From positions 1-64,000 of the forward strand of contig JAZDJQ010000004.1 of NCBI GenBank assembly GCA_043803765.1: 64,000 nucleotides of DNA. Direction: 5' to 3'. This DNA comes from Candidatus Iainarchaeum sp. (lineage in GTDB: Archaea > Iainarchaeota > Iainarchaeia > Iainarchaeales > VGJJ01). Position numbers and translations under genes: made by a program. The notes under the pieces were generated by a model that saw nothing but the letters and a program-made list of their open reading frames with translations, was not told where the DNA came from and did not search any database. Positions 1-64,000 of this stretch are shown piece after piece. Numbering within the stretch: position 1 is the first letter of the stretch; every line of letters starts with the position of its first letter.

Positions 1-68
1 GCCTCGCTAAAGGCTCGCTCCGCGAGCGAATAGAAGGAATTATATTCGACAGGAATCAGAATACTCAT
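1..68 (-). CDS. possible N-terminus of a gene running off the window start (MSILIPVEYNSFYSLAERAFSE...)
   Basis: ATG at 68 on the minus strand, GGTGG SD-like motif 7 nt upstream, frame open to the window edge; too short to assign. Confidence 0.3.
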   Translation of the reverse strand, partial: MSILIPVEYNSFYSLAERAFSE

Positions 69-163
69 ACGAAAACCACCTAAAGTAGGAGGCAAAACCT
101 CCTATTTTAGGCTATTTATAAAGGATTTCAACAAGCCCCCCAATATAATAAACTTTATATTAA

Positions 164-767
164 ATGACTTCCTCCCCACCCTAAAGGGTGGGGTATCCCC
201 TTTAGTACGCGGCAAGGTTTGTTTGGTCCGCCTGCTGGCGGACATAGTTTGCTACAACTTCCTTGTCCACGTCTCCGACCGTGCGGCCACACTTGCCGCG
301 ACTCCAGAAGTGGCCGCCCGGATAACGGAGACGAAAATTAGGAAACTCGTGCAGGATACTATACGCGCTCGCCCCCTTCAATAGGGCGAGCGCTTTCGAA
401 GCGCTCATCGTGAGATGAGCGCTAACAAGCGCGTGAACGTGATCACGCATCACGGATAACTCAACGAATACTATTCCGTGTCTCGAGGCCGCGGCCTCGA
501 GAGCTCGCCGCACGGCAAGCCGATACTTCTCTTTCCGCATGCACGCATAGCGATACTTCGTCGCCCAAACCAAATGATATAAATTCTGAAAAACACCATG
601 CTGATAGCTAACTAAACTCATAGAGAGCACTCTCCTGTCGACTCGTTTAGAGCGCCCGCCCGCAAAGCGGGCGCGTCGACAGGAAGAGTTCAAAAAAACG
701 GAACTAAAACGACTATCGGCCTAAAGGCCGAGGTATAAAACCCAAGACAGCAGCCCTAACGGGCTGC
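164..767 (-). mobile_element. IS200/IS605-family insertion sequence, tnpA only (no tnpB)
   Basis: Y1 transposase flanked by subterminal hairpins CCCCACCC-TAAA-GGGTGGGG (174-193) and TCGGCC-TAAA-GGCCGA (716-731), both followed by G-G-T-A-T; minus-strand right end reads ...GGGGAGGAAGTCAT; GC higher than flanks; exact left end uncertain. Confidence 0.8.
202..621 (-). CDS. tnpA: IS200/IS605 Y1 (HUH) transposase
   Basis: YHLVWATKYR, HUH motif DHVH, LKGASA, FWSRG, catalytic YVRQQ; start placed at MSLVSY (621). Confidence 0.93.
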   Translation of the reverse strand: MSLVSYQHGVFQNLYHLVWATKYRYACMRKEKYRLAVRRALEAAASRHGIVFVELSVMRDHVHALVSAHLTMSASKALALLKGASAYSILHEFPNFRLRYPGGHFWSRGKCGRTVGDVDKEVVANYVRQQADQTNLAAY

Positions 768-855
768 CGAATTATAATATCCTAGAAAAAAATATTCTTA
801 CAATCGAAAATACCCCTATTTTTAATAGGTCTTACTTAAAGAAAAACCAAAACTA

Positions 856-929
856 CGACCCCGGTGGGATTTGAACCCACAGCCTTTCCCTTAGGACGGG
901 ATTGCTCATCCAGATTGAGCTACGGGGCC
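856..929 (-). tRNA. tRNA-Arg(CCT)
   Basis: Cloverleaf GGCCCCG/CGGGGTC, D arm GCTC/GAGC, anticodon loop GT-CCT-AA, T arm GTGGG-TTCAAAT-CCCAC; no encoded CCA. Confidence 0.9.
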
Positions 930-968
930 GAACTAAGACGGTTAGAAAAAGCAATTAAAGGGGGCAGT

Positions 969-1586
969 CTACCCCATTCCCGCAAATACCAACGCAGAAG
1001 CAAGCGGAACACCCAACGCATCATTAATAGGAAATAATTCTACGAGCGTCGCCACAATCGCCACAACCAACGCAGGACCGGGAGTAATAATAATAGAAAG
1101 AGGAATCCAGCAACCCACTAGCCCTGCTAATGAACCCTCCAATGATTTAGAACCAAGAATCTTCGTTTTACCATAACGAAGACCAAAAACAGTAGAAAAA
1201 GAATCCTGAAACGTGTACGCCACAATACCCACTAACACAGGAAGAATAGAAGAAAAAATAAAACTCGTTAATCCAACGCCCAACATGAACAAGAACGCCG
1301 CTTCCCCCGGAACATGTTCTCCCTCACGCTCCACATGAATCAACCATTTATTCAAAAAAGGAACCCATTTTTTCTCAGCAAAAAGAGAAACAATCGCCCC
1401 CACTAAAAGCAAAACAATTACAAACTCACGAAAAAATAAAATAGAAGTGGAATACAACATCATCATACAAACCAAACCTAACACCACATGCACGGTCTGA
1501 CGTAGAACTTCACGACGAAAAGAATCCAAACTAAGATGAGAAGGCTGAGGCCGGTGCTCTTTTATCATAATACTATTCACTTCCAA
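969..1586 (-). CDS. dolichol/phytol kinase-like membrane protein (CTP-dependent polyprenol kinase family)
   Basis: RQTVHVVLG, DSFSTVFGLRYGK, KSLEGSLAG, VELFPIND motifs; multiple TM helices. Confidence 0.8.
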   Translation of the reverse strand: MEVNSIMIKEHRPQPSHLSLDSFRREVLRQTVHVVLGLVCMMMLYSTSILFFREFVIVLLLVGAIVSLFAEKKWVPFLNKWLIHVEREGEHVPGEAAFLFMLGVGLTSFIFSSILPVLVGIVAYTFQDSFSTVFGLRYGKTKILGSKSLEGSLAGLVGCWIPLSIIITPGPALVVAIVATLVELFPINDALGVPLASALVFAGMG

Positions 1587-2242
1587 ACAACGTGAACAAG
1601 GAAATGGTCTTTCTCAAACTTTCCTAAATCCACTACTTCGCGAATAGAACAGTGCTTTTTAATCCTAGCCTCTTCTCCTTTCAACACAAGAGAAGGATTC
1701 TTAGAAAAATCAATAGAACGAGACTTGATAACTAAATAGCCGTGCGCGCTCTTGGAAGCAAATGTTTCCCAATTACGCACAAAAATATCCGACTGATTTT
1801 TCTGGGAAACATCCTGAACAATAACATCAAATTTCATATCCGGCAATTCTTTTTTTAACAAAGCAGGATGATTCGCATCCGCAAGCAAAGGAATAATATT
1901 CGAACGGGACTCAACCAGCTTAGAAAAAACACGCATGGCCTTAGGAGAAATATCCACCCCCACCACGAATCCATTTTCCCCAACCAAATCCGACACGTGC
2001 GAAACAGTGGTTCCCTCCGCGCTACCCAAATAGAGAACAGAATCACCCGCACGAATATGCAAATCATCCAAACCCGCACTTAATCCCGCCGCCAGTTTGG
2101 AACGAAAAGGATTCCACTGACGCCACTCCGCGCCCTTCTCTTTCACAATACGCTCACCATATACTCGCAACATAGGAGCAAGGGAACGAGTGAAATAATC
2201 CCTCCCTACGCGACGCAAGCGAGGATTCATATCTATCCTCAC
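1577..2242 (-). CDS. flpA: fibrillarin-like rRNA/tRNA 2'-O-methyltransferase
   Basis: VYGE, WNPFRSKLAA, VLYLGSAEGTTVSHVSD, QDVSQ, IKSRSID; adjacent to Nop5. Confidence 0.96.
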   Translation of the reverse strand: MRIDMNPRLRRVGRDYFTRSLAPMLRVYGERIVKEKGAEWRQWNPFRSKLAAGLSAGLDDLHIRAGDSVLYLGSAEGTTVSHVSDLVGENGFVVGVDISPKAMRVFSKLVESRSNIIPLLADANHPALLKKELPDMKFDVIVQDVSQKNQSDIFVRNWETFASKSAHGYLVIKSRSIDFSKNPSLVLKGEEARIKKHCSIREVVDLGKFEKDHFLVHVVWK

Positions 2243-3096
2243 TTCCGGCCACTCGATTTGAAAACGGGTTTAGATAACGCAAGCTTTCGAGACAACGATT
2301 CCAATGCCGGCTTATACTTATCAACGATACGTTCTTTCCCAAAAACATCCACACGAATACATATGGCAAGCTTACCACTCAACGCACGGGCCATCTTTCC
2401 ACGCGCATGCTTAGGAAGAGACTTCACAAAAGGATGATTAAACAAATAACCATGCTTAGGAGGCTTTGTCTTAGAACGAATATGCGAACGCAGAGCTTCC
2501 TCAGAACCCAACACTTGTATCGTAGAAGAAGGCATTTCAGCCAACTTTTTCAACGAACCTGCTTTCGCCATCAATTGACCTGCAATCATAGGCGTCGCGA
2601 GTTCGGCAAAATTAGGAGCCAACTCCATCATTTGCTTGGAAACAAAATCCTGAACCTTTTTCTGCTCCTCACGCAAAATCAACGCAGATTGGGCTACTCC
2701 CTGCAATGCCTTTAACGCAGAAGGAGAAATATCCCCGCCCGCACTATTTTGGGCAGATCGTACCACACGGGAAATACTATCCTCATCCGAGAAAAAAGTA
2801 TGCAACGTGGAAGGAGAATAATTTTCCCTCAACCCAATACGAGTCATCATACCCAATTGATTTGAAGGATCACGCACCACTTCTTTCAATTCGGGAAAAT
2901 GCAATGCATACCACTCCCACGTTTGCTCATATAATAAATTGAATAACGCCTCCATATTTTTGGCAGACTGAACCGCACGCACTACATGGGCATCATCACC
3001 CGAGAGTTTTTCAGAGATAGTAAAACGAACCTGTTTTACGAGACGCTGACGCAAATCATGCAATTTTCTATTGGAAACACCATAAGGGGAGGGCAT
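2239..3096 (-). CDS. nop5: C/D box RNP protein Nop5 (Nop56/58)
   Basis: EWYALHFPEL, APNF, LAEMPSSTIQVLGSE, PPKHG, RGKMARALSGKL; start moved to ATG 3096 to avoid overlap with glyS. Confidence 0.95.
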   Translation of the reverse strand: MPSPYGVSNRKLHDLRQRLVKQVRFTISEKLSGDDAHVVRAVQSAKNMEALFNLLYEQTWEWYALHFPELKEVVRDPSNQLGMMTRIGLRENYSPSTLHTFFSDEDSISRVVRSAQNSAGGDISPSALKALQGVAQSALILREEQKKVQDFVSKQMMELAPNFAELATPMIAGQLMAKAGSLKKLAEMPSSTIQVLGSEEALRSHIRSKTKPPKHGYLFNHPFVKSLPKHARGKMARALSGKLAICIRVDVFGKERIVDKYKPALESLSRKLALSKPVFKSSGRK

Positions 3097-3154
3097 ATGT
3101 AGGAAAAGCGTCTCATAGGCTTTAAAAGAACCCCGTTCCTCTGTGGGAAACAGC

Positions 3155-4660
3155 ATGCCCCTCCCCGAAATAACCAACCTGGCCCAACGCCGAGGACTAT
3201 TCACTCCAAGCGCAGAAATATACGCCAATGCACCCGCAGGATTTTGGGATTATGGAAATGAAGGAACACGCATCAAACGAAGACTCGTGGAACACTGGAG
3301 AAAAACACTCATTCACAAAGAAGGAAACATCGAAATAGAAGGAAGCACACTCCTACCTGAAATCGTATTCAAAGCATCCGGACACTTGGAAAACTTCAAC
3401 GACCCGCTTGTAATATGTGAAACATGCAAAACACCCTACCGCGCGGACAAACTCATTGAAGAAAAACTAGAACACGAAATACCCGAAGGAGCCAGCCTTG
3501 ATTTCTTCGACCAAAAAATAGCCGAACTCAAACTCGTTTGCCCAAAAGACAAAAAACCATTTGGACGCACAACAAAGTTCAACCTCATGATGCAAGTCAA
3601 CATCGGAGCAACACACGGAAATGTATCCTATCTGCGACCCGAAGCATGCCAAAGCATATTCCTAGCATTCCCCCGCATATGGAAAAGCGGACGCATCAAA
3701 TTACCCATCGGAATAGGACAAGCGGGAAAAGCCTACCGAAACGAAATCGCCCCACGACAGGGATTACTGCGAACAAGAGAATTCGAACAAATGGATATGG
3801 AGATATTTTTCAATCCACGAAAAATAAATGAAATAGAAAAATGGGAAGAAGTCAAAGAATATGCACTGAATCTTTACTTATTGTCCGATAAACAAACACA
3901 CGCTATCACGTGCGAAGAAGCAGTCGAACAAAAAATAGTATCCGGAAAAATAATCGCATACTATCTCGCACGCACCCAACAATTCTTCGCATCACTCCAT
4001 ATCCCGCTAGAAAAGATACGATTCAGGGAATTAGAAAAAGAAGCACGAGCGTTTTATGCAAGGGAAACATGGGATTTGGAAGTGCAAATGGACAACGCAT
4101 GGATTGAGCTTGCCGCATGCAATTACCGAGGAGAACACGATTTGAAAACACACGGAGAAGAAAGCAAACAGGATATAACAATAAAAGAAGACGGGGAAAA
4201 CGAAAAATACGTCCCCCACATTTTTGAAATATCCATCGGAGTAGACCGGACATTCCTTGTCATGCTGGATGCCAATCTTAGAAAAGAAATACGAGGAACC
4301 GAAGAACGAACATATTTGGACTTACCAAAAGAAATAGCACCTTATGATGTAAGCGTGTTCCCACTCATGAAGAAAGACGGACTCGCTGAACACGCAGAAG
4401 AATTAGCCCACCACTTACGCGGACAAAACATCGCAGTAATATACGATGAAACAGGAAGCATTGGAAAACGATACGCCCGAACGGATGAAATAGGAATACC
4501 CTACGCCATCACCGTCGATTACCAATCCCTACAAGACCGAAGCATCACCCTGCGTGAACGAAGCAGCATGAAACAAAAACGAGTGCAAGTGGATGACCTA
4601 GACGAAATATTCTGGAAGTTCTCCACGAACCAAAAAAAATTCGAAGACCTGGCAGACTAA
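3155..4660 (+). CDS. glyS: glycine--tRNA ligase (alpha2 type)
   Basis: ASGH, YLRPEACQ, RNEIAPRQGLLRTREFEQ, GVDR, GSIGKRYARTDEIGIP anticodon-binding domain. Confidence 0.97.
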   Translation: MPLPEITNLAQRRGLFTPSAEIYANAPAGFWDYGNEGTRIKRRLVEHWRKTLIHKEGNIEIEGSTLLPEIVFKASGHLENFNDPLVICETCKTPYRADKLIEEKLEHEIPEGASLDFFDQKIAELKLVCPKDKKPFGRTTKFNLMMQVNIGATHGNVSYLRPEACQSIFLAFPRIWKSGRIKLPIGIGQAGKAYRNEIAPRQGLLRTREFEQMDMEIFFNPRKINEIEKWEEVKEYALNLYLLSDKQTHAITCEEAVEQKIVSGKIIAYYLARTQQFFASLHIPLEKIRFRELEKEARAFYARETWDLEVQMDNAWIELAACNYRGEHDLKTHGEESKQDITIKEDGENEKYVPHIFEISIGVDRTFLVMLDANLRKEIRGTEERTYLDLPKEIAPYDVSVFPLMKKDGLAEHAEELAHHLRGQNIAVIYDETGSIGKRYARTDEIGIPYAITVDYQSLQDRSITLRERSSMKQKRVQVDDLDEIFWKFSTNQKKFEDLAD

Positions 4661-4736
4661 TTAATCATTCAAACACTTTCAACCTGCCCTCTCACCGCGT
4701 TGTTTTAAAGGATTCCCTGATCATTCATAAAATACC

Positions 4737-4808
4737 GCCCCCATAGCTCAGTGGTAGAGCGCCAGTTTCGTAAACTGGAGGTCGAGGGTTCAAATCCCTC
4801 TGGAGGCT
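4737..4808 (+). tRNA. tRNA-Thr(CGT)
   Basis: GCCCCCA/TGGAGGC acceptor stem (one C-A mismatch), CCAGT-TT-CGT-AA-ACTGG anticodon arm, GAGGG-TTCAAAT-CCCTC T arm. Confidence 0.93.
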
Positions 4809-4961
4809 TATTTATGGAAAACTGCATCTTTGTTGGTACAAAAAAGGATGGCATCGCATTCTTTACTTTTTTAAATAATAGAACCTGACAAGACATCTTC
4901 CACCACACCCCCTATCGCTTTTTGACGTATGTTTATATAGACGTTTACCGAGAATTCGACC

Positions 4962-5663
4962 ATGGATCAGCTCAAAGTTACCATCGCAGGAGAAATCACA
5001 CTCAGTAAGGACCCGGGCGGGTCGATGAAAAAATGGAGGGAAATATTTGGAATATCCCAAACAGAGCTTGCAGAATTTTTGAAAGTGTCCTCTTCCACTA
5101 TCTCCGATTATGAAGGAGGAAGAAGAAAAAGCCCCGGAATCGCCGTAATCAACCGCCTCGTAGAGGCACTCATCGAAATAGACAAAAACAAAGGAGGGAA
5201 AGTCACCCAACAATTATCGCGAGACGAAGGACCAAAAGAAAAAGTATTCGATGTGCACGAATTCACCGGAGGAATGAATGGAAAAGAGTTTGTTGAAAAA
5301 ATAGGAGGAGAATGCATCGCCAATCCTTTCAGACTAAAAGACTTGACCGTGTACGGATACACGATTATTGATTCACTAAAAGTTATCCTCGATACGCCCG
5401 TACATGAATATTTGCAAATGTATGGAAAAACACCCGAACGCGCACTTATCTTTACTACGGTAGAAAATGGACGCTCGCCTTTAATTGCAGTAAAAGTAGG
5501 AAGGTTTGCCACCGAAATGAGACCATCCGTTGTTGTATTGCACGGCTGTCAAAAAGTAGACCCTATCGCCAAACGCATCGCCGAAAATGAAAAAATCGCC
5601 CTCATCATTACTCAAATGCCCGTGGAAAAGATACTGGAAACATTCAAGGGAATGGAAACATAA
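4962..5663 (+). CDS. archaeal XRE-HTH transcriptional regulator with C-terminal DRTGG-like domain (COG1709-like)
   Basis: IAGEITLS, KKWREIFGISQTELA..ISDYEGGRRKSPG, GYTIIDS, ERALIFT..GRSPLIAVKV. Confidence 0.85.
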   Translation: MDQLKVTIAGEITLSKDPGGSMKKWREIFGISQTELAEFLKVSSSTISDYEGGRRKSPGIAVINRLVEALIEIDKNKGGKVTQQLSRDEGPKEKVFDVHEFTGGMNGKEFVEKIGGECIANPFRLKDLTVYGYTIIDSLKVILDTPVHEYLQMYGKTPERALIFTTVENGRSPLIAVKVGRFATEMRPSVVVLHGCQKVDPIAKRIAENEKIALIITQMPVEKILETFKGMET

Positions 5664-5667
5664 ACCA

Positions 5668-6402
5668 TCAAGGAATACGAACCAAATACGTATTCCTGAA
5701 TTTTGTTTTGTTCGTATGGACATCCAAACCGATTTGTTTCCCCGAAACGGAAAACGTTCCATTGTATTTTCGCTGAACGTATACTGCAGCAGCCTTCCCG
5801 CCTTTGTTTGAAACGATCCACGCATCAAAACCAAATTTTTGAGGAATCCAATTCACAACTACGGCTTTAGAGTCCCCCATATGCACGGGTTTCAATGCAT
5901 CTTCAATGTCCTGCTGAACCTGCTTCATTTTCTCATTTGTCTTTTCCTCAAAACGAACTTGAACAATTGCCTCATAATAATCAGATGAAACCAGCATATC
6001 ATCATTACAAATACCCCCGCGAATGTAGAGCTTTGTTTCCAATTCTAAGTGAACGGGCGAGGCGTCAATCATACCATTCACAATAATTTTTACGCGCGTG
6101 AGCTTCTTATCTTTCTCATCAATAAAACGAGTAATCGAAATATTCGGCTCTTCAATATCACGAATCTTAATCTTATCCTTAATCCACGAATCAACCAATA
6201 ATTCATTCCACGGAATCCACTGCGTGGAAGGACGAAACTTCCCGCAATAATTACACGTAGAGAGTTCCAAAATAGGAGGAACCCTTACCAAATCGGAATG
6301 ATCCCGAACGTAACAATCCGTACAAAAAAGACCAATAAAAGAACCATCCGTCCTTCCGCAACGAGGACAAAAACGGGCAGTAGAAGAAGAAACCATACGC
6401 AT
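5668..6402 (-). CDS. nmd3: NMD3 family ribosome biogenesis protein
   Basis: FCPRCG..FCTDCY, CNYCG zinc knuckles, YYEAIVQVR, C-terminal TYLVRI. Confidence 0.88.
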   Translation of the reverse strand: MRMVSSSTARFCPRCGRTDGSFIGLFCTDCYVRDHSDLVRVPPILELSTCNYCGKFRPSTQWIPWNELLVDSWIKDKIKIRDIEEPNISITRFIDEKDKKLTRVKIIVNGMIDASPVHLELETKLYIRGGICNDDMLVSSDYYEAIVQVRFEEKTNEKMKQVQQDIEDALKPVHMGDSKAVVVNWIPQKFGFDAWIVSNKGGKAAAVYVQRKYNGTFSVSGKQIGLDVHTNKTKFRNTYLVRIP

Positions 6403-6420
6403 GAGAAAACAACCCCCTAT

Positions 6421-7698
6421 TTAGAGGCGAATTGTCTCCCCCACCGAAGGATTACTCACATTAAAACCCATTTTTCTCAACTCTTCAGTAAATTTCCCGC
6501 TAATTTTTACATCCCCATGAATAAGAAGCACGTGCTCAGGAGAAAACAGCTTAACCGTCTTAATCAAATCATCCTTGCCTGAATGAGCAGAAAAATCAAA
6601 ACGCTGAATTTCAAGCTTAGGTTCTACGACCCCATGGTCTAATTCAATCTTACCCGTTTCGAGTAACATACGCCCTTTAGTTCCCTCTACTTGGTAGCCG
6701 GTAATAAGCAATGTGGAACGCTCATCATCATGAAGCTTACCCAAATAATACATGACAGGACCTCCTTCCAGCATTCCCGCCGTTGTTACAATCACCGAAG
6801 GCTGTTTGAGCGTTTGCTTTCGAACACCCGGATGACGAACAAAATTCAACTGCTCCAACATCCTCCTAATCACTTTGGGTTTTTTATTAAACAAAGGATA
6901 ACGGTCATAAATCTCCGTAACCTGACGAGACATTCCATCAACAAAAACAGGAGCGTCCACTCCATATTCAAACAGAATATCCAAAATTTCCTGAGTACGA
7001 CCAATAGCAAACGCCGCCACAATCGCATGACCTCCCCGATCAAGCGTTTCACGAATCTTACTCATGAAAGCATGAATCGTTTTCTCCCTATCAGGATGAG
7101 AACGATCACCATATGTTGACTCCATCAACAAATAATCCACTTTTCCAACGCTTTTCAAGTCCGCTCCATCATGCAAACGGATAGGAGACGCCATAAAATC
7201 ACCCGTGTAGAGAAATATTTTATCTTTCAACTCCACTTTGCACAATGAACTGCCCAAAATATGTCCTGCATCAAAAAATTCCAATCGCGCATTCTTAGTA
7301 ACATCAACCGGTTTATTGTAACGCATCGAAAACGTGTTTTTTTCGGCTGCCTGTATTTGCGCCAAAGAAAAATTAGGCGTTTCTCCTTCCTGGTCTGCAA
7401 TTTTCAATGAATCATTCCACAAAATCTTGCTCAACTCTAATGTAGGCTGAGTCATAAACAAATTAGTAGGATTCGTCGAAAAAATAGTGGGAACAAAACC
7501 CGAATGATCAAAATGGGCATGGGATAAAACCATCGCATCCAATTTTTCTTTTATCGGAAGCGGATATTCCGTCTCATTAGGAGTAAACTTTACTCCATAA
7601 TCGAACAAAATTTTCTCACCATGAGCGTTCAACACAAAAGAAGAACGACCCACTTCCCTTCCCGCCCCATGGACGGATAAAGTATAGTCTGATGTCAT
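6421..7698 (-). CDS. beta-CASP metallo-beta-lactamase ribonuclease without KH domains (aCPSF2-like)
   Basis: GAGREVGRS, SHAHFDHSG, AGHILGS, YTGD, MESTYG, GRTQE, FSAH, LIHG. Confidence 0.92.
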   Translation of the reverse strand: MTSDYTLSVHGAGREVGRSSFVLNAHGEKILFDYGVKFTPNETEYPLPIKEKLDAMVLSHAHFDHSGFVPTIFSTNPTNLFMTQPTLELSKILWNDSLKIADQEGETPNFSLAQIQAAEKNTFSMRYNKPVDVTKNARLEFFDAGHILGSSLCKVELKDKIFLYTGDFMASPIRLHDGADLKSVGKVDYLLMESTYGDRSHPDREKTIHAFMSKIRETLDRGGHAIVAAFAIGRTQEILDILFEYGVDAPVFVDGMSRQVTEIYDRYPLFNKKPKVIRRMLEQLNFVRHPGVRKQTLKQPSVIVTTAGMLEGGPVMYYLGKLHDDERSTLLITGYQVEGTKGRMLLETGKIELDHGVVEPKLEIQRFDFSAHSGKDDLIKTVKLFSPEHVLLIHGDVKISGKFTEELRKMGFNVSNPSVGETIRL

Positions 7699-7720
7699 AT
7701 TTTTCTAAAACCTCTTTTTC

Positions 7721-7854
7721 TTAGACATTCGATGCCATTCCGCAAACGCGGTTTTTCGTACGTTCCCGGGACAGGCGTGCCCCGACCTTTAATCAGCAGT
7801 CCCGACCGGACCAAAACGGAACGAAAAGCATTGCTAAAATGCAATCGTCTAACC
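7721..7854 (-). ncRNA. candidate structured RNA / long 5' leader of the beta-CASP gene
   Basis: Nested complementary segments folded by hand (see findings); TTTATAAT box at 7880-7873 about 26 nt upstream; no family recognised. Confidence 0.5.
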
Positions 7855-7959
7855 AATTCACGAGGAAAGGAGATTATAAACCCCCTCCCAAAAAAAGGCA
7901 TAAAAAGGCACGAAAAGGGCAAAAATAGCCTTAAAAGGAATGTTTGAATGGGGGTTGAA

Positions 7960-8604
7960 ATGAAACAAAAAAAGAAGGAAATACAACCCATGGACTTCCT
8001 CCTCGCGGGAAAACTAACCCAAAAGTATGGAATTCCAATGGCACCCATGCACGCAATAAGGAAAGAAAAAGACATTATGGGAATAGAGAAAAAAATCCCA
8101 TTTCCATGGGTAATGAAAGCCGTAGGAAAAAAAATACTCCACAAAACCGACGTGGGAGGAATCAAGCTAAACCTAAACAATTCGCACGACACCCTAATGG
8201 CATTCCACACGCTAAAGAAAATACCCGGATGCGAATACGTAGTCGCACAACCCATGCGGGAAGGAATCGAAATCATTGTAGGAGGAAAAATAGACCCGCA
8301 GTTCGGACCAACCGTATTAGTGGGAATGGGAGGAATCTACACGGAAGTGCTGAAAGATTCATCCGTGAGAATTGCCCCATTGCAAAAAGAAGACGCCGAA
8401 AGCATGGTAAAAGAATTGAAAATGTACCCCATATTGAAAGGAATAAGAGGACAAAAAAAAATCAACTTTTCGGATTTAACCAAAATCATACTAGGAGTAT
8501 CCAAACTCATGCAAACAGGAAAAATAAAAGAATTAGACTTGAACCCGGTACTCGCCACGCATGAAAGAGTAGAAGGAGTGGACGTGAGGATTATTCAGGA
8601 GTAA
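7960..8604 (+). CDS. acdB: ADP-forming acetate--CoA ligase beta subunit (ATP-grasp)
   Basis: HKTDVGGI, EIIVGGKIDPQFGPTVLVGMGGIYTEVLKD, LKGIRG, ELDLNP. Confidence 0.9.
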   Translation: MKQKKKEIQPMDFLLAGKLTQKYGIPMAPMHAIRKEKDIMGIEKKIPFPWVMKAVGKKILHKTDVGGIKLNLNNSHDTLMAFHTLKKIPGCEYVVAQPMREGIEIIVGGKIDPQFGPTVLVGMGGIYTEVLKDSSVRIAPLQKEDAESMVKELKMYPILKGIRGQKKINFSDLTKIILGVSKLMQTGKIKELDLNPVLATHERVEGVDVRIIQE

Positions 8605-8610
8605 AAGAGA

Positions 8611-9804
8611 ATGAAACACACTAAACGTGTTACTAAAACACGATGGGGGCATATTATCTCAGAGCGAGTGCAGGAACTCCCCACGAGCGAATTCGAAGAA
8701 ATAATGAAAATCGCAAAAGAAAATCCGAGCGTTATTTCACTCGGACCGGGGGAACCGGACTTTAATTCACCCCAACCGGTTATTACGGCCACCCAAAAAG
8801 CATTAGGGGAAGGAAAAACACACTACGCCAGTATCCCCGGAATCCCCGAACTGCGGGAAGCGATTGCAAAAAAATTGAAAAAAGAAAACAAAATACGATT
8901 GGAAGACCCGCTACACGAAGTGTGTGTTACAGCAGGAAGCACCGAAGGATTACTCATGGGCTTGTTGAGTGTGGTGGATGCGGGAGAAGAAGTGTTGGTT
9001 CCAAATCCGAGCTTTTTAGCATATACCCCCATGGTAGATTTGGTAACAGGAAATCCAACCCCATATAACTTAACCGACCAAGACGGATTCCAAATTCACC
9101 CAGAAGAAATAGAAGACAAAATTACTAACAAAACAAAGGCCATCATTCTAAATACACCCTCTAATCCTACGGGAACCGTATTGTCCAAGAAAGTGCTCGA
9201 AGAAATAGCGGATATTGCCGTAGAACACGAACTAATTGTCCTTGCGGATGAAGCCTACGAAAAATTCTGCTTCGGAAACGCTAAACATCACAGCATCGGC
9301 GCCCTGAACGGAATGCACGATTACGTTCTCACGTTCCAATCATTCTCCAAAACATTCGCCATGCCCGGATTTCGAATCGGATACGTAGCAGGACATCATG
9401 AACTTATCAACAAAATGTCCCAAATACACATTTACACGAGCCTAACCACGAGCACGGCCAACCAGTATGGTGCACTCAAAGCACTTGAACTGAATAAAAC
9501 CTACGTTGAAAAAATGAGAAAAAGCTACGATACAAGAAGAAAACTCGTGTTGGAACGCATTCAAGAATTGAAAACACTACACGTGGAAGTGAAACCCGAA
9601 GGAGCATTCTATGTTTTCCCCCGCATCACAACAAGAGAACGCTCAACGGATTACACCCATCGCATGCTAAAAAAAGCAAAAGTACTCATGGTACCGGGAA
9701 ACGAATTCGGAACAAAAGGAGAAGGATTCGTACGCATCAGCTATGCCACAAGCACGCAGAAAATCAATGAGGCATTCGAACGATTAGAAAAAACGGGATT
9801 TTGA
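8611..9804 (+). CDS. PLP-dependent class I/II aminotransferase (aspartate aminotransferase-like)
   Basis: GEPDF, NTPSNPTG, DEAY, SFSKTFAMPGFRIGY, PEGAFY, VRISYA. Confidence 0.95.
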   Translation: MKHTKRVTKTRWGHIISERVQELPTSEFEEIMKIAKENPSVISLGPGEPDFNSPQPVITATQKALGEGKTHYASIPGIPELREAIAKKLKKENKIRLEDPLHEVCVTAGSTEGLLMGLLSVVDAGEEVLVPNPSFLAYTPMVDLVTGNPTPYNLTDQDGFQIHPEEIEDKITNKTKAIILNTPSNPTGTVLSKKVLEEIADIAVEHELIVLADEAYEKFCFGNAKHHSIGALNGMHDYVLTFQSFSKTFAMPGFRIGYVAGHHELINKMSQIHIYTSLTTSTANQYGALKALELNKTYVEKMRKSYDTRRKLVLERIQELKTLHVEVKPEGAFYVFPRITTRERSTDYTHRMLKKAKVLMVPGNEFGTKGEGFVRISYATSTQKINEAFERLEKTGF

Positions 9805-9815
9805 AGATAATAATA

Positions 9816-9831
9816 TATATCAATTGATATA
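9816..9831. promoter_or_regulatory. perfect 16-bp palindrome, candidate operator overlapping the TATA region
   Basis: TATATCAATTGATATA, 12 nt upstream of the ATG at 9843. Confidence 0.55.
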
Positions 9832-9842
9832 CAATTTAATGC

Positions 9843-10151
9843 ATGTCTAAGACACGTATGAAAGAACAGCTTGTATTCAAACACCCCATTGACCGTTACC
9901 CACGATTGGATACCGTATTAATGATAGAAGAAACGCTCCGCAAAGCGGGAGGAGACTACACAGTAAGGCAGTTATGGCAAAAACTCCCAAAAAAAGTAAT
10001 GTGGCAGACCTACTTGACGGTATTAGACTACTTGGAGCACTCCAACAAAATCATGTTTGACAAACAAGGAAATCACCCTTTCTGGGTCAAATTAGACGGT
10101 CCATTATTGGAACGGTACAAAAAAGGATTAATGGTCGAAGCCACGCGTTAG
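9843..10151 (+). CDS. small winged-helix-like protein, putative antitoxin/regulator
   Basis: YPRLDTVLMIEETL..TVRQLWQKLPKKVMWQTYLTVLDYLEHSNKI helix pattern; abuts a RelE-like gene. Confidence 0.65.
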   Translation: MSKTRMKEQLVFKHPIDRYPRLDTVLMIEETLRKAGGDYTVRQLWQKLPKKVMWQTYLTVLDYLEHSNKIMFDKQGNHPFWVKLDGPLLERYKKGLMVEATR

Positions 10152-10489
10152 TAGTGGTGCCGCCGTTCATAGCGAGCATGGTCAAGCCATTCTAAAATAA
10201 CTCCTAATAAATCCAGCTCATGTTTTCGAATCGTATACATCATATGCCAGCCATGAGGCAAGTCAATCTTCCAGAGATTTGTAATTTTATACTCTTGAAT
10301 ATACACCTTCGGCCACAAGGATGAAGGGACTTTTACCCCATACTTGGAATCAATAACCAAACGGTCGATCGCCTTTCGAATCCAACCTGCCAATCGCTGC
10401 TCCTCAAACGTTCCTTTTTCCAGTTTTTCTAAATCCGCCTTTAGTGAAGGGTCAACAAAAACAACACGAAACGGCGTCGACATACCCAT
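10148..10489 (-). CDS. RelE/ParE-fold toxin-like protein
   Basis: N-terminal strand-helix (FRVVFVDPSLKADLEKL), LWKIDLPHGWHMMYTI, C-terminal ILEWLDHARYER; size typical of the fold. Confidence 0.6.
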   Translation of the reverse strand: MGMSTPFRVVFVDPSLKADLEKLEKGTFEEQRLAGWIRKAIDRLVIDSKYGVKVPSSLWPKVYIQEYKITNLWKIDLPHGWHMMYTIRKHELDLLGVILEWLDHARYERRHHY

Positions 10490-10860
10490 TACCCATCAAA
10501 CGCATACCGCTGCTTCAACGAAACTACCCTAGGAGAAATAACCTCAAACGCCGCCTCAAAATCATACGTATGCCTTTTCCTATTCCCTTCACAACATTCC
10601 ACCAAAGAAAGAATCATTTCTTCCACATCAACCAACTGCAACCCATAACGAGTATACTCAATCAAACCCAAACCCAATAAGTCCTGCACAACACCGCGAA
10701 CATGATATTGAAACAAACCCGTTTCCTGCGCAATCTCCCTCATCGAGATAGGACTCGTTGTGAGGGTATTCAACACACGAGCATGCCACTCCATAAACCC
10801 AATATTCTCAAAAAAATGGACACACTTCACCAATGCCTGTTCCTTAAGGGATAGACCCAT
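10489..10860 (-). CDS. winged-helix transcriptional regulator (TrmB N-terminal-like)
   Basis: PISMREIAQETGLFQYHVRGVVQDLLGLGLIE; TAATG coupling to the downstream toxin-like gene. Confidence 0.7.
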   Translation of the reverse strand: MGLSLKEQALVKCVHFFENIGFMEWHARVLNTLTTSPISMREIAQETGLFQYHVRGVVQDLLGLGLIEYTRYGLQLVDVEEMILSLVECCEGNRKRHTYDFEAAFEVISPRVVSLKQRYAFDG

Positions 10861-10882
10861 GGAACAAAAGGTGAAAACCCAT

Positions 10883-10924
10883 GTAATATAGGCATGGTTA
10901 AACGAGAATCAACCAAATGGTTGA
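10883..10924 (-). promoter_or_regulatory. promoter with TCAAC-N6-GTTGA palindrome (copy 1)
   Basis: gtaatatag..tggtt.aac.....TCAACCAAATGGTTGA; the same layout recurs at 22650-22691. Confidence 0.65.
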
Positions 10925-10975
10925 ATATGGGATGGCAAGAATGGCTTTTTTAGGTGAACCCTTCTCAACTAGGAA

Positions 10976-11962
10976 ATGAGCCGACCTATCATCGAAGCGC
11001 ATCACCTCATCAAGGAATTTCCACTCAATGAAAAAGGAAAAGGAGTATTCTCCTTCTTCCGACCTAAGAAAAAAATACTCACCGCATTAGACATCACCCG
11101 TCTCTCGATTCAAGAAGGAGAAATTGTAGGATACATTGGACCAAATGGAAGCGGAAAAAGCACGACAATCAAAATACTCACAGGAATACTCACCCCAACA
11201 CAAGGGAAAGTACGCGTAATGGATTACATTCCATGGGAACAACGGTACGAATACACGTTCAACATTGGAGTAGTATTCGGACAAAAAAGTTTGCTATGGT
11301 GGGATATTCCCCCGTATGAGTGCTTCCGATTATACAAGGAAATTTATGAAATGGATGAGAAAACATATCAAGAACGACTTATTTACCTCACTGCTCTCTT
11401 TGAAATTGATGCATTCATGCACACTCCAACACGAAAATTGTCGCTTGGACAACGAATGCGATGCGAACTCGTTGCTTCCCTTCTTCACAAACCCAAAATA
11501 CTTTTTTTAGACGAACCTACTATTGGATTGGACGTTGTAGCCAAACAACGTATGCGGGATGCCATACGTGAAATAAATGAAAAGGAAAAAACAACTGTAA
11601 TTTTGACCACGCACGATATGTATGATATTGAGGAATTAGCCCACCGCATACTCATCTTAAATGAAGGAAAAATAATCTACGATGGAACCCTCAAGGACGT
11701 AAGAGAGAAGTTTATCCACGAAAACACAATAGAATTTGAAGTTGTCCGTATTACCCAACCAAGAAAATTTGCCACCCTCATCCAGCCGCATCGTATTCAC
11801 CAAAACGGGCAAGCATTCACGATGACATTCAACAAGAAAAAATTTTCTCCAAAAAAAATACTCGATGACTTATTCGGTTGCTGTGAAATTACCCACTTTG
11901 AAGTGAATGAACCCAGTTTGGAGGATGTTGTTCGTGAAATCTACGAAACCAAGCATCCTTAA
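10976..11962 (+). CDS. ABC transporter ATP-binding protein (ABC-2 exporter)
   Basis: GPNGSGKST, LSLGQRMR, LFLDEPTIGLD, LTTHDM. Confidence 0.96.
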   Translation: MSRPIIEAHHLIKEFPLNEKGKGVFSFFRPKKKILTALDITRLSIQEGEIVGYIGPNGSGKSTTIKILTGILTPTQGKVRVMDYIPWEQRYEYTFNIGVVFGQKSLLWWDIPPYECFRLYKEIYEMDEKTYQERLIYLTALFEIDAFMHTPTRKLSLGQRMRCELVASLLHKPKILFLDEPTIGLDVVAKQRMRDAIREINEKEKTTVILTTHDMYDIEELAHRILILNEGKIIYDGTLKDVREKFIHENTIEFEVVRITQPRKFATLIQPHRIHQNGQAFTMTFNKKKFSPKKILDDLFGCCEITHFEVNEPSLEDVVREIYETKHP

Positions 11963-12749
11963 GAATATTCGACTCATGAAAGAGTGCATTCGTCTACGAT
12001 TCGCCACATACACTGAATACCGAATCAATTTCTATTTCGACATTATCATGCGCCTTCTCGAATTCGCTCTTTTCTTCATAATGTGGCAATCCATATTAGG
12101 AGCCAATGGAAATATCCCAGGATGGGACATTCAATCACTTTTTGTACTGTACTCATTTGAAAACATCTTCCTTTCACTTCTCATTACCTTCATGTGGAGC
12201 ACGACAGGAGCATGGAAAAACATCCACGAAGGAAGAATTGACAAATACCTATGCCGACCAACAAATGTGTGGCTAATGGTAGTAGGAGAACGAATGGGAA
12301 TGGCATTTGGCGGATACTTCGTTGGGTTTGCAGGGCTACTGCTAAGTCAACTATTCTTTGGAATTAACCTCGTTCAACCTGCTCTTATTTTTGGAGTTAT
12401 TCTTATCGTAATATCTATTTTCATCTCCACATTATTCGCCCTGATGATTGCCACATTGTCGTTTTGGTTAGGAAAAATAGAATTCATTAATTCAATTTTC
12501 GAATCCCTCATGGAATTCGACCAGTTTCCACAAACCATTTTCCCATGGCAAATCCAAACAATACTCTCTATCACTATTCCATTCCTATTCGCCCACACGC
12601 TCCCAGCTCTTGCTATCCTAGGACGCATCTCCTTGTATGAAATGGGCGGATGGATTCTCATTGGATTAGGAATTGCGTGCATTAATTGGATAGGATTCTC
12701 TATTTTATGGAAAAAGGGAGTGAAACGCTATGAAGCTCATGGGGGGTAG
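11907..12749 (+). CDS. ABC-2 family permease
   Basis: About six TM helices, EYRINF, GRIDKYLCRP, FPQTIFP, GVKRYEAHGG. Confidence 0.88.
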   Translation: MNPVWRMLFVKSTKPSILKNIRLMKECIRLRFATYTEYRINFYFDIIMRLLEFALFFIMWQSILGANGNIPGWDIQSLFVLYSFENIFLSLLITFMWSTTGAWKNIHEGRIDKYLCRPTNVWLMVVGERMGMAFGGYFVGFAGLLLSQLFFGINLVQPALIFGVILIVISIFISTLFALMIATLSFWLGKIEFINSIFESLMEFDQFPQTIFPWQIQTILSITIPFLFAHTLPALAILGRISLYEMGGWILIGLGIACINWIGFSILWKKGVKRYEAHGG

Positions 12750-13536
12750 TAGAAAATACTGGTATCTTTTTCGGCTCAAATTAATGGAATATTTGACATT
12801 CCCACTAGACTTTCTCGCCAATTGGGCCAGCTTCCCATTCACTATGATTGTATACTATTTCCTTTACAACACTGTATACGAATTCAACCCATCATTTGCA
12901 AACATGACACTCCCAACGCTGATGGTGTATTTTTTCTTTACACTCTGTTTCAGACGAATGGGAAATCACTCCGGAATAGCCAATGATGTGAATGAAGATA
13001 TTCAAAAGGGACGTTTTCTCTCCTATATCACGAGACCAATGCATTACATCGGATACTCCTTCGCCATCAAAAGTTCAACAGTGGTTGTTCAGGCATTGAT
13101 GGCGTTACCCTTTATCATCATCGTGCCCTATCTCGTTATTCCACAGTATACGTTAGACGTGACCACGCTCCTCCAAGCCTATTTTCTCGCTCTCCTAGGG
13201 TTTGGGGTGACATTTCAGATCTATTACATGGTAGGGTTGCTCACATTCTGGTTTGAAGCAATATGGGGAATACGCCACACAATTGGATTAATGGTGTGGT
13301 TATTCTCGGGAGCCATTGTTCCCATATCTATCCTGCCAACCTTCCTCCAAGGAACAGCATTACTCCTCCCATTCCAACATCAAGCAGGAATACCCGCTCA
13401 ACTTCTTCTCGGGCAAAAAACAACAGGAGACTTCATCCTCTCCACCATCATTTTAACAGGATGGATAATTGGATTGTTCATCATTCAAAGGTATGTATGG
13501 AAGAAAGGACTACAAAAACATGACGGGAAAGGATAA
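12730..13536 (+). CDS. ABC-2 family permease
   Basis: DIQKGRFLSYITRP, FSGAIVPISILP, LLPFQ, WKKGLQKH. Confidence 0.88.
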   Translation: MKLMGGSRKYWYLFRLKLMEYLTFPLDFLANWASFPFTMIVYYFLYNTVYEFNPSFANMTLPTLMVYFFFTLCFRRMGNHSGIANDVNEDIQKGRFLSYITRPMHYIGYSFAIKSSTVVVQALMALPFIIIVPYLVIPQYTLDVTTLLQAYFLALLGFGVTFQIYYMVGLLTFWFEAIWGIRHTIGLMVWLFSGAIVPISILPTFLQGTALLLPFQHQAGIPAQLLLGQKTTGDFILSTIILTGWIIGLFIIQRYVWKKGLQKHDGKG

Positions 13537-13586
13537 TACCGTTCAACAACTAAGATGGGATTAAAAACACGAAGAAAAACACATTA

Positions 13587-14573
13587 ATGATGGTTAAACA
13601 CTGGCACCTCGCATCGTTTAACCCCTCTTTTTCACGCAAAGTAGAAGCATTCTTTCAAAAAAACAAAATCAAAACGAATCCACTACGAGACCAAACATAC
13701 TTGCTTTATTGCGAGGAAAAACTACTCGCAACGAGGAAAATAGCCCCTTTTCTTATCACCGCGCAACAAGTAAAAAAATTCCAAAACGAATCAAAAATAA
13801 AAGAATACATCCAAAAAAAATCCGCACAAGGAAAAAAATACGCACTACGCGCATGGATACTCGACCATTCGCAAAATAGCGGAAGAGACATCGAAGTAAA
13901 ACTAGGAAAAGCAATCGAAAAAAAAGGAGTAATCATGGACCCGCACAACGAGGAAAACATTTGGTTTATTCTCAAAAGAGAAAACGAATGGTTTATTCCA
14001 CCCCGCGCACTATCCGTAGAATCGCATCCTTTCCCCCTCATCGATTACCGCATCATCGAAAAAGGCTTCGTTACACGGAGCGGACAAAAACTAAAATTCC
14101 TATTACACCACTTCCAACTCGACCCCAAAAACAAAATAGGAGTAGACTTAGGAAGTGGAAAAGGAGGATGGACCGAATTACTCATACAAAAAGGAGCCAA
14201 AAAAATATACGCCATCGACAAAACAAAACTGGACAAAAAAATCCAAAAAAACAAAAAAGTAATTTATTTCCATCAAAAAGCAGAAGAAACCCCAAAATTA
14301 AAAGAAAAACCTAATTTCATCGTAATGGACATCAACGTGAACCCGGAACACGCAAAAAAAATATTCACCCAATTCGACAAAAAAAACCCGGGAGCAACCC
14401 ACGCCATTATCACCCAAAAAATAGTACGAGGAAAAGACTTGGACAAATTACCCAAAAAAGGAGACACATGGGGAAAATGGAAACTGTTAAACGTACGAAA
14501 CAGCTGGTTCGCGCGAAGAGAATGCTACGCTGGATTAGTGAAATCCAAAAAGATTACAGAGACGCAAATATAA
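13587..14573 (+). CDS. FtsJ/RlmM-like SAM-dependent RNA 2'-O-methyltransferase with THUMP-like N-terminus
   Basis: TRSGQKL, GVDLGSGKGGWT, YAID, VMDIN, TQKI, RRECY give a K-D-K-E tetrad. Confidence 0.8.
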   Translation: MMVKHWHLASFNPSFSRKVEAFFQKNKIKTNPLRDQTYLLYCEEKLLATRKIAPFLITAQQVKKFQNESKIKEYIQKKSAQGKKYALRAWILDHSQNSGRDIEVKLGKAIEKKGVIMDPHNEENIWFILKRENEWFIPPRALSVESHPFPLIDYRIIEKGFVTRSGQKLKFLLHHFQLDPKNKIGVDLGSGKGGWTELLIQKGAKKIYAIDKTKLDKKIQKNKKVIYFHQKAEETPKLKEKPNFIVMDINVNPEHAKKIFTQFDKKNPGATHAIITQKIVRGKDLDKLPKKGDTWGKWKLLNVRNSWFARRECYAGLVKSKKITETQI

Positions 14574-14596
14574 ACTGCCCCACGCAAAAATAGTCA

Positions 14597-15787
14597 ATGA
14601 ATTCCATTCTAAACCAATGGTCACTCACCATCTGGAAAATATACGCATACGAGTTTCTCAAAGGACTACATTTCTTTGGAGCCATCCTTATCCCATTTTT
14701 TACCGAGTGGGGGCATCTTAACTATGAACAAATATTCCTCCTCCAATCATGGTTCCTTTTCTGGATATTCTTATTAGAAATTCCTACCGGAAGCTTTGCC
14801 GACCGATTCGGAAGAAAATACTCGCTTGCATTAGGAGGAATACTCAATGCACTAGGAGCACTCCTCTATATTGCTGCCCCACGATTTGAAGTTTTCTTGT
14901 TAGCCGAATTCGTATGGGCGTTATCCTGCGCATTCACTTCAGGAGCAGACGAGGCCATCCTGTACGACACGCTCAAGTCGGAAAAAAAAGAAAATCAAGC
15001 CAAATCAGCTTTTTCATGGAAGGAGAGCATTGGACTCATTGCAATTGGAATTGGAAGCACGATTGGAAGCCTCACAATAATACCATTCGGATTAACATTT
15101 CCCTATTTTCTCACAGCAGGAGTATTATTCCTATCTGGACTCCTCGCCATCACAATTAAGGAACCCAAAATCATTTCCAAAAAACAAAAACCCGCATTAT
15201 TCACCATAATGAAAGAAGGATTAGGATACATCCGCGGACACAAAACCCTGCAAATACTAGCATTTGACATGATATCCCTGTCCGTTGTATCGTATTTTAT
15301 GATATGGTTATTCCAACCATTAATACAAAATGCAGGAGTCAGCATCGCCTACTTTGGACTCGTTCATACAGGAATTATCATTGCAGAAGTTGGATTGCTC
15401 GCATTATACCCTCGAATAGAAAAAAAACTAGGAAAAAAAAGAAAATTATTATTCTACACGAGCATTCTCACGGGAGTATTTTTCATCATCGCAGGCATAA
15501 CCACCAATATCCCACTACTACTGCTCGCGATCTTCCTAGGAGGAGGAATCGGACTCACACGCAGACCTATCCTAATGGCATACATGCAACATTACATTCC
15601 TTCTGACAAACGCGCCACGATTGGATCAGGAATATCCATGCTACGAACACTATCCATCGCAGGAGCTAACCTAATCGTAGGAAAACTAGCCGAATGGAAC
15701 ATACCCAACACCATGATAATACTAGGGGCAGCCGCCATCGCGTTTGCGATGATATCAAAAGTAGAAGAGGAGCAGCTCATCGGATGA
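14597..15787 (+). CDS. MFS transporter
   Basis: LEIPTGSFADRFGRK, SGADEAILYDTL, PSDKRATIGS; about 12 TM helices. Confidence 0.93.
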   Translation: MNSILNQWSLTIWKIYAYEFLKGLHFFGAILIPFFTEWGHLNYEQIFLLQSWFLFWIFLLEIPTGSFADRFGRKYSLALGGILNALGALLYIAAPRFEVFLLAEFVWALSCAFTSGADEAILYDTLKSEKKENQAKSAFSWKESIGLIAIGIGSTIGSLTIIPFGLTFPYFLTAGVLFLSGLLAITIKEPKIISKKQKPALFTIMKEGLGYIRGHKTLQILAFDMISLSVVSYFMIWLFQPLIQNAGVSIAYFGLVHTGIIIAEVGLLALYPRIEKKLGKKRKLLFYTSILTGVFFIIAGITTNIPLLLLAIFLGGGIGLTRRPILMAYMQHYIPSDKRATIGSGISMLRTLSIAGANLIVGKLAEWNIPNTMIILGAAAIAFAMISKVEEEQLIG

Positions 15788-15865
15788 AATAATAACATGT
15801 TGATTTACCACTGCTTGCCGGGTTTCTACCTTTGCTTATAAAAAGAATAGGCATCTAATCAGCAT

Positions 15866-17128
15866 ATGCAAATTGGAATTGGGATAAGTAACCTTTCAGA
15901 CCCAGTTTGTGCGACGCAAAAAGCAATTGAAAAATCGATAAATGGAATTGAGGGACCTCCAAAAGCAGTTATTTTCTTAACTACTATTCAATATAAATTT
16001 AATGACGGATTTTCAAAATCATTAAAAAAAATAGTTGAATACTTTCCAAATGCAGAAATAATTGGGGGAACGGTAGCTGGATTTGCTAGCCGGGAGGGTA
16101 TTTTTACAAAAGGCGTTGCAATCGTGGTCATAAATGGCGAGGATGTTGATGTATCCATTGGTATCGGCCACAACACTAAAAAATCGCCAGATATAGCTGG
16201 AAAAAATTGTGCCAGAATGATAAAGAATGGATTAAAAAAGACAAAATTTCCTAATAAATTCTTTTTTATGATTCTTTCTAGTGCAATCGTGCCAGATTTA
16301 CCAATAATACGTAGAAAGAGGATCATCGAAGGCTTCCCTTTTATTAATCAAGCAGTCAACATTTTTGATAGGGTTTCTAGTATTCTTCAGGTTGGTTCTG
16401 GAAAGGACGAATCAGTACTATCCTCTGTAAGTGAAGAGCTTGGTGATTTTTCTGGAATTGGAGGAGCGTCTAGTGACGATTTAAAATTAGAAGAAAATTA
16501 CCAATTTTTTAAGAATCGGTTTTTTACGAATTCAGTAGTGTGTCTTGGGATAGCCACAAAGGTAAGTGGTGATGTTAAAACATCTTTTGGGTTAAAACCT
16601 ACTGGGAAAAAGTTTGCGATTACAGAAACTTCAGTAAGCAAGTATATTGTGAAAAAAATAAATGGTCACAGTGCGGTTGGAGAATATTTAAAGATAATGG
16701 GATGGAATAAAAAAGTGTTGGATGACAGACTGTATAGGAAGGTTTTTTATTTTCCATTTGTTGAAAATGGAATTATTGAAAGAGAAATTCAACCTCGAAT
16801 GTTTGGACTCATATATGGGGAAAATTTTGTTTTCCCAATGAAAGCTAGTAGCGGGAATCTTGAGATTTATCAATCTTCTGGAAAAGATATTATTGAATCA
16901 AATCGAAACGTTGTTGGGGTTGGAAAAAAATCTGGGTTAATAGTATCGTGCGCTACACGATTGGAAACTCTTGGTGGAAAAACTTATAAGATTAAGGAGC
17001 AAGTTTATGACAAATTGTTAGATGATTATTTGATTGTTTATACAGCAGGGGAATATTCTAAACAAAAGGGAGAGAATGCGAGATGTCTTTATCAAAGTGA
17101 TAATGCGTTATTATTTGGACTGCATTAG
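15866..17128 (+). CDS. FIST N/C-domain sensory protein
   Basis: IIGGTVAG, GIGGASSDD..ENYQF, IVKKING, IVSCATR, YTAGEY; low GC. Confidence 0.85.
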   Translation: MQIGIGISNLSDPVCATQKAIEKSINGIEGPPKAVIFLTTIQYKFNDGFSKSLKKIVEYFPNAEIIGGTVAGFASREGIFTKGVAIVVINGEDVDVSIGIGHNTKKSPDIAGKNCARMIKNGLKKTKFPNKFFFMILSSAIVPDLPIIRRKRIIEGFPFINQAVNIFDRVSSILQVGSGKDESVLSSVSEELGDFSGIGGASSDDLKLEENYQFFKNRFFTNSVVCLGIATKVSGDVKTSFGLKPTGKKFAITETSVSKYIVKKINGHSAVGEYLKIMGWNKKVLDDRLYRKVFYFPFVENGIIEREIQPRMFGLIYGENFVFPMKASSGNLEIYQSSGKDIIESNRNVVGVGKKSGLIVSCATRLETLGGKTYKIKEQVYDKLLDDYLIVYTAGEYSKQKGENARCLYQSDNALLFGLH

Positions 17129-18253
17129 TAATTTGCACAATTCGATTTGTTCATCTATTTTTCTATTTGAAAATTCTAAAATAGATTTCATGTTTAATAG
17201 GCCACTACACAAGGTAAACAAAGAAAGACTGTTGTCAATATTCTTCTCAAAAAGTTTTCCCATAATCTCATTAAGTTTAATATTTTCATTCCATTGGGGA
17301 AGATTCGACTCAATATAATGACTATATGATTGAATGTCCCTATTTTCTGCAAAAAAAATTCCAGCAGCATTTCCAGCAATGATGGCAGGCAGAATCCCTT
17401 CAATGAGTGGTTTAAAATTGATATTTGCTGCATCTCCACAAAATGGAATGTCGCCGACTCTCATTATTTTGGGACCCCCCCCAAAACGAGCTGATTTTGA
17501 TTGTTCAGCTATAAAATTTGCATGTTTAAACTGATTCAGAAATGGTTTTGATCTAATCATAGAAAAAAGTTTCTTCTTGAGTGACGCTAAACTACAATTT
17601 ACTTCACCAACTCCAATATTGGCGGATGAAGTAGTTTTAGGAAAAATGTAGCCGTACCCATTAGCAAAATTTTTTGAAAAAATAACTTGCTCGTAATCTG
17701 GCTCTTCTAAATCAATTTGGTTGACCTTCCAAGAACAGACATTTATGAGATCAGTCCCATCAAGCTTAAAATCTAACTCTTGAAGAAATTTTGAATCAGC
17801 CCCGTCACAAAATAGAATCTTTTTTGAATTAAAAAATATTTCTTTTCCACCCACTTTTGCTAAAACTTTATAGTTATTGTCATTTTTAAAAAAAGAAATT
17901 ACCTCATGACCAAATAAGATGACCGCACCTGATTTAATTGCGCAATCGCATAGCCATTTTTCTAAGTCTATTCGATCAATAGTGAACCCTTCATAGTAAC
18001 TTCCTTTTTGTATAATATCGAAATTGTCATGCCAAAAATGAACCCCTTTTATTTCTCGTCGAAAAATATTTTTTGGAATTTTGTATGGTAGAAATGGTAA
18101 AAGAAATTTGCCTATCCCTTCTGCACATCGAACGGGATACCCTGGGCTCTCCTTTCTTTCAATACAAAGAACTTGCAACCCTCTTTTGGAAGCAGAAAGC
18201 GCCGCTGACAATCCGCACGGGCCCCCACCAACAATTAACAAATCATACTGCAT
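17111..18253 (-). CDS. geranylgeranyl reductase-family FAD oxidoreductase
   Basis: DLLIVGGGPCG, CAEG, IDR..LEKWL, DGADS, GYGYIFPK, ANIGVG, GDAA. Confidence 0.88.
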   Translation of the reverse strand: MQYDLLIVGGGPCGLSAALSASKRGLQVLCIERKESPGYPVRCAEGIGKFLLPFLPYKIPKNIFRREIKGVHFWHDNFDIIQKGSYYEGFTIDRIDLEKWLCDCAIKSGAVILFGHEVISFFKNDNNYKVLAKVGGKEIFFNSKKILFCDGADSKFLQELDFKLDGTDLINVCSWKVNQIDLEEPDYEQVIFSKNFANGYGYIFPKTTSSANIGVGEVNCSLASLKKKLFSMIRSKPFLNQFKHANFIAEQSKSARFGGGPKIMRVGDIPFCGDAANINFKPLIEGILPAIIAGNAAGIFFAENRDIQSYSHYIESNLPQWNENIKLNEIMGKLFEKNIDNSLSLFTLCSGLLNMKSILEFSNRKIDEQIELCKLLMQSK

Positions 18254-18287
18254 TCATATGATTAGTGTATTGACATTATATTTATTC

Positions 18288-19520
18288 CTAAAAAATAGCC
18301 ATAGCAACAAGTCTGATGACGTCAATGGGTCTCTTTAAAAAAACTTTCAAAAAAACCACGACGAGTTTCACTTTATCGGATAAAAGACTATCAATTTTAT
18401 GAAGTTTATTGATATCGATTAGAACTCTAAAAAGTGAATCAAAAGTCTTATTGTCCATTTTGTTCATAATTGAACGTAAAAAATGACTTTCTCTCTCATT
18501 CTTTAATAATCTGTACTTAAGTTCATGCTCATAGATTTCCAAGCAATGTGGGTTATCAATATTATCAGCAATTATACTTGCGGAAAGATAGCCTGAAATG
18601 ATGGCTTGTCTAACACCATATCCAAAGATAGGATCCATTACTAGCCCAGCATCCCCTACAAGTGCAACATTCCCAATAACCCTTTTTTTTATAATACCTG
18701 CTTTTCCGATACCAACAAAAGTATTCTGTATTTTTGAACCATTCAAAATGGATTTTAGTTCATAATTTTCTTCTTTGAATCTCTCAAAAAAATATTTTAA
18801 TGACTTGTTCGACTGTTTTGCCTTATCGATAACAATTGATGCCACACAAAAATTATTATTTGTTCGACCAAGATAAAAATAACCCCCTGGAGCTAAAATA
18901 GAATCAAAAAAAATATGAGTCTCACCGGATGGAATATTAATATCCGTAAACACGCCCCCATAACCAACTAAATCTACCCCTTTGCTCTCTAAAAAAAGAA
19001 ATCCGAATTTTTCAAAAATTTTGAAATTAATTCCAACAGCCCCTATAATAAATCGGGTATTAACCAGAACGTGGTTGGAACCTTTTCTTACTTTTACTTT
19101 AGAAAAAAAACCATTTTTACCATATATATCAACTATTTCTGCGTCAGTCCAGAATTTTGCTCCAAGTCTTGATGCTTTCAAAGACACAATTGACTCAAAT
19201 GACTTTTTGCCTGGCCCGCGTAAAATATAATAGTCATGAACATTGGAATGTAATGTAAATGTACAAGATGGAGAGTGCCAAACAGATTTGTTGAATTTAC
19301 CGATGTGTGGAAGATCAAGCTCATAAAAAATATCATCTAGTTCTAAATTTTCAGTTATATCAATTTTTTCATTATTATGGGATCCAATTTTATTTAGTTT
19401 TTCAATTACTAAAACACTTCGACCATCTTTAGCGATTTTAAGAGCAGCGACTGTTCCAGCAATCCCTGCCCCAACCACTAGAACATCAACAAAAATTTCC
19501 TTCATTATTACCACAATCAT
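18288..19520 (-). CDS. second, divergent geranylgeranyl reductase-family FAD oxidoreductase
   Basis: DVLVVGAGIAG, APGGYFY, LVGDAG..DPIFGYGVRQAI; probable start MKEIF. Confidence 0.85.
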   Translation of the reverse strand: MIVVIMKEIFVDVLVVGAGIAGTVAALKIAKDGRSVLVIEKLNKIGSHNNEKIDITENLELDDIFYELDLPHIGKFNKSVWHSPSCTFTLHSNVHDYYILRGPGKKSFESIVSLKASRLGAKFWTDAEIVDIYGKNGFFSKVKVRKGSNHVLVNTRFIIGAVGINFKIFEKFGFLFLESKGVDLVGYGGVFTDINIPSGETHIFFDSILAPGGYFYLGRTNNNFCVASIVIDKAKQSNKSLKYFFERFKEENYELKSILNGSKIQNTFVGIGKAGIIKKRVIGNVALVGDAGLVMDPIFGYGVRQAIISGYLSASIIADNIDNPHCLEIYEHELKYRLLKNERESHFLRSIMNKMDNKTFDSLFRVLIDINKLHKIDSLLSDKVKLVVVFLKVFLKRPIDVIRLVAMAIF

Positions 19521-19543
19521 TATTCCTTTTTAGGGGTTGCTGA

Positions 19544-19924
19544 TTAAGGAGTTGAAAGGATAGCTGTGATTTTCCTTTTAGAATTTTCAATTTCAACATC
19601 TAGAAGTCCTTGATTTGCTAACGCAGGAACTACTGCAACTAAAGCAAATTCCCTCGACACGGGTGCAAGGATAATAGTGTATTCGGCCAGGTCCATGTTG
19701 AGTCTTTCGAGTTTGTAGTCGTAGAATTTTCCAATGGTGTCAAAGAGGTCGTTTGTTGTATCAAGGATGAGTTTGAATAATCCTGAATCCTTGATTTTCT
19801 GGTTGGCCGGGACAACACCCCCGAGTCCTTTCTTTGCGAGCATACAAGCCATAACATCGTCCAGCTTGAGGAGACTTTGAAGTTCCAGCGTTATCAATTC
19901 TGTTTTAGTCGGCATAATTACCAT
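19544..19924 (-). CDS. Roadblock/LC7-domain protein
   Basis: Helix, then VMACMLAKKGL, then YTIILAPVSREFALVAVV..NQGLLDVEIE: typical roadblock topology. Confidence 0.75.
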   Translation of the reverse strand: MVIMPTKTELITLELQSLLKLDDVMACMLAKKGLGGVVPANQKIKDSGLFKLILDTTNDLFDTIGKFYDYKLERLNMDLAEYTIILAPVSREFALVAVVPALANQGLLDVEIENSKRKITAILSTP

Positions 19925-19926
19925 CC

Positions 19927-20541
19927 CTAAATAGGAAGACCCCGCACGTTATACTGATAGTGTTTTTTGAGTTTTTCGGAGTAGTCTCCTACCGAGGCGT
20001 AGGCGATATCGAATCCTATGAAGGCAATAAAGTATTCTAATCCATAGAATCCAAAGTATACTCCTAGAAAAACGGCAATTTTCATGATGAAACGATAGTG
20101 AAAAAAGAAAAGAAAGGGTTTTGCGATTTCGGGATGTTTATCCACATAGTCGTTTCCGATCTCGTCCAATACCCCTGCCACTGTGAGAAAAACAAGTGGC
20201 CCCCACAGGAAATCTACAATTTTGTAGAAATATAATATAATTAGCCCCGAAATGATTGCCAACGCTCCTACGTGAAAACCAATATTATCTACTTTGTTTC
20301 GAGATAATACCGCAAGGAAAATAGCCCCAAGGATAGTAGCAGATGGAACACTTAAGTACATCATAAATATCCAAAAAATAGCAATAACGGGTGCCACGAG
20401 CAGTGCTTTGGTTTTGCTGAATGTTTTTTCATCAAAAGCATCGTCAATATACTTAATGCCACCTCCCAACACCATGTAGGAGGCCAATAGAAAGGGGTAA
20501 AGAAAATAAGGGTCTGGAAAAAGGACATCTTGTGGGATCAT
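19927..20541 (-). CDS. uncharacterised polytopic membrane protein with Asp-rich motifs
   Basis: 6-7 TM helices; KYIDDAFDE, KVDN, LDEIGNDYVD. Confidence 0.8.
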   Translation of the reverse strand: MIPQDVLFPDPYFLYPFLLASYMVLGGGIKYIDDAFDEKTFSKTKALLVAPVIAIFWIFMMYLSVPSATILGAIFLAVLSRNKVDNIGFHVGALAIISGLIILYFYKIVDFLWGPLVFLTVAGVLDEIGNDYVDKHPEIAKPFLFFFHYRFIMKIAVFLGVYFGFYGLEYFIAFIGFDIAYASVGDYSEKLKKHYQYNVRGLPI

Positions 20542-20584
20542 ATATGCCTCAGCAGGAACACCAATTACATTTCATGCCATATTT

Positions 20585-21352
20585 CTATAAACTAAGTCCG
20601 TCCGAAGGTTTGCTTTCTTCAAACGCTACACCTTTAGAGGTTAATTGATAGTTCAAACTTGTCTTTCCATGATCAGTATACCGCATTTTTCTAATACGGA
20701 GAGTACGAAAGGCGGATTGTCCTACAACCAAATTTTCCAACGTAACAACCCCATCCGTCACAAACTCTGTGACCCCATCGGCGGATAATCGTTGCATTCC
20801 TTCCGGTAGTTCGGATGTCATTATCACGGTTGCGCCGAATTCTTTTAGTTTGTTGATTAAATTATAGAGTATTATTTTTGTCATGATTTGTTCTGTTCGT
20901 TGCACGGGAGAAACGGTGTCGGCAATCTTGATTAGTGACACTCCTACATCTTTTTGTAATTCTGACATCATCATGGAATCGGTTAATGTTGTCAACGAAT
21001 CAACTACGATGCGTTTAGGTTTAAACGTTTCAACGAACTCTTCCACTTTCTGAATAAAATGATCCTGTTCTAAAACTTTGAAATAGATAACCTTCAACAG
21101 ATTCTTATTTTCTAAGTCAACTAAATTCCATCCAAACTGGGAAGCGGCCTTCTGTAATTCCTCTTCAGTCTGTTCGGTTGAAATATACAACCCTTTCTCA
21201 CCAAATAAAGTAGCCCCGTTCACCAAAAACTGCATCCCCATAGTCGATTTTCCAGTTCCGGCTCCACCTGATAACAATACGAGATTTCCCTCAGGAAAAC
21301 CCCCCATGAGCGCCTTATCTAGACCTTGAATGCCCGTCTTCGTTCGCTGCAT
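20585..21352 (-). CDS. single-domain KaiC/RAD55-like ATPase
   Basis: TGIQGLDKALMGGFP, GGAGTGKST, YISTEQ, RIVVDSL, EFVTDGVV, LRIRKMR; start at MQRTKTG. Confidence 0.93.
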   Translation of the reverse strand: MQRTKTGIQGLDKALMGGFPEGNLVLLSGGAGTGKSTMGMQFLVNGATLFGEKGLYISTEQTEEELQKAASQFGWNLVDLENKNLLKVIYFKVLEQDHFIQKVEEFVETFKPKRIVVDSLTTLTDSMMMSELQKDVGVSLIKIADTVSPVQRTEQIMTKIILYNLINKLKEFGATVIMTSELPEGMQRLSADGVTEFVTDGVVTLENLVVGQSAFRTLRIRKMRYTDHGKTSLNYQLTSKGVAFEESKPSDGLSL

Positions 21353-21433
21353 GAGGGAAGAAGACTCTAGTCGTATAAAAAGAAGGTGGATTGGATTATT
21401 GTGAATGGGTTTTAAAAGAATCCTAAACGAGTT

Positions 21434-22302
21434 ATGTTTATGGACATCGGGCGGGAAGCGGTTCCTTTTACGGGTGGTAGTCAACGCGTGAGGGACTATG
21501 TATTGGTCATCCTCAGTGAAGAGTTTCCGCTAACAGTTAAGGAGATTTATAGACAAGTCTTGAAACAGGGAAATAATGTCACGTATCAGGCTGTGCATAA
21601 AGTCATCACTCAACTTCTAAGTGAAAACATTTTAGAGAAAAAAGGGAAAAATGTTCAACTTAGCTCGCAATGGATAGAACGTGTTAAAGATTACGCGTTC
21701 ACTGTGAATGTAGCATATTTCAAGGGAAAAGAATTCAACCTCCCACGTCATCTTGATCAATCTCACCGCGTGACGTTCGATGACTATTCTTCATATGTCA
21801 CTTGGCTAGCCGAGAATTTCCGTGATGGAAAATTCACTGGAAGAAAACCGTCTGCCGTATACGGGATGTTCCGTCATGCATTGTTTCCACTGCGGTTCAA
21901 TTTTATGGATTTCAATCTTCTTCGGGCTGCTGCGTCCAGTTGTACTATCAGGGGTTCTCGACAGAAGATACTCCGTTCGACCGATGGGTAACTCATAATT
22001 ATATGCTGGGCGGAATCAAGGAATTCCAGACTGGAATCAAAGTGGATATTAATGACGATTATTTCTCGGTTGGAGATATGGTCATTCGTGCTCACTTTTC
22101 GGATGCTACCATTGCATTCTTAGATAATGCATTTGGCAAGATTGGCGACATGAAACAATTGTTCCAATTCTATTTTCAGACGATGGGGAAGAAGGAACCT
22201 ACTCATATTGAGGTCACTATTGAAAAAAATCCCACTATGGCAAGGATAATCAAAAATCAAATCCTCACATATCTTGGTAAGAAAGAAGAAATAATCAAAT
22301 GA
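21434..22302 (+). pseudogene. winged-helix regulator with C-terminal domain, split by a single frameshift (ORFs 21434-21991 and 21940-22302)
   Basis: wHTH FPLTVKEIYRQV..VTYQAVHKVITQLLSENILEK; one extra G in the G4 run 21951-21954 joins both ORFs (..CTIRGFSTEDTPFDRW..); may be a sequencing error. Confidence 0.7.
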
Positions 22303-22386
22303 TGTAATTGAAAAATAGCATAATAACTACCCGTACAATTCATATTATATCAAGAATCGCTGTTCTAATAAGTGATTTTTTTCTAC

Positions 22387-22530
22387 TCACACATTCCTCT
22401 CAACCCATTTTTTCAATATGCGATTGAGCACCAATTCGGTTGTTTGTTCCCCTGGGCCATAACGTTTTTCCACTATTTTCCTGAATTTTTCTTCCACTTC
22501 CTTTTCAATATCCACAATCCACGTGCTCAT
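22387..22530 (-). CDS. 47-aa ribbon-helix-helix-like DNA-binding protein (absent from the ORF track)
   Basis: Hand translation MSTWIVDIEKEVEEKFRKIVEKRYGPGEQTTELVLNRILKKWVERNV; GGGGGA SD-like motif upstream. Confidence 0.7.
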   Translation of the reverse strand: MSTWIVDIEKEVEEKFRKIVEKRYGPGEQTTELVLNRILKKWVERNV

Positions 22531-22649
22531 TTTGGTATTCCCCCTTACTCTTTTCCTTTTTTTCGTTCATAGTCGTGAAGGAGCACTCCCTATATCGCCA
22601 ATAATGGGGAATAGGAAAATGCACCCATAGAATTATGTTGATGTTTTGG

Positions 22650-22691
22650 GTAATATAGATGTGGTTTAACCTCATTCAACTTTACCGTTGA
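22650..22691 (-). promoter_or_regulatory. promoter with TCAAC-N6-GTTGA palindrome (copy 2)
   Basis: gtaatatag..tggtt.aac.....TCAACTTTACCGTTGA, same spacing as 10883-10924. Confidence 0.65.
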
Positions 22692-22844
22692 TTTTCATAC
22701 CAAAATTATTCCCCCTTTTTCATTGGCATCGTGTTATTTGGAATCACTCGCTGCATCGTTTTTCTCTCTTTTTTCGCTATATTTTTATACAATACCCCGC
22801 ATTTACCGTTTATCAACGAATGAATATTCGACACGGATGGGTGA

Positions 22845-23924
22845 ATGAGAATGAGTGAACAACCTATTGATATTAAGAAATTCCTATCCGAGGGGTCGGA
22901 GGAAATTAATACCGCCATCGAGAAGCTTGTTCCCCATACGATTGATGTAGAATGGTTGGAAAAAACATTTGGTAAACCATCCTATGGATACGACGTTGAG
23001 AGTATTCAGAAAGGCATCATTGAACCCATGTGGGATTTGTTAGATCGGGGGGGAAAGCGATGGCGTCCTGCATTATTCTTGTTAAGTCTAGAAGCAGTGG
23101 GGGGAAATAAGGAAAAATATTTCCATTATACGGCATTGCCGGAGATTATTCATAATGGAACGCTTATTGCGGATGATGTAGAGGATAGTTCCGAATTACG
23201 AAGAGGAAAACCCTGCATTCACAAAATTTATGGAGTGGATGTGGCGGTGAATTTGTACCCAGCCATGTTCTTTTTTCCATTTGCTTTAGTGTGGCGCGAT
23301 CCAACATTGGATGATAAAACCAAAATCAAGCTTGCAGAATTAATTACGTTTGAATTGTTGCGCTGCCACGCAGGGCAGGGATTAGATATCTGGTGGCACC
23401 GAGGAAACAAATACAATGTGAGTGAAAATGAATATTTGCAAATGTGCGCGTACAAAACAGGAACACTTGCGCGTTTGTCGGCTAAAATGGGGGCCGTGTT
23501 AGGAAAAGGGAGTGAGGAACAAATTGAAGCATTGGGAAAGTTTGCCGAAACAATAGGAGTAGCATTCCAGATACAAGATGATATTCTTAATTTAGTAGGA
23601 GAAGAATTTGGAAAAGGAAAAGGAGCAGGAGAAGACATTCATGAGGGAAAAAGAACCATTATGGTATTGCATACTCTTGAAAAGGCCACTCCAGAGGATA
23701 AACGGCGATTATTGGGTATTTTGAATGCCCACCCTGAAGATGAGAAAACGATACAAGAAGCCATTGAAATCATCAAAAAATACGGCGGAATCGAATACGG
23801 TGCGGGCAGAGCAAAAGAACTTGTTGAAAAAAGCTGGAAGATGGTAGAAAAAGTGCTTCCTTCATCGCACGCCAAAAACGTACTGCAGGCGTTCGCACAT
23901 TATTTGATTAACAGAAAAATATGA
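22845..23924 (+). CDS. idsA: polyprenyl (geranylgeranyl) diphosphate synthase
   Basis: GGKRWRP, LIADDVED..RRG, GQGLD, YKTG, FQIQDD, EDIHEGK. Confidence 0.93.
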   Translation: MRMSEQPIDIKKFLSEGSEEINTAIEKLVPHTIDVEWLEKTFGKPSYGYDVESIQKGIIEPMWDLLDRGGKRWRPALFLLSLEAVGGNKEKYFHYTALPEIIHNGTLIADDVEDSSELRRGKPCIHKIYGVDVAVNLYPAMFFFPFALVWRDPTLDDKTKIKLAELITFELLRCHAGQGLDIWWHRGNKYNVSENEYLQMCAYKTGTLARLSAKMGAVLGKGSEEQIEALGKFAETIGVAFQIQDDILNLVGEEFGKGKGAGEDIHEGKRTIMVLHTLEKATPEDKRRLLGILNAHPEDEKTIQEAIEIIKKYGGIEYGAGRAKELVEKSWKMVEKVLPSSHAKNVLQAFAHYLINRKI

Positions 23925-23939
23925 TAGCTGGATTTCGCA

Positions 23940-24503
23940 TTACGAATTCAAGCTCAACTGCCGCTGCGTCTGCTCTTTCGTGAAGTCAAATTCTTTTAGT
24001 GGTTTGAGAATAAAGGTGCAGTCTCCCGGACGTAAGGCGTGGCATTCACTCTCAACGCATTCAACGTTTGTTTCAAAATATTCGGAAAAAATAGCAGCGA
24101 GAATGGCACGCGTGTAGTGGTCGGAAGGATGTTTTACTTTTCCCTGCACGGCATTTGCGAGAGGAGAAAAGGACAATACTACGATGGCGCGGTGATTCAC
24201 TTCGTCCACTTCCACGTTTTTCATTAATCCCCAACCGGAAGCCATGAAGAATGCTTGGGCCAATTCTAAAAACTTGGGTTTGGTTGTTCCTGCTTTGAAT
24301 TTTGGAATGAGTTTTTGTCTCGTTGATTTCTTGAATGCATAATATACGGCCTTATTGATAAGTGGTTCATCTAACTCAGCAAAGCCAAGCAACATGTCCA
24401 CTGGGACGATTACGAATGGAATATCAAGCACATAGAAATTATAGTCTTTAAACTTCAATTGCGAAGTAAAAATGAATTTATCAAAAAAATTATTGAGAAC
24501 CAT
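23940..24503 (-). CDS. V4R (4-vinyl reductase) domain protein
   Basis: FMASGWG, DHYTRAILAAIFS, CVESECHAL...CTF. Confidence 0.82.
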   Translation of the reverse strand: MVLNNFFDKFIFTSQLKFKDYNFYVLDIPFVIVPVDMLLGFAELDEPLINKAVYYAFKKSTRQKLIPKFKAGTTKPKFLELAQAFFMASGWGLMKNVEVDEVNHRAIVVLSFSPLANAVQGKVKHPSDHYTRAILAAIFSEYFETNVECVESECHALRPGDCTFILKPLKEFDFTKEQTQRQLSLNS

Positions 24504-24509
24504 ATTGAA

Positions 24510-24911
24510 TCATCGACTCCTCTTTGGATGCAGTGAAAGGTATTTCGTTTCATGCATGATGCGAAGGGATTCCACTTCATACGGCCATACGACTAATGCG
24601 TTTCCAAAACGCTTGGACATGAGGTGTTTTTTCTGAACGAGTTTTTTGATGTGATATACGATGCGCGAAGATAAGATGCGTTTTTCTTCCCGAGTAGAGA
24701 AAGAATGACCTAGGAATTCGGCGATTTCCAGTGAAGAGGTGGGCCAGCGATTTTTTACCACATGAAGAATACGGTCCTCTTCAGAGGAAAGGAAAGCAAC
24801 ATCGCCATCCTCTCTCATTTCAGGCATGTTCGAATAGTAATCGATCAGATGCTGATTCACAATAGAATGGAAAGAGCGGCCCCGAGAATAAAAGGACATC
24901 TGGCATGCCAA
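24510..24911 (-). CDS. winged-helix protein
   Basis: WPTSSLEIAEFLG..RIVYHIKKLVQKKHLMSKRFGNALVVWP; true start probably near 24828. Confidence 0.7.
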   Translation of the reverse strand: MACQMSFYSRGRSFHSIVNQHLIDYYSNMPEMREDGDVAFLSSEEDRILHVVKNRWPTSSLEIAEFLGHSFSTREEKRILSSRIVYHIKKLVQKKHLMSKRFGNALVVWPYEVESLRIMHETKYLSLHPKRSR

Positions 24912-24944
24912 AAAAGAAAAGGGGTAAGTAGCCCCCTTCTTTAC

Positions 24945-25244
24945 TTAAATATCGGATTCGGAAACTGCATCCACGTCCTCGGACAAATCATCCAAATCAT
25001 TTTGAAGAGCATCCAAGTCATCCGTGGTAATGTCATTTGGACCTGTTCCGGTTCCTTCCGTTAGTATTCCTGCTAGCGTGCCACCGAAAGTCCCATCGTC
25101 CTTGATGTTCTCCCCATTTCCCGCAGAGGCATCATCCGCATCTCCTGTTGATTCTGGGTTGTTGATGCACCCCAAAAAGAGGAGCATCCCTGCGAATAGC
25201 ACTAATCCCACGAATGGGATGCGGGGGGCAATACGTGTTGTCAT
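24945..25244 (-). CDS. small acidic lipoprotein
   Basis: Signal peptide ending in lipobox LFLGC; Asp-rich mature part. Confidence 0.7.
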   Translation of the reverse strand: MTTRIAPRIPFVGLVLFAGMLLFLGCINNPESTGDADDASAGNGENIKDDGTFGGTLAGILTEGTGTGPNDITTDDLDALQNDLDDLSEDVDAVSESDI

Positions 25245-26362
25245 TCGTCATCCCCTCCATTATCATCCGATTCATCAGTAACTTCAGTAATTTCGGTCTC
25301 GGATAATACTTCTTCCACTTCTATGGAAACTTCTTCAGCCGATAAAGGAATGATTGCTGATTCAATGGCGGCTATCGCGTCTTCCGATACTGTTTGTCCA
25401 TTCTGGTGGGCATTAATCCACCGTATGATAGCACGAATGGCGTTCACCGATTGGTTGGCATAGACTTTCATCTTTACCAGTTCCCTGTGAAGTTCCCTAA
25501 TTTCCGCATGAGTAGCGGTATCGGATTGCACCAGTTCTTTAGATGATAATACCTTCGCAATAGATTCGTCTAATTGGTCATTCAATACCGTCAGCTTCTC
25601 GATTGCCAACCGCAATCGTGGCATGGCCGCTCCACTATCCTCCAATTCATCATCGTATTTGTTTGTCAAACGAAGAATGAAGGTTCCCAGTTTGTCGGAA
25701 ATAGCATTGGCTTTCTCAACCGCGGATTCGGTTTTCTGCAAAATATGCCTTTGCCTTAATTCCAAGAGTTCCTGATCCACTTCTTCTTCATCCGCACTGT
25801 TGATGGTAGAAGCGTTCTCCAGCCTTGCGCGCAGTGCAGTCAAGGAAGGACGTGTTTCGCTATCCGCAATTTCTTCCGCTATGCGCAGTCGTGCAACGGC
25901 ACGAGTCTTGGAATCTTCTATTTTTTTTGTCGCAAGGACGTTAAGGACAAAATCATTATGATTATGCAAATTAGCAACTCGTGTGCGAAATGCGGCCAGC
26001 TTTTCTGCATTAATCTGCTGGCGCAGCCGCTGCAGGAAAGCTTCCTTTTCCGTTGCATTCAATGACTCGAGCTCGCTCTTGGTGATGCCCATGGCAATCA
26101 GCCGTTCCGCGTCCGAGTTGGAAACCATTAGTTTTTCCCGGATATTCGTTATGCTGCCTGAATTGAAACGAACCGCTTTACTATTTTGGTTTTGCGTGGC
26201 AATAGTCAACACGCTCGCTAGTTTGGTTTTCTGCACTTCCGCGGTATTGCCCTGTCCTTGATTCGTTGCCGAATTGGATTGTGCTACTACCATGGAGGAG
26301 GCCACCATCATGGCCATGAGCAGGAAACCCAGAATGATTATTTTTCGATTCATGCGTTCCAC
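25241..26362 (-). CDS. secreted alpha-helical/coiled-coil protein
   Basis: Signal peptide MNRKIIILGFLLMAMMVASSMVVA; heptad-rich helices; acidic tail. Confidence 0.75.
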   Translation of the reverse strand: MERMNRKIIILGFLLMAMMVASSMVVAQSNSATNQGQGNTAEVQKTKLASVLTIATQNQNSKAVRFNSGSITNIREKLMVSNSDAERLIAMGITKSELESLNATEKEAFLQRLRQQINAEKLAAFRTRVANLHNHNDFVLNVLATKKIEDSKTRAVARLRIAEEIADSETRPSLTALRARLENASTINSADEEEVDQELLELRQRHILQKTESAVEKANAISDKLGTFILRLTNKYDDELEDSGAAMPRLRLAIEKLTVLNDQLDESIAKVLSSKELVQSDTATHAEIRELHRELVKMKVYANQSVNAIRAIIRWINAHQNGQTVSEDAIAAIESAIIPLSAEEVSIEVEEVLSETEITEVTDESDDNGGDDE

Positions 26363-26463
26363 CTCTCCTGGAATTTTTTAATAGACTATTTTATTGAACT
26401 ACATGATGGGAAGACGAAGCCACATATATAAAGATACTTTATGAAAGGATTACACGAGGAGGA

Positions 26464-26880
26464 ATGGGTTTGTTTTATGCTATTCGGGAAGCAACACCGA
26501 TATCCACCATACCGGTTGAATTAACACGGATTCATTTGGTTCGACCCATTTCAACTAAAAAATTGGGTGCTATTTTAGCTCATTGTCCTCATCTAGTGGA
26601 AATTGGGGCATCCCCTTCTGTGGAAAAAAGACTTGCGCCCAAAGCAGTTGAACTGGTAAAAAAGCACAAAATAGTGTTGGTTCGCGCCCACCGTGCAGGG
26701 AGGGCATTGAATTTGGATTTGGAGACGATTCGAACGATTTCGGATTTGCGGAAGGATTTTTTGAGTGTCCGAAAAATAAGCGAGCGAGTACACGTTCCAA
26801 AAAGCACCGTGCATTATTTAGTTAAAAAATCAAAACGAGAAAAAATAAAGAAAGGAAAACATGTTATTTATGTACAGTGA
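26464..26880 (+). CDS. DUF1699-like protein with C-terminal HTH
   Basis: IHLVRPIS..ILAHCPHL..SPS; SVRKISERVHVPKSTVHYLV. Confidence 0.65.
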   Translation: MGLFYAIREATPISTIPVELTRIHLVRPISTKKLGAILAHCPHLVEIGASPSVEKRLAPKAVELVKKHKIVLVRAHRAGRALNLDLETIRTISDLRKDFLSVRKISERVHVPKSTVHYLVKKSKREKIKKGKHVIYVQ

Positions 26881-26902
26881 TTAAAGAAAGGAGAAAAAAG
26901 TG

Positions 26903-27925
26903 TTAGTGTATTTTAGGAAAAGCTTTTTTGTTTTTCTTGCGGGCACGCGAGTATATTTCCCTCATCAATGCATCCAAAATAATATTTTCTGAAATGTAGG
27001 GTGGAAGATTTAATTGAGCAGCGCGAGCATGCCCCCCGCTTGTTCCATTATGCTGTTGTGCAAGCGAGCGAAAGATGGATGTTGCATCTAGTTTCAATTT
27101 GGAATAAATACGATTCGAGAGGCGGATGGAAGAATACACTCCATCAGGAGAGGGGGAAACACTCAAACCAATATCACATCCTATTTGAACCAATATGGAT
27201 GCTATCCAGCTCGTTTGATGAGGATGAATAACGGCTCCAATCAAAAAATCGTCCACGGAAACAAGTTTTGCCTGTTTGAGCGAATGAATAATGCCTACCC
27301 GCTCATGAATAGAAGGGGTCGGAACGGCACGGGCAAAAATAGTATCATATGAGACACCGCTTCGAGTAAGGAGAAAATCAAACAATGAAAATGTTTGAGG
27401 GTTTGCCACCATAAAACGAGCGGAATCTGAAATTATTCCTATTGCCAATGCTCGGGCTATTTTGGGTGGAAAGGAAAAATGTTTTTCAATCATCATTTCA
27501 GTAACCATTTGAGCGGTGGCAATGCTGTGAGGTTTGATGAGTGATACTGTTTTTTTTGGAAACTCGTGTGGAGACAGGGAATGATGATCGAGGAGAATAA
27601 TTTTTCCATTGAACGATTGAAGGGCGCGGGATAATTCCCCTGCTTGGGAAGGAGAACGGAAATCGACGCATACAATGACATCAAATGAGCGGAATGACGT
27701 GATAACGCGAGGTTGAATAGGAAAAAAAAGGATTTGTGATTGATAATGTTGGGTGAGGGGTTTGGTTATTCCGAATGTTGAATCGCATCGTGAGCGGGAA
27801 AAATGAGTGAGGGCAAGAGCGGAGGACAACGTGTCCATGTCCGGCCTTTCATGCGTGAGAAAAAGGACTTTTTTGTTTGATAGCGCATTCCAAAAATCAT
27901 GATAGGATAATGAATGACTTGGCAT
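26903..27925 (-). CDS. DHH/DHHA1 family phosphoesterase
   Basis: THERPDMD, VCVD, LDHH, GIISDS, GGHARAA. Confidence 0.92.
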   Translation of the reverse strand: MPSHSLSYHDFWNALSNKKVLFLTHERPDMDTLSSALALTHFSRSRCDSTFGITKPLTQHYQSQILFFPIQPRVITSFRSFDVIVCVDFRSPSQAGELSRALQSFNGKIILLDHHSLSPHEFPKKTVSLIKPHSIATAQMVTEMMIEKHFSFPPKIARALAIGIISDSARFMVANPQTFSLFDFLLTRSGVSYDTIFARAVPTPSIHERVGIIHSLKQAKLVSVDDFLIGAVIHPHQTSWIASILVQIGCDIGLSVSPSPDGVYSSIRLSNRIYSKLKLDATSIFRSLAQQHNGTSGGHARAAQLNLPPYISENIILDALMREIYSRARKKNKKAFPKIH

Positions 27926-27931
27926 GCGGGG

Positions 27932-28321
27932 TTATTCTTTTTTGGAGGATATAACGGTTGTGTCGTTTTCCTTCATTGGAGAAGAGGCGGTAGGAGGAGT
28001 GGATGCCTCTGATTCTATTTCCGTGCGAAGGGCATTCAGCTTATCCAGAAGGGACTTTTCCTGCTTATCAAGCGTTTTGATTCGGAGAGACTGTGTTTCT
28101 TTCATTTCCTCAATCTCTTTTTTTACTTCTTTTTTTTCCCGCAATACTAGAATAGGGCCGGCGGCCTTGTATACTTTTTCCTCGGTTGTCTTATCCAACT
28201 CTTCTAATGATTTGGTCAAACCGGCAACGTTGGCTTCGAGCTGTTGTTTTTGCATGGAAATCCCCATGAGCATCTGCCTCTGCCTCTCAAATTCCATTAC
28301 TTTTTCTCGAATATCCGTCAT
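27932..28321 (-). CDS. pfdB: prefoldin beta subunit
   Basis: Coiled coils flanking VYKAAGPILV; conserved position in the exosome superoperon. Confidence 0.92.
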   Translation of the reverse strand: MTDIREKVMEFERQRQMLMGISMQKQQLEANVAGLTKSLEELDKTTEEKVYKAAGPILVLREKKEVKKEIEEMKETQSLRIKTLDKQEKSLLDKLNALRTEIESEASTPPTASSPMKENDTTVISSKKE

Positions 28322-28577
28322 GTGTATCATTCTCCTTATAGTTGATTAAATGTTTAAGATAAAGAGCCAGTTTTTCATACTGGTCGGCAGAAGCATGAGC
28401 CGTATGCGCATCTTTTCCAACAATAGAAAAAAGAAGTGCATTCTTTTCAACGTTCACGATTGTTTTTGATCTTTTTTCAAACGCTTGACCCGTTTCAATA
28501 TTTAATGATTGGAATGCGGCACGAGCGGCTTTACGGGAATGAAAATCCACTACTATTTTCTGAGAAGACATGAACAT
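28287..28577 (-). CDS. pcc1: KEOPS complex Pcc1-like subunit
   Basis: KRSKTIVNVEKNALLFSIVGKD; lies between rpo12 and pfdB. Confidence 0.72.
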   Translation of the reverse strand: MFMSSQKIVVDFHSRKAARAAFQSLNIETGQAFEKRSKTIVNVEKNALLFSIVGKDAHTAHASADQYEKLALYLKHLINYKENDTHDGYSRKSNGI

Positions 28578-28708
28578 CAACGCGCGAGCACTCTTTTTTC
28601 AATAGGAGCACGGGTTTTGTAGAAAATCTTGTTCCCGCAATTAGGACAGCGCACTAATCCAATGGGAAGAGCATCAAATTCCTGCAGACACTTATTGCAT
28701 TTGTACAT
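28577..28708 (-). CDS. rpo12: DNA-directed RNA polymerase subunit Rpo12 (P), 43 aa (absent from the ORF track)
   Basis: Hand translation MYKCNKCLQEFDALPIGLVRCPNCGNKIFYKTRAPIEKRVLAR; follows eL43. Confidence 0.93.
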   Translation of the reverse strand: MYKCNKCLQEFDALPIGLVRCPNCGNKIFYKTRAPIEKRVLAR

Positions 28709-29197
28709 CTAGTTTTCCTCCGCTTGGTTTTCATCTTTAATTGTACTCGAGAAAGTTTTTTTTATTTCATTACTATTCTCTGCCTTCGCTTTCTTTCGGG
28801 ATTGTTTTTTCCCTACCGCGCGGGTCAACCGTTCAATCTTTTCATCATCCGTGCTTTCATCCGAAGGGGTTTTCATTTCTTCCCCTTCTCCATGAATTGC
28901 TTCTTCAACGAGTTCCATCGCATGAGGAGTAAAGGCACGCTGTGCTACCATCTTGGAAATAATTCCGCCGGTAAGGGTTTGAGGAAAATAGGCTCCTCCT
29001 GCGTATGTGCGGTTGCACTTCCTACAATTAAAAATACCGGTTGAAATACGCTGAACTTTAGTAAAACCACAGGTGGGACAGGTGTGCTTGCGTCGCTGCT
29101 TGGTTTCAATTCCGGCATACCGTTTCTTAATCGAAACACCGTATCGTGCCCCAAAATGGCCGCCAAAATGGAACTTTTCTTTTCGGGTTGCCGGCAT
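28709..29197 (-). CDS. rpl37ae: 50S ribosomal protein eL43 (L37Ae) with charged C-terminal extension
   Basis: FGARYG, CPTCG..RISTGIFNCRKC..AGGAY. Confidence 0.95.
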   Translation of the reverse strand: MPATRKEKFHFGGHFGARYGVSIKKRYAGIETKQRRKHTCPTCGFTKVQRISTGIFNCRKCNRTYAGGAYFPQTLTGGIISKMVAQRAFTPHAMELVEEAIHGEGEEMKTPSDESTDDEKIERLTRAVGKKQSRKKAKAENSNEIKKTFSSTIKDENQAEEN

Positions 29198-29276
29198 CGT
29201 ATCACACTATCGCTAAGGTTGTCCTTAGTAAGACCCCCCCGCCAAATCCTTTTAAATATGGGGGTGAATTCCTGCA

Positions 29277-29309
29277 AGAAAGAAGGGAAAAGAATTCCCT
29301 CTTCTTTCT
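29277..29309. repeat. imperfect inverted repeat between rrp42 and rpl37ae (possible terminator/hairpin)
   Basis: AGAAAGAAG-GGAA...TTCC-ct-CTTCTTTCT. Confidence 0.45.
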
Positions 29310-29333
29310 AAAGGACTAACTACTAATACCTAA

Positions 29334-30125
29334 TCACGTTTTGAGTATTTTCCTAATAGACTTGGCATTCTTGAGTCCGGTGCTAATGACTTGTTCTAGT
29401 TCGGTTACACTAAAGGAACCGGCTCCTCCTTTCTGAAAGGCCGTGAGAATTCCTTTCTCGGTACTTCCAAAAGAAAAGCGGGCAAACTGTGCTTTTTCTT
29501 CCCCATAATCAGGGTCGGATAAGAGCGTGTTTCCTGTTTTTACTGTGGTGATGAGCAGAGGTTGATTGGCAAGGGAAAGCATTCCATTGTATTCCCCATT
29601 TACCAGCTTATCATCCTCTATTTTTGGAAAACGAGTCTGATTGAGTGCAACTAATGCCGCCATCGAAGCAGCATCAAACATGTTTCCATCATCATTCAAC
29701 GCGTAAATGTCGATGAACAGGGAGAGAACTTTTTCTCCCGGAACAAGACAGAGTTTAGAGAAATCCACGCAATGACTTTCCCTAATCGCCCGGTCAACAA
29801 CGCGAGACAGTTCTACTTCAGTAGGAGAAGGAGGACCTACTTCGTACAATGGAGATGCAAGAGGAGTAAGCTCTGCTCCCACCGCAATGCTTCCTTCATC
29901 TGGAGAATCGGGATAGGGAATTCCAATAGCAAATTTTGTTCCTGCAATAACATCCGTTTTTCCCAAACGAATACGGGCGGAACCATTGGCATTCTCACTC
30001 ACGTTGGTTAGTACTTCAATGTTCCGGTATTCATCTATTTTCCTTCCGGATACACGTTTTCCTGTTTTGAGCGCATCCATTACTTTGGTGCGCTGTAATT
30101 CTGTCAAAATATCGAGTTGTACCAT
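29334..30125 (-). CDS. rrp42: exosome complex subunit Rrp42
   Basis: ANGSARIRLGKT, PYPDSPDEG, ELSRVVDRAIRES, DDGNMFDA, FQKGG. Confidence 0.96.
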   Translation of the reverse strand: MVQLDILTELQRTKVMDALKTGKRVSGRKIDEYRNIEVLTNVSENANGSARIRLGKTDVIAGTKFAIGIPYPDSPDEGSIAVGAELTPLASPLYEVGPPSPTEVELSRVVDRAIRESHCVDFSKLCLVPGEKVLSLFIDIYALNDDGNMFDAASMAALVALNQTRFPKIEDDKLVNGEYNGMLSLANQPLLITTVKTGNTLLSDPDYGEEKAQFARFSFGSTEKGILTAFQKGGAGSFSVTELEQVISTGLKNAKSIRKILKT

Positions 30126-30139
30126 GTTACATCAGTCTC

Positions 30140-31087
30140 CTATTCCTTTCCAGCATCAAACGCGTCATGCTTTGCATCGGCATCATCTGCTTCAAGTTCG
30201 TTTTCAGTATAGTCCGTTTCCCCAAAAGAAAAAGGGTCTTTTGCTTTGAGCGGAGGCGTATCGTCATGCCCTTCCATTCTACGCTCTTCAGTAGTTGCGT
30301 TTAGGAATTCATCCATTCCGGGGATGGGTTCCAATTTTTTCTTCGCTACCGAATCCTTGAGTGCTTTTTTTTGGAGCTCATAAACTTTATCGATGTTTTC
30401 CACAGCCGTCTTCATAAGAGAAGAGAAATCGTCCGTTGAAATTTCGCCATCCATTTGAAGCAACACTACTTCCTTTGAATTGGGAAGGAACGCTACGGCC
30501 ATATCGACTGCATCCGGGGCATCCTCTTCATGCTTATTCAAATCCACGATATGATGCGTGTCCGCTCTTCCAACCGTAATACCCGTTACGAGGTCTCGCA
30601 TGGGAATGCCGGCATCTGCCACTGCAACCGCTGCTGCAGTCAAACAGGCAATACGCGTTCCAGCATTGGAGTCTAACACTTCCACGAAAACGTCAATCGC
30701 GGTGTTAGGAAACCGTTCAAGGAAAATAGCACGCTCTAATGCTTCACCTGAAACCTTGGATATTTCCATTTCCCTTCTCCCGGGACGGGGATTCTTTCTC
30801 TCGGATACGGAGAATGATGCCATCCGGTAAGTGTATCGGACAATTGCCCGATAGGGATTGGCATGATGCTTGGGAAGCACTTCTCTCGGTCCATTCACTG
30901 AAACGAGAACTTTGTTTTGCCCCCATTCTAAGTAGCAGGAACCATCCGCATTGGGAAGAACACCTGCTTGTATTTTGATGTCGCGCAATCCATTCGCTGA
31001 GCGTCCATCTACTCTTTTTCCTTTTGCATCCACCCAGAATTCTTTTTCTCCGGATGCACCCTTTTTGTTTTTTGTTTCTTTTGCCAT
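30140..31087 (-). CDS. rrp41: exosome complex exonuclease Rrp41 with acidic C-terminal tail
   Basis: RVDGR, ADGSCYLEWG, GPRE, MASFSVSERK, AGTR, DLNKHEE, LLQMDG. Confidence 0.96.
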   Translation of the reverse strand: MAKETKNKKGASGEKEFWVDAKGKRVDGRSANGLRDIKIQAGVLPNADGSCYLEWGQNKVLVSVNGPREVLPKHHANPYRAIVRYTYRMASFSVSERKNPRPGRREMEISKVSGEALERAIFLERFPNTAIDVFVEVLDSNAGTRIACLTAAAVAVADAGIPMRDLVTGITVGRADTHHIVDLNKHEEDAPDAVDMAVAFLPNSKEVVLLQMDGEISTDDFSSLMKTAVENIDKVYELQKKALKDSVAKKKLEPIPGMDEFLNATTEERRMEGHDDTPPLKAKDPFSFGETDYTENELEADDADAKHDAFDAGKE

Positions 31088-31136
31088 GTGTTTTTTCACC
31101 TTTGATTAGTGTTTTTTTTCCCTCACAACGTGTATC

Positions 31137-32126
31137 TTACTCGAAGGAGGGGTCCTCGTCTCCTCTCACGCGATCATCGCGTGGAAATCGCTTGCGCCGG
31201 TCAAAAGAGGGTTGATTGTTTCCCTCATACTGCGGCCTGAACCTTGAACTGGGGCGAAAAGTATCTCTTCCTTGCGAACGGTTTCCACTAAATCCCCCAC
31301 TACGAAAATTTCCTCTGGAGGAATGATTAAAAGAGGACATTCCTCCACTATTCCGCGCAGGAGGTCTTCCCCCACTGCGAAAATTGCTATAAGGACGTGA
31401 ATTGAATCCTCCTCGACTTCGGTCGTTGCGACGAAAACCTCGGTCGCCTCCATGAAAGTCTCCACTACCAAATGCCTCTTCATTACTTGGTCCTCTTGTA
31501 TCCGGAATACCTTGTCCTGTTTTAACCGCAAGAAAACATTGAATGTCGTGCGTTAGATTTTCCGCATGAGCAAAATCCTCAATACGCTTAATGGCATCCA
31601 TTGCCGCGACCGTATTTCCTCCATTAATCCAAATCAATCCATTTCGTCCCACCATGATTGTGGAACCTGTACCATTCTTGATTGCGTTAAGCATTGACGC
31701 GTTTTTTCCAATAATACGGGGAACTTTTACCGGTGTTACGTTTACTATTTCTCCTCCCCGAATAGAACGAACCATTCCAATGTCTGCTTCATTCATTTCA
31801 TTTACTTTCACAATGCGCGCTGAAATAATCGAACCAATACTAAGCGGTTCGCGCAAATCCTGCTTGTTGACAAAGCTGGGATAGAACGAATTGATTTCAA
31901 CATCATATCCTGCAAATTTCTCATTCTTAACAATGCCAATAATGACATCGTTCTCTACTGGAATATACCTCCCGCGAAGAGGAACAACCGAAATGCGGTT
32001 ATCCTTCTCATTCTTAATTCCCAAACAGTCCGCGAATATGTTCTCTCCCACCCCAAATGTGTGGGAACCTAATTCCTTGTTTTCGGTACTCAGCAATTCG
32101 CCGGGCACCACAATATCTTTACTCAT
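31137..32126 (-). CDS. rrp4: exosome RNA-binding subunit Rrp4 with RG/RGG-rich C-terminal tail
   Basis: VVPGE, YIPVENDVIIG (S1), KVPRIIGKNASM..VGRNGLIW (KH). Confidence 0.95.
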   Translation of the reverse strand: MSKDIVVPGELLSTENKELGSHTFGVGENIFADCLGIKNEKDNRISVVPLRGRYIPVENDVIIGIVKNEKFAGYDVEINSFYPSFVNKQDLREPLSIGSIISARIVKVNEMNEADIGMVRSIRGGEIVNVTPVKVPRIIGKNASMLNAIKNGTGSTIMVGRNGLIWINGGNTVAAMDAIKRIEDFAHAENLTHDIQCFLAVKTGQGIPDTRGPSNEEAFGSGDFHGGDRGFRRNDRSRGGFNSRPYSNFRSGGRPPARNSGGMSSFNHSSRGNFRSGGFSGNRSQGRDTFRPSSRFRPQYEGNNQPSFDRRKRFPRDDRVRGDEDPSFE

Positions 32127-32153
32127 TGTTTTTCTCACTTCCTTGTGCCGATG

Positions 32154-32861
32154 TTAATGTAACGAGGGGCTCTCCAATAGTTTAGTAGTGGCCTCTCCAT
32201 GGGTCAAATGGTTTATCTTCTCGAATAGTTCCTGCTTCATCCCGCCGGGAACCTCAACAATGGCGATGAGGGACCCGTCACCCTGCCATTCCTGTTTCTT
32301 TACCTCATACCGATGCAAAAGGTTTAAGGCAGTAGAGGCATAAGTGGGGGGAATTTTGAATGCAATTTGGACTTTTTCCATTGAAATGGGCAATAAACGC
32401 CTCAGTTTAGGCAGAATCTCATTCACCTGAGATGAGACGTCTTTCCACTCATCTACTTGAATTTTCAACTCGGCAAGGGCATTTTCAATCCGCACGGGAG
32501 GATGAGGAGAATGCGTTTGAGGGTTGAACGCATTACGAGAAATAAAATCGACAATCGCCTTCCTCTTCTCTTCTCGTAATAAGCGGCGCTGTTCCGTTGT
32601 AAGGTGGACTTCTCCCTCCTTCACAATTTTAGGGGCAATTTCCTTAATATCAAGGGTGTGAAAAACATTCTGAATATCCCCTTCTTTTGCTTCTTCTCCT
32701 TTCTTAGCGTCCGTGTAAATCGTATCGGTTACAAGCAAATCATCCAAACGAATGGATTGATTACGTTTCAATTTGAGTGCAAGATCCGGGTCAACGAATA
32801 TCTCAAAGTGTTTTCCTTCTTTTGTGTAGCGGGCAATCACCGCGTCTTCTAGTTTCACCAT
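32154..32861 (-). CDS. sdo1: ribosome maturation factor SBDS/Sdo1
   Basis: FEIFVDPD, GEVHLTTEQRR, PHPPVRIENA, THGEA. Confidence 0.96.
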   Translation of the reverse strand: MVKLEDAVIARYTKEGKHFEIFVDPDLALKLKRNQSIRLDDLLVTDTIYTDAKKGEEAKEGDIQNVFHTLDIKEIAPKIVKEGEVHLTTEQRRLLREEKRKAIVDFISRNAFNPQTHSPHPPVRIENALAELKIQVDEWKDVSSQVNEILPKLRRLLPISMEKVQIAFKIPPTYASTALNLLHRYEVKKQEWQGDGSLIAIVEVPGGMKQELFEKINHLTHGEATTKLLESPSLH

Positions 32862-32934
32862 ATTACATCACTCCACCCACGCAAGGGGGAATAAATCATG
32901 TTGGGTTTGATACATGACTAATCAACTGAACCAT

Positions 32935-33687
32935 TTACTTGCTATCGCTTCCACCACTCGAAGATGATTTAGAAAGAATAGACTTTAGTGTTGCTTTGTC
33001 AATACGATTGAAAGGAGAATCCCTATCAATATACCCAAAATCTACTCGGTCTAATCCAAGCTTTTGACCTTTCTGAAGACCATGTTCTAATGCACCAAAC
33101 ACTATCTTCACCGCTTGTTCACGCGAAAGATTAGATTGATAGTTTTCCTCAAAAAAATCCATTGCCTCCTTCCTTCCCTGTCCTACTGCCACTGCTAAAT
33201 ATTCAGCAAGTGCACCGGATGGTTCTGTTTCAAACAAACGAGGACCGGTTTCATCAAAACCGCCAATAATAAATGAAACACCAAAAGGACGCATTCCTCC
33301 ATACTGAGTAACAATCTGCATATTACCCGAAATATCCTTCGCTAATGTTTCCACGTGAATGGGCTCATCATAATACATCACATTTTCCTGTGCCTTAATC
33401 CGAGCACCCTGCACGAGACGACGGGCATCTCCCACTAATCCAGCAGAAACCGCCGCAATATGGTCATCAATTTTGAATAATTTCTCAATCGAATCGGGAA
33501 GCATCAGCTTGCTGGTTACATTCTTATCCGCACCTAACACTACCCCTGACTTATAGATACAAGCAGCCCCTGTTGTTCCCTGCTGGACAATCTTAGAGGC
33601 GTATTCTACCTGATATAATCTCCCGTCCGGGCTGAACATGGTAGCCGAACGATCGTATGCCGCACTTCTTGCTGAACCGGGGTACAT
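32935..33687 (-). CDS. psmA: proteasome alpha subunit
   Basis: YDRSATMFSPDGRLYQVEYA, GLVGDAR, RPFGVS, TEPSG. Confidence 0.97.
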   Translation of the reverse strand: MYPGSARSAAYDRSATMFSPDGRLYQVEYASKIVQQGTTGAACIYKSGVVLGADKNVTSKLMLPDSIEKLFKIDDHIAAVSAGLVGDARRLVQGARIKAQENVMYYDEPIHVETLAKDISGNMQIVTQYGGMRPFGVSFIIGGFDETGPRLFETEPSGALAEYLAVAVGQGRKEAMDFFEENYQSNLSREQAVKIVFGALEHGLQKGQKLGLDRVDFGYIDRDSPFNRIDKATLKSILSKSSSSGGSDSK

Positions 33688-33804
33688 TTTCCCATCACCC
33701 TATCCCACGGAGTAATTAACCATTTCAATTGATTCCGTGAGAAAATGAGGCAAGAATACTTTAAAAAAGAGCAGGCAGAAACCCCGTCGTTTCCCCTCAT
33801 CCCA

Positions 33805-34167
33805 TTAGGGGGATTGGTTCAATCTAGGTTTAAGCGTGTGAAGCGTACCACTCGTTTGAAGAGCATGAACCTCAACCGAATCATTGTGAATAATCGTAAG
33901 AAAAAGAAGAGAAGCAATCAAAGCATCCTTCCCAATATGAGAACAACGAAAAATACCAATACCATTTTGAGCGTTATAGGAAATGAAACGATAACGAAAA
34001 GTAGGAAAACCCAATATTCCAAAAGAATGCACCAAATGAGAATAAAATGATTTTTCAACTAATGATTTTTCAATAGGAGAAGGAGAAAATACACGAAAAA
34101 GAATATAGCGTTTCTTCCCACGCAAACTTAGTGGAATCGTCGCAATACGCACTTTTTTTTGCTTCAT
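33805..34167 (-). CDS. rnp2: RNase P protein component Pop5/Rpp14
   Basis: LRGKKRYILF, GIFRCSH, TSGTL; superoperon position. Confidence 0.88.
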   Translation of the reverse strand: MKQKKVRIATIPLSLRGKKRYILFRVFSPSPIEKSLVEKSFYSHLVHSFGILGFPTFRYRFISYNAQNGIGIFRCSHIGKDALIASLLFLTIIHNDSVEVHALQTSGTLHTLKPRLNQSP

Positions 34168-34691
34168 TTCACTACCCCGCGAGATAAAACATACCCTAAG
34201 TAATGCAGAAGGGAAGCCTGCTCAACAGGGGAAATACACTCTTCCTCTTTCCGGGCAAAACTTCCAACATGCAAGGGAATCTTTTCCTTGCTCAACAAAA
34301 AGGCTATTTTCCTAAACTCCATAAGAGAATTAGTATTTTTTTGTGCGAATGCTTCCCGCAAATCACGCAGAGAAAAAACCACTTCTAATGAATTATTTTT
34401 TGCCCCCGTCATCCACGCATAATCAATAATAGGAGGACCATTCATGTTAACGTGAACAAACGATAAGCCGGATAATTTCAATGCGTCAACTGCATTCTGT
34501 AAAGAGTGAAGCGTCACCATGCAGGGAATCTTTTGAGAGGCACAGCGCTGCAATTCGGCACGATCCAAAACAGGAAGAAAAACCATTTTAGTATGAAAAG
34601 GAAGCGTGTCCATTTGCAACTCATGAACAGAAGAATACAATACTATTTTCCTACTGCGTGTAACGAGTGCTGATGGAAAAATGAAATCCAT
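34164..34691 (-). CDS. rnp3: divergent RNase P protein component Rpp30
   Basis: Position between rpl15e and pop5; AKNNSLEVVFSLRDL, IPLHVGSFA..ISP resemble the Rpp30 C-terminus. Confidence 0.62.
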   Translation of the reverse strand: MDFIFPSALVTRSRKIVLYSSVHELQMDTLPFHTKMVFLPVLDRAELQRCASQKIPCMVTLHSLQNAVDALKLSGLSFVHVNMNGPPIIDYAWMTGAKNNSLEVVFSLRDLREAFAQKNTNSLMEFRKIAFLLSKEKIPLHVGSFARKEEECISPVEQASLLHYLGYVLSRGVVK

Positions 34692-34725
34692 GCAGAAAAA
34701 ATGAGAAAAGAGTTTAATTGCCTGA

Positions 34726-35337
34726 CTATTTTCCCTGCCGAGCATGTGCACGCAAAGAAGGACGAATCTTTTCCGTACCGCGGGAACCTGCCGGTTTTCC
34801 TAAACCACGATTCTTCTGCCCGGCGGATGTCTTACCTCGAAAAACGCGACCGCCGTGCTGGGGTTCCATAATCCAATTCAAATCCTTGTCTTTCATCACT
34901 CTTGGATTGCGAGGGTCTACCAAAATAACTTCAAAATAGTGTGCACGACCGTCCACTCCCACTTTGTAACTGTTCAACACTTCCATATTAGGATAATGCG
35001 TTTGCGCACGCTCCTCCGCCATGACTTGAATACTTTTCTTCCGGGTCATGGAAGCAATACCCATACGCTTAGGCTTGCGTGCACGACGAGGACGCAAAAA
35101 CAATCCTCCCCCCCTGCGGACACGAACACGTGCAACCGTAACGCCTTGAATCGCCTTGTATCCTAACGCACGGGCACGCGTAATATTGAATGGCTTATCC
35201 ACTTTTACTACGGCACCAAGAGCACGACGATATTCCATCATACGGGAACGATAAATAAGACCGTAATCCGTCTCCCCGGATTGGTCGTGTTTCCACTCAC
35301 GCTGAATAGTCTGTTGAACGTGCTTGGTAAAAGTCAT
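34726..35337 (-). CDS. rpl15e: 50S ribosomal protein eL15
   Basis: RARALGYKA.QG, AEERA..YPNMEVLNSY, FEVILVDP, GRVFRGKTSAG. Confidence 0.97.
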   Translation of the reverse strand: MTFTKHVQQTIQREWKHDQSGETDYGLIYRSRMMEYRRALGAVVKVDKPFNITRARALGYKAIQGVTVARVRVRRGGGLFLRPRRARKPKRMGIASMTRKKSIQVMAEERAQTHYPNMEVLNSYKVGVDGRAHYFEVILVDPRNPRVMKDKDLNWIMEPQHGGRVFRGKTSAGQKNRGLGKPAGSRGTEKIRPSLRAHARQGK

Positions 35338-35520
35338 ACAAAGTCTTCTCTAAGCAAAAGGCTCCTGGAAACGCTTTTAAATTGACTTCATGGAAAAGAC
35401 CATTCCCCTAGAAGAAATAAGAAAGAATAGAATAAAGCCCCGCTCGCTTGGAAATAGTGTTGTTTTTAGTGATGCATCTTTCCAGGATGGTTTTTAAGGA
35501 GTTGAAAGGGAAAAACAATC

Positions 35521-36543
35521 ATGCACTGCCAACGATGCACACGAGAAGGAGTTATCATCTTGCCCTACGGCCCTCATTTCCTGTGCGAGGAACACTTCCT
35601 CTATTTCTTTGAACACCGCATCCGAAACGTGACCCGAACGAATGCTTTTTTCAAAAAAGAAGATCGAATCGCTGTTGCCGTATCGGGGGGAAAAGACTCG
35701 GTAGTAGCACTCAATCTTATCAAAAAAATAATGCCACGAAACGAAATAATAGGAATAAGCATTGATGAAGGAATTGAGGGTTATCGAAACAAGGCGATTG
35801 AAGAAGCAATAAAAAATTACAAAAAACTAGACATTCCCTACAAAATTGTCCAACTCAAAAAAGAAATAGGAAACACCATGCAGGAAATCGTGCAAAAAAC
35901 AAACGAAAACAAATGGAAGGAAAACAGTTGCACTTTCTGTGGAGTATTCAGGAGAAAATACATCAACAAAACTGCACGTGAAATAGAAGCGGACAAATTG
36001 GTAACAGGACACAACCTGGATGATGAAGCGCAGAGCATATTGATGAATATCACCACGAATCGGATGGAAAGACTATCCCGAATGGGGCCCAAAGTGAAAA
36101 CCATGGAGTTAAAGGAATGGGTTCCCCGAGTAAAACCATTGTACGACAGCCCTGAAGAAGAAGTAGAACTGTTTGCACGAATGATGAGGTATCCTTTCTA
36201 TGGGGACGCATGCTGTCCATTCTCACACGGAGCAGACCGAAATATTTATCGAATGATGATTGACCAAATGGAAATGAAAAAACCGGGAAGCAAACAGGGA
36301 ATCATCAAAAGCTTTTTACAAATGAAACCATTCATCGAAAAAATGGACTCCGCTCAACAATTACAATCCTGCAGCACGTGCGGAGATTTAAGCTCCCAAC
36401 AAAAATGCCAAGCATGCCAATTCGAAAAACGCATACGTGAAACGGTTATCCGCTCGCCCAGTACAAACCCGCATTCCGACTCTCTGGAAAAGAAAAAAAA
36501 ACAAAATGAATTAGTGAGTCCTGCGACCGGTCACTGCGGGTGA
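35521..36543 (+). CDS. tRNA 2-thiolation protein (TtuA/NcsA, TIGR00269-like)
   Basis: CxxC..CxxH zinc finger, SGGKDS PP-loop, CTFCGVFRR, TGHNLDD, C-terminal CxxC..CxxC. Confidence 0.92.
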   Translation: MHCQRCTREGVIILPYGPHFLCEEHFLYFFEHRIRNVTRTNAFFKKEDRIAVAVSGGKDSVVALNLIKKIMPRNEIIGISIDEGIEGYRNKAIEEAIKNYKKLDIPYKIVQLKKEIGNTMQEIVQKTNENKWKENSCTFCGVFRRKYINKTAREIEADKLVTGHNLDDEAQSILMNITTNRMERLSRMGPKVKTMELKEWVPRVKPLYDSPEEEVELFARMMRYPFYGDACCPFSHGADRNIYRMMIDQMEMKKPGSKQGIIKSFLQMKPFIEKMDSAQQLQSCSTCGDLSSQQKCQACQFEKRIRETVIRSPSTNPHSDSLEKKKKQNELVSPATGHCG

Positions 36544-37193
36544 AGTTGTGTTTTTTTCCCTAATGACTTTATAATATCCTTTAGCCTCGGATCCCTGCTG
36601 AGTTTTCCTCGAATGAGATAAAACAGACTCCGCACCTGCTGCGGGGTGAGCCCCATCTCACTGATCTCCTTTTTCGTCGGAAAATAACCTTTCAACATGA
36701 CATGAACAAAGAAATTGTGTTGTTTAGAGCTTAGGATTTTCTTGGCTACCTTCTTGACAAAATCGAGGGAATCCTTCCATTCCCCCACACGCGAAGGATT
36801 AGTAACCGGGCGAGCCCAAAGAGAACGAATACCTTCTCCCGTTATCTCTCTCGAGGCTGTTCTCTGTTTTTTCATCCTCTTGAGCCACTTGGGAAGCTCC
36901 GAATTCAGAACGATATCGATAAATGTGGTAACCGCCCCACGCGAGGGGTCATACTTTCCAATATATCGCAAAAGCATATTCAACGCTTCCTGTTCCAATT
37001 CCCTGCCTTTAATACCCACTCCTTTCGCACGAGAGTAATAATCATTTTTCTTGCAAAAAGACCTAACATATGAAACATGCTCGGGCAACGTTTCACGAGT
37101 CAGGATTCTTACCCCTCCCCCGCTGGGACGTGGAACCACAGGTCCTCTTTTTCCACTCTTTCCCCGCACAACCCGTTGACGTCGAGGAATCAT
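36531..37193 (-). CDS. sigma-70-like protein (region 2 + region 4) with Arg-rich N-terminus
   Basis: ELEQEALNMLLRYIGKYDPSRGAVTTF resembles region 2; LSSKQ..TKKEISEMGLTPQQVRSL..IRGKL resembles region 4 HTH; AGGTGG SD upstream. Confidence 0.75.
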   Translation of the reverse strand: MIPRRQRVVRGKSGKRGPVVPRPSGGGVRILTRETLPEHVSYVRSFCKKNDYYSRAKGVGIKGRELEQEALNMLLRYIGKYDPSRGAVTTFIDIVLNSELPKWLKRMKKQRTASREITGEGIRSLWARPVTNPSRVGEWKDSLDFVKKVAKKILSSKQHNFFVHVMLKGYFPTKKEISEMGLTPQQVRSLFYLIRGKLSRDPRLKDIIKSLGKKTQLHPQ

Positions 37194-37279
37194 ATCCAAT
37201 CCACCTGATGAAATACCATCCGTCCGTTAGATGGACAATTGACCTTAAATGCTTTCCTTGCCACCCTCATTAGGAAGAG

Positions 37280-37351
37280 AGCCCCGTAGTCTATCGGCTA
37301 GGATGCCACCTTGACATGGTGGAGGGGGCAGTTCGATTCTGCCCGGGGCTA
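37280..37351 (+). tRNA. tRNA-Val(GAC)
   Basis: AGCCCCG/CGGGGCT acceptor, CCACC-TT-GAC-AT-GGTGG anticodon arm, GGCAG-TTCGATT-CTGCC T arm. Confidence 0.93.
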
Positions 37352-37487
37352 TCTTGTTTTGGCTCATCATCACCTTTTACCCAAAAATGCGTTCGGATTC
37401 TTCCCGGGGTGTTTACAGGCAACCTTTTTATCATTCAAATGGAAGGATTTCCATTCCCCTTTTATTCCACTTATTTCCAATCAACGT

Positions 37488-38945
37488 ATGCCCAACCAGG
37501 AAGCTATCGTAGAGAACATCCGAAAACTCAAGGAAATGGGATTAGAGGACGAAGACCTTGTTCATGAATTGGAGAATAGTGGCATCCCCAAAATCCAAGC
37601 GGAACGATGGGTAAGGGAATCAAAAAACCTCACAACCAATGAAAGACCACACGAAGAAAACATTACTCCCAAACTCATTCCACCCAAACAAGAAACCATT
37701 CCAACCTATTCCGCACCGCGCCCGCAAGAATCAATTGAAAAATTATGGGAAAAAGGAATTTTGGCAACAGTCGATTCAAAACTATCCCAAATGGAGAAAT
37801 TGAAAAAAGAATTAGACGACGTGATAGAAAAGCGAGTAAATGCACACTACGAGGTTATGGAAAAAAAACTCGAAACATTATTTCAAGCACAACGAGAACT
37901 TTTTCGCTTTAAGATGGACGCACAGATGGACGCCAAAGTAAAAGACGTGGAAGAAATACTCAACCAAAAAATAGACGAAATACGAAACATCAACACGGCA
38001 ACACAAGAAGACTTGCAACGGATTAAAGGACAGAAAATGATCATCACCGAACTAGTAGCTGACTTAAGCACCAAAACAAAACAATTGGAAGAAACACGAA
38101 GAGAAATAATGGATGAAACGGCAAAAAAACTAGAAGAACTACAAGAAAAAATAGACGCTTTACTTGATGAGACGGATGAACGCATCCGAGGAGTAGAACA
38201 CCGGGCAACCAAAACACTAGAATTAGAAGAAAAAATCACCATCGGATTAACCGAACAGGTAGAAACACAAGCAAACCGAATACTCGAAGACCGAGTAAAA
38301 GACTTGAGACAAGAAATAAAGGACGAAATCATTCAACTCAAAAAAATGGGAGCAGACCTATCATCCAAAGATATTCAAGCAACACTGCAGGAGTTTGCCA
38401 ATATCAATCTAGAAATGAAAAAAACAAAACAGGATATCGAAGGGATGGTATTACGCAAAAGTACGGATATTGATGCTGCGTTAGAAAAGAAAATGATGGA
38501 CGTAGACAAAATAGTAAACACAAAAATGGAAACCATTGTCACTATGAAAGAAAAAGATTTCTTCAAACGCATCGAAGAACAAGCAGGAGAAATGGCTACC
38601 GCCCAAAGGGAATTAGGACAAAAACTATTAGAAGGAGAAACAAAAATACAGAATCTAGACACGTATACAAAACAATTCCTTGAAACGCTCAAAAAAGCAA
38701 ACCTAGAAAGAGAAGACCAGCTCACCGATTTTAGGAAAAAACTAGAAGAATTCGAATCACGCGCAGGAGAAAAAATGGCACTTCTAGAATCACGAACCAA
38801 ACAACTCGATATTATTGTAAGCCAATTATCCCAACTCATGATTCAATGGAAAACACAAATGGATACAACAAAAGAAACAAATAAAAAACAAGAAAATCCA
38901 GCAACACAAGAAAAGAAAACAGGATTCGGAATATTCGGAAAATAA
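37488..38945 (+). CDS. long coiled-coil protein with C-terminal FGIFGK motif
   Basis: Start at MPNQEA; about 380 aa of E/K/Q heptads; no ATPase motif. Confidence 0.85.
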   Translation: MPNQEAIVENIRKLKEMGLEDEDLVHELENSGIPKIQAERWVRESKNLTTNERPHEENITPKLIPPKQETIPTYSAPRPQESIEKLWEKGILATVDSKLSQMEKLKKELDDVIEKRVNAHYEVMEKKLETLFQAQRELFRFKMDAQMDAKVKDVEEILNQKIDEIRNINTATQEDLQRIKGQKMIITELVADLSTKTKQLEETRREIMDETAKKLEELQEKIDALLDETDERIRGVEHRATKTLELEEKITIGLTEQVETQANRILEDRVKDLRQEIKDEIIQLKKMGADLSSKDIQATLQEFANINLEMKKTKQDIEGMVLRKSTDIDAALEKKMMDVDKIVNTKMETIVTMKEKDFFKRIEEQAGEMATAQRELGQKLLEGETKIQNLDTYTKQFLETLKKANLEREDQLTDFRKKLEEFESRAGEKMALLESRTKQLDIIVSQLSQLMIQWKTQMDTTKETNKKQENPATQEKKTGFGIFGK

Positions 38946-39074
38946 AAGAAAAGGAGTTTATAGGGCAAAAGGGCAATTTTTAATGGTTTCTCACAACTCT
39001 TGAAAGGATTGAGCCGATCGGTCTATCAAACGCAAGCAAAGATAGTCTGTTAGCCTCAACCAATAAACGCAGTT

Positions 39075-39146
39075 GGGCGCTTGGCGCAACGGTAGCGCGC
39101 TTCCATGGCATGGAAGAGGTTGGGGGTTCAAATCCCCCAGCGTCCA
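39075..39146 (+). tRNA. tRNA-Ala(GGC)
   Basis: GGGCGCT/AGCGTCC with G3-U70, CTTCC-AT-GGC-AT-GGAAG, GGGGG-TTCAAAT-CCCCC. Confidence 0.95.
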
Positions 39147-39241
39147 TCATATATTTGGATATCGCATCATGATGAATTCTGACAAGCATTTCTTTTGACC
39201 GGGCGCGACTTTTCTTTTCTAAAGAAAAGGGGTGCGTTCCG

Positions 39242-39257
39242 AATCCCCCAGCGTCCA
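39242..39257 (+). repeat. 16-bp direct repeat of the tRNA-Ala 3' end (att-like)
   Basis: AATCCCCCAGCGTCCA at 39131-39146 and 39242-39257. Confidence 0.85.
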
Positions 39258-39258
39258 C

Positions 39259-39597
39259 TTACTCTTTTTTTGAAAAACACGCGCAGGGCTTTCCACGGAG
39301 CCGACGCTTTTGTTCAGCAAGTGAATCAATCAACTCATCCTGGAAAGCAAGCCCTTTGGCGTGGCGCTTTTCCAAAGGAGATTTGTGCGCGCAGCCCCGT
39401 TTCTCCATTTCCACAACCAACGCATCATGACGCTTAAATAAGGCACGCAGTTTCCCCGCCCAGCGCTTTGTTTCGGGATGATGCAAATAACCTTTCTTTT
39501 TGTTCACATAAATTGACCAGATGGCATGCAGTTCGCGGTGCTCCCCAAGCAAGTGGACGCGACAAAGCCGACTAGGTGGAATATCCCAGATACGCAC
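39259..39597 (-). CDS. pyrimidine dimer DNA glycosylase / T4 endonuclease V family
   Basis: MRIW..LCRVHLLGEHRELH, HPETKRW, RHDALVVEMEKRG..HKSPL. Confidence 0.9.
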   Translation of the reverse strand: MRIWDIPPSRLCRVHLLGEHRELHAIWSIYVNKKKGYLHHPETKRWAGKLRALFKRHDALVVEMEKRGCAHKSPLEKRHAKGLAFQDELIDSLAEQKRRLRGKPCACFSKKE

Positions 39598-39609
39598 AGA
39601 TGTATCCGG

Positions 39610-39849
39610 CTACGGAGAAATTAAAAGAATATTATCTCCGCGCAACACGACTTTCCCGTATTTTGTCTTGGGCTGGCCGTTCTCGAGCGATTCTGCATCC
39701 TCAAGCACGAGGTTCATGTGTACATCGAATGCTTTCAACACACCCCGAACGGACATGTTTCCTTTCAATTCAACTAATACGTTTTTTCCAATGCTGTCAC
39801 TCAACCAATCAAATGGACGCGAAACAGAATTGCTTGCGGTATTATTCAT
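39610..39849 (-). CDS. Sm-like archaeal protein (SmAP/Lsm)
   Basis: RPFDWL, GVLKAFDVHMNLVL, VVLRGDNILLISP. Confidence 0.96.
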   Translation of the reverse strand: MNNTASNSVSRPFDWLSDSIGKNVLVELKGNMSVRGVLKAFDVHMNLVLEDAESLENGQPKTKYGKVVLRGDNILLISP

Positions 39850-39895
39850 TATTTTTTCCTCCTTTTATCTTGGAAAAGATTCCAAAAAGATGATA

Positions 39896-40726
39896 CTATA
39901 CTTTGACTTCCTCGACACCCGCTGTTTTAGAATGATGCCCACCAAACAACTTAGAAAAGAAACGAATGATTCCAGCAAAAATACCCGGAGAGCTCTTTGC
40001 TTCTGCCTGCACGGGCAATCCTGCCAAACGAGCAGCCAATCGCTGAATCTCAACCGATGACTTGGCTTGAGGATTGCGCAACATCACCGGATCCGTCTTG
40101 TCACGCTGGAAAGAATGACGCATCTCATCATCATACGGAATGGTGGCATACACTGGAAGTTCCATCATACGCGATACTTCATCCTTTGAAATTTCCCCTT
40201 TCTCAAAATGAACCATGTTCAACACAACCCCTAATGGTTTACTCCCTAAACGCTGCGCCACAATCTTTGTCTTCAACACATCCGCAATAGAAGGAGAATC
40301 AGGAGTAGCAATAAGCAGGCATTCCTCTGTTGCCGCAATCGACGCAAGAACACTTTTTTCTATGCCCGCAGGACCATCCAACAAAACAAAATCAAACTTG
40401 TGCTGTATCGCCTTGATAACGCTTGCCAGCCTATCCGCATCCACACGACGATAATTTTCAAGACTCAAACCAGAAGGAATAAGCTTCACACCCGCAGGAC
40501 CATCATAAATAGCATCCTGCACCCCCGCTTCGCCTAACAACACATCATGCAACGTAATAGGAGAAGACTGCATTCCTAACAACAAGGAAAGATTCGCCAT
40601 GGCAATATCCGCATCGACTAAACAAACATTCATCCCCCTCTTAGAAAGAGCAATCCCCAAATTGGCGGCGATGCTCGTCTTCCCAACGCCCCCTTTCCCT
40701 GAAACAATCGTGATACTTCTACCCAT
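39896..40726 (-). CDS. minD: archaeal MinD-family ATPase
   Basis: SGKGGVGKT, DADIAMANL, DGPAG, C-terminal amphipathic IFAGIIRFFSKLFG. Confidence 0.93.
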   Translation of the reverse strand: MGRSITIVSGKGGVGKTSIAANLGIALSKRGMNVCLVDADIAMANLSLLLGMQSSPITLHDVLLGEAGVQDAIYDGPAGVKLIPSGLSLENYRRVDADRLASVIKAIQHKFDFVLLDGPAGIEKSVLASIAATEECLLIATPDSPSIADVLKTKIVAQRLGSKPLGVVLNMVHFEKGEISKDEVSRMMELPVYATIPYDDEMRHSFQRDKTDPVMLRNPQAKSSVEIQRLAARLAGLPVQAEAKSSPGIFAGIIRFFSKLFGGHHSKTAGVEEVKV

Positions 40727-40802
40727 ACTCGTTCACCGAACAACGGACGGAATACACTCATAACATACACGGGTCATTTTAAATCATCCCACTCAAAGGG
40801 GG

Positions 40803-41276
40803 TTATTCCCCATGCGCCTTCAAAAAGGACTCTATTTCCTTCGCCAATGCCTGCAACTCTACTCTCGTCATATCACTCGCTGCCCGAATAATGTAGACTT
40901 TACCATTGTAGGGGAAAACCATGAACCAGTTTTCCTTATCCTTTATCAAAATAGTCTCGCTTTCCGGGAGCTCGGTTTTAATATAATTAAACATGGCACT
41001 CCCAATAATCGCCTCAGAAAAATCATTCCCGTCCGTTGAAATAACAATGCTCCCATTGGGAGAACAAATACAAATGCTATCCACCAAATGCTTTTTCTTC
41101 ATACTCTGAATCAAGTCCTGCATGGAAGTCGTGTTCAACTCGAACTTATGACGAGAAAGAAAATGATTAAGCAAATGCATCTGATCTTGAGAAGGGCCCT
41201 CTTCTTCCACATCCAATACTTTGCGTGTTATTCCCCGAACCAATGAACGAACCCTGTGCATCACCATCAATACCAC
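40803..41276 (-). CDS. hypothetical protein, Roadblock/profilin-like alpha/beta pattern
   Basis: DSICICSPNGSIVIST, helix, three strands, C-terminal helix. Confidence 0.6.
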   Translation of the reverse strand: MVLMVMHRVRSLVRGITRKVLDVEEEGPSQDQMHLLNHFLSRHKFELNTTSMQDLIQSMKKKHLVDSICICSPNGSIVISTDGNDFSEAIIGSAMFNYIKTELPESETILIKDKENWFMVFPYNGKVYIIRAASDMTRVELQALAKEIESFLKAHGE

Positions 41277-41294
41277 AACCTTTTCCTCACATTA

Positions 41295-41795
41295 TTACTT
41301 CCCATCAATTCCTGATAAACCAAACTTTTGAAACAATGATTCTTTCGTCTGCGGTAAAGCCGTTTTAGCACTAGAAGAAATTTTTTCCCCAAGAGTGGAA
41401 TCATATTCCTCCTTCACAAGAGACTTGAGTTGGCTTTTAGCAAGCGGTTTGGAAAACTTGATTGACGCATTAAACGCAGTAACCAAATCCACTTGCTGCA
41501 CCGACAAATCCATCACATCAATCACACCACTCTTAGAAGCAAAAGCATTGAACACATGAACAAGAGAATCATCCCCATTCAACGTAGCATGAGAACCATA
41601 ATACTCATACGATGCACCAATTCCCTGACCATTCCTAAACAATAAAGCAGATTCCTCAATACCATTCAAGCCCAGCAACGTTTCAATCGTGTAACCGGAA
41701 AAATTATTCAATGAAAGATTTTCCAACTCCTGCCTCGCAGGAAAAGAAACAATCGACTTCCCTGCCGTCCGCAATACGCCCGTGGGTAGATTCAT
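41295..41795 (-). CDS. DUF2226-like protein
   Basis: MNLPTG start, FSGY, LLFRNG, KESLFQKFGL end; upstream of minD. Confidence 0.7.
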   Translation of the reverse strand: MNLPTGVLRTAGKSIVSFPARQELENLSLNNFSGYTIETLLGLNGIEESALLFRNGQGIGASYEYYGSHATLNGDDSLVHVFNAFASKSGVIDVMDLSVQQVDLVTAFNASIKFSKPLAKSQLKSLVKEEYDSTLGEKISSSAKTALPQTKESLFQKFGLSGIDGK

Positions 41796-41934
41796 AGATG
41801 GTTAACCCTCAAATAGGGCTAACGATTACTAGATTATTAAGCATAAGGGGTCTATTTATCCCAATAAAGAAGGCGGAACCCGCATTCCTTAAAAATAAAC
41901 CGCACCCGTCCTCTATCACCCAAGTGAACAACGC

Positions 41935-42324
41935 ATGAGCGAAATCAAATTTGTGAACGTAGGGCATTTACGCGAAGGAGGATATGTCATGATTGACGGA
42001 TTCGTCTGCCAAATCAAAGACATGGAAAAATCCAAACCCGGAAAACATGGAAGCGCAAAAGCACGCATCACCGCCATCGGCGTATTTGACAATCAAAAAA
42101 GAAACCTCATGGCGCCCGTACACGCGGACGCAGAAGTACCCGTAGTTGAAAGAGGAAACGCCCAAGTGGTTGCCGTCATGGGAGGACAAATCCAAATAAT
42201 GGACGTGACAACATACGAAACACACAACGTGGCAAAACCCGCTGAACTAAAAGACCTAAAATCAGGAGACGAAGTAGAATACCTACGATACGACCTGAAC
42301 TTTAAGATATTACGAAAGAGATAA
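41935..42324 (+). CDS. eif5a: translation factor aIF5A
   Basis: Hypusine-site motif SKPGKHGSAK. Confidence 0.97.
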   Translation: MSEIKFVNVGHLREGGYVMIDGFVCQIKDMEKSKPGKHGSAKARITAIGVFDNQKRNLMAPVHADAEVPVVERGNAQVVAVMGGQIQIMDVTTYETHNVAKPAELKDLKSGDEVEYLRYDLNFKILRKR

Positions 42325-42404
42325 AAAAAAATTGCGTCGCTATTCCAGGCAAGGAAGCGAAAAAGGTATATAAAGAAAGGGCGGCTCTTTCCCAACGATT
42401 CAGC

Positions 42405-44096
42405 ATGAGGGCACCTTTGATTCTATTCACGTTGCTGTTACTTGTTATTCTACCCGGATTGGTATCTGCAAAAATTGTGTGTAAGACGTCTGACTCGATA
42501 TCAGATGGAATCGTAGTCGTCAAGTTATCTGCCCCTACTAATGCTCATGCGGAAACGTATAATTATTCGGGCGGAATATATCCCATTAAGATTCGGTGTA
42601 AGGAAGACACGGGAGTTAGTCTCGATAATGGAATAGCTGGATCCGTGACATTGATGCAGTTGAGCACTATCACAAACGCACACGCACAAACTAACGGGTC
42701 TGGGGGAACGTATACCATCAATGTAAATGTTGGGGAGAGTGAGGGGGGAAATTTGGAAGTGCAGACAGTAACTGCCCCATTGAACTGCAGTAATCTTGGA
42801 ACAGAATGGGATGATGTAGTCCACTTATCTGGAACTACCAATGCCCACCTCGAGGCACCGGAACAATCAAACTACTCTATCTACCTATGTTTGCGATATG
42901 ATAGTGGTGGAGTGCCCGTTGAGCCAACGGAAAACATTGTTTCTGTCAAGATTCCTAATAAAACGGGAATCCTAACTTCAATCAATGATAATGAAGAACT
43001 TAGTATTCCAATTAACCTAAAAAAAGAAGCCATTAATTCCTTAAATATAAACACGAGGGAAATAATTATAGCAAGTGTTTGTAATTTAGATATATCATCG
43101 TGCCAAACTGCAACCGACTTTCAGAAATATCTTGTAGGCATCATAAATGATGGGACTTCTCCAACATGGAGTGGAACTGTTTTTACCAATAGAAAAGGAA
43201 CAGCATATGGAATTTACACTCTAATATCCCCGCTTACAAATATACCAATAAACTTAAACGATATAATACGAATTGAATCATCTCCGGGTGTTTATGCCGC
43301 AAATATCGAGGCATTAGGAGGAATATACAATTATTTCTATATTGTGAATCCAACTACTATGAGTCTTTCCCCCGGAAATTATCGTTTCCATGCAGTAGGA
43401 TTATGGGGGGAATATGATTATTCGGGTGGAACCAGTAATAAAGCAGAAACACAAGCGTATGCTAATTCAGATAACTTTGACTATTTTGATTTTGAAATAA
43501 AAGACTCGAGCGGTCCCGGCCCGGGCGGTCCCGATGGAACCGGCGGTGACATCTTCTCCATTAAGGATATTTCGTTTGTCCCCAATCCACCAATCGAGGG
43601 AGGGAATATTGTAGCCAATATTACCATTTTGAATAAGCAAACGGATATCACTGCCACCAACGCGACAATATTAAATGTGGTCATCCGGGATGGAGATGGA
43701 AATCCTATTCCGGGAACCCCAAATGATTATTTCACGCAACAACAAATTACATTTGACTCTGTTTTCCCCGAAAAAACCATCCCCATCCAAATCTCCACCG
43801 CCGGCATTGCTGATGCGTTCGCCCCCGGGGAAACGTTTACGTTGTATGCGAGCATCGACCCGTATGTGGAATCCCCGCCCGTTGGAGAAAAAGATGACAG
43901 TGAAACCATTACCGGCAACAATTCGGCTTTCCGTACGTTTACGGTGGTGAATCCACAGAGAGCAATCAGTGTTCCGGATGCACCGTGGTGGATGGCGTTG
44001 GTGGTGGTGGGAATAGTGTTAGGATGGATGTTCGTATCCACTCGCTCAACGAAAACATTACGAGGAAGAAGGGGAAAATTCGCGTTTGACAAATAA
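42405..44096 (+). CDS. secreted, C-terminally membrane-anchored surface protein with three LSxxTNAH repeats and a CARDB/Ig-like domain
   Basis: Signal peptide; repeats; ETITGNN CARDB-like end; VPD + TM helix + basic tail. Confidence 0.8.
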   Translation: MRAPLILFTLLLLVILPGLVSAKIVCKTSDSISDGIVVVKLSAPTNAHAETYNYSGGIYPIKIRCKEDTGVSLDNGIAGSVTLMQLSTITNAHAQTNGSGGTYTINVNVGESEGGNLEVQTVTAPLNCSNLGTEWDDVVHLSGTTNAHLEAPEQSNYSIYLCLRYDSGGVPVEPTENIVSVKIPNKTGILTSINDNEELSIPINLKKEAINSLNINTREIIIASVCNLDISSCQTATDFQKYLVGIINDGTSPTWSGTVFTNRKGTAYGIYTLISPLTNIPINLNDIIRIESSPGVYAANIEALGGIYNYFYIVNPTTMSLSPGNYRFHAVGLWGEYDYSGGTSNKAETQAYANSDNFDYFDFEIKDSSGPGPGGPDGTGGDIFSIKDISFVPNPPIEGGNIVANITILNKQTDITATNATILNVVIRDGDGNPIPGTPNDYFTQQQITFDSVFPEKTIPIQISTAGIADAFAPGETFTLYASIDPYVESPPVGEKDDSETITGNNSAFRTFTVVNPQRAISVPDAPWWMALVVVGIVLGWMFVSTRSTKTLRGRRGKFAFDK

Positions 44097-45590
44097 TACG
44101 TTTCCTTTCCTTATTTTTTTCTCCCCCATTTTGGCAGGATGCTGAAGAACAGTATAGTGCGGCTCATCCAGCCCGAACTGCGTGCGGATTTCTACGCTGG
44201 ATTTGGGAAGAACCGGATAGATAAGAATGGATAGTTGCCTCAACAATTCTACTTCCGTTGCAAGAAGTTTCTCTACCTCGGCACGCTTCCCTTCCTTCAT
44301 TAGTTTCCATGGTTCCTTATCCGCAATATACTTGTTTCCCAATGCGACTATTTTCCACGCATACTGTAAACCATTCTGAATGTCATGCGAGAGAAAAGAA
44401 AGATAGGATTGCTGCGCATGCTCATTGGACTGAGAAAGAATTTCCATATCTAAATCAATGAGAGGAATAACACTATTACAATACTTTTCAATCATCGACA
44501 ACACGCGGTAAACAAGATTACCCAAACCATCCGCTAATTCCGTATTATTCCGCTCGATGAGATTTTTTTCACTGAATGACATGTCGTTTCCCAAAGGGGA
44601 CTCGCGCAATAAATAGTAACGCAATGGTTCAACACCGTATTTTTCCATTATGAGTAATGGATCCACCACATTCCCCTTCGATTTAGACATTTTTTCCCCA
44701 TGCTCATCATTCACAAAACCGTGCACGAGAATCTGTTTAGGCAATGCAATCCCCACACTCATAAGCATGGCCGGCCAAAGCAAAGAATGAAAGCGGCTAA
44801 TGTCCATCCCAATCACGTGAACATCGGCAGGCCAATAATCCGTATAGGACTTATCAGGATAACCGCAAACCGTGAGATAATTCACAAGAGCATCTCCCCA
44901 AACATAAATCGTATGATCCTTGTTTATGGGAGTGGGAACACCCCATGAAACAGATTTGCGGGAAAAAGAAATATCATTCAATCCCTTTTTCATGAACTGC
45001 TCCATCTCGTTTTTCCTAAACGGAGGAAAAATGTTGTGTGAATGCTGGGCATACCACTGCTCCAATTTCTCTTGATACGCACTCCACTTGAAAAAATAAC
45101 TTTCCTCTTTTACTTTCTCTACTTCCTTTCCGCAATGGGGATTGGGACAAAACTTTTTACCATCACGATCAACTAGGTCTTTTTCCGTCCAAAAAGTCTC
45201 ATCACTCACGCAATACCAGCCCTCATACATATCGGGATAGATGTCATCCGCATCAAACAATGATTGGAAAAAAAACTGGGCCGCTTTCACATGCTCTGAA
45301 TTAGTAGTTCGAATAAACGTATCATAGGAAATAGAAGCCATATCAAAAAGACGCTGAAACTCAACCGCCATTTGGTCAACATACTGCTGGGTTTCCATCC
45401 CAGCACCCTTTGCCGCCTTCTGGACTTTCTCCCCGTGCTCGTCCACCCCTACACTAAAAAGAACTTTTTCTCCATTCAAGCGGTGGATGCGCGCAATAAC
45501 ATCCGCAATGGTTTTCTCATAAATATGCCCCATGTGAAGCTTCGCATTAGGATAATCGATGGCACAGGAAACGAAAAAAACCTTGGACAT
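44058..45590 (-). CDS. metG: methionine--tRNA ligase (short form)
   Basis: YPNAKLHMGH, GVDEHG, YVWGDAL, DISRFH, KMSKS. Confidence 0.96.
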   Translation of the reverse strand: MSKVFFVSCAIDYPNAKLHMGHIYEKTIADVIARIHRLNGEKVLFSVGVDEHGEKVQKAAKGAGMETQQYVDQMAVEFQRLFDMASISYDTFIRTTNSEHVKAAQFFFQSLFDADDIYPDMYEGWYCVSDETFWTEKDLVDRDGKKFCPNPHCGKEVEKVKEESYFFKWSAYQEKLEQWYAQHSHNIFPPFRKNEMEQFMKKGLNDISFSRKSVSWGVPTPINKDHTIYVWGDALVNYLTVCGYPDKSYTDYWPADVHVIGMDISRFHSLLWPAMLMSVGIALPKQILVHGFVNDEHGEKMSKSKGNVVDPLLIMEKYGVEPLRYYLLRESPLGNDMSFSEKNLIERNNTELADGLGNLVYRVLSMIEKYCNSVIPLIDLDMEILSQSNEHAQQSYLSFLSHDIQNGLQYAWKIVALGNKYIADKEPWKLMKEGKRAEVEKLLATEVELLRQLSILIYPVLPKSSVEIRTQFGLDEPHYTVLQHPAKMGEKKIRKGNVLFVKREFSPSSS

Positions 45591-45776
45591 AGAACGGAAG
45601 GATAAGGAGGGGCTTTTAATAATGACCCTTGTCCTGCCGGTTTTCATCGAAGTTGATAAAAAAGGATTAATACTGCTCTATCTCCCAAATGGATACGATA
45701 CATTTGCCTCCCGAATAATCTTATCCAATACTTCCGAGTGAAACCAACCAATTTTTCGAAGCTTGAAAGAGTGGAT

Positions 45777-46253
45777 TCATTGTTCGAGCAACTTTTTTCC
45801 CGCAGTCAGTCTTCTGTGTAATATTTCTCGTTGACGCTTTAACCTAACCAGAAAATCCGATGCTCTCCCCCCGCTGTTTGGAACTCGGGACGCACTTAGA
45901 AGATACTTCCGTATTTCACGCAGTCCACCATCGATTTGGTCGATGCGTGCTTGTAGAAAACCAAGCGCTCGAATTAATTTTTGGTAATCAAACTTTTTTG
46001 TTCTGATTGCTTCCTTCACATAGTTAATAGTCTCCCTTTCTTTGGGATTGATATATGGTCTTCGCGGTGAAGAAAAACTTTGCATTAATTTGATTACTCT
46101 TAGCAATCCTTCCTGCCTTTCATTGAAAATATCAAGTCGTGCAGTATGCCTTACATCCTCTTCTTGGGCTTTGTAAAAAGGATCCCCTTTTTGTGCCCGG
46201 TGCCGTGGAAAACGAGTCCACTGCCCATTTCTGCGTTTCGAAAACGAACTCAT
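45777..46253 (-). CDS. highly basic orphan protein
   Basis: 158-aa Arg/Lys-rich helical ORF, no competing ORF. Confidence 0.65.
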   Translation of the reverse strand: MSSFSKRRNGQWTRFPRHRAQKGDPFYKAQEEDVRHTARLDIFNERQEGLLRVIKLMQSFSSPRRPYINPKERETINYVKEAIRTKKFDYQKLIRALGFLQARIDQIDGGLREIRKYLLSASRVPNSGGRASDFLVRLKRQREILHRRLTAGKKLLEQ

Positions 46254-46317
46254 TCTAGCTTGTCGTTATTCATCTTTTTAACTTTAGAGGAGGCTTGCGC
46301 ATCGTCGAGAATAGTTT

Positions 46318-46357
46318 AATCGACCAAAGTTAGCCTTTTATATAACTTTGGTAGATT
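46318..46357. promoter_or_regulatory. inverted-repeat operator enclosing the TATA box of the AbiE operon
   Basis: ACCAAAGTTA-N10-TAACTTTGGT (46323-46352), extendable with AATC/GATT. Confidence 0.7.
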
Positions 46358-46366
46358 TATCTTATT

Positions 46367-47014
46367 ATGAACCTGCCATTGGACAAACGCCTCAAACGCC
46401 AATCCCACCGAGATATCGCCCGTTTGCAGGATGTATTGGTTCAGATAGTCTATGACCTCGAACCCGGAGCCGTCATGCATGGCGGAACCGCCATCTGGAG
46501 ATGCTTCCATGGAAAAAGATTTTCCGAAGACGTTGATTTCTATCTATCACCCAAACCCAATTTTCAAGAGAAGTTCACCCAACAACTGGAAAAGGAGGGA
46601 GCGGTTCTTATCAAATATAGGAAAACGGCGAATGCCATCTATTCGGTGATACGAAGAGAACGGACGGATGTTTCATTCGAAACCACGTTCCGATCATCCA
46701 AAAACCCCGTGGCATCCAATTACGAAAAAAGCGATGGAACATTCCTTACGGTACTCACGCCAAGCCCGGAAGAACTACTCATAGAAAAAATCACCGCATT
46801 CCAAAACAGGAAACTCATCCGAGATATTTACGATGTCTATCACTTGAGTGTTATTGCTAATCTCCCAACAACCGAACGAAAAATACTGTCCAAAAAATTA
46901 TCTACTCTCCCGAGACCGATTGACGAAGAAAATCTCCAAAACATCCTCCTCGAAGGAGCCGTTCCCACATTCAACCAAATGATTGATGCCCTCCAACGGA
47001 GGCTCCACGCATGA
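46367..47014 (+). CDS. AbiEii/AbiGii nucleotidyltransferase toxin (type IV TA)
   Basis: HGGTAI, RFSEDVDF, EKITAF..RKLIRDIYD. Confidence 0.92.
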   Translation: MNLPLDKRLKRQSHRDIARLQDVLVQIVYDLEPGAVMHGGTAIWRCFHGKRFSEDVDFYLSPKPNFQEKFTQQLEKEGAVLIKYRKTANAIYSVIRRERTDVSFETTFRSSKNPVASNYEKSDGTFLTVLTPSPEELLIEKITAFQNRKLIRDIYDVYHLSVIANLPTTERKILSKKLSTLPRPIDEENLQNILLEGAVPTFNQMIDALQRRLHA

Positions 47015-47617
47015 CTATTCCTCACGAGATCATTGAACATTTCAAGGAATGGCCTTGCTTCACGACTCGTGACGTGCAGCTCTGGCTCAAAACCAAAAAA
47101 AAAATCCAAGGAATACGTCAAACTGCTCCTGCATACTCTCATCCAAAAAAAGAAAATCCAATCCATCAGAAAGGGAAATTATACGATGCAGGAGGACCCC
47201 ATCGTGGCAGGATTCATCTTCCAGCCATTCTACTATGGACTTCATTATGCCCTATCCTACCACCGGCTATGGACACAAGCAACCAATCCGGTCATCCTCA
47301 CCACCAAGAACGTCCGACGAGGAGTGCGCGAAATGATGGGAACCCGTTTCGTCCTGAGGCACATTTCACGAAAACTCTTTTTCGGCTATGAAACTATTCA
47401 GCAATACGATTACTGGATACCCGTATCTACCGTTGAAAAAACGTTGATTGATTTCGTCTATTTCAGACAAAAAATACCAGCGGAAGCCATGGAAAACATC
47501 CTGCGAAAAACGGACACGGAAAAACTGAAAAAATTATTGAAAAACGTTCCTGCGTGGACACGGAAAAGAGTAATGAAAATAGTGAAAACCGACCACGAAA
47601 TTATTCCAAAGAAATAA
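47011..47617 (+). pseudogene. AbiEi-like antitoxin, frameshifted in an A10 run
   Basis: ATGA-coupled start 47011; removing one A from 47095-47104 gives TKKKSKEY.. and joins the IRKGNY..ALSYH..STVEKTLIDFVY frame. Confidence 0.8.
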
Positions 47618-47654
47618 AGTGGCGATCAGAATTGTTAACATTTCTCTGGAGGCA

Positions 47655-48044
47655 TTACATTTTTTCCAAGTATTTTTTGAACGCCTGACGATCTACTTCT
47701 TCGTCAAGTTTTTCAATTTCTTTTTGAGATATCCAAATGAGTTCTGCTGCTTCTTTTTTCTTTATTTTTCCCTTCCATTTTGTGCAAACAAAGTATTGTA
47801 CGGTGTATTGTTTTTTATCTTTCTCCCAAGGGAACGAGCACAAAGCATAATAGTTCAAAGGTTCAATGTCAAGTTCTTCTTTTGTTTCTCTTAGAAATGC
47901 TCGTTCTTCTGTTTCATTAGGTTCAACATGCCCTCCCGGAATCCAAGTGCACCCCGCCCCAAATGGGTCGTTCGATTTTCTAACCTCTGCTAAAACACAC
48001 TTATCTTTTACGATGAGTATTGCCACCAATGATTTTATGGACAT
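47655..48044 (-). CDS. NUDIX hydrolase
   Basis: Nudix box GGHVEPNETEERAFLRETKEELD. Confidence 0.93.
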   Translation of the reverse strand: MSIKSLVAILIVKDKCVLAEVRKSNDPFGAGCTWIPGGHVEPNETEERAFLRETKEELDIEPLNYYALCSFPWEKDKKQYTVQYFVCTKWKGKIKKKEAAELIWISQKEIEKLDEEVDRQAFKKYLEKM

Positions 48045-48212
48045 CTTATTTTCACCTCGTTCTCAAGTGATTTATTTTATTTTTTAGCTTTTCTACTGCT
48101 TGATCGAGCCCCCACACGTCCTAAATTCCTAGAGAGAACCTTATTTCGGGATAATACACACACCCCAGCAATCACCCCAAAGAAATAAATAGTCCCCCCC
48201 CCTAGGGAAGAC

Positions 48213-48797
48213 ATGCCAGTAACCATACGAGGAAAAATAGCCAAGGGAATCTTAAGAAAAACAAGATATGAGGAAGCCCCCTTCAGGGGAGTACGACCCC
48301 CATTATCCCGAAGAATTATGGGGCGCAAGGCCATGCTCAGATGGCACCGAGAAGTGGACAACCGAATAAGAGAAATGGAACACTATTTGCACCAGAATAG
48401 AGAGACGTTGATTGATGGGAACATCCGATTGCCCCCTGGTTTGAAACGGATTAAGAAAAGTCATCGAATTGATATTGTCTGTGCGAGTGCAATAATGGGC
48501 TCAATGGGTTCACTTATAGGAGGAGCAACGGATAGAAAAACCGCTGTATCAGCGGCAATTATTGGTGCAGGGATTGGGGCTTTTTGGGCGAGAGGCCATT
48601 GGTATCGCACGATGATAAAGGATTACAAAGGGTTAATACGGATGCTCAAAACCAGCCATTTGTTTGTCTCCCGCGAAGGGAAGCCATTGAATAGGAATCA
48701 GGTGGAACAAAATACTATGATCGTTGAGGGGATTCTGCGTGCACTACTGAACATGTCCTCCCACAACTCCAAGGCCATTGAAGGACTCCAAGCCTGA
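48213..48797 (+). CDS. basic orphan protein with Gly-zipper membrane hairpin
   Basis: Arg-rich N-terminus; GSMGSLIGG..AAIIGAGIGAFW. Confidence 0.65.
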   Translation: MPVTIRGKIAKGILRKTRYEEAPFRGVRPPLSRRIMGRKAMLRWHREVDNRIREMEHYLHQNRETLIDGNIRLPPGLKRIKKSHRIDIVCASAIMGSMGSLIGGATDRKTAVSAAIIGAGIGAFWARGHWYRTMIKDYKGLIRMLKTSHLFVSREGKPLNRNQVEQNTMIVEGILRALLNMSSHNSKAIEGLQA

Positions 48798-49038
48798 ATC
48801 GGCCACTTATTTCCAACCTGCTGTCGTCGGGCGACTCCTGTATTCCGTTTCAAGCCAATGGACAGTTCAGAACCCAAAGAAGGGATTGCTGGGGATGTTC
48901 GAAAAACCAATCCACCCGCATTAAGTAGAAGGAAAACGTTGGAGATTGACTCCCCAAAAAATTAGATGAATACGTATCCCAATCCGTTGGCGAAAAGCCG
49001 CCAAAAGCGCTTTATATAAGGAACCAGCGTGAGCCATT

Positions 49039-52000
49039 ATGGATGGGAATGAATACAAAGAAGCACGGTTTGAACGACCTGAGGAGACGGAGATTGCCTT
49101 CACTACGGGAAAAGGAGAAGCCAATCCATTCATCCCAAAATTCGAGGAATTCTTTTCTACGTTAGAGTATAAGAAAAAAATAGAAAAACTCGCGCACGAA
49201 TACCCGCAGGAGCGTTCCCTCATTGTAGATTTCAACGATTTGGATTCGTTTGATTACCAACTAGCAGAAGAATTAATGGAGCACCCGGACTTGCTCATGG
49301 AAGCAGCCAAACTCGCTGTACAAAAAATAGAAGTATCCGTATTGCAGTTGGATTCATTCACTCCAAACGTGCGCTTTCGTAACTTACCCAAAGATAAACA
49401 ATCACTCGTACGGGATGTGAGCGCTGCACAATTGGGAAAACTCATTTCAGTAGAAGGAGTCATCCGCCAAGTAACAGAAGTCATGCCCAAACTCAAAAAT
49501 GCCACATGGCGATGCAGAAGATGCGGAAACACATACCTTATTGCACAAGACGGACATCAACAAAGAAAACCGGTATTGTGCAGCTGCAAGAACAGGGACT
49601 TTGAACTCGTTCCTGAAGAATCGCGATTCGTGGATTATCAAAAAATACAAATACAGGAACCATTGGAAATGCTGAAAGGAAGCGAACAAGCAGTAAATCT
49701 AGATGTATACATCGAAGACGACTTCGTGAACAAAGTGTACCCGGGAAACCGAACTCAAATTACCGGAATCCTACGATTGTATCCACCCAACAAGGATAAG
49801 AAAAACGTGTACGGACGATATTTAGAAGCCATTCACTTAGAAGAAACAGAAAAAGAATTCGAGGACATTATCATTGAGGAAGAGGAAGAACAAAAAATAA
49901 AAGAATTAGCCAAAGACCCAGCCATTTACCAAATGCTCGCGCAGAGTATCGCACCCGCTATTCACGGGCATGATATTGTAAAAGAAAGCATCGCATTGCA
50001 ATTATTCGGAGGAGTAAAAAAGAACATCCCGGGAAGCACCACAATAAGGGGAAACGTACACGTGCTATTAGTAGGAGATCCGGGGACGGGAAAATCGCAG
50101 CTGTTGGTCGCCGCGGACCGAATCGCTCCCAAATCGGTGTACGTGGCGGGAAAAACAAGCTCAGGAGTTGGACTCACGGCAAGTGCAGTTAAGGACGATT
50201 TTGGAGAAGGAGGATGGACGCTCAAAGCAGGAGCACTCGTGCTTGCGAGCGGAGGAATGGTGATGGTGGACGAATTTGATAAAATGGAGTGTTTGACCGG
50301 AGATTCCCTCGTGTGCACTGAAAATGGAAAACTTGCCCCCATCCAAACCATTTTCGAAGAATCCAAGAAACATGGAAGGATTGAGACAACTGCAAAGGGA
50401 ACAAGCGTCCGGGATATCCAAAACCAATTCGTTTTATCCATGAATGCACAACTGAATATTATCAAACGCCGAGTGGTGGCCGCGCACGAATACCCACATG
50501 ATGGAAGAATATTGCAAATACGGTTGCAGAGCGGGGAAAAAATCAACGTGTCCCCCAACCACCCGTTCTTTACTACAACGGATAAAGAAGTAAGAACGAT
50601 TAAAGCAGGTTATTTGCAAAAAGGGAGTTTTATTCTCGTTCCAGCAGCACTTCCAAACGAAGAATCCGAGGACTCCAATACATCATTAGCACGACTATAC
50701 GGATACTTGGCAGGAGATGGGAATGTCACCTACAATCCTCCCGAAAACTATATGATCCGGTTCACCAACAAGGACCCGGATCTCCTAGAAGACTTCAACC
50801 GTTGCTGTACGGACGTGTTCAGCAAACCGACCATTTACCCGAGTGAAATCAGGGAAGGCGGACTCTCTTCTACTCGCGTAAACGGTCAATCTCACGTAGA
50901 CCACATTGCTCAACACGCCCCGGGACTGATGGAAAAATACAGTGACAAGTATTCACCCAATATTCCATTCCTATCAGAAGATAATGCCATTCACTACCTG
51001 CGCGGACTCTTTGACTCAGAAGGAAACGTGGACATCGTGCACCAACAAGTATCTTTCTCCTCGACGAGTGAGCGAATCACCATGGAAGTCAAAACCCTCC
51101 TGTTGAAGTTAGGAATTCTTTCCCAGATACAATACAAGAAACCACACGAAAAACGCCGAGCATCCTACAGCCTGCGAATCACCGATTCGGAGTCCATTGC
51201 CAAATTTTCAGCAAAAATAGGATTTACCAGCACACGAAAACAAGGCGCACTCATGAAATTCACTCCATCATCACGAGAGCACAGCGTTCTAAATATCATC
51301 CCGCACATCGGCCCTCTCCTAAAAGACATCCGGACAGGACTTGGTCTGTATCAAAAAGAATGCGGATTGAACGCAGCCACTTACCATAATTTTGAGAGCG
51401 GACAGGCAAATATCACCCTGAAAAAGGCCCGCAAGGTACTGGAAGTATTCAAGGCCCACCACCAAACAAACCTTTCTCCAAAAATTCAGCAAAAAATACA
51501 GTATTTTGAGATGTTGGTAAATGGCAACGTTCTCTGGCGAAAGGTGAGCGAGGTTAAAGAAGTAACCCACTCTCCTGCGCACCGGATAAGCTACCAGCAG
51601 ACCCACCAGATTAATCACCTCCTTTCCACCATTGGTTTTCCAAAAATAGCACAAAAAAATATGAAGAAACAAATCCCATTGATTATGGAAAAACTGAAAA
51701 CAAAACAGTCACGCATTCATTCACTATTTATGAAAATAGAATGGAAAGAGGAAAATATTCGAGATGCAATCGCAAACGAGTCCATCCCCCACTCCATGAT
51801 TGCCAGCGACTTAGGGATACACCAATCCACCATCTCACGGTGGATTGGAAGACAGACCACGCCCCACACCTTTACCCCATATGATACAATCCCAATACTA
51901 AAAAAACACCTGTGCAAACAAAATGAACAGATTAAGGAAGTTATCCCATTACTGGAAAATGCCATTGCCACTCCAAAAACTAGGATATATGATTTAACGA

Positions 52001-52944
52001 TTGAGGGCGACCACAACTTCATCGCCAACAATATCATCGTACATAATTCCGAAGACCGAAGCGCGATGCACGAAGCAATGGAACAAGGACAAGTAAGCGT
52101 AGCAAAAGCAGGAATCGTAACACGATTCAAAACCGACACGAGCGTTCTAGCGGCCGCCAACCCCAAACTATCACGATTTGACACGTACAAACCATTTTTC
52201 GAACAAATTGATTTACCCGCATCCCTCATCTCACGATTCGACTTGTTCTTCATGATGCGCGACACATTAGACAGAGGAAGAGATGAGACGATTGCCCACC
52301 ACATTCTCGCCACGCATCGAGCAGGAGAACAACTATTACAATATCAACGAGGAATAAAGCAACGAATATCAAAAGAAGTGGAAGACCTCAAACAAAGCGT
52401 ATTACCCATCATTAATACGGAATTATTACAAAAATACATTTCATACGCACGACAAAAAGTATTCCCCATGCTCACCGAAGAAGCCTCACTAGCACTGCAA
52501 AACTTTTACGTAGGACTGCGAGACCAAGGAAGGCAGGCAGGAAGCTATTCCGCAACCGCACGACAACTCGAAGGACTCGTACGATTAGCGGAAGCATCCG
52601 CACGCGTACGACTAAGCGAGGATGTAACGATTGATGACGCTGAACGCGCCATCCGATTAGTAAGAACATCATTAGAAGATGTGGTAAAAGACCCCGAGAC
52701 GGGAAGAATTGATATTGACATTGTAACAAGCGGACAAACCCAATCCTCACGCGACCACATGCGCGTTATCACCGACATTATCAAGAGCAAGAGCAAAGAA
52801 ATGGACAAGGTCCCCATACAAGATGTTATTGCGGAAGCCCTCTCAAGAGGAATTGATGAAGAGAAAGTAAGGGAATTCATCCAAAAATTGAAAAAAGCAG
52901 GAGAAATATACGAACCCAATCACGGGTTCCTAAAAAGCGCATGA
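49039..52944 (+). CDS. mcm: MCM replicative helicase, intein-containing
   Basis: CRRC zinc finger, GDPGTGKS, DEFDKM, HEAMEQ, AAANP, SRFD, TARQLE, C-terminal wHTH. Confidence 0.97.
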   Translation: MDGNEYKEARFERPEETEIAFTTGKGEANPFIPKFEEFFSTLEYKKKIEKLAHEYPQERSLIVDFNDLDSFDYQLAEELMEHPDLLMEAAKLAVQKIEVSVLQLDSFTPNVRFRNLPKDKQSLVRDVSAAQLGKLISVEGVIRQVTEVMPKLKNATWRCRRCGNTYLIAQDGHQQRKPVLCSCKNRDFELVPEESRFVDYQKIQIQEPLEMLKGSEQAVNLDVYIEDDFVNKVYPGNRTQITGILRLYPPNKDKKNVYGRYLEAIHLEETEKEFEDIIIEEEEEQKIKELAKDPAIYQMLAQSIAPAIHGHDIVKESIALQLFGGVKKNIPGSTTIRGNVHVLLVGDPGTGKSQLLVAADRIAPKSVYVAGKTSSGVGLTASAVKDDFGEGGWTLKAGALVLASGGMVMVDEFDKMECLTGDSLVCTENGKLAPIQTIFEESKKHGRIETTAKGTSVRDIQNQFVLSMNAQLNIIKRRVVAAHEYPHDGRILQIRLQSGEKINVSPNHPFFTTTDKEVRTIKAGYLQKGSFILVPAALPNEESEDSNTSLARLYGYLAGDGNVTYNPPENYMIRFTNKDPDLLEDFNRCCTDVFSKPTIYPSEIREGGLSSTRVNGQSHVDHIAQHAPGLMEKYSDKYSPNIPFLSEDNAIHYLRGLFDSEGNVDIVHQQVSFSSTSERITMEVKTLLLKLGILSQIQYKKPHEKRRASYSLRITDSESIAKFSAKIGFTSTRKQGALMKFTPSSREHSVLNIIPHIGPLLKDIRTGLGLYQKECGLNAATYHNFESGQANITLKKARKVLEVFKAHHQTNLSPKIQQKIQYFEMLVNGNVLWRKVSEVKEVTHSPAHRISYQQTHQINHLLSTIGFPKIAQKNMKKQIPLIMEKLKTKQSRIHSLFMKIEWKEENIRDAIANESIPHSMIASDLGIHQSTISRWIGRQTTPHTFTPYDTIPILKKHLCKQNEQIKEVIPLLENAIATPKTRIYDLTIEGDHNFIANNIIVHNSEDRSAMHEAMEQGQVSVAKAGIVTRFKTDTSVLAAANPKLSRFDTYKPFFEQIDLPASLISRFDLFFMMRDTLDRGRDETIAHHILATHRAGEQLLQYQRGIKQRISKEVEDLKQSVLPIINTELLQKYISYARQKVFPMLTEEASLALQNFYVGLRDQGRQAGSYSATARQLEGLVRLAEASARVRLSEDVTIDDAERAIRLVRTSLEDVVKDPETGRIDIDIVTSGQTQSSRDHMRVITDIIKSKSKEMDKVPIQDVIAEALSRGIDEEKVREFIQKLKKAGEIYEPNHGFLKSA
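50290..52047 (+). mobile_element. 586-aa intein with LAGLIDADG homing endonuclease and two HTH-like inserts
   Basis: Starts CLTGDS after DEFDKME; block B SPNHPF; LYGYLAGDG and YLRGLFDSEG; ends IVHN followed by Ser. Confidence 0.95.
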
Positions 52945-52996
52945 TTTTTACCCAAAAGAGTGGTTGGATTAAAAGCACCAGCCTCATTCTTCAAAT

Positions 52997-53833
52997 ATGG
53001 AGAAAGATTTACTAATCCAGCTAGCCGGATTTTTCCTCATCGTCAACATCCTGGGATTATGGGTGGGATATAACATTATTCAACAAGACATTCAACCCAC
53101 CATTGTAAATGACAATCCGGAAGACCCAATTAATTCATTCGGATTGATTGGATACATGCTAGTTGGAACTATTTTCATCCTACTCGCCATCAAATTCTTC
53201 CCCGATAATGTATTATATTGGGTACTAAAAGCAACGGAAGTGCTCGCATTAGTGATAACGGCATTCATCACATTCTGGGCATTTGTTCCAGAGGAGTTTG
53301 CTATTCTCCTCGCGGTTGCACTCATTACCACCCGCGTCTTTCTACCCCAATACTTAATTTTACGCAATGTTTCATCCATTATCGCAACAGTAGGAGTGGG
53401 AAGCATGCTCGGTTCGAGTATTGGCGTTTTCCCCGTGATTATTTTCCTTGTATTATTAGGAATATATGACTATATCGCAGTATTCAAAACAAAACACATG
53501 GTAACAATGGCAAAAGCAGTAGCAAAAAAGAATTTGAGTTTTACATTCGCACTCCCAACAAAAAAACACCAATTTGAATTAGGAACAGGAGATTTAGTCA
53601 TGCCCCTCGTTTTCAGCGTAAGCGTGCTGAATGATTCCATCATGAGAGGACTACTATGGCCGTATGCAACACTGCCCTCATTACTCATCCTTATTGCATC
53701 CTTCATTGGACTAGCATTCACCATGGATTATGGAAGCAAAAATATAGGAAAAGCCCTTCCCGCACTCCCACTCCAAGTGGGATTAATGATTCTAACCTAT
53801 GGAGCAATTTCAGTATCGGGCATATTCCCATAA
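52997..53833 (+). CDS. presenilin/SPP-family GxGD intramembrane aspartyl protease
   Basis: YDYIAV, LGTGD, PALP; about 9 TM helices. Confidence 0.92.
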   Translation: MEKDLLIQLAGFFLIVNILGLWVGYNIIQQDIQPTIVNDNPEDPINSFGLIGYMLVGTIFILLAIKFFPDNVLYWVLKATEVLALVITAFITFWAFVPEEFAILLAVALITTRVFLPQYLILRNVSSIIATVGVGSMLGSSIGVFPVIIFLVLLGIYDYIAVFKTKHMVTMAKAVAKKNLSFTFALPTKKHQFELGTGDLVMPLVFSVSVLNDSIMRGLLWPYATLPSLLILIASFIGLAFTMDYGSKNIGKALPALPLQVGLMILTYGAISVSGIFP

Positions 53834-53858
53834 AAGAGAGACCGCTTCATTATCTAGA

Positions 53859-54359
53859 ATGACATTACCTTCCACACGATTTGTTTTTTCAATCGGACTC
53901 TATCCTAAAACTCCGTTTGAAGGAAACATGGTGTGGGTGCATGGAATAGTTGAAGACATACGAAACAAAGTAGGAGAAACTATTTTCCATGTAAAAGATG
54001 AAAAAGGAAAATGGAGTGCGTATGGTGATGCAGTTGAAACAATCAAAATAGGAGATCGAGTACGCGCATACGGAATGATTGTCAACCAACCCGATGGAAA
54101 CATGCTATTAGCCGCAAAATGGGTAAAAAAAATAGAAAAAGAAGAATACGCGTTTTGTGAGAAACAAACGCACGCAGCATGGGAAAATATCCTCAAACAG
54201 TATCACGAAATAATACAACTTGTTCCATTTGTTCCACCAATTTCCAGAAAAAACAATATCGAAAAAACCCCCCTTGCAAACACGCCTGAAAAAAAAGAAA
54301 GAGAAGAAAACGATTTTATCCCAGCAACTGAACTAAAAGTAGAACAGGATTACCTCTAA
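53859..54359 (+). CDS. OB-fold protein (small RPA subunit-like)
   Basis: VWVHGIV..FHVKDEKG..IKIGDRVRAYG..AKWVKKI followed by a helix. Confidence 0.65.
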   Translation: MTLPSTRFVFSIGLYPKTPFEGNMVWVHGIVEDIRNKVGETIFHVKDEKGKWSAYGDAVETIKIGDRVRAYGMIVNQPDGNMLLAAKWVKKIEKEEYAFCEKQTHAAWENILKQYHEIIQLVPFVPPISRKNNIEKTPLANTPEKKEREENDFIPATELKVEQDYL

Positions 54360-54409
54360 CGACGGCAAAGATTATAGATACTTATAAAAACGATAAACCT
54401 GCACATGAA

Positions 54410-54661
54410 GTGTCTATGGATCTTATTTCACTAAAACAGGTCCCGATCGATGTCAAGAGGGAGTTGCTTAAGGAACTTGGATTTGGGGTCGATGGCAGTC
54501 TCTTTGTCATAGATGAGAATGGACAAAGGATCATTGACAAGTACATAGACAAACCCGTTAACATCAGCAATATGCTTGTTCTCCACGGAAGCACGCTTAT
54601 ACTGGATGATAACCCATTGAGCCTCACAGCATACCTTGAGGAGTATGGGGATGTCATCTGA
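54410..54661 (+). CDS. hypothetical small acidic protein
   Basis: 83-aa ORF downstream of a TTATAAA box; overlaps the next gene. Confidence 0.7.
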   Translation: MSMDLISLKQVPIDVKRELLKELGFGVDGSLFVIDENGQRIIDKYIDKPVNISNMLVLHGSTLILDDNPLSLTAYLEEYGDVI

Positions 54662-55343
54662 AATACCAACCCCTGAAGAATGTACTAGAGCTGCTGCTGA
54701 AGGGGCTACCAAGGCAACGTTGGAGTTCACTGCAGACAAAGTAAAATCGTTCGTCCAGCGATTCAGAAACAGGGAATTGGCATTCATTGGCAAATTGGAA
54801 GACATTGAATTGGTAAAAGAGCAGCGAAATAGTGCGGAGTGGAAAAGATACACTAAACTCGTAAAGAATAAGGAGTTTCGCATCCTCATCCAAATGGGTA
54901 TCACGTTGAGAAAACTGGAAAACAATAAAGACAGGTTAATCAGTTTACGCAATTCGATTGTACGAAAATATGGACCCCGAGGTCTGCACATCGCCCAATT
55001 CATCCAGAACAGAATAATCGGCAAATATATGGACTCTGTTTTATCATCCGCAATGAGTGAAGAAGAGCTTGGAAAAATGCTTGAGGAGTTTTTAGGAAAT
55101 CTGGAACGTCTATGTGTCTATATCAAAGCAGAGGACGATGCGGAATATAAGGTGAAAGAGATCAGTACAAGAATATTCAGTATGGTTCCGGAAGTATTCA
55201 TCATCTACGGTGCCGGAGAAGCACGGGAAACACTCGACCTGGTGCAGAAAAGATTGCTCACCCTTCTCCTCGACTACACATCTGAAGAATATAGCGACAA
55301 AGAGAGAAAGATCGTATTTTTTAATCGAAACCCCCCAACTTAG
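54651..55343 (+). CDS. hypothetical protein
   Basis: About 230-aa ORF (start MSSEIPT); no family recognised. Confidence 0.75.
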   Translation: MSSEIPTPEECTRAAAEGATKATLEFTADKVKSFVQRFRNRELAFIGKLEDIELVKEQRNSAEWKRYTKLVKNKEFRILIQMGITLRKLENNKDRLISLRNSIVRKYGPRGLHIAQFIQNRIIGKYMDSVLSSAMSEEELGKMLEEFLGNLERLCVYIKAEDDAEYKVKEISTRIFSMVPEVFIIYGAGEARETLDLVQKRLLTLLLDYTSEEYSDKERKIVFFNRNPPT

Positions 55344-55392
55344 AATGACTGAAATAATCCTTATTATAAGCCTTTTTAGATAAGTTGAGCGT

Positions 55393-55803
55393 ATGGATCT
55401 AACCTATGAACAGATGCTCGACCGCGCATACGCCCAACTGCCTAAGCGCTCGCTCGACAAAGAACGATTCGAGTTCCCTCCAGTAGACAGCTTTATCCAA
55501 GGACCTAAAACATTCGTGAAAAACTTTGTGCAATTATGCAAAGTTATGCGACGCGAGGATCCAAAAGACTTGATTAAGTTTCTAACGAAAGAGAGTGCAT
55601 CTCCTGTAAAACCAGAAGGAGACCGACTCGTGCTGGGAGGAAAATTCCCAATGAAACAAGTGAACGACTGGTTCGTACGATTCTTGGAAGAATATGTCAT
55701 CTGCGGAACATGCGGAAAACCGGACACGCATTACGTTGAACACAATGGGGTAAGACAATTGAAATGCGAAGCATGCGGCGCCATCTCCCCAATTCGGAGA
55801 TGA
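55393..55803 (+). CDS. eif2b: translation initiation factor aIF2 beta
   Basis: YEQMLDRAY, ERFE, YVICGTCGKPDT, CEACGA. Confidence 0.95.
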   Translation: MDLTYEQMLDRAYAQLPKRSLDKERFEFPPVDSFIQGPKTFVKNFVQLCKVMRREDPKDLIKFLTKESASPVKPEGDRLVLGGKFPMKQVNDWFVRFLEEYVICGTCGKPDTHYVEHNGVRQLKCEACGAISPIRR

Positions 55804-55809
55804 AAATAA

Positions 55810-56124
55810 ATGCCAAGTAATGGAATTTGGCACAGAATTCACACACATGAAAAACAACACGTGCTGGCAGCAGCAGATGAAGAAATAGTAGGAAAGACTC
55901 TCCGCGAAGGAAAAATAGTATTCCATGTGAGCAAAGAATTCTACGCAAAAAAGGCCATCACCATGAAAAAACTAAAAGAACTATTAGAGGAATACGATAA
56001 CATCAACCTAGTAGGAGAACGATGCATCCACGCCGCACGGGAAAAAGGAATCATCGAAAAAGAAGGGGGAATCATTCTTCTATCCGGGGTGCCCCACGCA
56101 CAGGTCTATAAATTAAACCCATAA
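55810..56124 (+). CDS. DUF424 family protein
   Basis: VLAAADEEIVGK, FY, NLVGERCI, GVPHAQ. Confidence 0.9.
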   Translation: MPSNGIWHRIHTHEKQHVLAAADEEIVGKTLREGKIVFHVSKEFYAKKAITMKKLKELLEEYDNINLVGERCIHAAREKGIIEKEGGIILLSGVPHAQVYKLNP

Positions 56125-56137
56125 TGAGGATATCTGA

Positions 56138-56455
56138 ATGGTAGAAGAAAACACGAATGAACAGGAAACCCAATACCGGCTACGCTTACCCTTCCGCGAG
56201 CACGGAGAAATGTTTGGGATTATCACCAAAATGCACGGAACGAATCAAGTAGCGGTGATGTGCGAAGATGGAAAAGACCGGATGTGCCGTATTCCAGGAA
56301 AACTAAAAAAAAGAGTATGGATGAGAGAAGGAGACGTGGTGATTATACGATTATGGGAATTTCAACCAATCAAAGCAGATGTCGTATGGCGCTATCTACC
56401 CATCCAAACAGAAAAATTAAGACGACAAGGACTACTGGAAAAACTGTCCATCTAA
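56138..56455 (+). CDS. eif1a: translation initiation factor aIF1A
   Basis: CEDGKDRMCRIPGKLKKRVWMREGDVV, WRY. Confidence 0.96.
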   Translation: MVEENTNEQETQYRLRLPFREHGEMFGIITKMHGTNQVAVMCEDGKDRMCRIPGKLKKRVWMREGDVVIIRLWEFQPIKADVVWRYLPIQTEKLRRQGLLEKLSI

Positions 56456-56460
56456 TTATA

Positions 56461-56549
56461 GCAAAAAGCCTAATTATTTGAACATTTGATGGGCTTTTTG
56501 CATCTAGCAAACCGTCCGGAAAAAGGTCAAAAATCAAAACGGTTTGCTA
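56461..56549. repeat. two adjacent inverted repeats (twin hairpins)
   Basis: GCAAAAAGCC/GGCTTTTTGC (56461-56501) and TAGCAAACCGT/ACGGTTTGCTA (56505-56549). Confidence 0.7.
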
Positions 56550-56582
56550 TATTAAGGAAAAGACGCTCAACGGAAGCAACGT

Positions 56583-57347
56583 ATGATTCCAAGAGAATAT
56601 GATTATTCAAAACTTTTTCCGGAAGAAGATTTGCGGAAAACATTCCAAAAAATATTCGACCAAAATGTTATCCGAGTCATTCACGGAATGGCATCACAAG
56701 GACACATCGACCACTTAGAATACACAATTGCAACAGGAAAAGAAGCCCATGTTTTTAGAGCAGTTGATATAGCAGGACATTTCCGAGCAGTAAAAATATA
56801 CAAATTAGAAACAAGCGACTTCAAAAGAATGGAAGATTATTTACGATTCGAACCACGATTCCAAAAAGTACGAAATGACCGAAGACAAATCGTTTTTGCA
56901 TGGACACAAAAAGAATTCTCCTCACTACAAAAACTACGAAACAAAAACGTCCCCGTTCCCATGCCCCTTGCGGCAAAAGAAAACGTATTAGTGATGGAAT
57001 TCATTGGAGAAAAAGGAAAAGCATCCCCCCAATTGAAAGACGCGCAAGTAAAAAACAAAAAAGCATTTTACGAAAAAACATGCGATGCCATCGCCAAAAT
57101 GCTGGACGCCCAACTTATTCATGGGGATCTAAGCGAGTACAATATTCTAGTAAAAAAGGACAAACCTGTTATCATCGACTGCGGACAAGTCATTCCTACT
57201 ATCCATCCAAACGCCAAAATGTATTACGAAAGGGATTTGAAAAACATGCTCAAAGTCTTTCATCGAGAAGGAATGAAAGAATTAACCTATGAAAAGCTGT
57301 ATGAGGATGTGAAAAAGAAAGTGAAAAGGAAAAATGGAGGAGAATAG
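56583..57347 (+). CDS. rio1: RIO1-family serine kinase
   Basis: TGKEAHVF, AVKIY, LVMEFIG, HGDLSEYNIL, IIDCGQ. Confidence 0.95.
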   Translation: MIPREYDYSKLFPEEDLRKTFQKIFDQNVIRVIHGMASQGHIDHLEYTIATGKEAHVFRAVDIAGHFRAVKIYKLETSDFKRMEDYLRFEPRFQKVRNDRRQIVFAWTQKEFSSLQKLRNKNVPVPMPLAAKENVLVMEFIGEKGKASPQLKDAQVKNKKAFYEKTCDAIAKMLDAQLIHGDLSEYNILVKKDKPVIIDCGQVIPTIHPNAKMYYERDLKNMLKVFHREGMKELTYEKLYEDVKKKVKRKNGGE

Positions 57348-57443
57348 TGTTTTCCGCTGAAAAGAAGGAGACACCCTTTTAACCCATTCGAACCCATTTT
57401 TAGTAGAAAACAGCCCGCAAAAGGGCGTGGAGCACCTCCCAGT

Positions 57444-57983
57444 ATGCACACCAGTATTGACGAATTCTCCATACCCAAAGAAAGGGTTGCCGTGATTATT
57501 GGACCCAATGGGAAGACCAAAAAAGCAATTGAAACAAAAACAGGAACCAAAATACACATCGATAGCAAGAATGGAGACGTGACGATTGAAGCAGAGGACG
57601 CAGCCAAAACACTCAAAGCAAGCAACATGGTACGGGCAATAGGAAGAGGTTTTTCACCCGAACATGCCATGAAACTGCTTGATGATGAATACTATTTGGA
57701 ATTCATTCACTTAACCGAACTATTAGGAAAAAACTGGAAGCAGATTCAAAGCAAAAAAGGACGAGTCATTGGAAAAGACGGGAGCATACGAGAAAAGATT
57801 GAAGTAGACACGAAGACGCATATTTCAGTATATGGAAAAACAATTGGGATTATAGGAAAGGCGGAAGGGGTGGAAAAAGCAAAGGAAGCAGTCACCATGC
57901 TCATAAAAGGAGCCGAGCATGCCAGCGTATTAAATTACTTACGGCAATCCCATACCCAAGAGGAAGAGTTCGAATTCAGGTGA
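57444..57983 (+). CDS. KH-domain rRNA processing protein Pno1/Dim2
   Basis: IIGPNG, AIGRGFSPE, GRVIGKDG, GAEH. Confidence 0.93.
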   Translation: MHTSIDEFSIPKERVAVIIGPNGKTKKAIETKTGTKIHIDSKNGDVTIEAEDAAKTLKASNMVRAIGRGFSPEHAMKLLDDEYYLEFIHLTELLGKNWKQIQSKKGRVIGKDGSIREKIEVDTKTHISVYGKTIGIIGKAEGVEKAKEAVTMLIKGAEHASVLNYLRQSHTQEEEFEFR

Positions 57984-57989
57984 AACGTT

Positions 57990-59723
57990 ATGACGAAAAC
58001 AAACGGGGTGCGTGAAAAGGAAATAGAAGATGACGAAGAAGACGTTACGGCTGACAGCCTAGCAAAAGAATTCAGGGAACATTCAGTAGCAGAATTCTTT
58101 AAAAAAAACAAACAAATGCTGGGATTAAGCGGAAAAACAAAAGCCCTCACCACGATTGTCCACGAATACGTGACCAATTCACTCGATGCATGCGAGAATG
58201 CAGACGTATTGCCTGATATTGATGTAGAAATCAAAGAATTGGGAAGCGAATATTATGAAGTCACCAGCATGGACAATGGACCCGGACTAACCGAAGAAAC
58301 AGTAGGAAAAGCATTTGGACAATTGCTAGCGGGAACAAAATTCCACCGCCTCATGCAAATGCGCGGACAACAAGGAATCGGGGCAGCAGGATGCACCATG
58401 CTATCCCAAATGACCACCGGAAAGGAAGCAAAGGTAATTACAGGAAACACAAATGAAGTATTTTCGTGCGACGTGAGCATCGACACAAAGCATAACCAGC
58501 CGAAAGTAACCAACGTACAAAAACTAAACAGAAAATTCAAAGGAACCATCGTCAAAGCACAATTCAAAGAAATGAAATACGTGAACAACGAACAAGGACC
58601 ATTAGAATACCTACGAAGAACAGCCATTGCCAACCCCCACGCCAAAATAACATTTACGGACCCAGCAGGACAAACAATAATATTCGAACGAACAATCAAA
58701 AAAATACCCGAACGACCGGAAGAAGTACAACCCCACCCGCGCGGGGTTACGGTAGATGAACTGCTCAACATGGCTAAGGCAACGGGAACAAAAAAAACAA
58801 ACTCATTCCTCAAAGCCGAACTAGACAGAATGGGAGATACCGCAATTAAGGAAATCGAAAAACAAGTATCGTTTGATTTAAACAAGGACCCGCATCAGTT
58901 ATCATGGAAAGAAATTGAAGAACTCGTCAAAGCATTCAAAAGCGTCAACTTCATTGCCCCACGAACTGACGTGTTGCGGCCAATTGGAGAAGAACAAATA
59001 GACAAATCACTACGCAGTATTGTGGAACCGGAATTCTTATCCGTGGTTACACGAAAACCGACAGTACGAGAAGGAGGATTCCCATTCCAAGTAGAGGCAG
59101 CAGTAGCCTATGGAGGAAACGCCGGACGAAGAGTAAATGAAGAAATGAGAATGGAAGCCATGCGCTTCGCCAACCGCGTACCACTATTATTCGATACAGG
59201 AGGATGCGGAATTACCGAAGCAATTAAAACAATTGATTGGAAAAGATACGGCATTAGGGAAGCGGAAACATCTCCCCTCACCATTTTTGTCAACCTTATA
59301 TCGGTACATATTCCATACACCGGAGCAGGAAAACAAGCCGTTTCAAACGAAACCGAAATCGTAGAAGAAATCAGACTAGCATTAATGGATGCGGGAAGGA
59401 GAACAGCACGATACATTATTGGAAAAGAAAGAGAAAAATTGAAACAAGAAAAGAAACGAATTTACATGAAATACGCAGTCGAAGTGGCTATTGCATTAGG
59501 AGAATTAACCGAACAACCACCCAAACCCATTGAACACAAACTACTTGATACGGTAGCCAAACGATTAAAGTTAGATGATGAACAGGAAAAGAAAATGGAA
59601 GAACAAAGCGACGAAGACTTGGAAGAAGAAATCAAACGACTGGAAAAAAAAGGTGAAAAAACAAAAGAGAAAAAAGAAAAGAAAGGAAAAAATGATGAAA
59701 ATGAAGAAACAGGTGACGAATAA
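57990..59723 (+). CDS. top6B: DNA topoisomerase VI subunit B
   Basis: SVAEFF, HEYVTNSLDA, DNGPG, RGQQGIG, RFANRVPLL. Confidence 0.97.
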   Translation: MTKTNGVREKEIEDDEEDVTADSLAKEFREHSVAEFFKKNKQMLGLSGKTKALTTIVHEYVTNSLDACENADVLPDIDVEIKELGSEYYEVTSMDNGPGLTEETVGKAFGQLLAGTKFHRLMQMRGQQGIGAAGCTMLSQMTTGKEAKVITGNTNEVFSCDVSIDTKHNQPKVTNVQKLNRKFKGTIVKAQFKEMKYVNNEQGPLEYLRRTAIANPHAKITFTDPAGQTIIFERTIKKIPERPEEVQPHPRGVTVDELLNMAKATGTKKTNSFLKAELDRMGDTAIKEIEKQVSFDLNKDPHQLSWKEIEELVKAFKSVNFIAPRTDVLRPIGEEQIDKSLRSIVEPEFLSVVTRKPTVREGGFPFQVEAAVAYGGNAGRRVNEEMRMEAMRFANRVPLLFDTGGCGITEAIKTIDWKRYGIREAETSPLTIFVNLISVHIPYTGAGKQAVSNETEIVEEIRLALMDAGRRTARYIIGKEREKLKQEKKRIYMKYAVEVAIALGELTEQPPKPIEHKLLDTVAKRLKLDDEQEKKMEEQSDEDLEEEIKRLEKKGEKTKEKKEKKGKNDENEETGDE

Positions 59724-60826
59724 TGGTAGACACAAAAACAAAAGATAAAGAAGTCATCAAAAAGCTCGAAACGATGGGAAAACAACTCGTAAAACAAATC
59801 AATCAAGGAGACAATCCCACGATTGAACTGCCGGTGCGCTCGCTTGGAAACATATACTACGATCAAAAATCACGCACCATTAAATTAGGGGACAAAATGT
59901 CCGAAAGACAATTCCTCAACATTGCCCACACACGCAAATTTATGCAAACCGCATTGGTTGCGAATGAAATAAAAAAAGTAATCCACGAAAATGCCACCGT
60001 ATCCATCCGTGACCTCTATTATGCACTAAAACATACTATCGAAGGAACACAAGAAAACACATTTGAGGACCAGGGCGAGAGCGACCCCCTCATTGAAGAC
60101 CTAGAAGCAAGCCTCAACCTGCTACGAGAAGAACTGCACCTCGCAGCATCCGCAAAAGGAATCATCGCGGGAAACATGGTTGTAAAGGATGGAAATGACA
60201 TTATTGACTTGCAAAAAATGGGGAGCGGAGGGTGGTCCGTTCCCTCCAATGTGGAAGAAGATAGGATTGAAATCAAAAAAATTGATGCATCGTATGTATT
60301 ATTCATCGAAAAAGATGCCGTATGGAGACGATTCAATGAAGACAAATTCTGGGAGAAAAATGACTGCATCATTATCACGGGAAGGGGACAGGCCGCACGA
60401 GGAGAAAGACGATTAGTGCAACGATTAAACAAGGAACATGGACTCCCTATCTACTCATTAATGGATGCCGATCCATGGGGAATGTACATCTACTCGGTTA
60501 TCAAGCAGGGAAGCATCTCCCTCTCATACTCGGAAGAAAAACTCGCAACGCCAGAAACAAAATACATCGGATTAAGCGTAGGAGACGTTGAAAAGTTCAA
60601 AATACCAAAAGAGGTCACCATCAAACTAAACCAATTAGACCTCAAAAGACTATCTGAATTACAAAACTATGAATGGTTCAAACACAAAAAATGGCAACAA
60701 GAATTCCAGCTCATGAAAGACAAAAACATCAAAATGGAACTTGAAGCCCTATCCAAAAAAGGAATACGATTCATCACGCAAGAATACTTGCCCAAAAAAA
60801 TCAAAGACGAAGACTTTTTACCGTGA
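59723..60826 (+). CDS. top6A: DNA topoisomerase VI subunit A
   Basis: IRDLYY, FIEKDA, DADPWG, ELEAL. Confidence 0.97.
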   Translation: MVDTKTKDKEVIKKLETMGKQLVKQINQGDNPTIELPVRSLGNIYYDQKSRTIKLGDKMSERQFLNIAHTRKFMQTALVANEIKKVIHENATVSIRDLYYALKHTIEGTQENTFEDQGESDPLIEDLEASLNLLREELHLAASAKGIIAGNMVVKDGNDIIDLQKMGSGGWSVPSNVEEDRIEIKKIDASYVLFIEKDAVWRRFNEDKFWEKNDCIIITGRGQAARGERRLVQRLNKEHGLPIYSLMDADPWGMYIYSVIKQGSISLSYSEEKLATPETKYIGLSVGDVEKFKIPKEVTIKLNQLDLKRLSELQNYEWFKHKKWQQEFQLMKDKNIKMELEALSKKGIRFITQEYLPKKIKDEDFLP

Positions 60827-60868
60827 AGCAGGAAATAGCTTTTTAATAGCCAAAATTATGAATGGGGC

Positions 60869-62239
60869 ATGCCCTCCAACATTCAATACGCTTTTTCCCC
60901 CAAGTCCGTGGCTATCATTGGAGCGTCCCGCAACCCGGGAAAAATAGGATACGTGGTGTTAGAGAATTTCGTGAAAGGAGTGTTTAGGGGAAAAGTGTTT
61001 CCCGTCAATCCCAATGCCGAAAAAATTTTGAATCTGAAAACATACCCAAGCGTTTCCTCAATCAAAGAAAAAATCGATTTGGCCATTATTGCCGTCCCCG
61101 GAGCATTCGTCCCAAACGTTATCGAGGAATGCGGAAAGAAAAAAGTCAAATCCGCAGTAATAATCTCTGCCGGGTTTTCAGAAATAGGAAACAAAGAACT
61201 CACAACCAAATTAGAGAAAGCACTCAAAAAGTTTCCCGACATGCCCTGCATCGGGCCCAATTGCTTAGGAATACTTGATACCCGTTCGGGCGTTGACACG
61301 TTGTTTTTACCACGGTATCGATTAATGCGACCGCAGAAGGGAAAAATATCATTCATCTCCCAATCAGGAGCACTCGGAAGCGCCGTATTAGATTGGGCAG
61401 GCAGTAAAGAATACGGAATCAACAAATTCATCTCATATGGAAACGCCATGAGCGTGAATGAAGCCGATTTATTAGAATATTTAGCAAACGACAATGGAAC
61501 AAAAGTAATCTGCGTTTATTTAGAAGGCGTACGGAATGGAAAACAATTCTTCCAAACAGCCAAAAAATATGCAAAAAAGAAGCCCATTATTATCATCAAA
61601 GGAGGAATGAGTGAAGCGGGAGGAAAAGCAACCGCATCCCACACAGGAAGTTTAGCAGGAAACACTAAAGTATTTGAAGGAGTCGTCCGGCAGACTGGAT
61701 TATTGTATGCAAGCAGTATGAGAGAAGTATTTGATTACGCACGCGTGCTCGAAACAGAACCAAAACCAAAAGGAAACAAAGTGCAAATCATCACGAATGG
61801 AGGGGGATATGGCGTGCTTACTGCCGATGCCATCTCCGAAGCAGGAATGACACTTGCCAAAATGCAGGAACAATACAAAAAAAACATTGAGAAGGCATCA
61901 CCGTCCTATGCAGTCATCAAAAACCCAATGGACTTGACAGGAGATGCGGATAATGCACGATTTTTAGTTGCCATTGAGAATGCAATGAAGGACACACAAG
62001 TGGATGCACTTATCGTGATATTATTATTCCAAGTCCCAACTCTCGATTCGGATATTATTGAAGAATTAAGCGAACAATTGACCAAAAGAAAGAAACCTGT
62101 ATTAGTTGTGAGCGCAGGAGGAGAATTTGCCAAAATGCACATGCGATTATTAGAAAAAGAAGGCATTCACACGTTTGAAGAGCCTATTGATGCAACAAAA
62201 GCATTGCATGCACTCACACAATTCCATACGAAAAAATAA
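60869..62239 (+). CDS. acdA: ADP-forming acetate--CoA ligase alpha subunit
   Basis: PKSVAIIGAS, GPNCLG, SQSGA, ASHTGSLAG, TNGGG, NPMDLTGD. Confidence 0.93.
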   Translation: MPSNIQYAFSPKSVAIIGASRNPGKIGYVVLENFVKGVFRGKVFPVNPNAEKILNLKTYPSVSSIKEKIDLAIIAVPGAFVPNVIEECGKKKVKSAVIISAGFSEIGNKELTTKLEKALKKFPDMPCIGPNCLGILDTRSGVDTLFLPRYRLMRPQKGKISFISQSGALGSAVLDWAGSKEYGINKFISYGNAMSVNEADLLEYLANDNGTKVICVYLEGVRNGKQFFQTAKKYAKKKPIIIIKGGMSEAGGKATASHTGSLAGNTKVFEGVVRQTGLLYASSMREVFDYARVLETEPKPKGNKVQIITNGGGYGVLTADAISEAGMTLAKMQEQYKKNIEKASPSYAVIKNPMDLTGDADNARFLVAIENAMKDTQVDALIVILLFQVPTLDSDIIEELSEQLTKRKKPVLVVSAGGEFAKMHMRLLEKEGIHTFEEPIDATKALHALTQFHTKK

Positions 62240-63523
62240 TCATACTTTTTTAGAAGCAGACGATTCCTCAGGAGAAGAAAAAATCAGTTCTCCTTTCTCC
62301 AATAATTGAATCGCTTTCTCCATATTCTCCTTGTCCTCAAGAAGAGCAAACAAACGCTTGGCATCCAACCGCTCCGAAAAGGAGGTTTGAGAAAGATTTT
62401 TTTCCAATAACGAAATGCCCATCTGAGCCATGGACACATTGCTACGGTGAAGAGAACGCAACTCATCTAATCGCACGGAAAATTCTCCAGAGTCAAACGA
62501 TTTAGCAGTAGAAAAAAGAGCCTGGTGGGAAAAACCATCCAAAATACGAGCAAAATCAACATCCGCTTGCGTGTACCCTTTTTCAAGAGTTCCCTTCAAC
62601 TTTAAACGATAAAGCGGAAGCAATTCATTTTCCGAATGACGCAAATCCTTTTCGACTAATGCGCGGGCAGACTTCATCACCTGCTTGGGAGTCGCATGCT
62701 TGAACTTCATGCAATGATAAAAAAGTTTGCGCTGTTTTGGAATAATATGAATCACCAATTCTTTTGTCTGCGTGTCATAAACATACCATCCTTTCTTTTT
62801 TTCGCCTTCCAATCGCTTCATTTGAGTAAAAACGGTAGAGCCGGGAATCAACAATTTTTTATCCTCCCATTCCGTGATGGAAGACCAGTGAAGATGACCA
62901 TTTACAAGCAAATCAAAACCCGCTGGAAGATCCGATAAGCCAATAGTAGCCGCCATATCATCCTTGCTCGGAAGGAATTCTTTGATGGATTGATGTAAAA
63001 CAAGCAAATTATGCACGCCGGGAATTGGTATTGGATTGTAAAGTTTCAATGCATCCAACGCCCTCTTTTCTGGAATACCGCTCATTCCGTGAATGGCTAC
63101 TTTTTCACCATCCTTTTCAATTAATACATGGGAAGCATGCAAGCATGCGAGAAAATTCCCCGTTTCTAATACCTGCAATGCATTCTTCAAATCCTTAGAA
63201 CGATATTCATGCGTTCCGGCAATGGCAATGACAGGAATTCCATGATAGTGAAAAGGAATCGTTTTTCCATCACGAGAAAAATGAGTAATTTTGACGGAAG
63301 AATTTTTACCATTTTGAATCAACCCAAATAATTCAAAACACTCATGCCAAACTTCCTGAGAAGGAATTTTATGGTCAAACAAATCACCAGGGAAAATAAT
63401 CACATCGGGAGATTGAGAAACAATTCCAACCAATGCCTGTTTAAGATTGAAAAACGCATCCTCTTCCCGGGGAGTGCCGCGAGCAAAACCAAGATGGGTA
63501 TCGGAGACAATAGCAAGACGCAT
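62240..63523 (-). CDS. mre11: Mre11 DNA repair exonuclease
   Basis: SDTHLG, GDLFD, GTHE, HQ, GHLH, PGS. Confidence 0.9.
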   Translation of the reverse strand: MRLAIVSDTHLGFARGTPREEDAFFNLKQALVGIVSQSPDVIIFPGDLFDHKIPSQEVWHECFELFGLIQNGKNSSVKITHFSRDGKTIPFHYHGIPVIAIAGTHEYRSKDLKNALQVLETGNFLACLHASHVLIEKDGEKVAIHGMSGIPEKRALDALKLYNPIPIPGVHNLLVLHQSIKEFLPSKDDMAATIGLSDLPAGFDLLVNGHLHWSSITEWEDKKLLIPGSTVFTQMKRLEGEKKKGWYVYDTQTKELVIHIIPKQRKLFYHCMKFKHATPKQVMKSARALVEKDLRHSENELLPLYRLKLKGTLEKGYTQADVDFARILDGFSHQALFSTAKSFDSGEFSVRLDELRSLHRSNVSMAQMGISLLEKNLSQTSFSERLDAKRLFALLEDKENMEKAIQLLEKGELIFSSPEESSASKKV

Positions 63524-63608
63524 GGAAAGAATAAAGGGAAACAAGGGATTTAAGGGTTAAGGAAGCAAGTGCCAAACCAATATATACAAGGTTTGGTGAA
63601 AGAGTAGC

Positions 63609-64000
63609 GTGAAGTACTATACTGTAGGGTTTGTCTTTGACCCTGGATTAGAGAATGTGTTATTGATTCATAAGAATCGGCCCGACTGGCAGAAAGGAAA
63701 ATTGAATGGACCGGGAGGAAAAGTGTATGACAATGAAAGCCCATTCGTAGGAATTGCACGTGAAATTAGAGAAGAAACAGGATTAGATATCCCGCCAGAA
63801 AAATGGATGCCTGTTGCGGAAATCGTTGAGCGCACTTATCGATGCCAATTCTTTGGATGCGTAGATGAAAAAGCAAAAGAATATGCACATACAACAACGG
63901 ATGAAATAGTAGAGTGGTGCCAAATTGATAAACTGCCGACAAATATTTTACCAAGCCTCACGTGGCTGATACCATTATGCAAAGACAAAATAAAAAATGA
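63609..64000 (+). CDS. NUDIX hydrolase, truncated by the window end (absent from the ORF track)
   Basis: Hand translation from GTG: MKYYTVGFVFD..KNRPDWQKGKLNGPGGKVYDNESPFVGIAREIREETGL. Confidence 0.88.
   Translation, partial: MKYYTVGFVFDPGLENVLLIHKNRPDWQKGKLNGPGGKVYDNESPFVGIAREIREETGLDIPPEKWMPVAEIVERTYRCQFFGCVDEKAKEYAHTTTDEIVEWCQIDKLPTNILPSLTWLIPLCKDKIKN

Follow-up and report, generated by a model that had tools for sequence, protein, structure and literature searches.

The window, a stretch of 64,000 nucleotides from Candidatus Iainarchaeum sp. (contig JAZDJQ010000004.1, positions 1 to 64,000), belongs to an archaeon with a small genome (1 Mb, 93% complete). Between positions 15866 and 24911 it carries eleven contiguous genes, as the preliminary description had proposed, and all 11 of the 11 open reading frames were found in place.

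15866..17128, + strand: FIST-domain protein, 420 aa (FIST_N 7.4e-21, 75.3 bits)
17111..18253, - strand: GGR1, geranylgeranyl reductase (GGR)-family flavoprotein, 380 aa (TIGR02032 127.3 bits)
18288..19520, - strand: GGR2, divergent GGR-family flavoprotein, 410 aa (TIGR02032 79.7 bits)
19544..19924, - strand: RB, Roadblock/LC7-fold protein, 126 aa (AF2 model and Foldseek)
19927..20541, - strand: MEM, membrane protein with about seven TM helices, 204 aa (unnamed family with conserved motifs)
20585..21352, - strand: single-domain KaiC-like ATPase, 255 aa from the ATG of its relatives (PF06745 189.8 bits)
21434..22302, + strand: wH1, putative wHTH regulator, about 286 aa, frameshifted (sub-threshold match)
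22387..22530, - strand: small conserved open reading frame, 47 aa (identity in same-genus genomes)
22845..23924, + strand: IDS, short-chain trans-polyprenyl diphosphate synthase (PF00348 227.5 bits)
23940..24503, - strand: V4R-domain protein, 187 aa (V4R 27.9 bits, below cut-off)
24510..24911, - strand: wH2, small putative wHTH protein (weak match, in a relative only)

The earlier assignments of the FIST, KaiC and polyprenyl synthase genes are borne out by these Pfam scores. KaiC, MEM, RB, GGR2 and GGR1 follow one another on the same strand with gaps of 43, 2, 23 and 34 nt, all below 45 nt as noted before, and are likely to form one transcription unit; FIST is convergent with GGR1, and the two overlap tail to tail by 18 nt. 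The KaiC frame is open to a TTG at 21484, and the start found in relatives is the ATG at 21352. Across 27 sequences neither its Walker A motif (G-x-x-G-x-GK) nor D118/S119 varies, and the genome holds seven KaiC-family genes including this one.

The stretch consists of two layers, an accessory module (KaiC-MEM-RB-GGR2-GGR1 with the convergent FIST) and the core genome. The eleven genes, previously described as one cluster, are not a single unit, because among the 61 Iainarchaeales genomes that served as the phyletic comparison set, orthologues of KaiC (37/61, at least 49% identity), V4R (46/61) and wH1 (40/61) are widespread without MEM, RB, FIST and the reductases. The synthase likewise does not belong to the circuit in which the preliminary description had placed it: it is housekeeping, because it is the only PF00348 match in the genome and lies in a block kept by module-less relatives, which retain it beside V4R (V4R, wH2 and synthase together in four of them). 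Its best NCBIfam match is IdsA, at 248 bits below the cut-off of 468. V4R is part of the core genome and is linked to KaiC across the order, as had been suggested: of the 25 relatives that carry V4R and the KaiC orthologue on one contig, 20 have them no more than 10 kb apart. The match to the V4R domain is weak, its 27.9 bits falling just under the Pfam cut-off of 31. Six nucleotides upstream of V4R lies wH2, which is paired with it in 6/6 complete-V4R loci among relatives; the two probably constitute an operon, and wH2 itself has no Pfam match or other model match.

Both putative wHTH genes named in the preliminary description exist as open reading frames, and their wHTH identity is tentative, with sub-threshold matches (FUR, 0.0087, for wH1; HTH_20, 0.026, on a wH2 relative). 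wH1, divergent from KaiC and often present in tandem copies in relatives, is interrupted by a frameshift near 21950 that yields two overlapping frames, each matching one half of single relatives of 284-289 aa; in one relative of 286 aa, residues 10-174 are matched by residues 10-174 of the first frame, and residues 173-286 by residues 4-117 of the second. An Atlas lead to the FilR1 family (0.86) was not borne out by hhalign (9%). The RHH gene proposed earlier was not confirmed: the sole candidate is the 47-aa frame, which shares 58-61% identity with copies adjoining wH1 in three same-genus genomes, and none of three copies (0/3) matches the Pfam RHH families.

Focusing on the accessory layer, a neighbourhood comparison set beforehand as a test of linkage found the genes linked rather than scattered. 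The 80 MEM loci compared each represent a different species; up to 8 kb away from MEM, 54 of them hold a GGR-family gene, 44 a KaiC domain, 38 RB and 34 FIST. When only the 37 loci with sufficient flank are considered, these numbers become 31, 20, 24 and 24, respectively, leaving 6/37 without a GGR gene. The loci are spread over at least seven archaeal lineages (Iainarchaeota, Micrarchaeota, Aenigmatarchaeota, Thermoplasmatota, Halobacteriota-type methanogen relatives, Hydrothermarchaeota and Bathyarchaeia), and none of the MEM loci examined is from a cultured organism. KaiC-MEM-RB is contiguous in 9 of 14 loci of relatives. With such wide recurrence, the neighbourhood association exceeds chance. 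RB and FIST have an identical phyletic profile: of the 61 Iainarchaeales genomes, 12 carry both and the others neither, and ten of the 12 also hold MEM. In Thermoplasmatota, MEM is often tandem-duplicated beside GGR1 without KaiC, and an adjacent KaiC accompanies the MEM-GGR-FIST-RB set in 2 of 15 well-flanked loci; since KaiC is absent near most of these modules and is common in genomes without the module, it may be a neighbour rather than a component. The KaiC-to-FIST layer is an accessory, horizontally exchanged module, located at a synteny break relative to relatives and patchily distributed (MEM in 5/16 same-genus genomes). An IS1595-family transposase lies inside the module of one relative. 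In variant loci, a UbiA prenyltransferase, a lycopene-cyclase-like flavoprotein or a CrtI-type Amino_oxidase is located between KaiC and MEM or replaces the GGRs, and some variant cassettes carry saccharopine-dehydrogenase-like, GNAT-like or Amino_oxidase genes. A literature search found no published description of the module, in agreement with the preliminary description; Makarova, Galperin and Koonin (2017), cited in passages of PMC5847659 and PMC6393860, was outside its reach.

The segment FIST-GGR1-GGR2 has a GC content of 32-35%, versus 39-42% in the flanks. FIST shares 30-31% identity with four copies from the genus and 43% with one copy from another family of the order, and the identity of KaiC, RB and MEM to same-genus copies is 61-87%. 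The segment is a low-GC cassette that has been swapped. The gene next to FIST encodes an enzyme in 31 of 34 loci, and the FISTs next to a GNAT-like gene form a single clade that spans two phyla. Together with the composition and identity of the cassette, this adjacency and this clade suggest that FIST may be a sensor matched to the enzyme cargo.

The two GGR-family assignments hold in that TIGR02032, which describes the GGR subfamily with a cut-off of 158.8 bits, is the best match of both flavoproteins, yet both scores (127.3 and 79.7 bits) are below the cut-off; weak scores on hydroxylase, halogenase and maturase models are also found for both. The best PDB match is 3oz2 for GGR1 (7.3e-26) and for GGR2 (1.2e-18). 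Against 3oz2, the RCAEG of GGR1 coincides with the catalytic Cys, and its GYGYIFP, of the form YxYxFP, with the YxWxFP motif. Of 47 GGR1-like rows of the alignment, 39 retain the Cys; it occurs in 0/26 members of the GGR2 clade, where the motif is PGGYF[FY]xG. It had been considered that the reductases might branch with housekeeping DGGGPL reductases; instead, in trees composed without characterised reference enzymes, GGR1 and GGR2 fall into two clades of module-linked proteins only (support for the GGR2 clade 100 in both trees), set apart from the three to four canonical paralogue groups common to relatives with and without the module. The genome encodes GGGPS, UbiA and three canonical GGRs, with which the organism makes ether lipids of its own.

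MEM, described earlier as a membrane protein with a DDxxD-type motif, indeed carries the Asp-rich motifs IDDAFDE and DEIGNDYVD. The family motifs are KxIDDxFDE, GKxDN, DExGNDxxD and FFxxRxxxK, with 14 invariant, mostly charged residues across 89 sequences. The family has no Pfam assignment (PF01040 matches 0/89 members); its relatives amount to 646 representative clusters, and every relative among the matches listed is named 'hypothetical'. The AF2 model (pLDDT 93.5) has no fold match in the PDB, and UbiA is absent among the structural matches listed. A weak UbiA-like signal comes from hhalign, in which the two Asp-rich motifs fall on the two UbiA motifs with a probability of 25% and a score of 32.7 over 149 columns, whereas reversed controls scored 22.5 and 20.5.

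The assignment of RB as a Roadblock protein is supported by its fold: none of 39 family members matches Pfam (including PF03259), and the AF2 model (pLDDT 89.8; topology a-b-b-a-b-b-b-a) gives 80 Foldseek matches to solved Roadblock/MglB structures at E<=1e-3, the best being 9jue (E 2e-6, TM 0.75-0.79). A profile search retrieved 1672 relatives, and of the 120 matches listed five are named Roadblock/LC7/MglB by JGI. Interaction among the signalling proteins, as supposed in the preliminary description, is hinted at by complex prediction. RB with FIST scored 0.38 (runs 0.40, 0.19 and 0.38) versus 0.16 for the best control, a range in which a prediction is more often wrong than right unless the pairing was already a likely guess: in the calibration, the mark was reached by 58/80 solved complexes and 2/110 mismatches, and at scores of 0.60 or below by 7/80 solved complexes and both passing mismatches. 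The score dropped to 0.00 once FIST was replaced; contact agreement between runs was at least 96%, and partner pLDDT was at least 79.

Taken together, the module may modify a membrane isoprenoid under the control of sensors, a tentative reading to which we assign a probability of about 0.4. MEM would be an integral-membrane enzyme or lipid-binding platform; its three conserved acidic motifs may lie on the cytoplasmic side and bind a polyprenyl compound in phosphorylated or Mg-bound form. GGR1, with its intact GGR active site, would saturate double bonds of this compound, and GGR2, without the catalytic Cys, may be its partner or perform an altered chemistry. FIST would bind a small ligand that corresponds to the enzymes of the cassette, and the Roadblock dimer would act as an adaptor that passes the state of FIST to the KaiC ATPase and the neighbouring wHTH regulators, with enzyme activity or expression as the output. 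The sole GGPP-type synthase, in the core layer, would supply all isoprenoid synthesis. If so, the module would tune a membrane isoprenoid through a circuit that lacks a histidine kinase. The gene set itself, which is transferable and present in many archaeal groups, joins lipid-type reductases and MEM to three signalling proteins. Several observations point away from an isoprenoid: the sub-cut-off scores of both reductases, the missing Cys of GGR2 and the lack of a family or fold match for MEM, as well as the saccharopine-dehydrogenase-like, GNAT-like and Amino_oxidase cassettes, which also fit amine metabolism. The frameshift in wH1, the 6/37 well-flanked MEM loci without a GGR gene and the rarity of KaiC near the modules of Thermoplasmatota are further points against the reading.

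FIST domains are generally regarded as sensors of small ligands, for example amino acids, and the substrate could instead be a non-isoprenoid small molecule (an amine, polyamine or amino-acid derivative) that the flavoproteins oxidise or reduce, MEM transports and FIST senses. The alternative cassettes at the same position would suit this proposal, as would the loss of GGR catalytic features from GGR2 and the weak hydroxylase, halogenase and maturase scores. However, by far the best matches of GGR1 are DGGGPL reductases, with Cys and aromatic motif aligned, genes for a UbiA prenyltransferase or a lycopene-cyclase-like protein are found in variant modules, the Amino_oxidase family includes carotenoid enzymes of the CrtI type, and MEM has no transporter family or fold; we consider this proposal unlikely. 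It is also rather doubtful that MEM, instead of being an enzyme, anchors a FIST-Roadblock(-KaiC) signalling complex in the membrane or serves as its sensor, the complex then reporting the state of the membrane, with the reductases as regulated output. Roadblock proteins are membrane-proximal adaptors in the Ragulator and MglB systems, 25 of the 31 loci that contain MEM and KaiC have them side by side, as 21 of 38 do for RB and MEM, which are separated here by 2 nt, and MEM matches no enzyme family or fold. The invariant D/E/N/K/R set in the two Asp-rich motifs, however, would be typical of metal- or diphosphate-binding active sites, the alignment of these motifs with those of UbiA outscores the reversed controls, and in Thermoplasmatota tandem MEM genes often accompany GGR1 and not KaiC.

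The patchy distribution, the swapped low-GC cassette, the transposase in one relative and the synteny break would also be expected of a conflict or defence island, a horizontally spread cassette with an ATPase and variable cargo. The gene content, however, is metabolic and sensory, no nuclease, toxin or restriction domain occurs in the 26 neighbouring genes scanned, and in PADLOC 8/10 proteins have no defence-family match, the other two matching only over a Rossmann stretch or a P-loop; a defence role is therefore very improbable. That housekeeping lipid genes lie beside unrelated signalling genes by chance is accurate for part of the stretch, namely the only synthase of the genome, the V4R-wH2-synthase block of four module-less relatives and the widespread KaiC, V4R and wH1 orthologues, and as an account of the whole it is scarcely credible, with the dedicated reductase clades also against it. 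For the KaiC-to-FIST core, chance is ruled out by the recurrence across phyla and the shared profile of RB and FIST.

The putative isoprenoid-modifying module can be compared with several known systems. KaiC-like ATPases have reportedly been proposed as archaeal signalling hubs by Makarova, Galperin and Koonin in 2017; the KaiC described here is similar in its single domain, intact Walker motifs, expanded family and position beside sensor-type and wHTH proteins, and it differs in being dispensable for the module in Thermoplasmatota. With FIST-domain sensors including NosP the FIST protein has FIST_N in common; nevertheless, it scores 58.7 on the NosP model, the cut-off of which is 450, no link to haem or NO was seen, and it is paired with a Roadblock protein and not with a kinase or cyclase. 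RB has the same fold as MglB of the MglB/MglA system, Asgard Roadblock proteins and LAMTOR/Ragulator (TM 0.63-0.79 to 9jue, 7ct3, 7f8m and 6hjm), whereas its conserved neighbours are FIST, MEM and KaiC and no small GTPase, and the genome has no Ras-family GTPase above cut-off. MEM resembles the UbiA-superfamily intramembrane prenyltransferases in being polytopic with two Asp-rich motifs placed on those of UbiA, and UbiA genes are found within some variant modules; unlike UbiA (about 290 aa, nine helices), it has about 200 aa and seven helices, without a PF01040 or structural match. In the core layer, the V4R protein matches the C-terminal part of MsvR (1.6e-4), the redox-sensing wHTH and V4R regulator of methanogens, and is similarly preceded by a putative wHTH gene, although two genes replace one and the score is 21.4 versus a cut-off of 220; on sequence, wH2 and V4R together look like an MsvR-type regulator split in two. 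Finally, the module reductases share the FAD Rossmann fold of archaeal GGRs such as the DGGGPL reductase of T. acidophilum (3oz2), from which they differ in their scores, their own clades and the Cys-less GGR2. The review of Rao and Driessen (2024; PMC10821996) discusses the multiplicity of archaeal GGR paralogues and, on a term search, makes no mention of KaiC, operons, synteny or gene clusters; the six or seven family members found here in 1 Mb are in keeping with this multiplicity, while GGR1 aligns with 3oz2 over about 310 residues with both Cys and aromatic motif kept.

All eleven ORFs of the preliminary description were found in the window, among them the co-directional minus-strand run of KaiC, MEM (an Asp-rich membrane protein), RB (a protein of Roadblock fold), GGR2 and GGR1 (flavoproteins of the geranylgeranyl reductase family), with gaps of 43, 2, 23 and 34 nt. 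The FIST gene is convergent with GGR1, which it overlaps by 18 nt, and together these six genes are referred to here as the module. The genome measures 1.02 Mb and is 93% complete, and the named genomes nearest to it are Candidatus Iainarchaeum MAGs. The features at the KaiC end of the run are listed below.

Features of the window at and beyond the KaiC gene
20585-21484, minus strand, KaiC ORF
21434-22302, divergent from KaiC, wH1 (putative wHTH protein) as two overlapping ORFs
22372-22572, plus strand, ORF that looks non-coding
22387-22530, minus strand, 47-aa ORF

The KaiC ORF continues without a stop for 44 more codons at its 5' end, up to a TTG overlapping the wH1 start; the KaiC proteins of relatives start at the internal ATG (21352), so that the annotated start should probably be shortened. 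The two ORFs of wH1 match residues 10-174 and 173-286 of a single 286-aa protein of a relative, which indicates a frameshift around position 21950, next to a GGGG run; the split may reflect a pseudogene or an assembly error. The 47-aa ORF has counterparts with 58-61% identity in three same-genus genomes. It is the sole plausible candidate for the RHH protein that had been proposed, but neither the ORF nor two of its orthologues matched any RHH model at E ≤ 1.

The linkage proposed for these genes was borne out by a scan with the MEM alignment, which returned 106 relatives and from which eighty loci of different species were kept. The neighbourhood of MEM, GGR, RB and FIST recurs over several archaeal lineages in this set, which comprises Iainarchaeota, Micrarchaeota, Aenigmatarchaeota, Thermoplasmatota, Methanophagales, Methanosarcinales, Halobacteria-type MAGs, Hydrothermarchaeota, Bathyarchaeia and Altiarchaeales. 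A locus was counted as well flanked if its sequence reached at least 3 kb upstream and 5 kb downstream (37 loci).

Genes within 8 kb of MEM (all loci; well-flanked loci)
GGR-family gene: 54/80; 31/37
KaiC domain: 44/80; 20/37
RB: 38/80; 24/37
FIST: 34/80; 24/37

Adjacency on the same strand within 150 nt was seen for RB and FIST in 17 of the 31 loci with both, for MEM and KaiC in 25 of 31 and for RB and MEM in 21 of 38, and FIST is directly adjacent to an enzyme gene at 31 of its 34 loci. The layout in DPANN genomes is KaiC-MEM-RB-GGR2-GGR1 with a convergent FIST. In Thermoplasmatota, MEM (often in two copies) is followed by GGR1, an RB-FIST operon converges on them, and KaiC is near the module in two of the 15 well-flanked loci. 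In Halobacteriota, a FilR1-family regulator and MEM are accompanied by a convergent ~1000-aa protein whose C-terminal part is a KaiC domain and by GGR genes. The core that travels between phyla is MEM with a GGR1-type reductase, FIST and RB. KaiC is added to it in the DPANN lineages, and in Halobacteriota-type genomes KaiC is added in the form of a large fusion protein; in the Iainarchaeales the module docks beside a pre-existing set of KaiC, V4R and wHTH genes.

The ~1000-aa KaiC-like protein faces MEM at eight loci of fetched relatives from Halobacteriota, ANME-1 and Hydrothermarchaeota (L099:8557-11556, L061:8545-11571, L074:6232-9288 and five more). Its KaiC-like domain occupies residues ~780-980, the N-terminal 780 aa are without a family match, and the FilR1-family regulator stands upstream of MEM at these loci. 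These proteins had been considered as fusions of FIST, RB and KaiC, an idea that was rejected because the FIST and RB HMMs matched none of eight such proteins. The assignment of wH1 to the FilR1 family was also rejected (hhalign probability 9%, with an alignment limited to the wHTH), and the FilR1-type clusters found for wH1 in the Atlas at 0.86 are a lead only. Tandem duplication of MEM occurs in many Thermoplasmatota loci, and two Thermoplasmatales MAGs (L062 and L104) hold three tandem FIST and two tandem MEM genes in one module.

Within the order Iainarchaeales, 60 relatives and the genome itself were surveyed. MEM is present in 18 of these 61 genomes (13 strong matches) and in five of the 16 same-genus genomes, and RB and FIST are each found in an identical set of twelve genomes, ten of which also have MEM. 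At 14 fetched loci, KaiC-MEM-RB is contiguous in nine, a GGR-family gene follows RB in seven and FIST is nearby in eleven. The genes had been described as one signalling cluster interleaved with isoprenoid enzymes. The eleven genes do not form one unit, since orthologues of KaiC (at least 49% identity; 37/61 genomes), of V4R (46/61, and 16/16 of the genus) and of wH1 (40/61) are much commoner than the module and are present in genomes that lack it as well. In 25 genomes V4R and the KaiC orthologue share a contig, and in 20 of these the two are no more than 10 kb apart. Four module-less genomes carry a V4R-like paralogue directly downstream of KaiC, at the place of MEM-RB in module genomes, as listed below.

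KaiC orthologue with downstream V4R-like paralogue in module-less genomes (genome, contig, positions)
G002:C4:348564-349885
G016:C42:7815-9134
G026:C26:11012-13479
G046:C9:163656-165579

A V4R-like paralogue also lies ~0.6 kb downstream of KaiC in genome G059. In the four listed genomes the paralogue follows KaiC immediately, and the V4R orthologue often lies ahead of KaiC, which suggests a core set of V4R-KaiC-V4R in the Iainarchaeales. Four module-less same-genus genomes retain the block running from DHH to wH2 (a second putative wHTH protein), V4R and the synthase, and their synteny with the window stops after the synthase. Single in-frame stops (TGA, TAG or TAA) were seen in module genes of three genomes of the survey (G028:C1:68303-68668, G001:C25:5453-6715 and G035:C4:2890-3615); they may reflect decay, assembly errors or recoding.

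Part of the module is an exchanged cassette. The FIST-GGR1-GGR2 segment (~15.85-19.5 kb) has a GC content of 32-35%, and its limits coincide with the boundaries of the FIST and GGR2 genes; the values for RB, MEM, KaiC and the left flank are 39-42%. Identity to same-genus copies is 74-87% for KaiC, 71-87% for RB and 61-72% for MEM. FIST is 30-31% identical to the copies in four same-genus genomes, 82% to another over a contig-truncated C-terminal part (143 aligned residues) and 43% to a copy in a genome of another family. Relatives hold other enzymes at this position: Amino_oxidase and GNAT-like genes, a saccharopine-dehydrogenase-like gene, or UbiA with a lycopene-cyclase-like flavoprotein and a V4R-like gene. 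The FIST proteins adjoining the GNAT-like gene fall in a single clade (support 96) of Thermoplasmatota and Iainarchaeia-like rows, with four rows from only two lineages. The joint swapping of FIST and its enzyme as a cassette suggests a coupled change in the specificity of sensor and enzyme. An IS1595-family transposase lies in the module of one relative (L031:2923-3684), between the Amino_oxidase gene and GGR2.

Archaea carry many GGR paralogues, and this genome has six or seven GGR-family genes (seven matches to the GGR subfamily TIGR02032). TIGR02032 is the best NCBIfam match of both GGR1 (127.3 bits) and GGR2 (79.7 bits), both of which miss its cut-off of 158.8 bits; elsewhere in the genome, three genes exceed it with 228, 210 and 184 bits.

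GGR-family genes of the genome (G000) outside the module (contig, positions)
C16:22577-23539
C16:30348-31202
C2:13951-14799
C4:68438-69373

One of the two C16 genes adjoins a CrtI-family phytoene-desaturase-like gene (TIGR02734, 278.9 bits). We take the hallmarks of a GGR to be a catalytic Cys after the FAD-binding fold and a YxWxFP aromatic motif. GGR1 matches the DGGGPL reductase of T. acidophilum (3oz2; E 7.3e-26), and on this alignment it keeps the Cys (RCAEG) and has GYGYIFP as its aromatic motif, that is YxYxFP with W replaced by Y; GGR2 has neither the Cys nor the motif. Of the rows compared, 39 of 47 GGR1-like ones carry the Cys, as do 20 of 23 from outside the module and none of the 26 GGR2 ones. 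Trees were built with FastTree (101 rows) and with IQ-TREE in quick mode (95 rows, leaving out four duplicates and two long branches), from rows that hold no characterised enzyme. The GGR2-like proteins group in a single clade (support 100), GGR1 falls within a set of 33-35 rows that are all module-linked, and the paralogues from outside the module in five Iainarchaeales genomes (two of them module-less) form separate orthologous groups.

The MEM family comprises 646 representative clusters; the 150 listed representatives range in length from 90 to 258 aa, and the listed relatives are named 'hypothetical' except for one JGI ABC-permease label. Fourteen residues are invariant in 89 sequences (G26, K30, D33, D37, V78, K83, D85, D126, E127, N130, D131, R150, K154 and Y181), and the Asp-rich motifs IDDxFDE (33-38) and DExGNDxxD (126-134) are conserved. 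The model (pLDDT 93.5) has eight helices, and all three acidic motifs are predicted to face the cytoplasm because of the helix order and the basic, K/R-rich C-terminus. No Pfam domain was found in MEM or its listed relatives, Foldseek returned no PDB match at E ≤ 1e-3, a sequence-profile search of the PDB gave nothing below E = 1, and the Atlas gave unnamed clusters only; fused forms were absent from the longer proteins examined, which is weak evidence. None of the 89 family members matches PF01040 (UbiA). When MEM was compared by hhalign with 27 UbiA sequences from relatives, a score of 32.7 over 149 columns was obtained (probability 25%, E 7.7e-4), against 22.5 and 20.5 (probability 1-2%) for reversed control sequences, and its two motifs were aligned with the two Asp-rich motifs of UbiA. 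This sequence alignment is suggestive and falls short of superfamily membership.

The families assigned to the signalling proteins and the synthase in the preliminary description were partly confirmed. KaiC matches PF06745 with 189.8 bits and has intact Walker A and B motifs (G29, G32, G34, K35, D118 and S119 invariant in 27 sequences). FIST matches FIST_N with 75.3 bits and has no FIST_C domain in Pfam at E ≤ 0.01. V4R scores 27.9 bits on PF02830, below the gathering cut-off of 31; its Cys-rich C-terminus is visible in the translation, and a V4R-like paralogue in the module of one relative reaches 31.5 bits. The polyprenyl synthase matches PF00348 with 227.5 bits, has two DDxxD motifs (DDVED and DDILN) and scores 248 bits on IdsA (cut-off 468) and 184 on GGPP_syn (cut-off 500). 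It is the only PF00348 gene in a genome that also encodes GGGPS, UbiA and three canonical GGRs, and it is therefore a housekeeping enzyme. Several same-genus relatives have two tandem polyprenyl synthase genes adjoining V4R (L027:3652-5841, L189:7474-9712), one 62-69% and the other 26-30% identical to the single synthase of the window.

The Roadblock assignment of RB was confirmed by its predicted structure. RB matches no Pfam family, none of 39 family members matches PF03259 (Roadblock/LC7) at E ≤ 1, and a sequence-profile search of the PDB gave nothing below E = 1; some relatives carry PF27410. The AF2 model (pLDDT 89.8, order a-b-b-a-b-b-b-a) gave 80 PDB matches at E ≤ 1e-3, and all those listed are of Roadblock, MglB/MglC or Ragulator type, the best being 9jue (E 2e-6, TM 0.75-0.79). 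A search for Ras-family GTPases with PF00071, the sole GTPase family searched, gave no match above the cut-off in this genome, which is 93% complete (best 16.9 bits). In a predicted complex of KaiC, FIST and RB, with RB as the scored partner, the median score was 0.38 (runs 0.40, 0.19 and 0.38), compared with 0.16 for the best control and 0.00 on replacement of FIST; the runs agreed in at least 96% of their contacts, and partner pLDDT was at least 79. In calibration, the mark of the tool was reached by 58 of the 80 solved complexes and by two of the 110 mismatched pairs, and the passes scoring at or below 0.60 were seven of the solved complexes and both mismatches, so that a pass in this range is more often wrong than right unless the guess is already likely; since the prediction took three chains and alignments of our own, the calibration counts apply to it only approximately. 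The prediction lends weak support to a contact of RB in the complex.

The reading that we favour, with a probability of about 0.4, is that the module performs a sensor-controlled modification of a membrane isoprenoid. A fuller version of it is speculative. MEM would be a new family, possibly with a new fold, of intramembrane enzymes using prenyl diphosphates or prenyl phosphates, and with the dedicated GGR clade it would make a so far undescribed saturated isoprenoid lipid or signal. The FIST-Roadblock pair would read the level of this compound and pass it to KaiC, giving a circuit for lipid homeostasis or lipid signalling that dispenses with a histidine kinase and is swapped as cassettes among at least seven archaeal lineages.

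A small-molecule pathway outside isoprenoid chemistry is an unlikely explanation, and we hold it to be just as doubtful that MEM is an anchor or sensor instead of an enzyme. A conflict island is improbable to a far greater degree, given that PADLOC was negative and that just one Rossmann match and one P-loop match were found, and a chance juxtaposition of genes whose neighbourhood recurs at this scale is the least probable account.

In conclusion, sensor-controlled isoprenoid modification is proposed for a module of which our literature search found no description; the neighbourhood tables of Makarova et al. (2017), which may be relevant, lay outside this search, and a term search of a review of GGR paralogues (PMC10821996) gave no mention of KaiC, operons, synteny or gene clusters. 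With its two dedicated reductase clades, a membrane protein with an active-site-like motif set and a co-occurring FIST-Roadblock pair, the module offers a concrete and widespread test case for how archaea sense and adjust their membrane isoprenoids. If its chemistry is found, a function would be assigned to the whole MEM family and to a Roadblock-like family of 1672 listed relatives, and the role of a Roadblock protein in a cell without a Ras-type GTPase would be shown.

Follow-up and report, generated by a model that had tools for sequence, protein, structure and literature searches.

Within the window, a 64,000-nucleotide stretch of contig JAZDJQ010000004.1 of the archaeon Candidatus Iainarchaeum sp., a sigma-70-like coding sequence recognised by profile and HMM matches occupies positions 36531..37193 on the minus strand and encodes an intact protein of 220 aa (P0001). 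The open reading frame as listed begins at a TTG and spans 36531..37199 (-), or 222 aa; the likely start codon is the ATG at 37193. A Shine-Dalgarno-like AGGTGG, read from the sequence at 37201..37206 of the minus strand (37206-37201 in the direction of the gene), lies 7 nt 5' of this ATG, the stop codon is the TGA at 36533-36531, and the database copy of P0001 is likewise 220 aa long. Start codon, AGGTGG spacing and protein length therefore agree with the coordinates 36531-37193 given in the preliminary description. The coding sequence is a real, expressed-looking gene.

The gene lies in a slot of 740 bp between two neighbours transcribed from the opposite strand. Its 3' end overlaps by 13 nt the convergent gene of a PP-loop ATPase of the tRNA-thiolation type (35521..36543, plus strand; Pfam ATP_bind_3, 2.7e-12), while a divergent tRNA-Val(GAC), located by ARAGORN at 37280..37351 (+), forms the other border at a distance of 86 nt, which substantiates the tRNA-Val adjacency noticed at the outset. 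Being flanked by a convergent ATPase and a divergent tRNA, the sigma-like gene is monocistronic. An alignment of same-genus loci (A5) revealed a TATA-like element, TTAAAT/ATTTAA, at 37245..37250. It precedes tRNA-Val by about 30 nt and, on the opposite strand, the ATG of the sigma-like gene by 54 nt. The block is kept in three of the six same-genus loci compared, CCTTAAATGC being common to G000, G001 (where the slot is empty) and G010; its counterpart in G008 reads ATTAAATGC, and it is also present in L076. This element is most likely the promoter of tRNA-Val, and it may drive transcription in either direction. A promoter scan of the minus strand found no bacterial-type promoter for the sigma-like gene.

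The surroundings are those of an archaeal chromosome. The contig around the gene carries archaeal core genes over its 80 kb, those for proteasome alpha, Pop5, L15e, exosome, SBDS, aIF5A and LSm proteins being among the flanking ones, and the genome measures 1.02 Mb and is 93% complete. It encodes TBP, TFB and, as its only Rpb1-type RNA polymerase subunit, the archaeal Rpo1N, in keeping with the archaeal genome assumed at the outset; with this one Rpb1-type subunit, no bacterial core enzyme is available in cis. The order L15e, PP-loop ATPase, tRNA-Val, coiled-coil protein recurs in same-genus genomes, and an independent metagenome contig repeats the junction of sigma-like gene, tRNA-Val and coiled-coil gene. 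For these two reasons a chimeric assembly at the locus, which the preliminary description had named as the outcome that would overturn it, is unlikely. The slightly atypical GC content and codon usage could be taken as a sign of a chimera or of a bacterial contaminant, yet the archaeal core-gene contig, the repeated junction, a genome contamination estimate of 1.5%, the Shine-Dalgarno sequence at the start and the TATA-like element shared with an archaeal tRNA all speak against such an origin, which we regard as extremely improbable. By its flanks, its same-genus synteny and the independent contig, this is a sigma-70-class gene on an otherwise archaeal contig and not a mis-binned one.

The slot is variable within the genus. 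The PP-loop ATPase was found at 66-72% identity in ten of the 11 same-genus genomes searched, and the space between it and tRNA-Val is empty in four same-genus genomes and filled with unrelated cargo in three: in G005 a PemK/MazF-like toxin together with a NUDIX gene that is split, in G004 and G010 unknown ORFs. The independent metagenome contig carries the syntenic orthologue of P0001, intact at 221 aa (P0001 has 220 aa) and 41-42% identical to it, as compared with 64% for the neighbouring coiled-coil protein of the same pair. Since synonymous divergence is saturated, only the non-synonymous rate and the per-position identities can be used for this pair: dN reaches 0.69, and identity is highest at the second codon position (0.58), lower at the first (0.48) and lowest at the third (0.34). 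The gene of P0001 is an accessory, fast-evolving copy and, to judge by its intact syntenic orthologue and the coding-type pattern of codon positions, a maintained one.

A variable slot beside a tRNA gene invites the explanation that a mobile element or virus brought the gene in as cargo, which either serves that element or is slowly decaying without a host function. Codon usage would suit this origin, as the gene falls in the 3.6th percentile of 769 ORFs while its GC3 is in the 89th percentile, and so would the resemblance to small phage sigma-like proteins (PHROG 17569, 351 and 1740, and viral Sigma70_r2 clusters of the Atlas). These are likewise short, diverged and built on region 2; they are the nearest proteins by language-model features (0.97), the first Atlas feature match and several others being phage sigma-like clusters. 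The PHROG sigma match is nevertheless weak (E 0.0065), the IMG/VR matches concern only a generic region 2 (29-38% over about 50 aa), a tblastn search of 50,697 phage records returned no match, and the context of P0001 is not viral. Within the 740-bp slot there is no integrase or other element gene, nor is the sigma-like gene flanked by an att-like repeat of tRNA-Val. A further point against this explanation is that two organisms, 64% identical in the flanking protein, both carry the gene intact, and that its substitutions follow a coding-type pattern. We hold the mobile-cargo explanation to be improbable. Codon usage, being atypical, and the variability of the slot would nevertheless also fit an origin from a mobile element with a function unconnected to host regulation.

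The assignment of so divergent a protein to the sigma-70 family required intermediates. TIGR02937 aligns with P0001 almost over its full length (residues 44-201 on profile positions 13-162 of 165; E 1.1e-5) with a score of 25.2 bits against a cut-off of 42.9, Pfam Sigma70_r2 (PF04542) reaches 13.2 bits against a cut-off of 24 (E 0.079), and Pfam Sigma70_r4 gives no direct match to P0001. Its closest relative, P0002, obtains 38.8 bits with TIGR02937, and sigma-like relatives from the same genus obtain 61.7, 66.3 and 46.4 bits, exceeding the 42.9 cut-off and passing that of Pfam region 2 as well. The subfamily of P0001 aligns to these same-genus proteins in hhalign over 165 columns (98.9%, E 2e-17). 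Because the subfamily thus joins proteins that pass the cut-offs, the homology of P0001 to the sigma-70 family, as read by transitivity from sequence profiles, is secure. The preliminary description, which had seen a sigma-70-like factor with regions 2 and 4 and had proposed a profile search against both domains, stands as to family and layout; in the direct searches, region 2 stayed below its cut-off and region 4 went unmatched, so that the subfamily route carries the assignment.

Other comparisons point in the same direction. An HMM built without P0001 recovers it at E 9.4e-16 among the 3863 ORFs of its own genome. The subfamily profile (A2) matches region 2 of RpoS (E 0.0065) and SigI6 (E 0.0086) in the PDB, where the other profile matches are also sigma factors, namely FliA, SigA, SigH, WhiG and RpoE. 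In the Atlas feature search, the ten best family-bearing matches share the family or clan of the top match, Sigma70_r2 (0.97), a uniformity also attained by a third of shuffled proteins. Of the ten Atlas structural clusters nearest to the stored model of P0001 (pLDDT 0.67, pTM 0.41), nine carry Sigma70_r2 or Sigma70_ECF, while the tenth has Sigma70_r4 alone, in 53% of its members; all ten match at TM < 0.5. Close relatives are rare: phmmer found only two among 1.84 billion representatives, a word-index search retrieved P0001 alone when queried with its sequence and four proteins when queried with the three-sequence profile, and a search of genome contigs with profile A2 gave only four weak bacterial sigma matches.

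The architecture of P0001 is sigma2-linker-sigma4, an ECF-like arrangement of two domains lacking region 3, as supported by the TIGR02937, RpoS and hhalign alignments. The region-2-like domain extends over residues about 30-110 (36864..37106, minus strand) according to the match of A2 to RpoS and SigI6, the Pfam region 2 match below cut-off and hhalign. The region-4-like helix-turn-helix, from LSSKQ to IRGKLS, covers residues 154-199 (36597..36734, minus strand) on the strength of TIGR02937 and of hhalign, which lays these residues on region 4 of the same-genus protein L002, where Pfam Sigma70_r4 (PF04545) is passed with 31.4 against 24.1 bits. L154 is the sole invariant column across eight sequences. 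Both strings quoted in the preliminary description are found in the translation, the first, ELEQEALNMLLRYIGKYDPSRGAVTTF, at residues 65-91 and the second, LSSKQ...TKKEISEMGLTPQQVRSL, at residues 154-191.

Conservation within region 2 is greatest in the block KYDPSRG..TTFI, which contains the region 2.2 motif (..FD..rG..F.TY.), with KYDPSRGAVTTF opposite KFDPERGFRFSTY of RpoS (7vf9_F), and in which K80, D82, P83, S84, T90 and F91 are invariant in all three subfamily sequences. In bacteria, region 2.2 is the surface that binds core polymerase, not DNA, and its standing as the best-conserved block could mean that a polymerase contact has been kept. When the subfamily profile is aligned with PDB 7vf9_F in HMMER, F91-I-D-I-V95 falls opposite Y-A-T-W-W of RpoS, as had been proposed for the YxxWW position. 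The aromatic region 2.3 residues used for melting by sigma factors of groups 1-3 (Y..WW) are thus absent at FIDIV of P0001. ECF sigmas also deviate at these residues, so FIDIV leaves group 4 open. The bacterial group 4 (ECF) factors are the known proteins to which P0001 compares in plan, with sigma2-linker-sigma4 in about 200 aa, neither region 1.1 nor region 3, and a full-length TIGR02937 alignment. It differs from them by scoring below the cut-off, by its basic extension and body, by the lack of a bacterial core enzyme and by its neighbourhood: ECF sigma factors usually have their cognate anti-sigma encoded next door, whereas no anti-sigma gene occurs among the genes adjacent to P0001.

The N-terminus is a basic, Pro/Gly-rich tail of 28 residues without any acidic residue (37110..37193, minus strand), and the first 30 residues hold 9 K/R, 0 D/E and 10 P/G, in keeping with the leader described beforehand. 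A net charge of at least +8 in the first 30 aa is found in only 36 of 905 ORFs of the genome. With a net charge of +6 to +9, similar tails are found on P0002 as well as on L002, L003 and L006, sigma-like proteins from the same genus. The body is basic too, the net charge of +30 over 220 aa placing P0001 in the 97th percentile of charge per residue among the 905 ORFs, comparable to ribosomal proteins.

Small-genome archaea are presumed to lead a symbiotic life, and the preliminary description had offered, as one of two possibilities, that P0001 might be exported to act on the RNA polymerase of a bacterium, be it host or neighbour. That presumed lifestyle and the bacterial ancestry of the fold are the only points in favour. 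Basic and Pro/Gly-rich throughout, the tail contains no signal peptide with a hydrophobic core; P0001 has no hydrophobic segment (the Kyte-Doolittle maximum over 15 aa is 1.10 for the whole protein and 0.31 for the first 45 residues), its sequence reads without a Tat-like motif and h-region, and none of the flanking genes is a secretion gene. The exported-effector idea is therefore unsupported. The lost melting residues also argue against it, and an internal role fits better with the presence of three sigma-like paralogues in one genome, one of them in a conserved housekeeping slot between tpiA and fni. We consider export very unlikely.

This tpiA-fni paralogue (C5:545-1288 in the present genome) is kept in position in all five genus genomes examined, and for the single pair measured its non-synonymous rate was about 14-fold that of the neighbouring gene. 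The copies of this slot (L002, L003, L005 and L006) resemble P0001 in being homologous to it (hhalign 98.9%), of similar length, basic-tailed and fast-evolving. They differ as paralogues at another locus and by their positional conservation, the slot of P0001 being mostly empty or occupied by other cargo. In the order, TIGR02937 gives a match over the cut-off in 35 of 151 genomes and at E<=1e-5 in 80 of 151, while sigma-like matches occur in 14 of the 15 genomes surveyed in the genus. That the family is so widespread and multi-copy suggests that the archaeal cell makes use of it.

One such use would be to serve the archaeal RNA polymerase as a functional factor of initiation or specificity, with region 2 docked on the Rpo1 clamp coiled-coil and region 4 and the tail holding promoter DNA, beside TFB/TFE or replacing them at some promoters. 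The clamp coiled-coil of Rpo1 is homologous to the clamp helices of bacterial beta-prime, and its segment is present in Rpo1N with 87% mean column identity over 30 sequences of the order. The conservation of region 2.2, the spread of the family and the Q-E pair of ELEQEA, kept in P0001 and L002, likewise count in favour of this proposal. The Q-E pair is however lost in P0002 and P0003, I-V stand where the melting aromatics would be, the genome encodes TBP and TFB, most same-genus genomes dispense with the gene, and the very high substitution rate would be unusual for a subunit fitting a conserved polymerase surface. Taken together, a role as polymerase factor seems unlikely to us. A co-fold of the Rpo1N clamp fragment with residues 28-118 of P0001, run without controls, scored 0.00 and is evidence neither way. 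A broader version, to which we give distinctly less credence, would make the basic, fast-evolving sigma2-sigma4 proteins of the whole order true alternative promoter-specificity factors that bind the clamp coiled-coil of Rpo1 in the way sigma region 2 binds beta-prime while the basic tail reaches into the DNA or RNA path, a bacterial-style mode of initiation beside TBP/TFB; the rapid turnover of copies would then reflect conflict, for instance with viruses or hosts.

We favour, at somewhat better than even chances, a reading of P0001 as a strongly diverged sigma2 plus sigma4 member of the sigma-70 family that was most likely domesticated as a sequence-specific DNA-binding regulator. The regulator role is put first because archaeal TBP, TFB and RNA polymerase are present and the bacterial core enzyme is absent. 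The region-4 helix-turn-helix, and possibly region 2, would bind DNA, and the basic tail and body would add a non-specific affinity for nucleic acids. What we infer for P0001 is DNA binding and regulation; its identity, context, distribution and evolutionary rate are observed.

Archaeal transcription is not known to be initiated by factors other than TBP, TFB and TFE. Sigma-70-like genes of DPANN archaea are said to have been first reported by Rinke et al. in 2013. Prior reports do exist, as the preliminary description had stated: Castelle et al. 2021 (PMC8204110) describe sigma-70 genes in DPANN archaea as fam00359 and mention that no anti-sigma factors were found in DPANN, and a passage of PMC6126073 cites Rinke 2013 for sigma-like genes in these archaea. 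The fam00359 proteins share with P0001 a small archaeal genome, the presence of TBP and TFB and the lack of an adjacent anti-sigma gene, whereas P0001 is far more diverged (below all curated cut-offs), very basic and located in a tRNA-Val slot. By its class, P0001 belongs to this already reported DPANN-type sigma-70-like population, the label DPANN-type being drawn from the genome size of 1.02 Mb and from the literature.

Many archaea with small genomes retain bacterial-type sigma genes, which multiply and change rapidly in them. The locus described here is a further, very diverged example of this published phenomenon, to which it adds a pair of syntenic orthologues at a tRNA-Val slot, a paralogue in the tpiA-fni housekeeping slot and the recurrence of basic N-terminal tails.

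The target gene was located at 36531-37193 of the minus strand, as the preliminary description had placed it, in an open reading frame with an ATG start and a 220-aa product, P0001. The ORF list gives a longer version (36531..37199, minus strand, 222 aa from a TTG). Because the AGGTGG motif at 37206-37201 lies 7 nt ahead of the ATG at 37193 and abuts the TTG, the ATG is the likelier translation start and P0001 the likely product. At its 3' end the gene overlaps by 13 nt the convergent PP-loop ATPase gene (35521-36543), and its reported tRNA neighbour is tRNA-Val(GAC), found by tRNA scan at 37280-37351 on the opposite strand. Both sigma-like strings quoted earlier occur in the P0001 translation, at residues 65-91 and 154-191, and the FIDIV noted at the promoter-melting position is F91-I-D-I-V95, opposite Y-A-T-W-W of RpoS in a profile alignment to PDB RpoS.

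Judged from sequence, the direct evidence for sigma-70 kinship is weak and the indirect evidence strong. Pfam Sigma70_r2 aligned to P0001 at E 0.079 (13.2 bits, cut-off 24), the Pfam search gave no region-4 match, and NCBIfam TIGR02937 (sigma70-ECF) reached E 1.1e-5 (25.2 bits, cut-off 42.9) in a full-length alignment of residues 44-201 to profile positions 13-162 of 165. P0001 is nearly isolated in sequence space: phmmer found no meaningful match among PDB chains, a word-index search returned no protein beyond P0001, and phmmer against 1.84 billion representatives (E<=0.001) yielded three proteins, P0001 itself, P0002 from a metagenome contig (42% identity, 221 aa, E 7.6e-34) and P0003 (31%, 168 aa). 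The profile of these three brought in P0004, which bears Sigma70_r2 and r4_2; P0002 scores 38.8 bits with TIGR02937. A whole-genome search matched P0001 at E<=0.01 in 6 of 61 genomes, including its own; four of these six belong to the same genus (4 of 16 same-genus genomes). Three of the four matched same-genus proteins exceed the TIGR02937 cut-off (61.7, 46.4 and 66.3 bits; the fourth, 30.8), and three exceed that of Pfam r2. Compared profile to profile, P0001-P0003 and the same-genus proteins align with 98.9% probability (E 2e-17, 165 columns, residues 30-199). An HMM of the same-genus set built without P0001 recovers the target among 3863 own-genome ORFs (E 9.4e-16, 55.9 bits), the sole further match there being a training member. 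Against PDB, the three-sequence profile reached region 2 of RpoS (E 0.0065) and SigI6 (E 0.0086), and an eight-sequence profile matched FliA, SigA, SigH, WhiG and RpoE. In the Atlas, Sigma70_r2 clusters have a feature score of 0.97 to P0001, and the ten closest structural clusters all bear sigma-70 domains (Sigma70_r2, r4 or ECF), at TM 0.34-0.41 with a mediocre stored model. P0001 appears from these alignments to be a diverged two-domain sigma2-linker-sigma4 protein without region 3. Region 2.2 is the best-conserved block of its subfamily; the Q-E pair of ELEQEA is retained in P0001 and at the same-genus locus L002, and lost in P0002 and P0003.

The target is flanked by archaeal core genes (proteasome alpha, Pop5, L15e, Rrp4/41/42, SBDS, aIF5A, LSm, MetRS) in a genome of 1.02 Mb and 19 contigs, with 93.5% completeness and 1.5% contamination. 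The window's arrangement recurs on the metagenome contig L076 (1819 nt), with the coiled-coil gene, tRNA-Val and the divergent sigma-like gene encoding P0002; that an assembly artefact placed the gene here is scarcely credible. TBP, TFB and one Rpb1-type subunit (archaeal Rpo1N) are encoded, and the host is an archaeon with normal archaeal initiation factors and without a bacterial core enzyme. For the target to be a true specificity factor for this archaeal RNA polymerase seems unlikely. Besides the target, two further sigma-like genes bring the genome's total to three: C5:545-1288 (L011) and C9:31688-32287 (L007:1114-1713). The last encodes 199 aa, with region 4 over the Pfam cut-off (45-48 bits) and an N-terminal half that no region-2 model matched.

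The C5 gene has tpiA on one side and the gene for type-2 IPP isomerase (fni) on the other, a position holding a sigma-like gene in all five genomes examined (G000, the window's own, and G002, G005, G012 and G014). This gene evolves far faster than its neighbours: mean identity over 10 pairs is 74% for TPI and 25% for the sigma-like protein. Between G014 and G012, TPI is 91% identical (dN 0.078, dS 1.30) and the sigma-like protein 23% identical (dN 1.09); blastn between the two loci gave flanks 81-82% identical and no match over the ~760-nt gene (L003:1284-2043; L005, reverse, 1330-2087). Such fast change would fit any of three causes: a constraint that is very weak, selection of the diversifying kind, or replacement of alleles.

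The order L15e, PP-loop ATPase, tRNA-Val and coiled-coil gene is kept across same-genus genomes, and in this genus the interval from the ATPase gene to tRNA-Val forms an islet of accessory genes. It is empty in G001, G011, G006 and G008, with gaps up to about 230 nt, too small for a gene. Elsewhere it carries a 354-aa ORF of no family (G004, L022:2508-3572), a 221-aa ORF of no family with an inverted partial second ATPase copy (G010, L023:2552-3217 and 3346-3960), or a NUDIX gene split over two frames with a PemK/MazF-like toxin and its small upstream ORF (G005, L025:2523-3614). No ORF of at least 70 aa at the nine non-own loci resembles P0001 or P0002 (best E 0.47). Ranked among 769 ORFs, the target falls at the 3.6th percentile for codon usage and at the 89th for GC3; its slot is free of integrase and other element genes and of any repeat of the tRNA, and an origin as mobile-element cargo or remnant is doubtful. 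Between L076 and the window, the coiled-coil protein is 64% identical and the sigma-like protein 41-42%. Codon alignment of the target with the P0002 gene gives dN 0.69 with dS saturated, and identities of 0.48 at first, 0.58 at second and 0.34 at third codon positions, a pattern indicative of coding sequence with some constraint. The target is a real, maintained, fast-evolving accessory gene of the sigma-70 family.

Directly after tRNA-Val, 37491-38945 (plus strand) encodes a coiled-coil protein of ~484 aa without Pfam family, with internal 138-nt periodic repeats and 50-64% identity in the genus; the listed 544-aa ORF begins inside tRNA-Val and is too long. Further on, a 34-nt, 76% copy of the tRNA-Ala 3' end (39113-39146) lies at 39224-39257, 111 nt downstream of the original and immediately ahead of the gene for pyrimidine-dimer glycosylase (39259-39597, minus strand), and may be an integration-site remnant. 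Between the Pop5 and L15e genes is a 195-aa ORF without Pfam family (34164-34751, minus strand); other archaea often encode a further protein subunit of RNase P at this place.

At 37245-37250, ~30 nt upstream of tRNA-Val and 54 nt upstream of the target ATG, is a TTAAAT/ATTTAA element. The surrounding block, CCTTAAATGC, is common to the window, G001 (where the slot is empty), G010 and L076, and reads ATTAAATGC in G008. The element is most simply taken as the probable tRNA-Val promoter, and may be used in both directions; a scan for bacterial-type promoters found none on the target's strand.

Sigma-70-type genes of DPANN-type archaea are already known, and the target is one more. In DPANN, sigma-70 genes (fam00359) are described by Castelle et al. 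2021 (PMC8204110), who report them to be particularly common in Woesearchaeota, not the product of mis-binning, and unaccompanied by anti-sigma factors, and a passage of the review PMC6126073 credits the first archaeal sigma factors to Rinke et al. 2013. In our order survey (151 genomes, including the window's own), TIGR02937 matched at E<=1e-5 in 80 genomes and over the cut-off in 35; archaeal control genomes also give sub-cut-off matches, therefore only the latter count is specific. Within the genus, 14 of 15 genomes have a TIGR02937 match, several with 2-5.

The basic, Pro/Gly-rich N-terminus described earlier is borne out by residues 1-30 of P0001 (9 K/R, 0 D/E, 10 P/G). With a net charge of +30 over 220 aa, the protein carries 0.131 per residue, which places it at the 97th percentile among 905 ORFs and within the range of ribosomal proteins (L15e, 0.143). 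The first 30 aa have a net charge of +6 to +9 in P0002 and in three proteins encoded beside tpiA, those of G002, G014 and G005, and a weaker +3 in the corresponding protein of G012; only 36 of the 905 ORFs have an N-terminal tail of +8 or more. P0001 has no hydrophobic segment (maximum hydropathy 0.31 in residues 1-45, 1.10 overall) and Sec or Tat export is not indicated, which makes an exported effector highly improbable. Of the earlier interpretation, this part falls and the sigma-like assignment stands on the profile-profile alignment and the P0001-free HMM. We lean towards the target protein being an intracellular regulator that binds DNA, which it would contact by way of its helix-turn-helix and basic surfaces.
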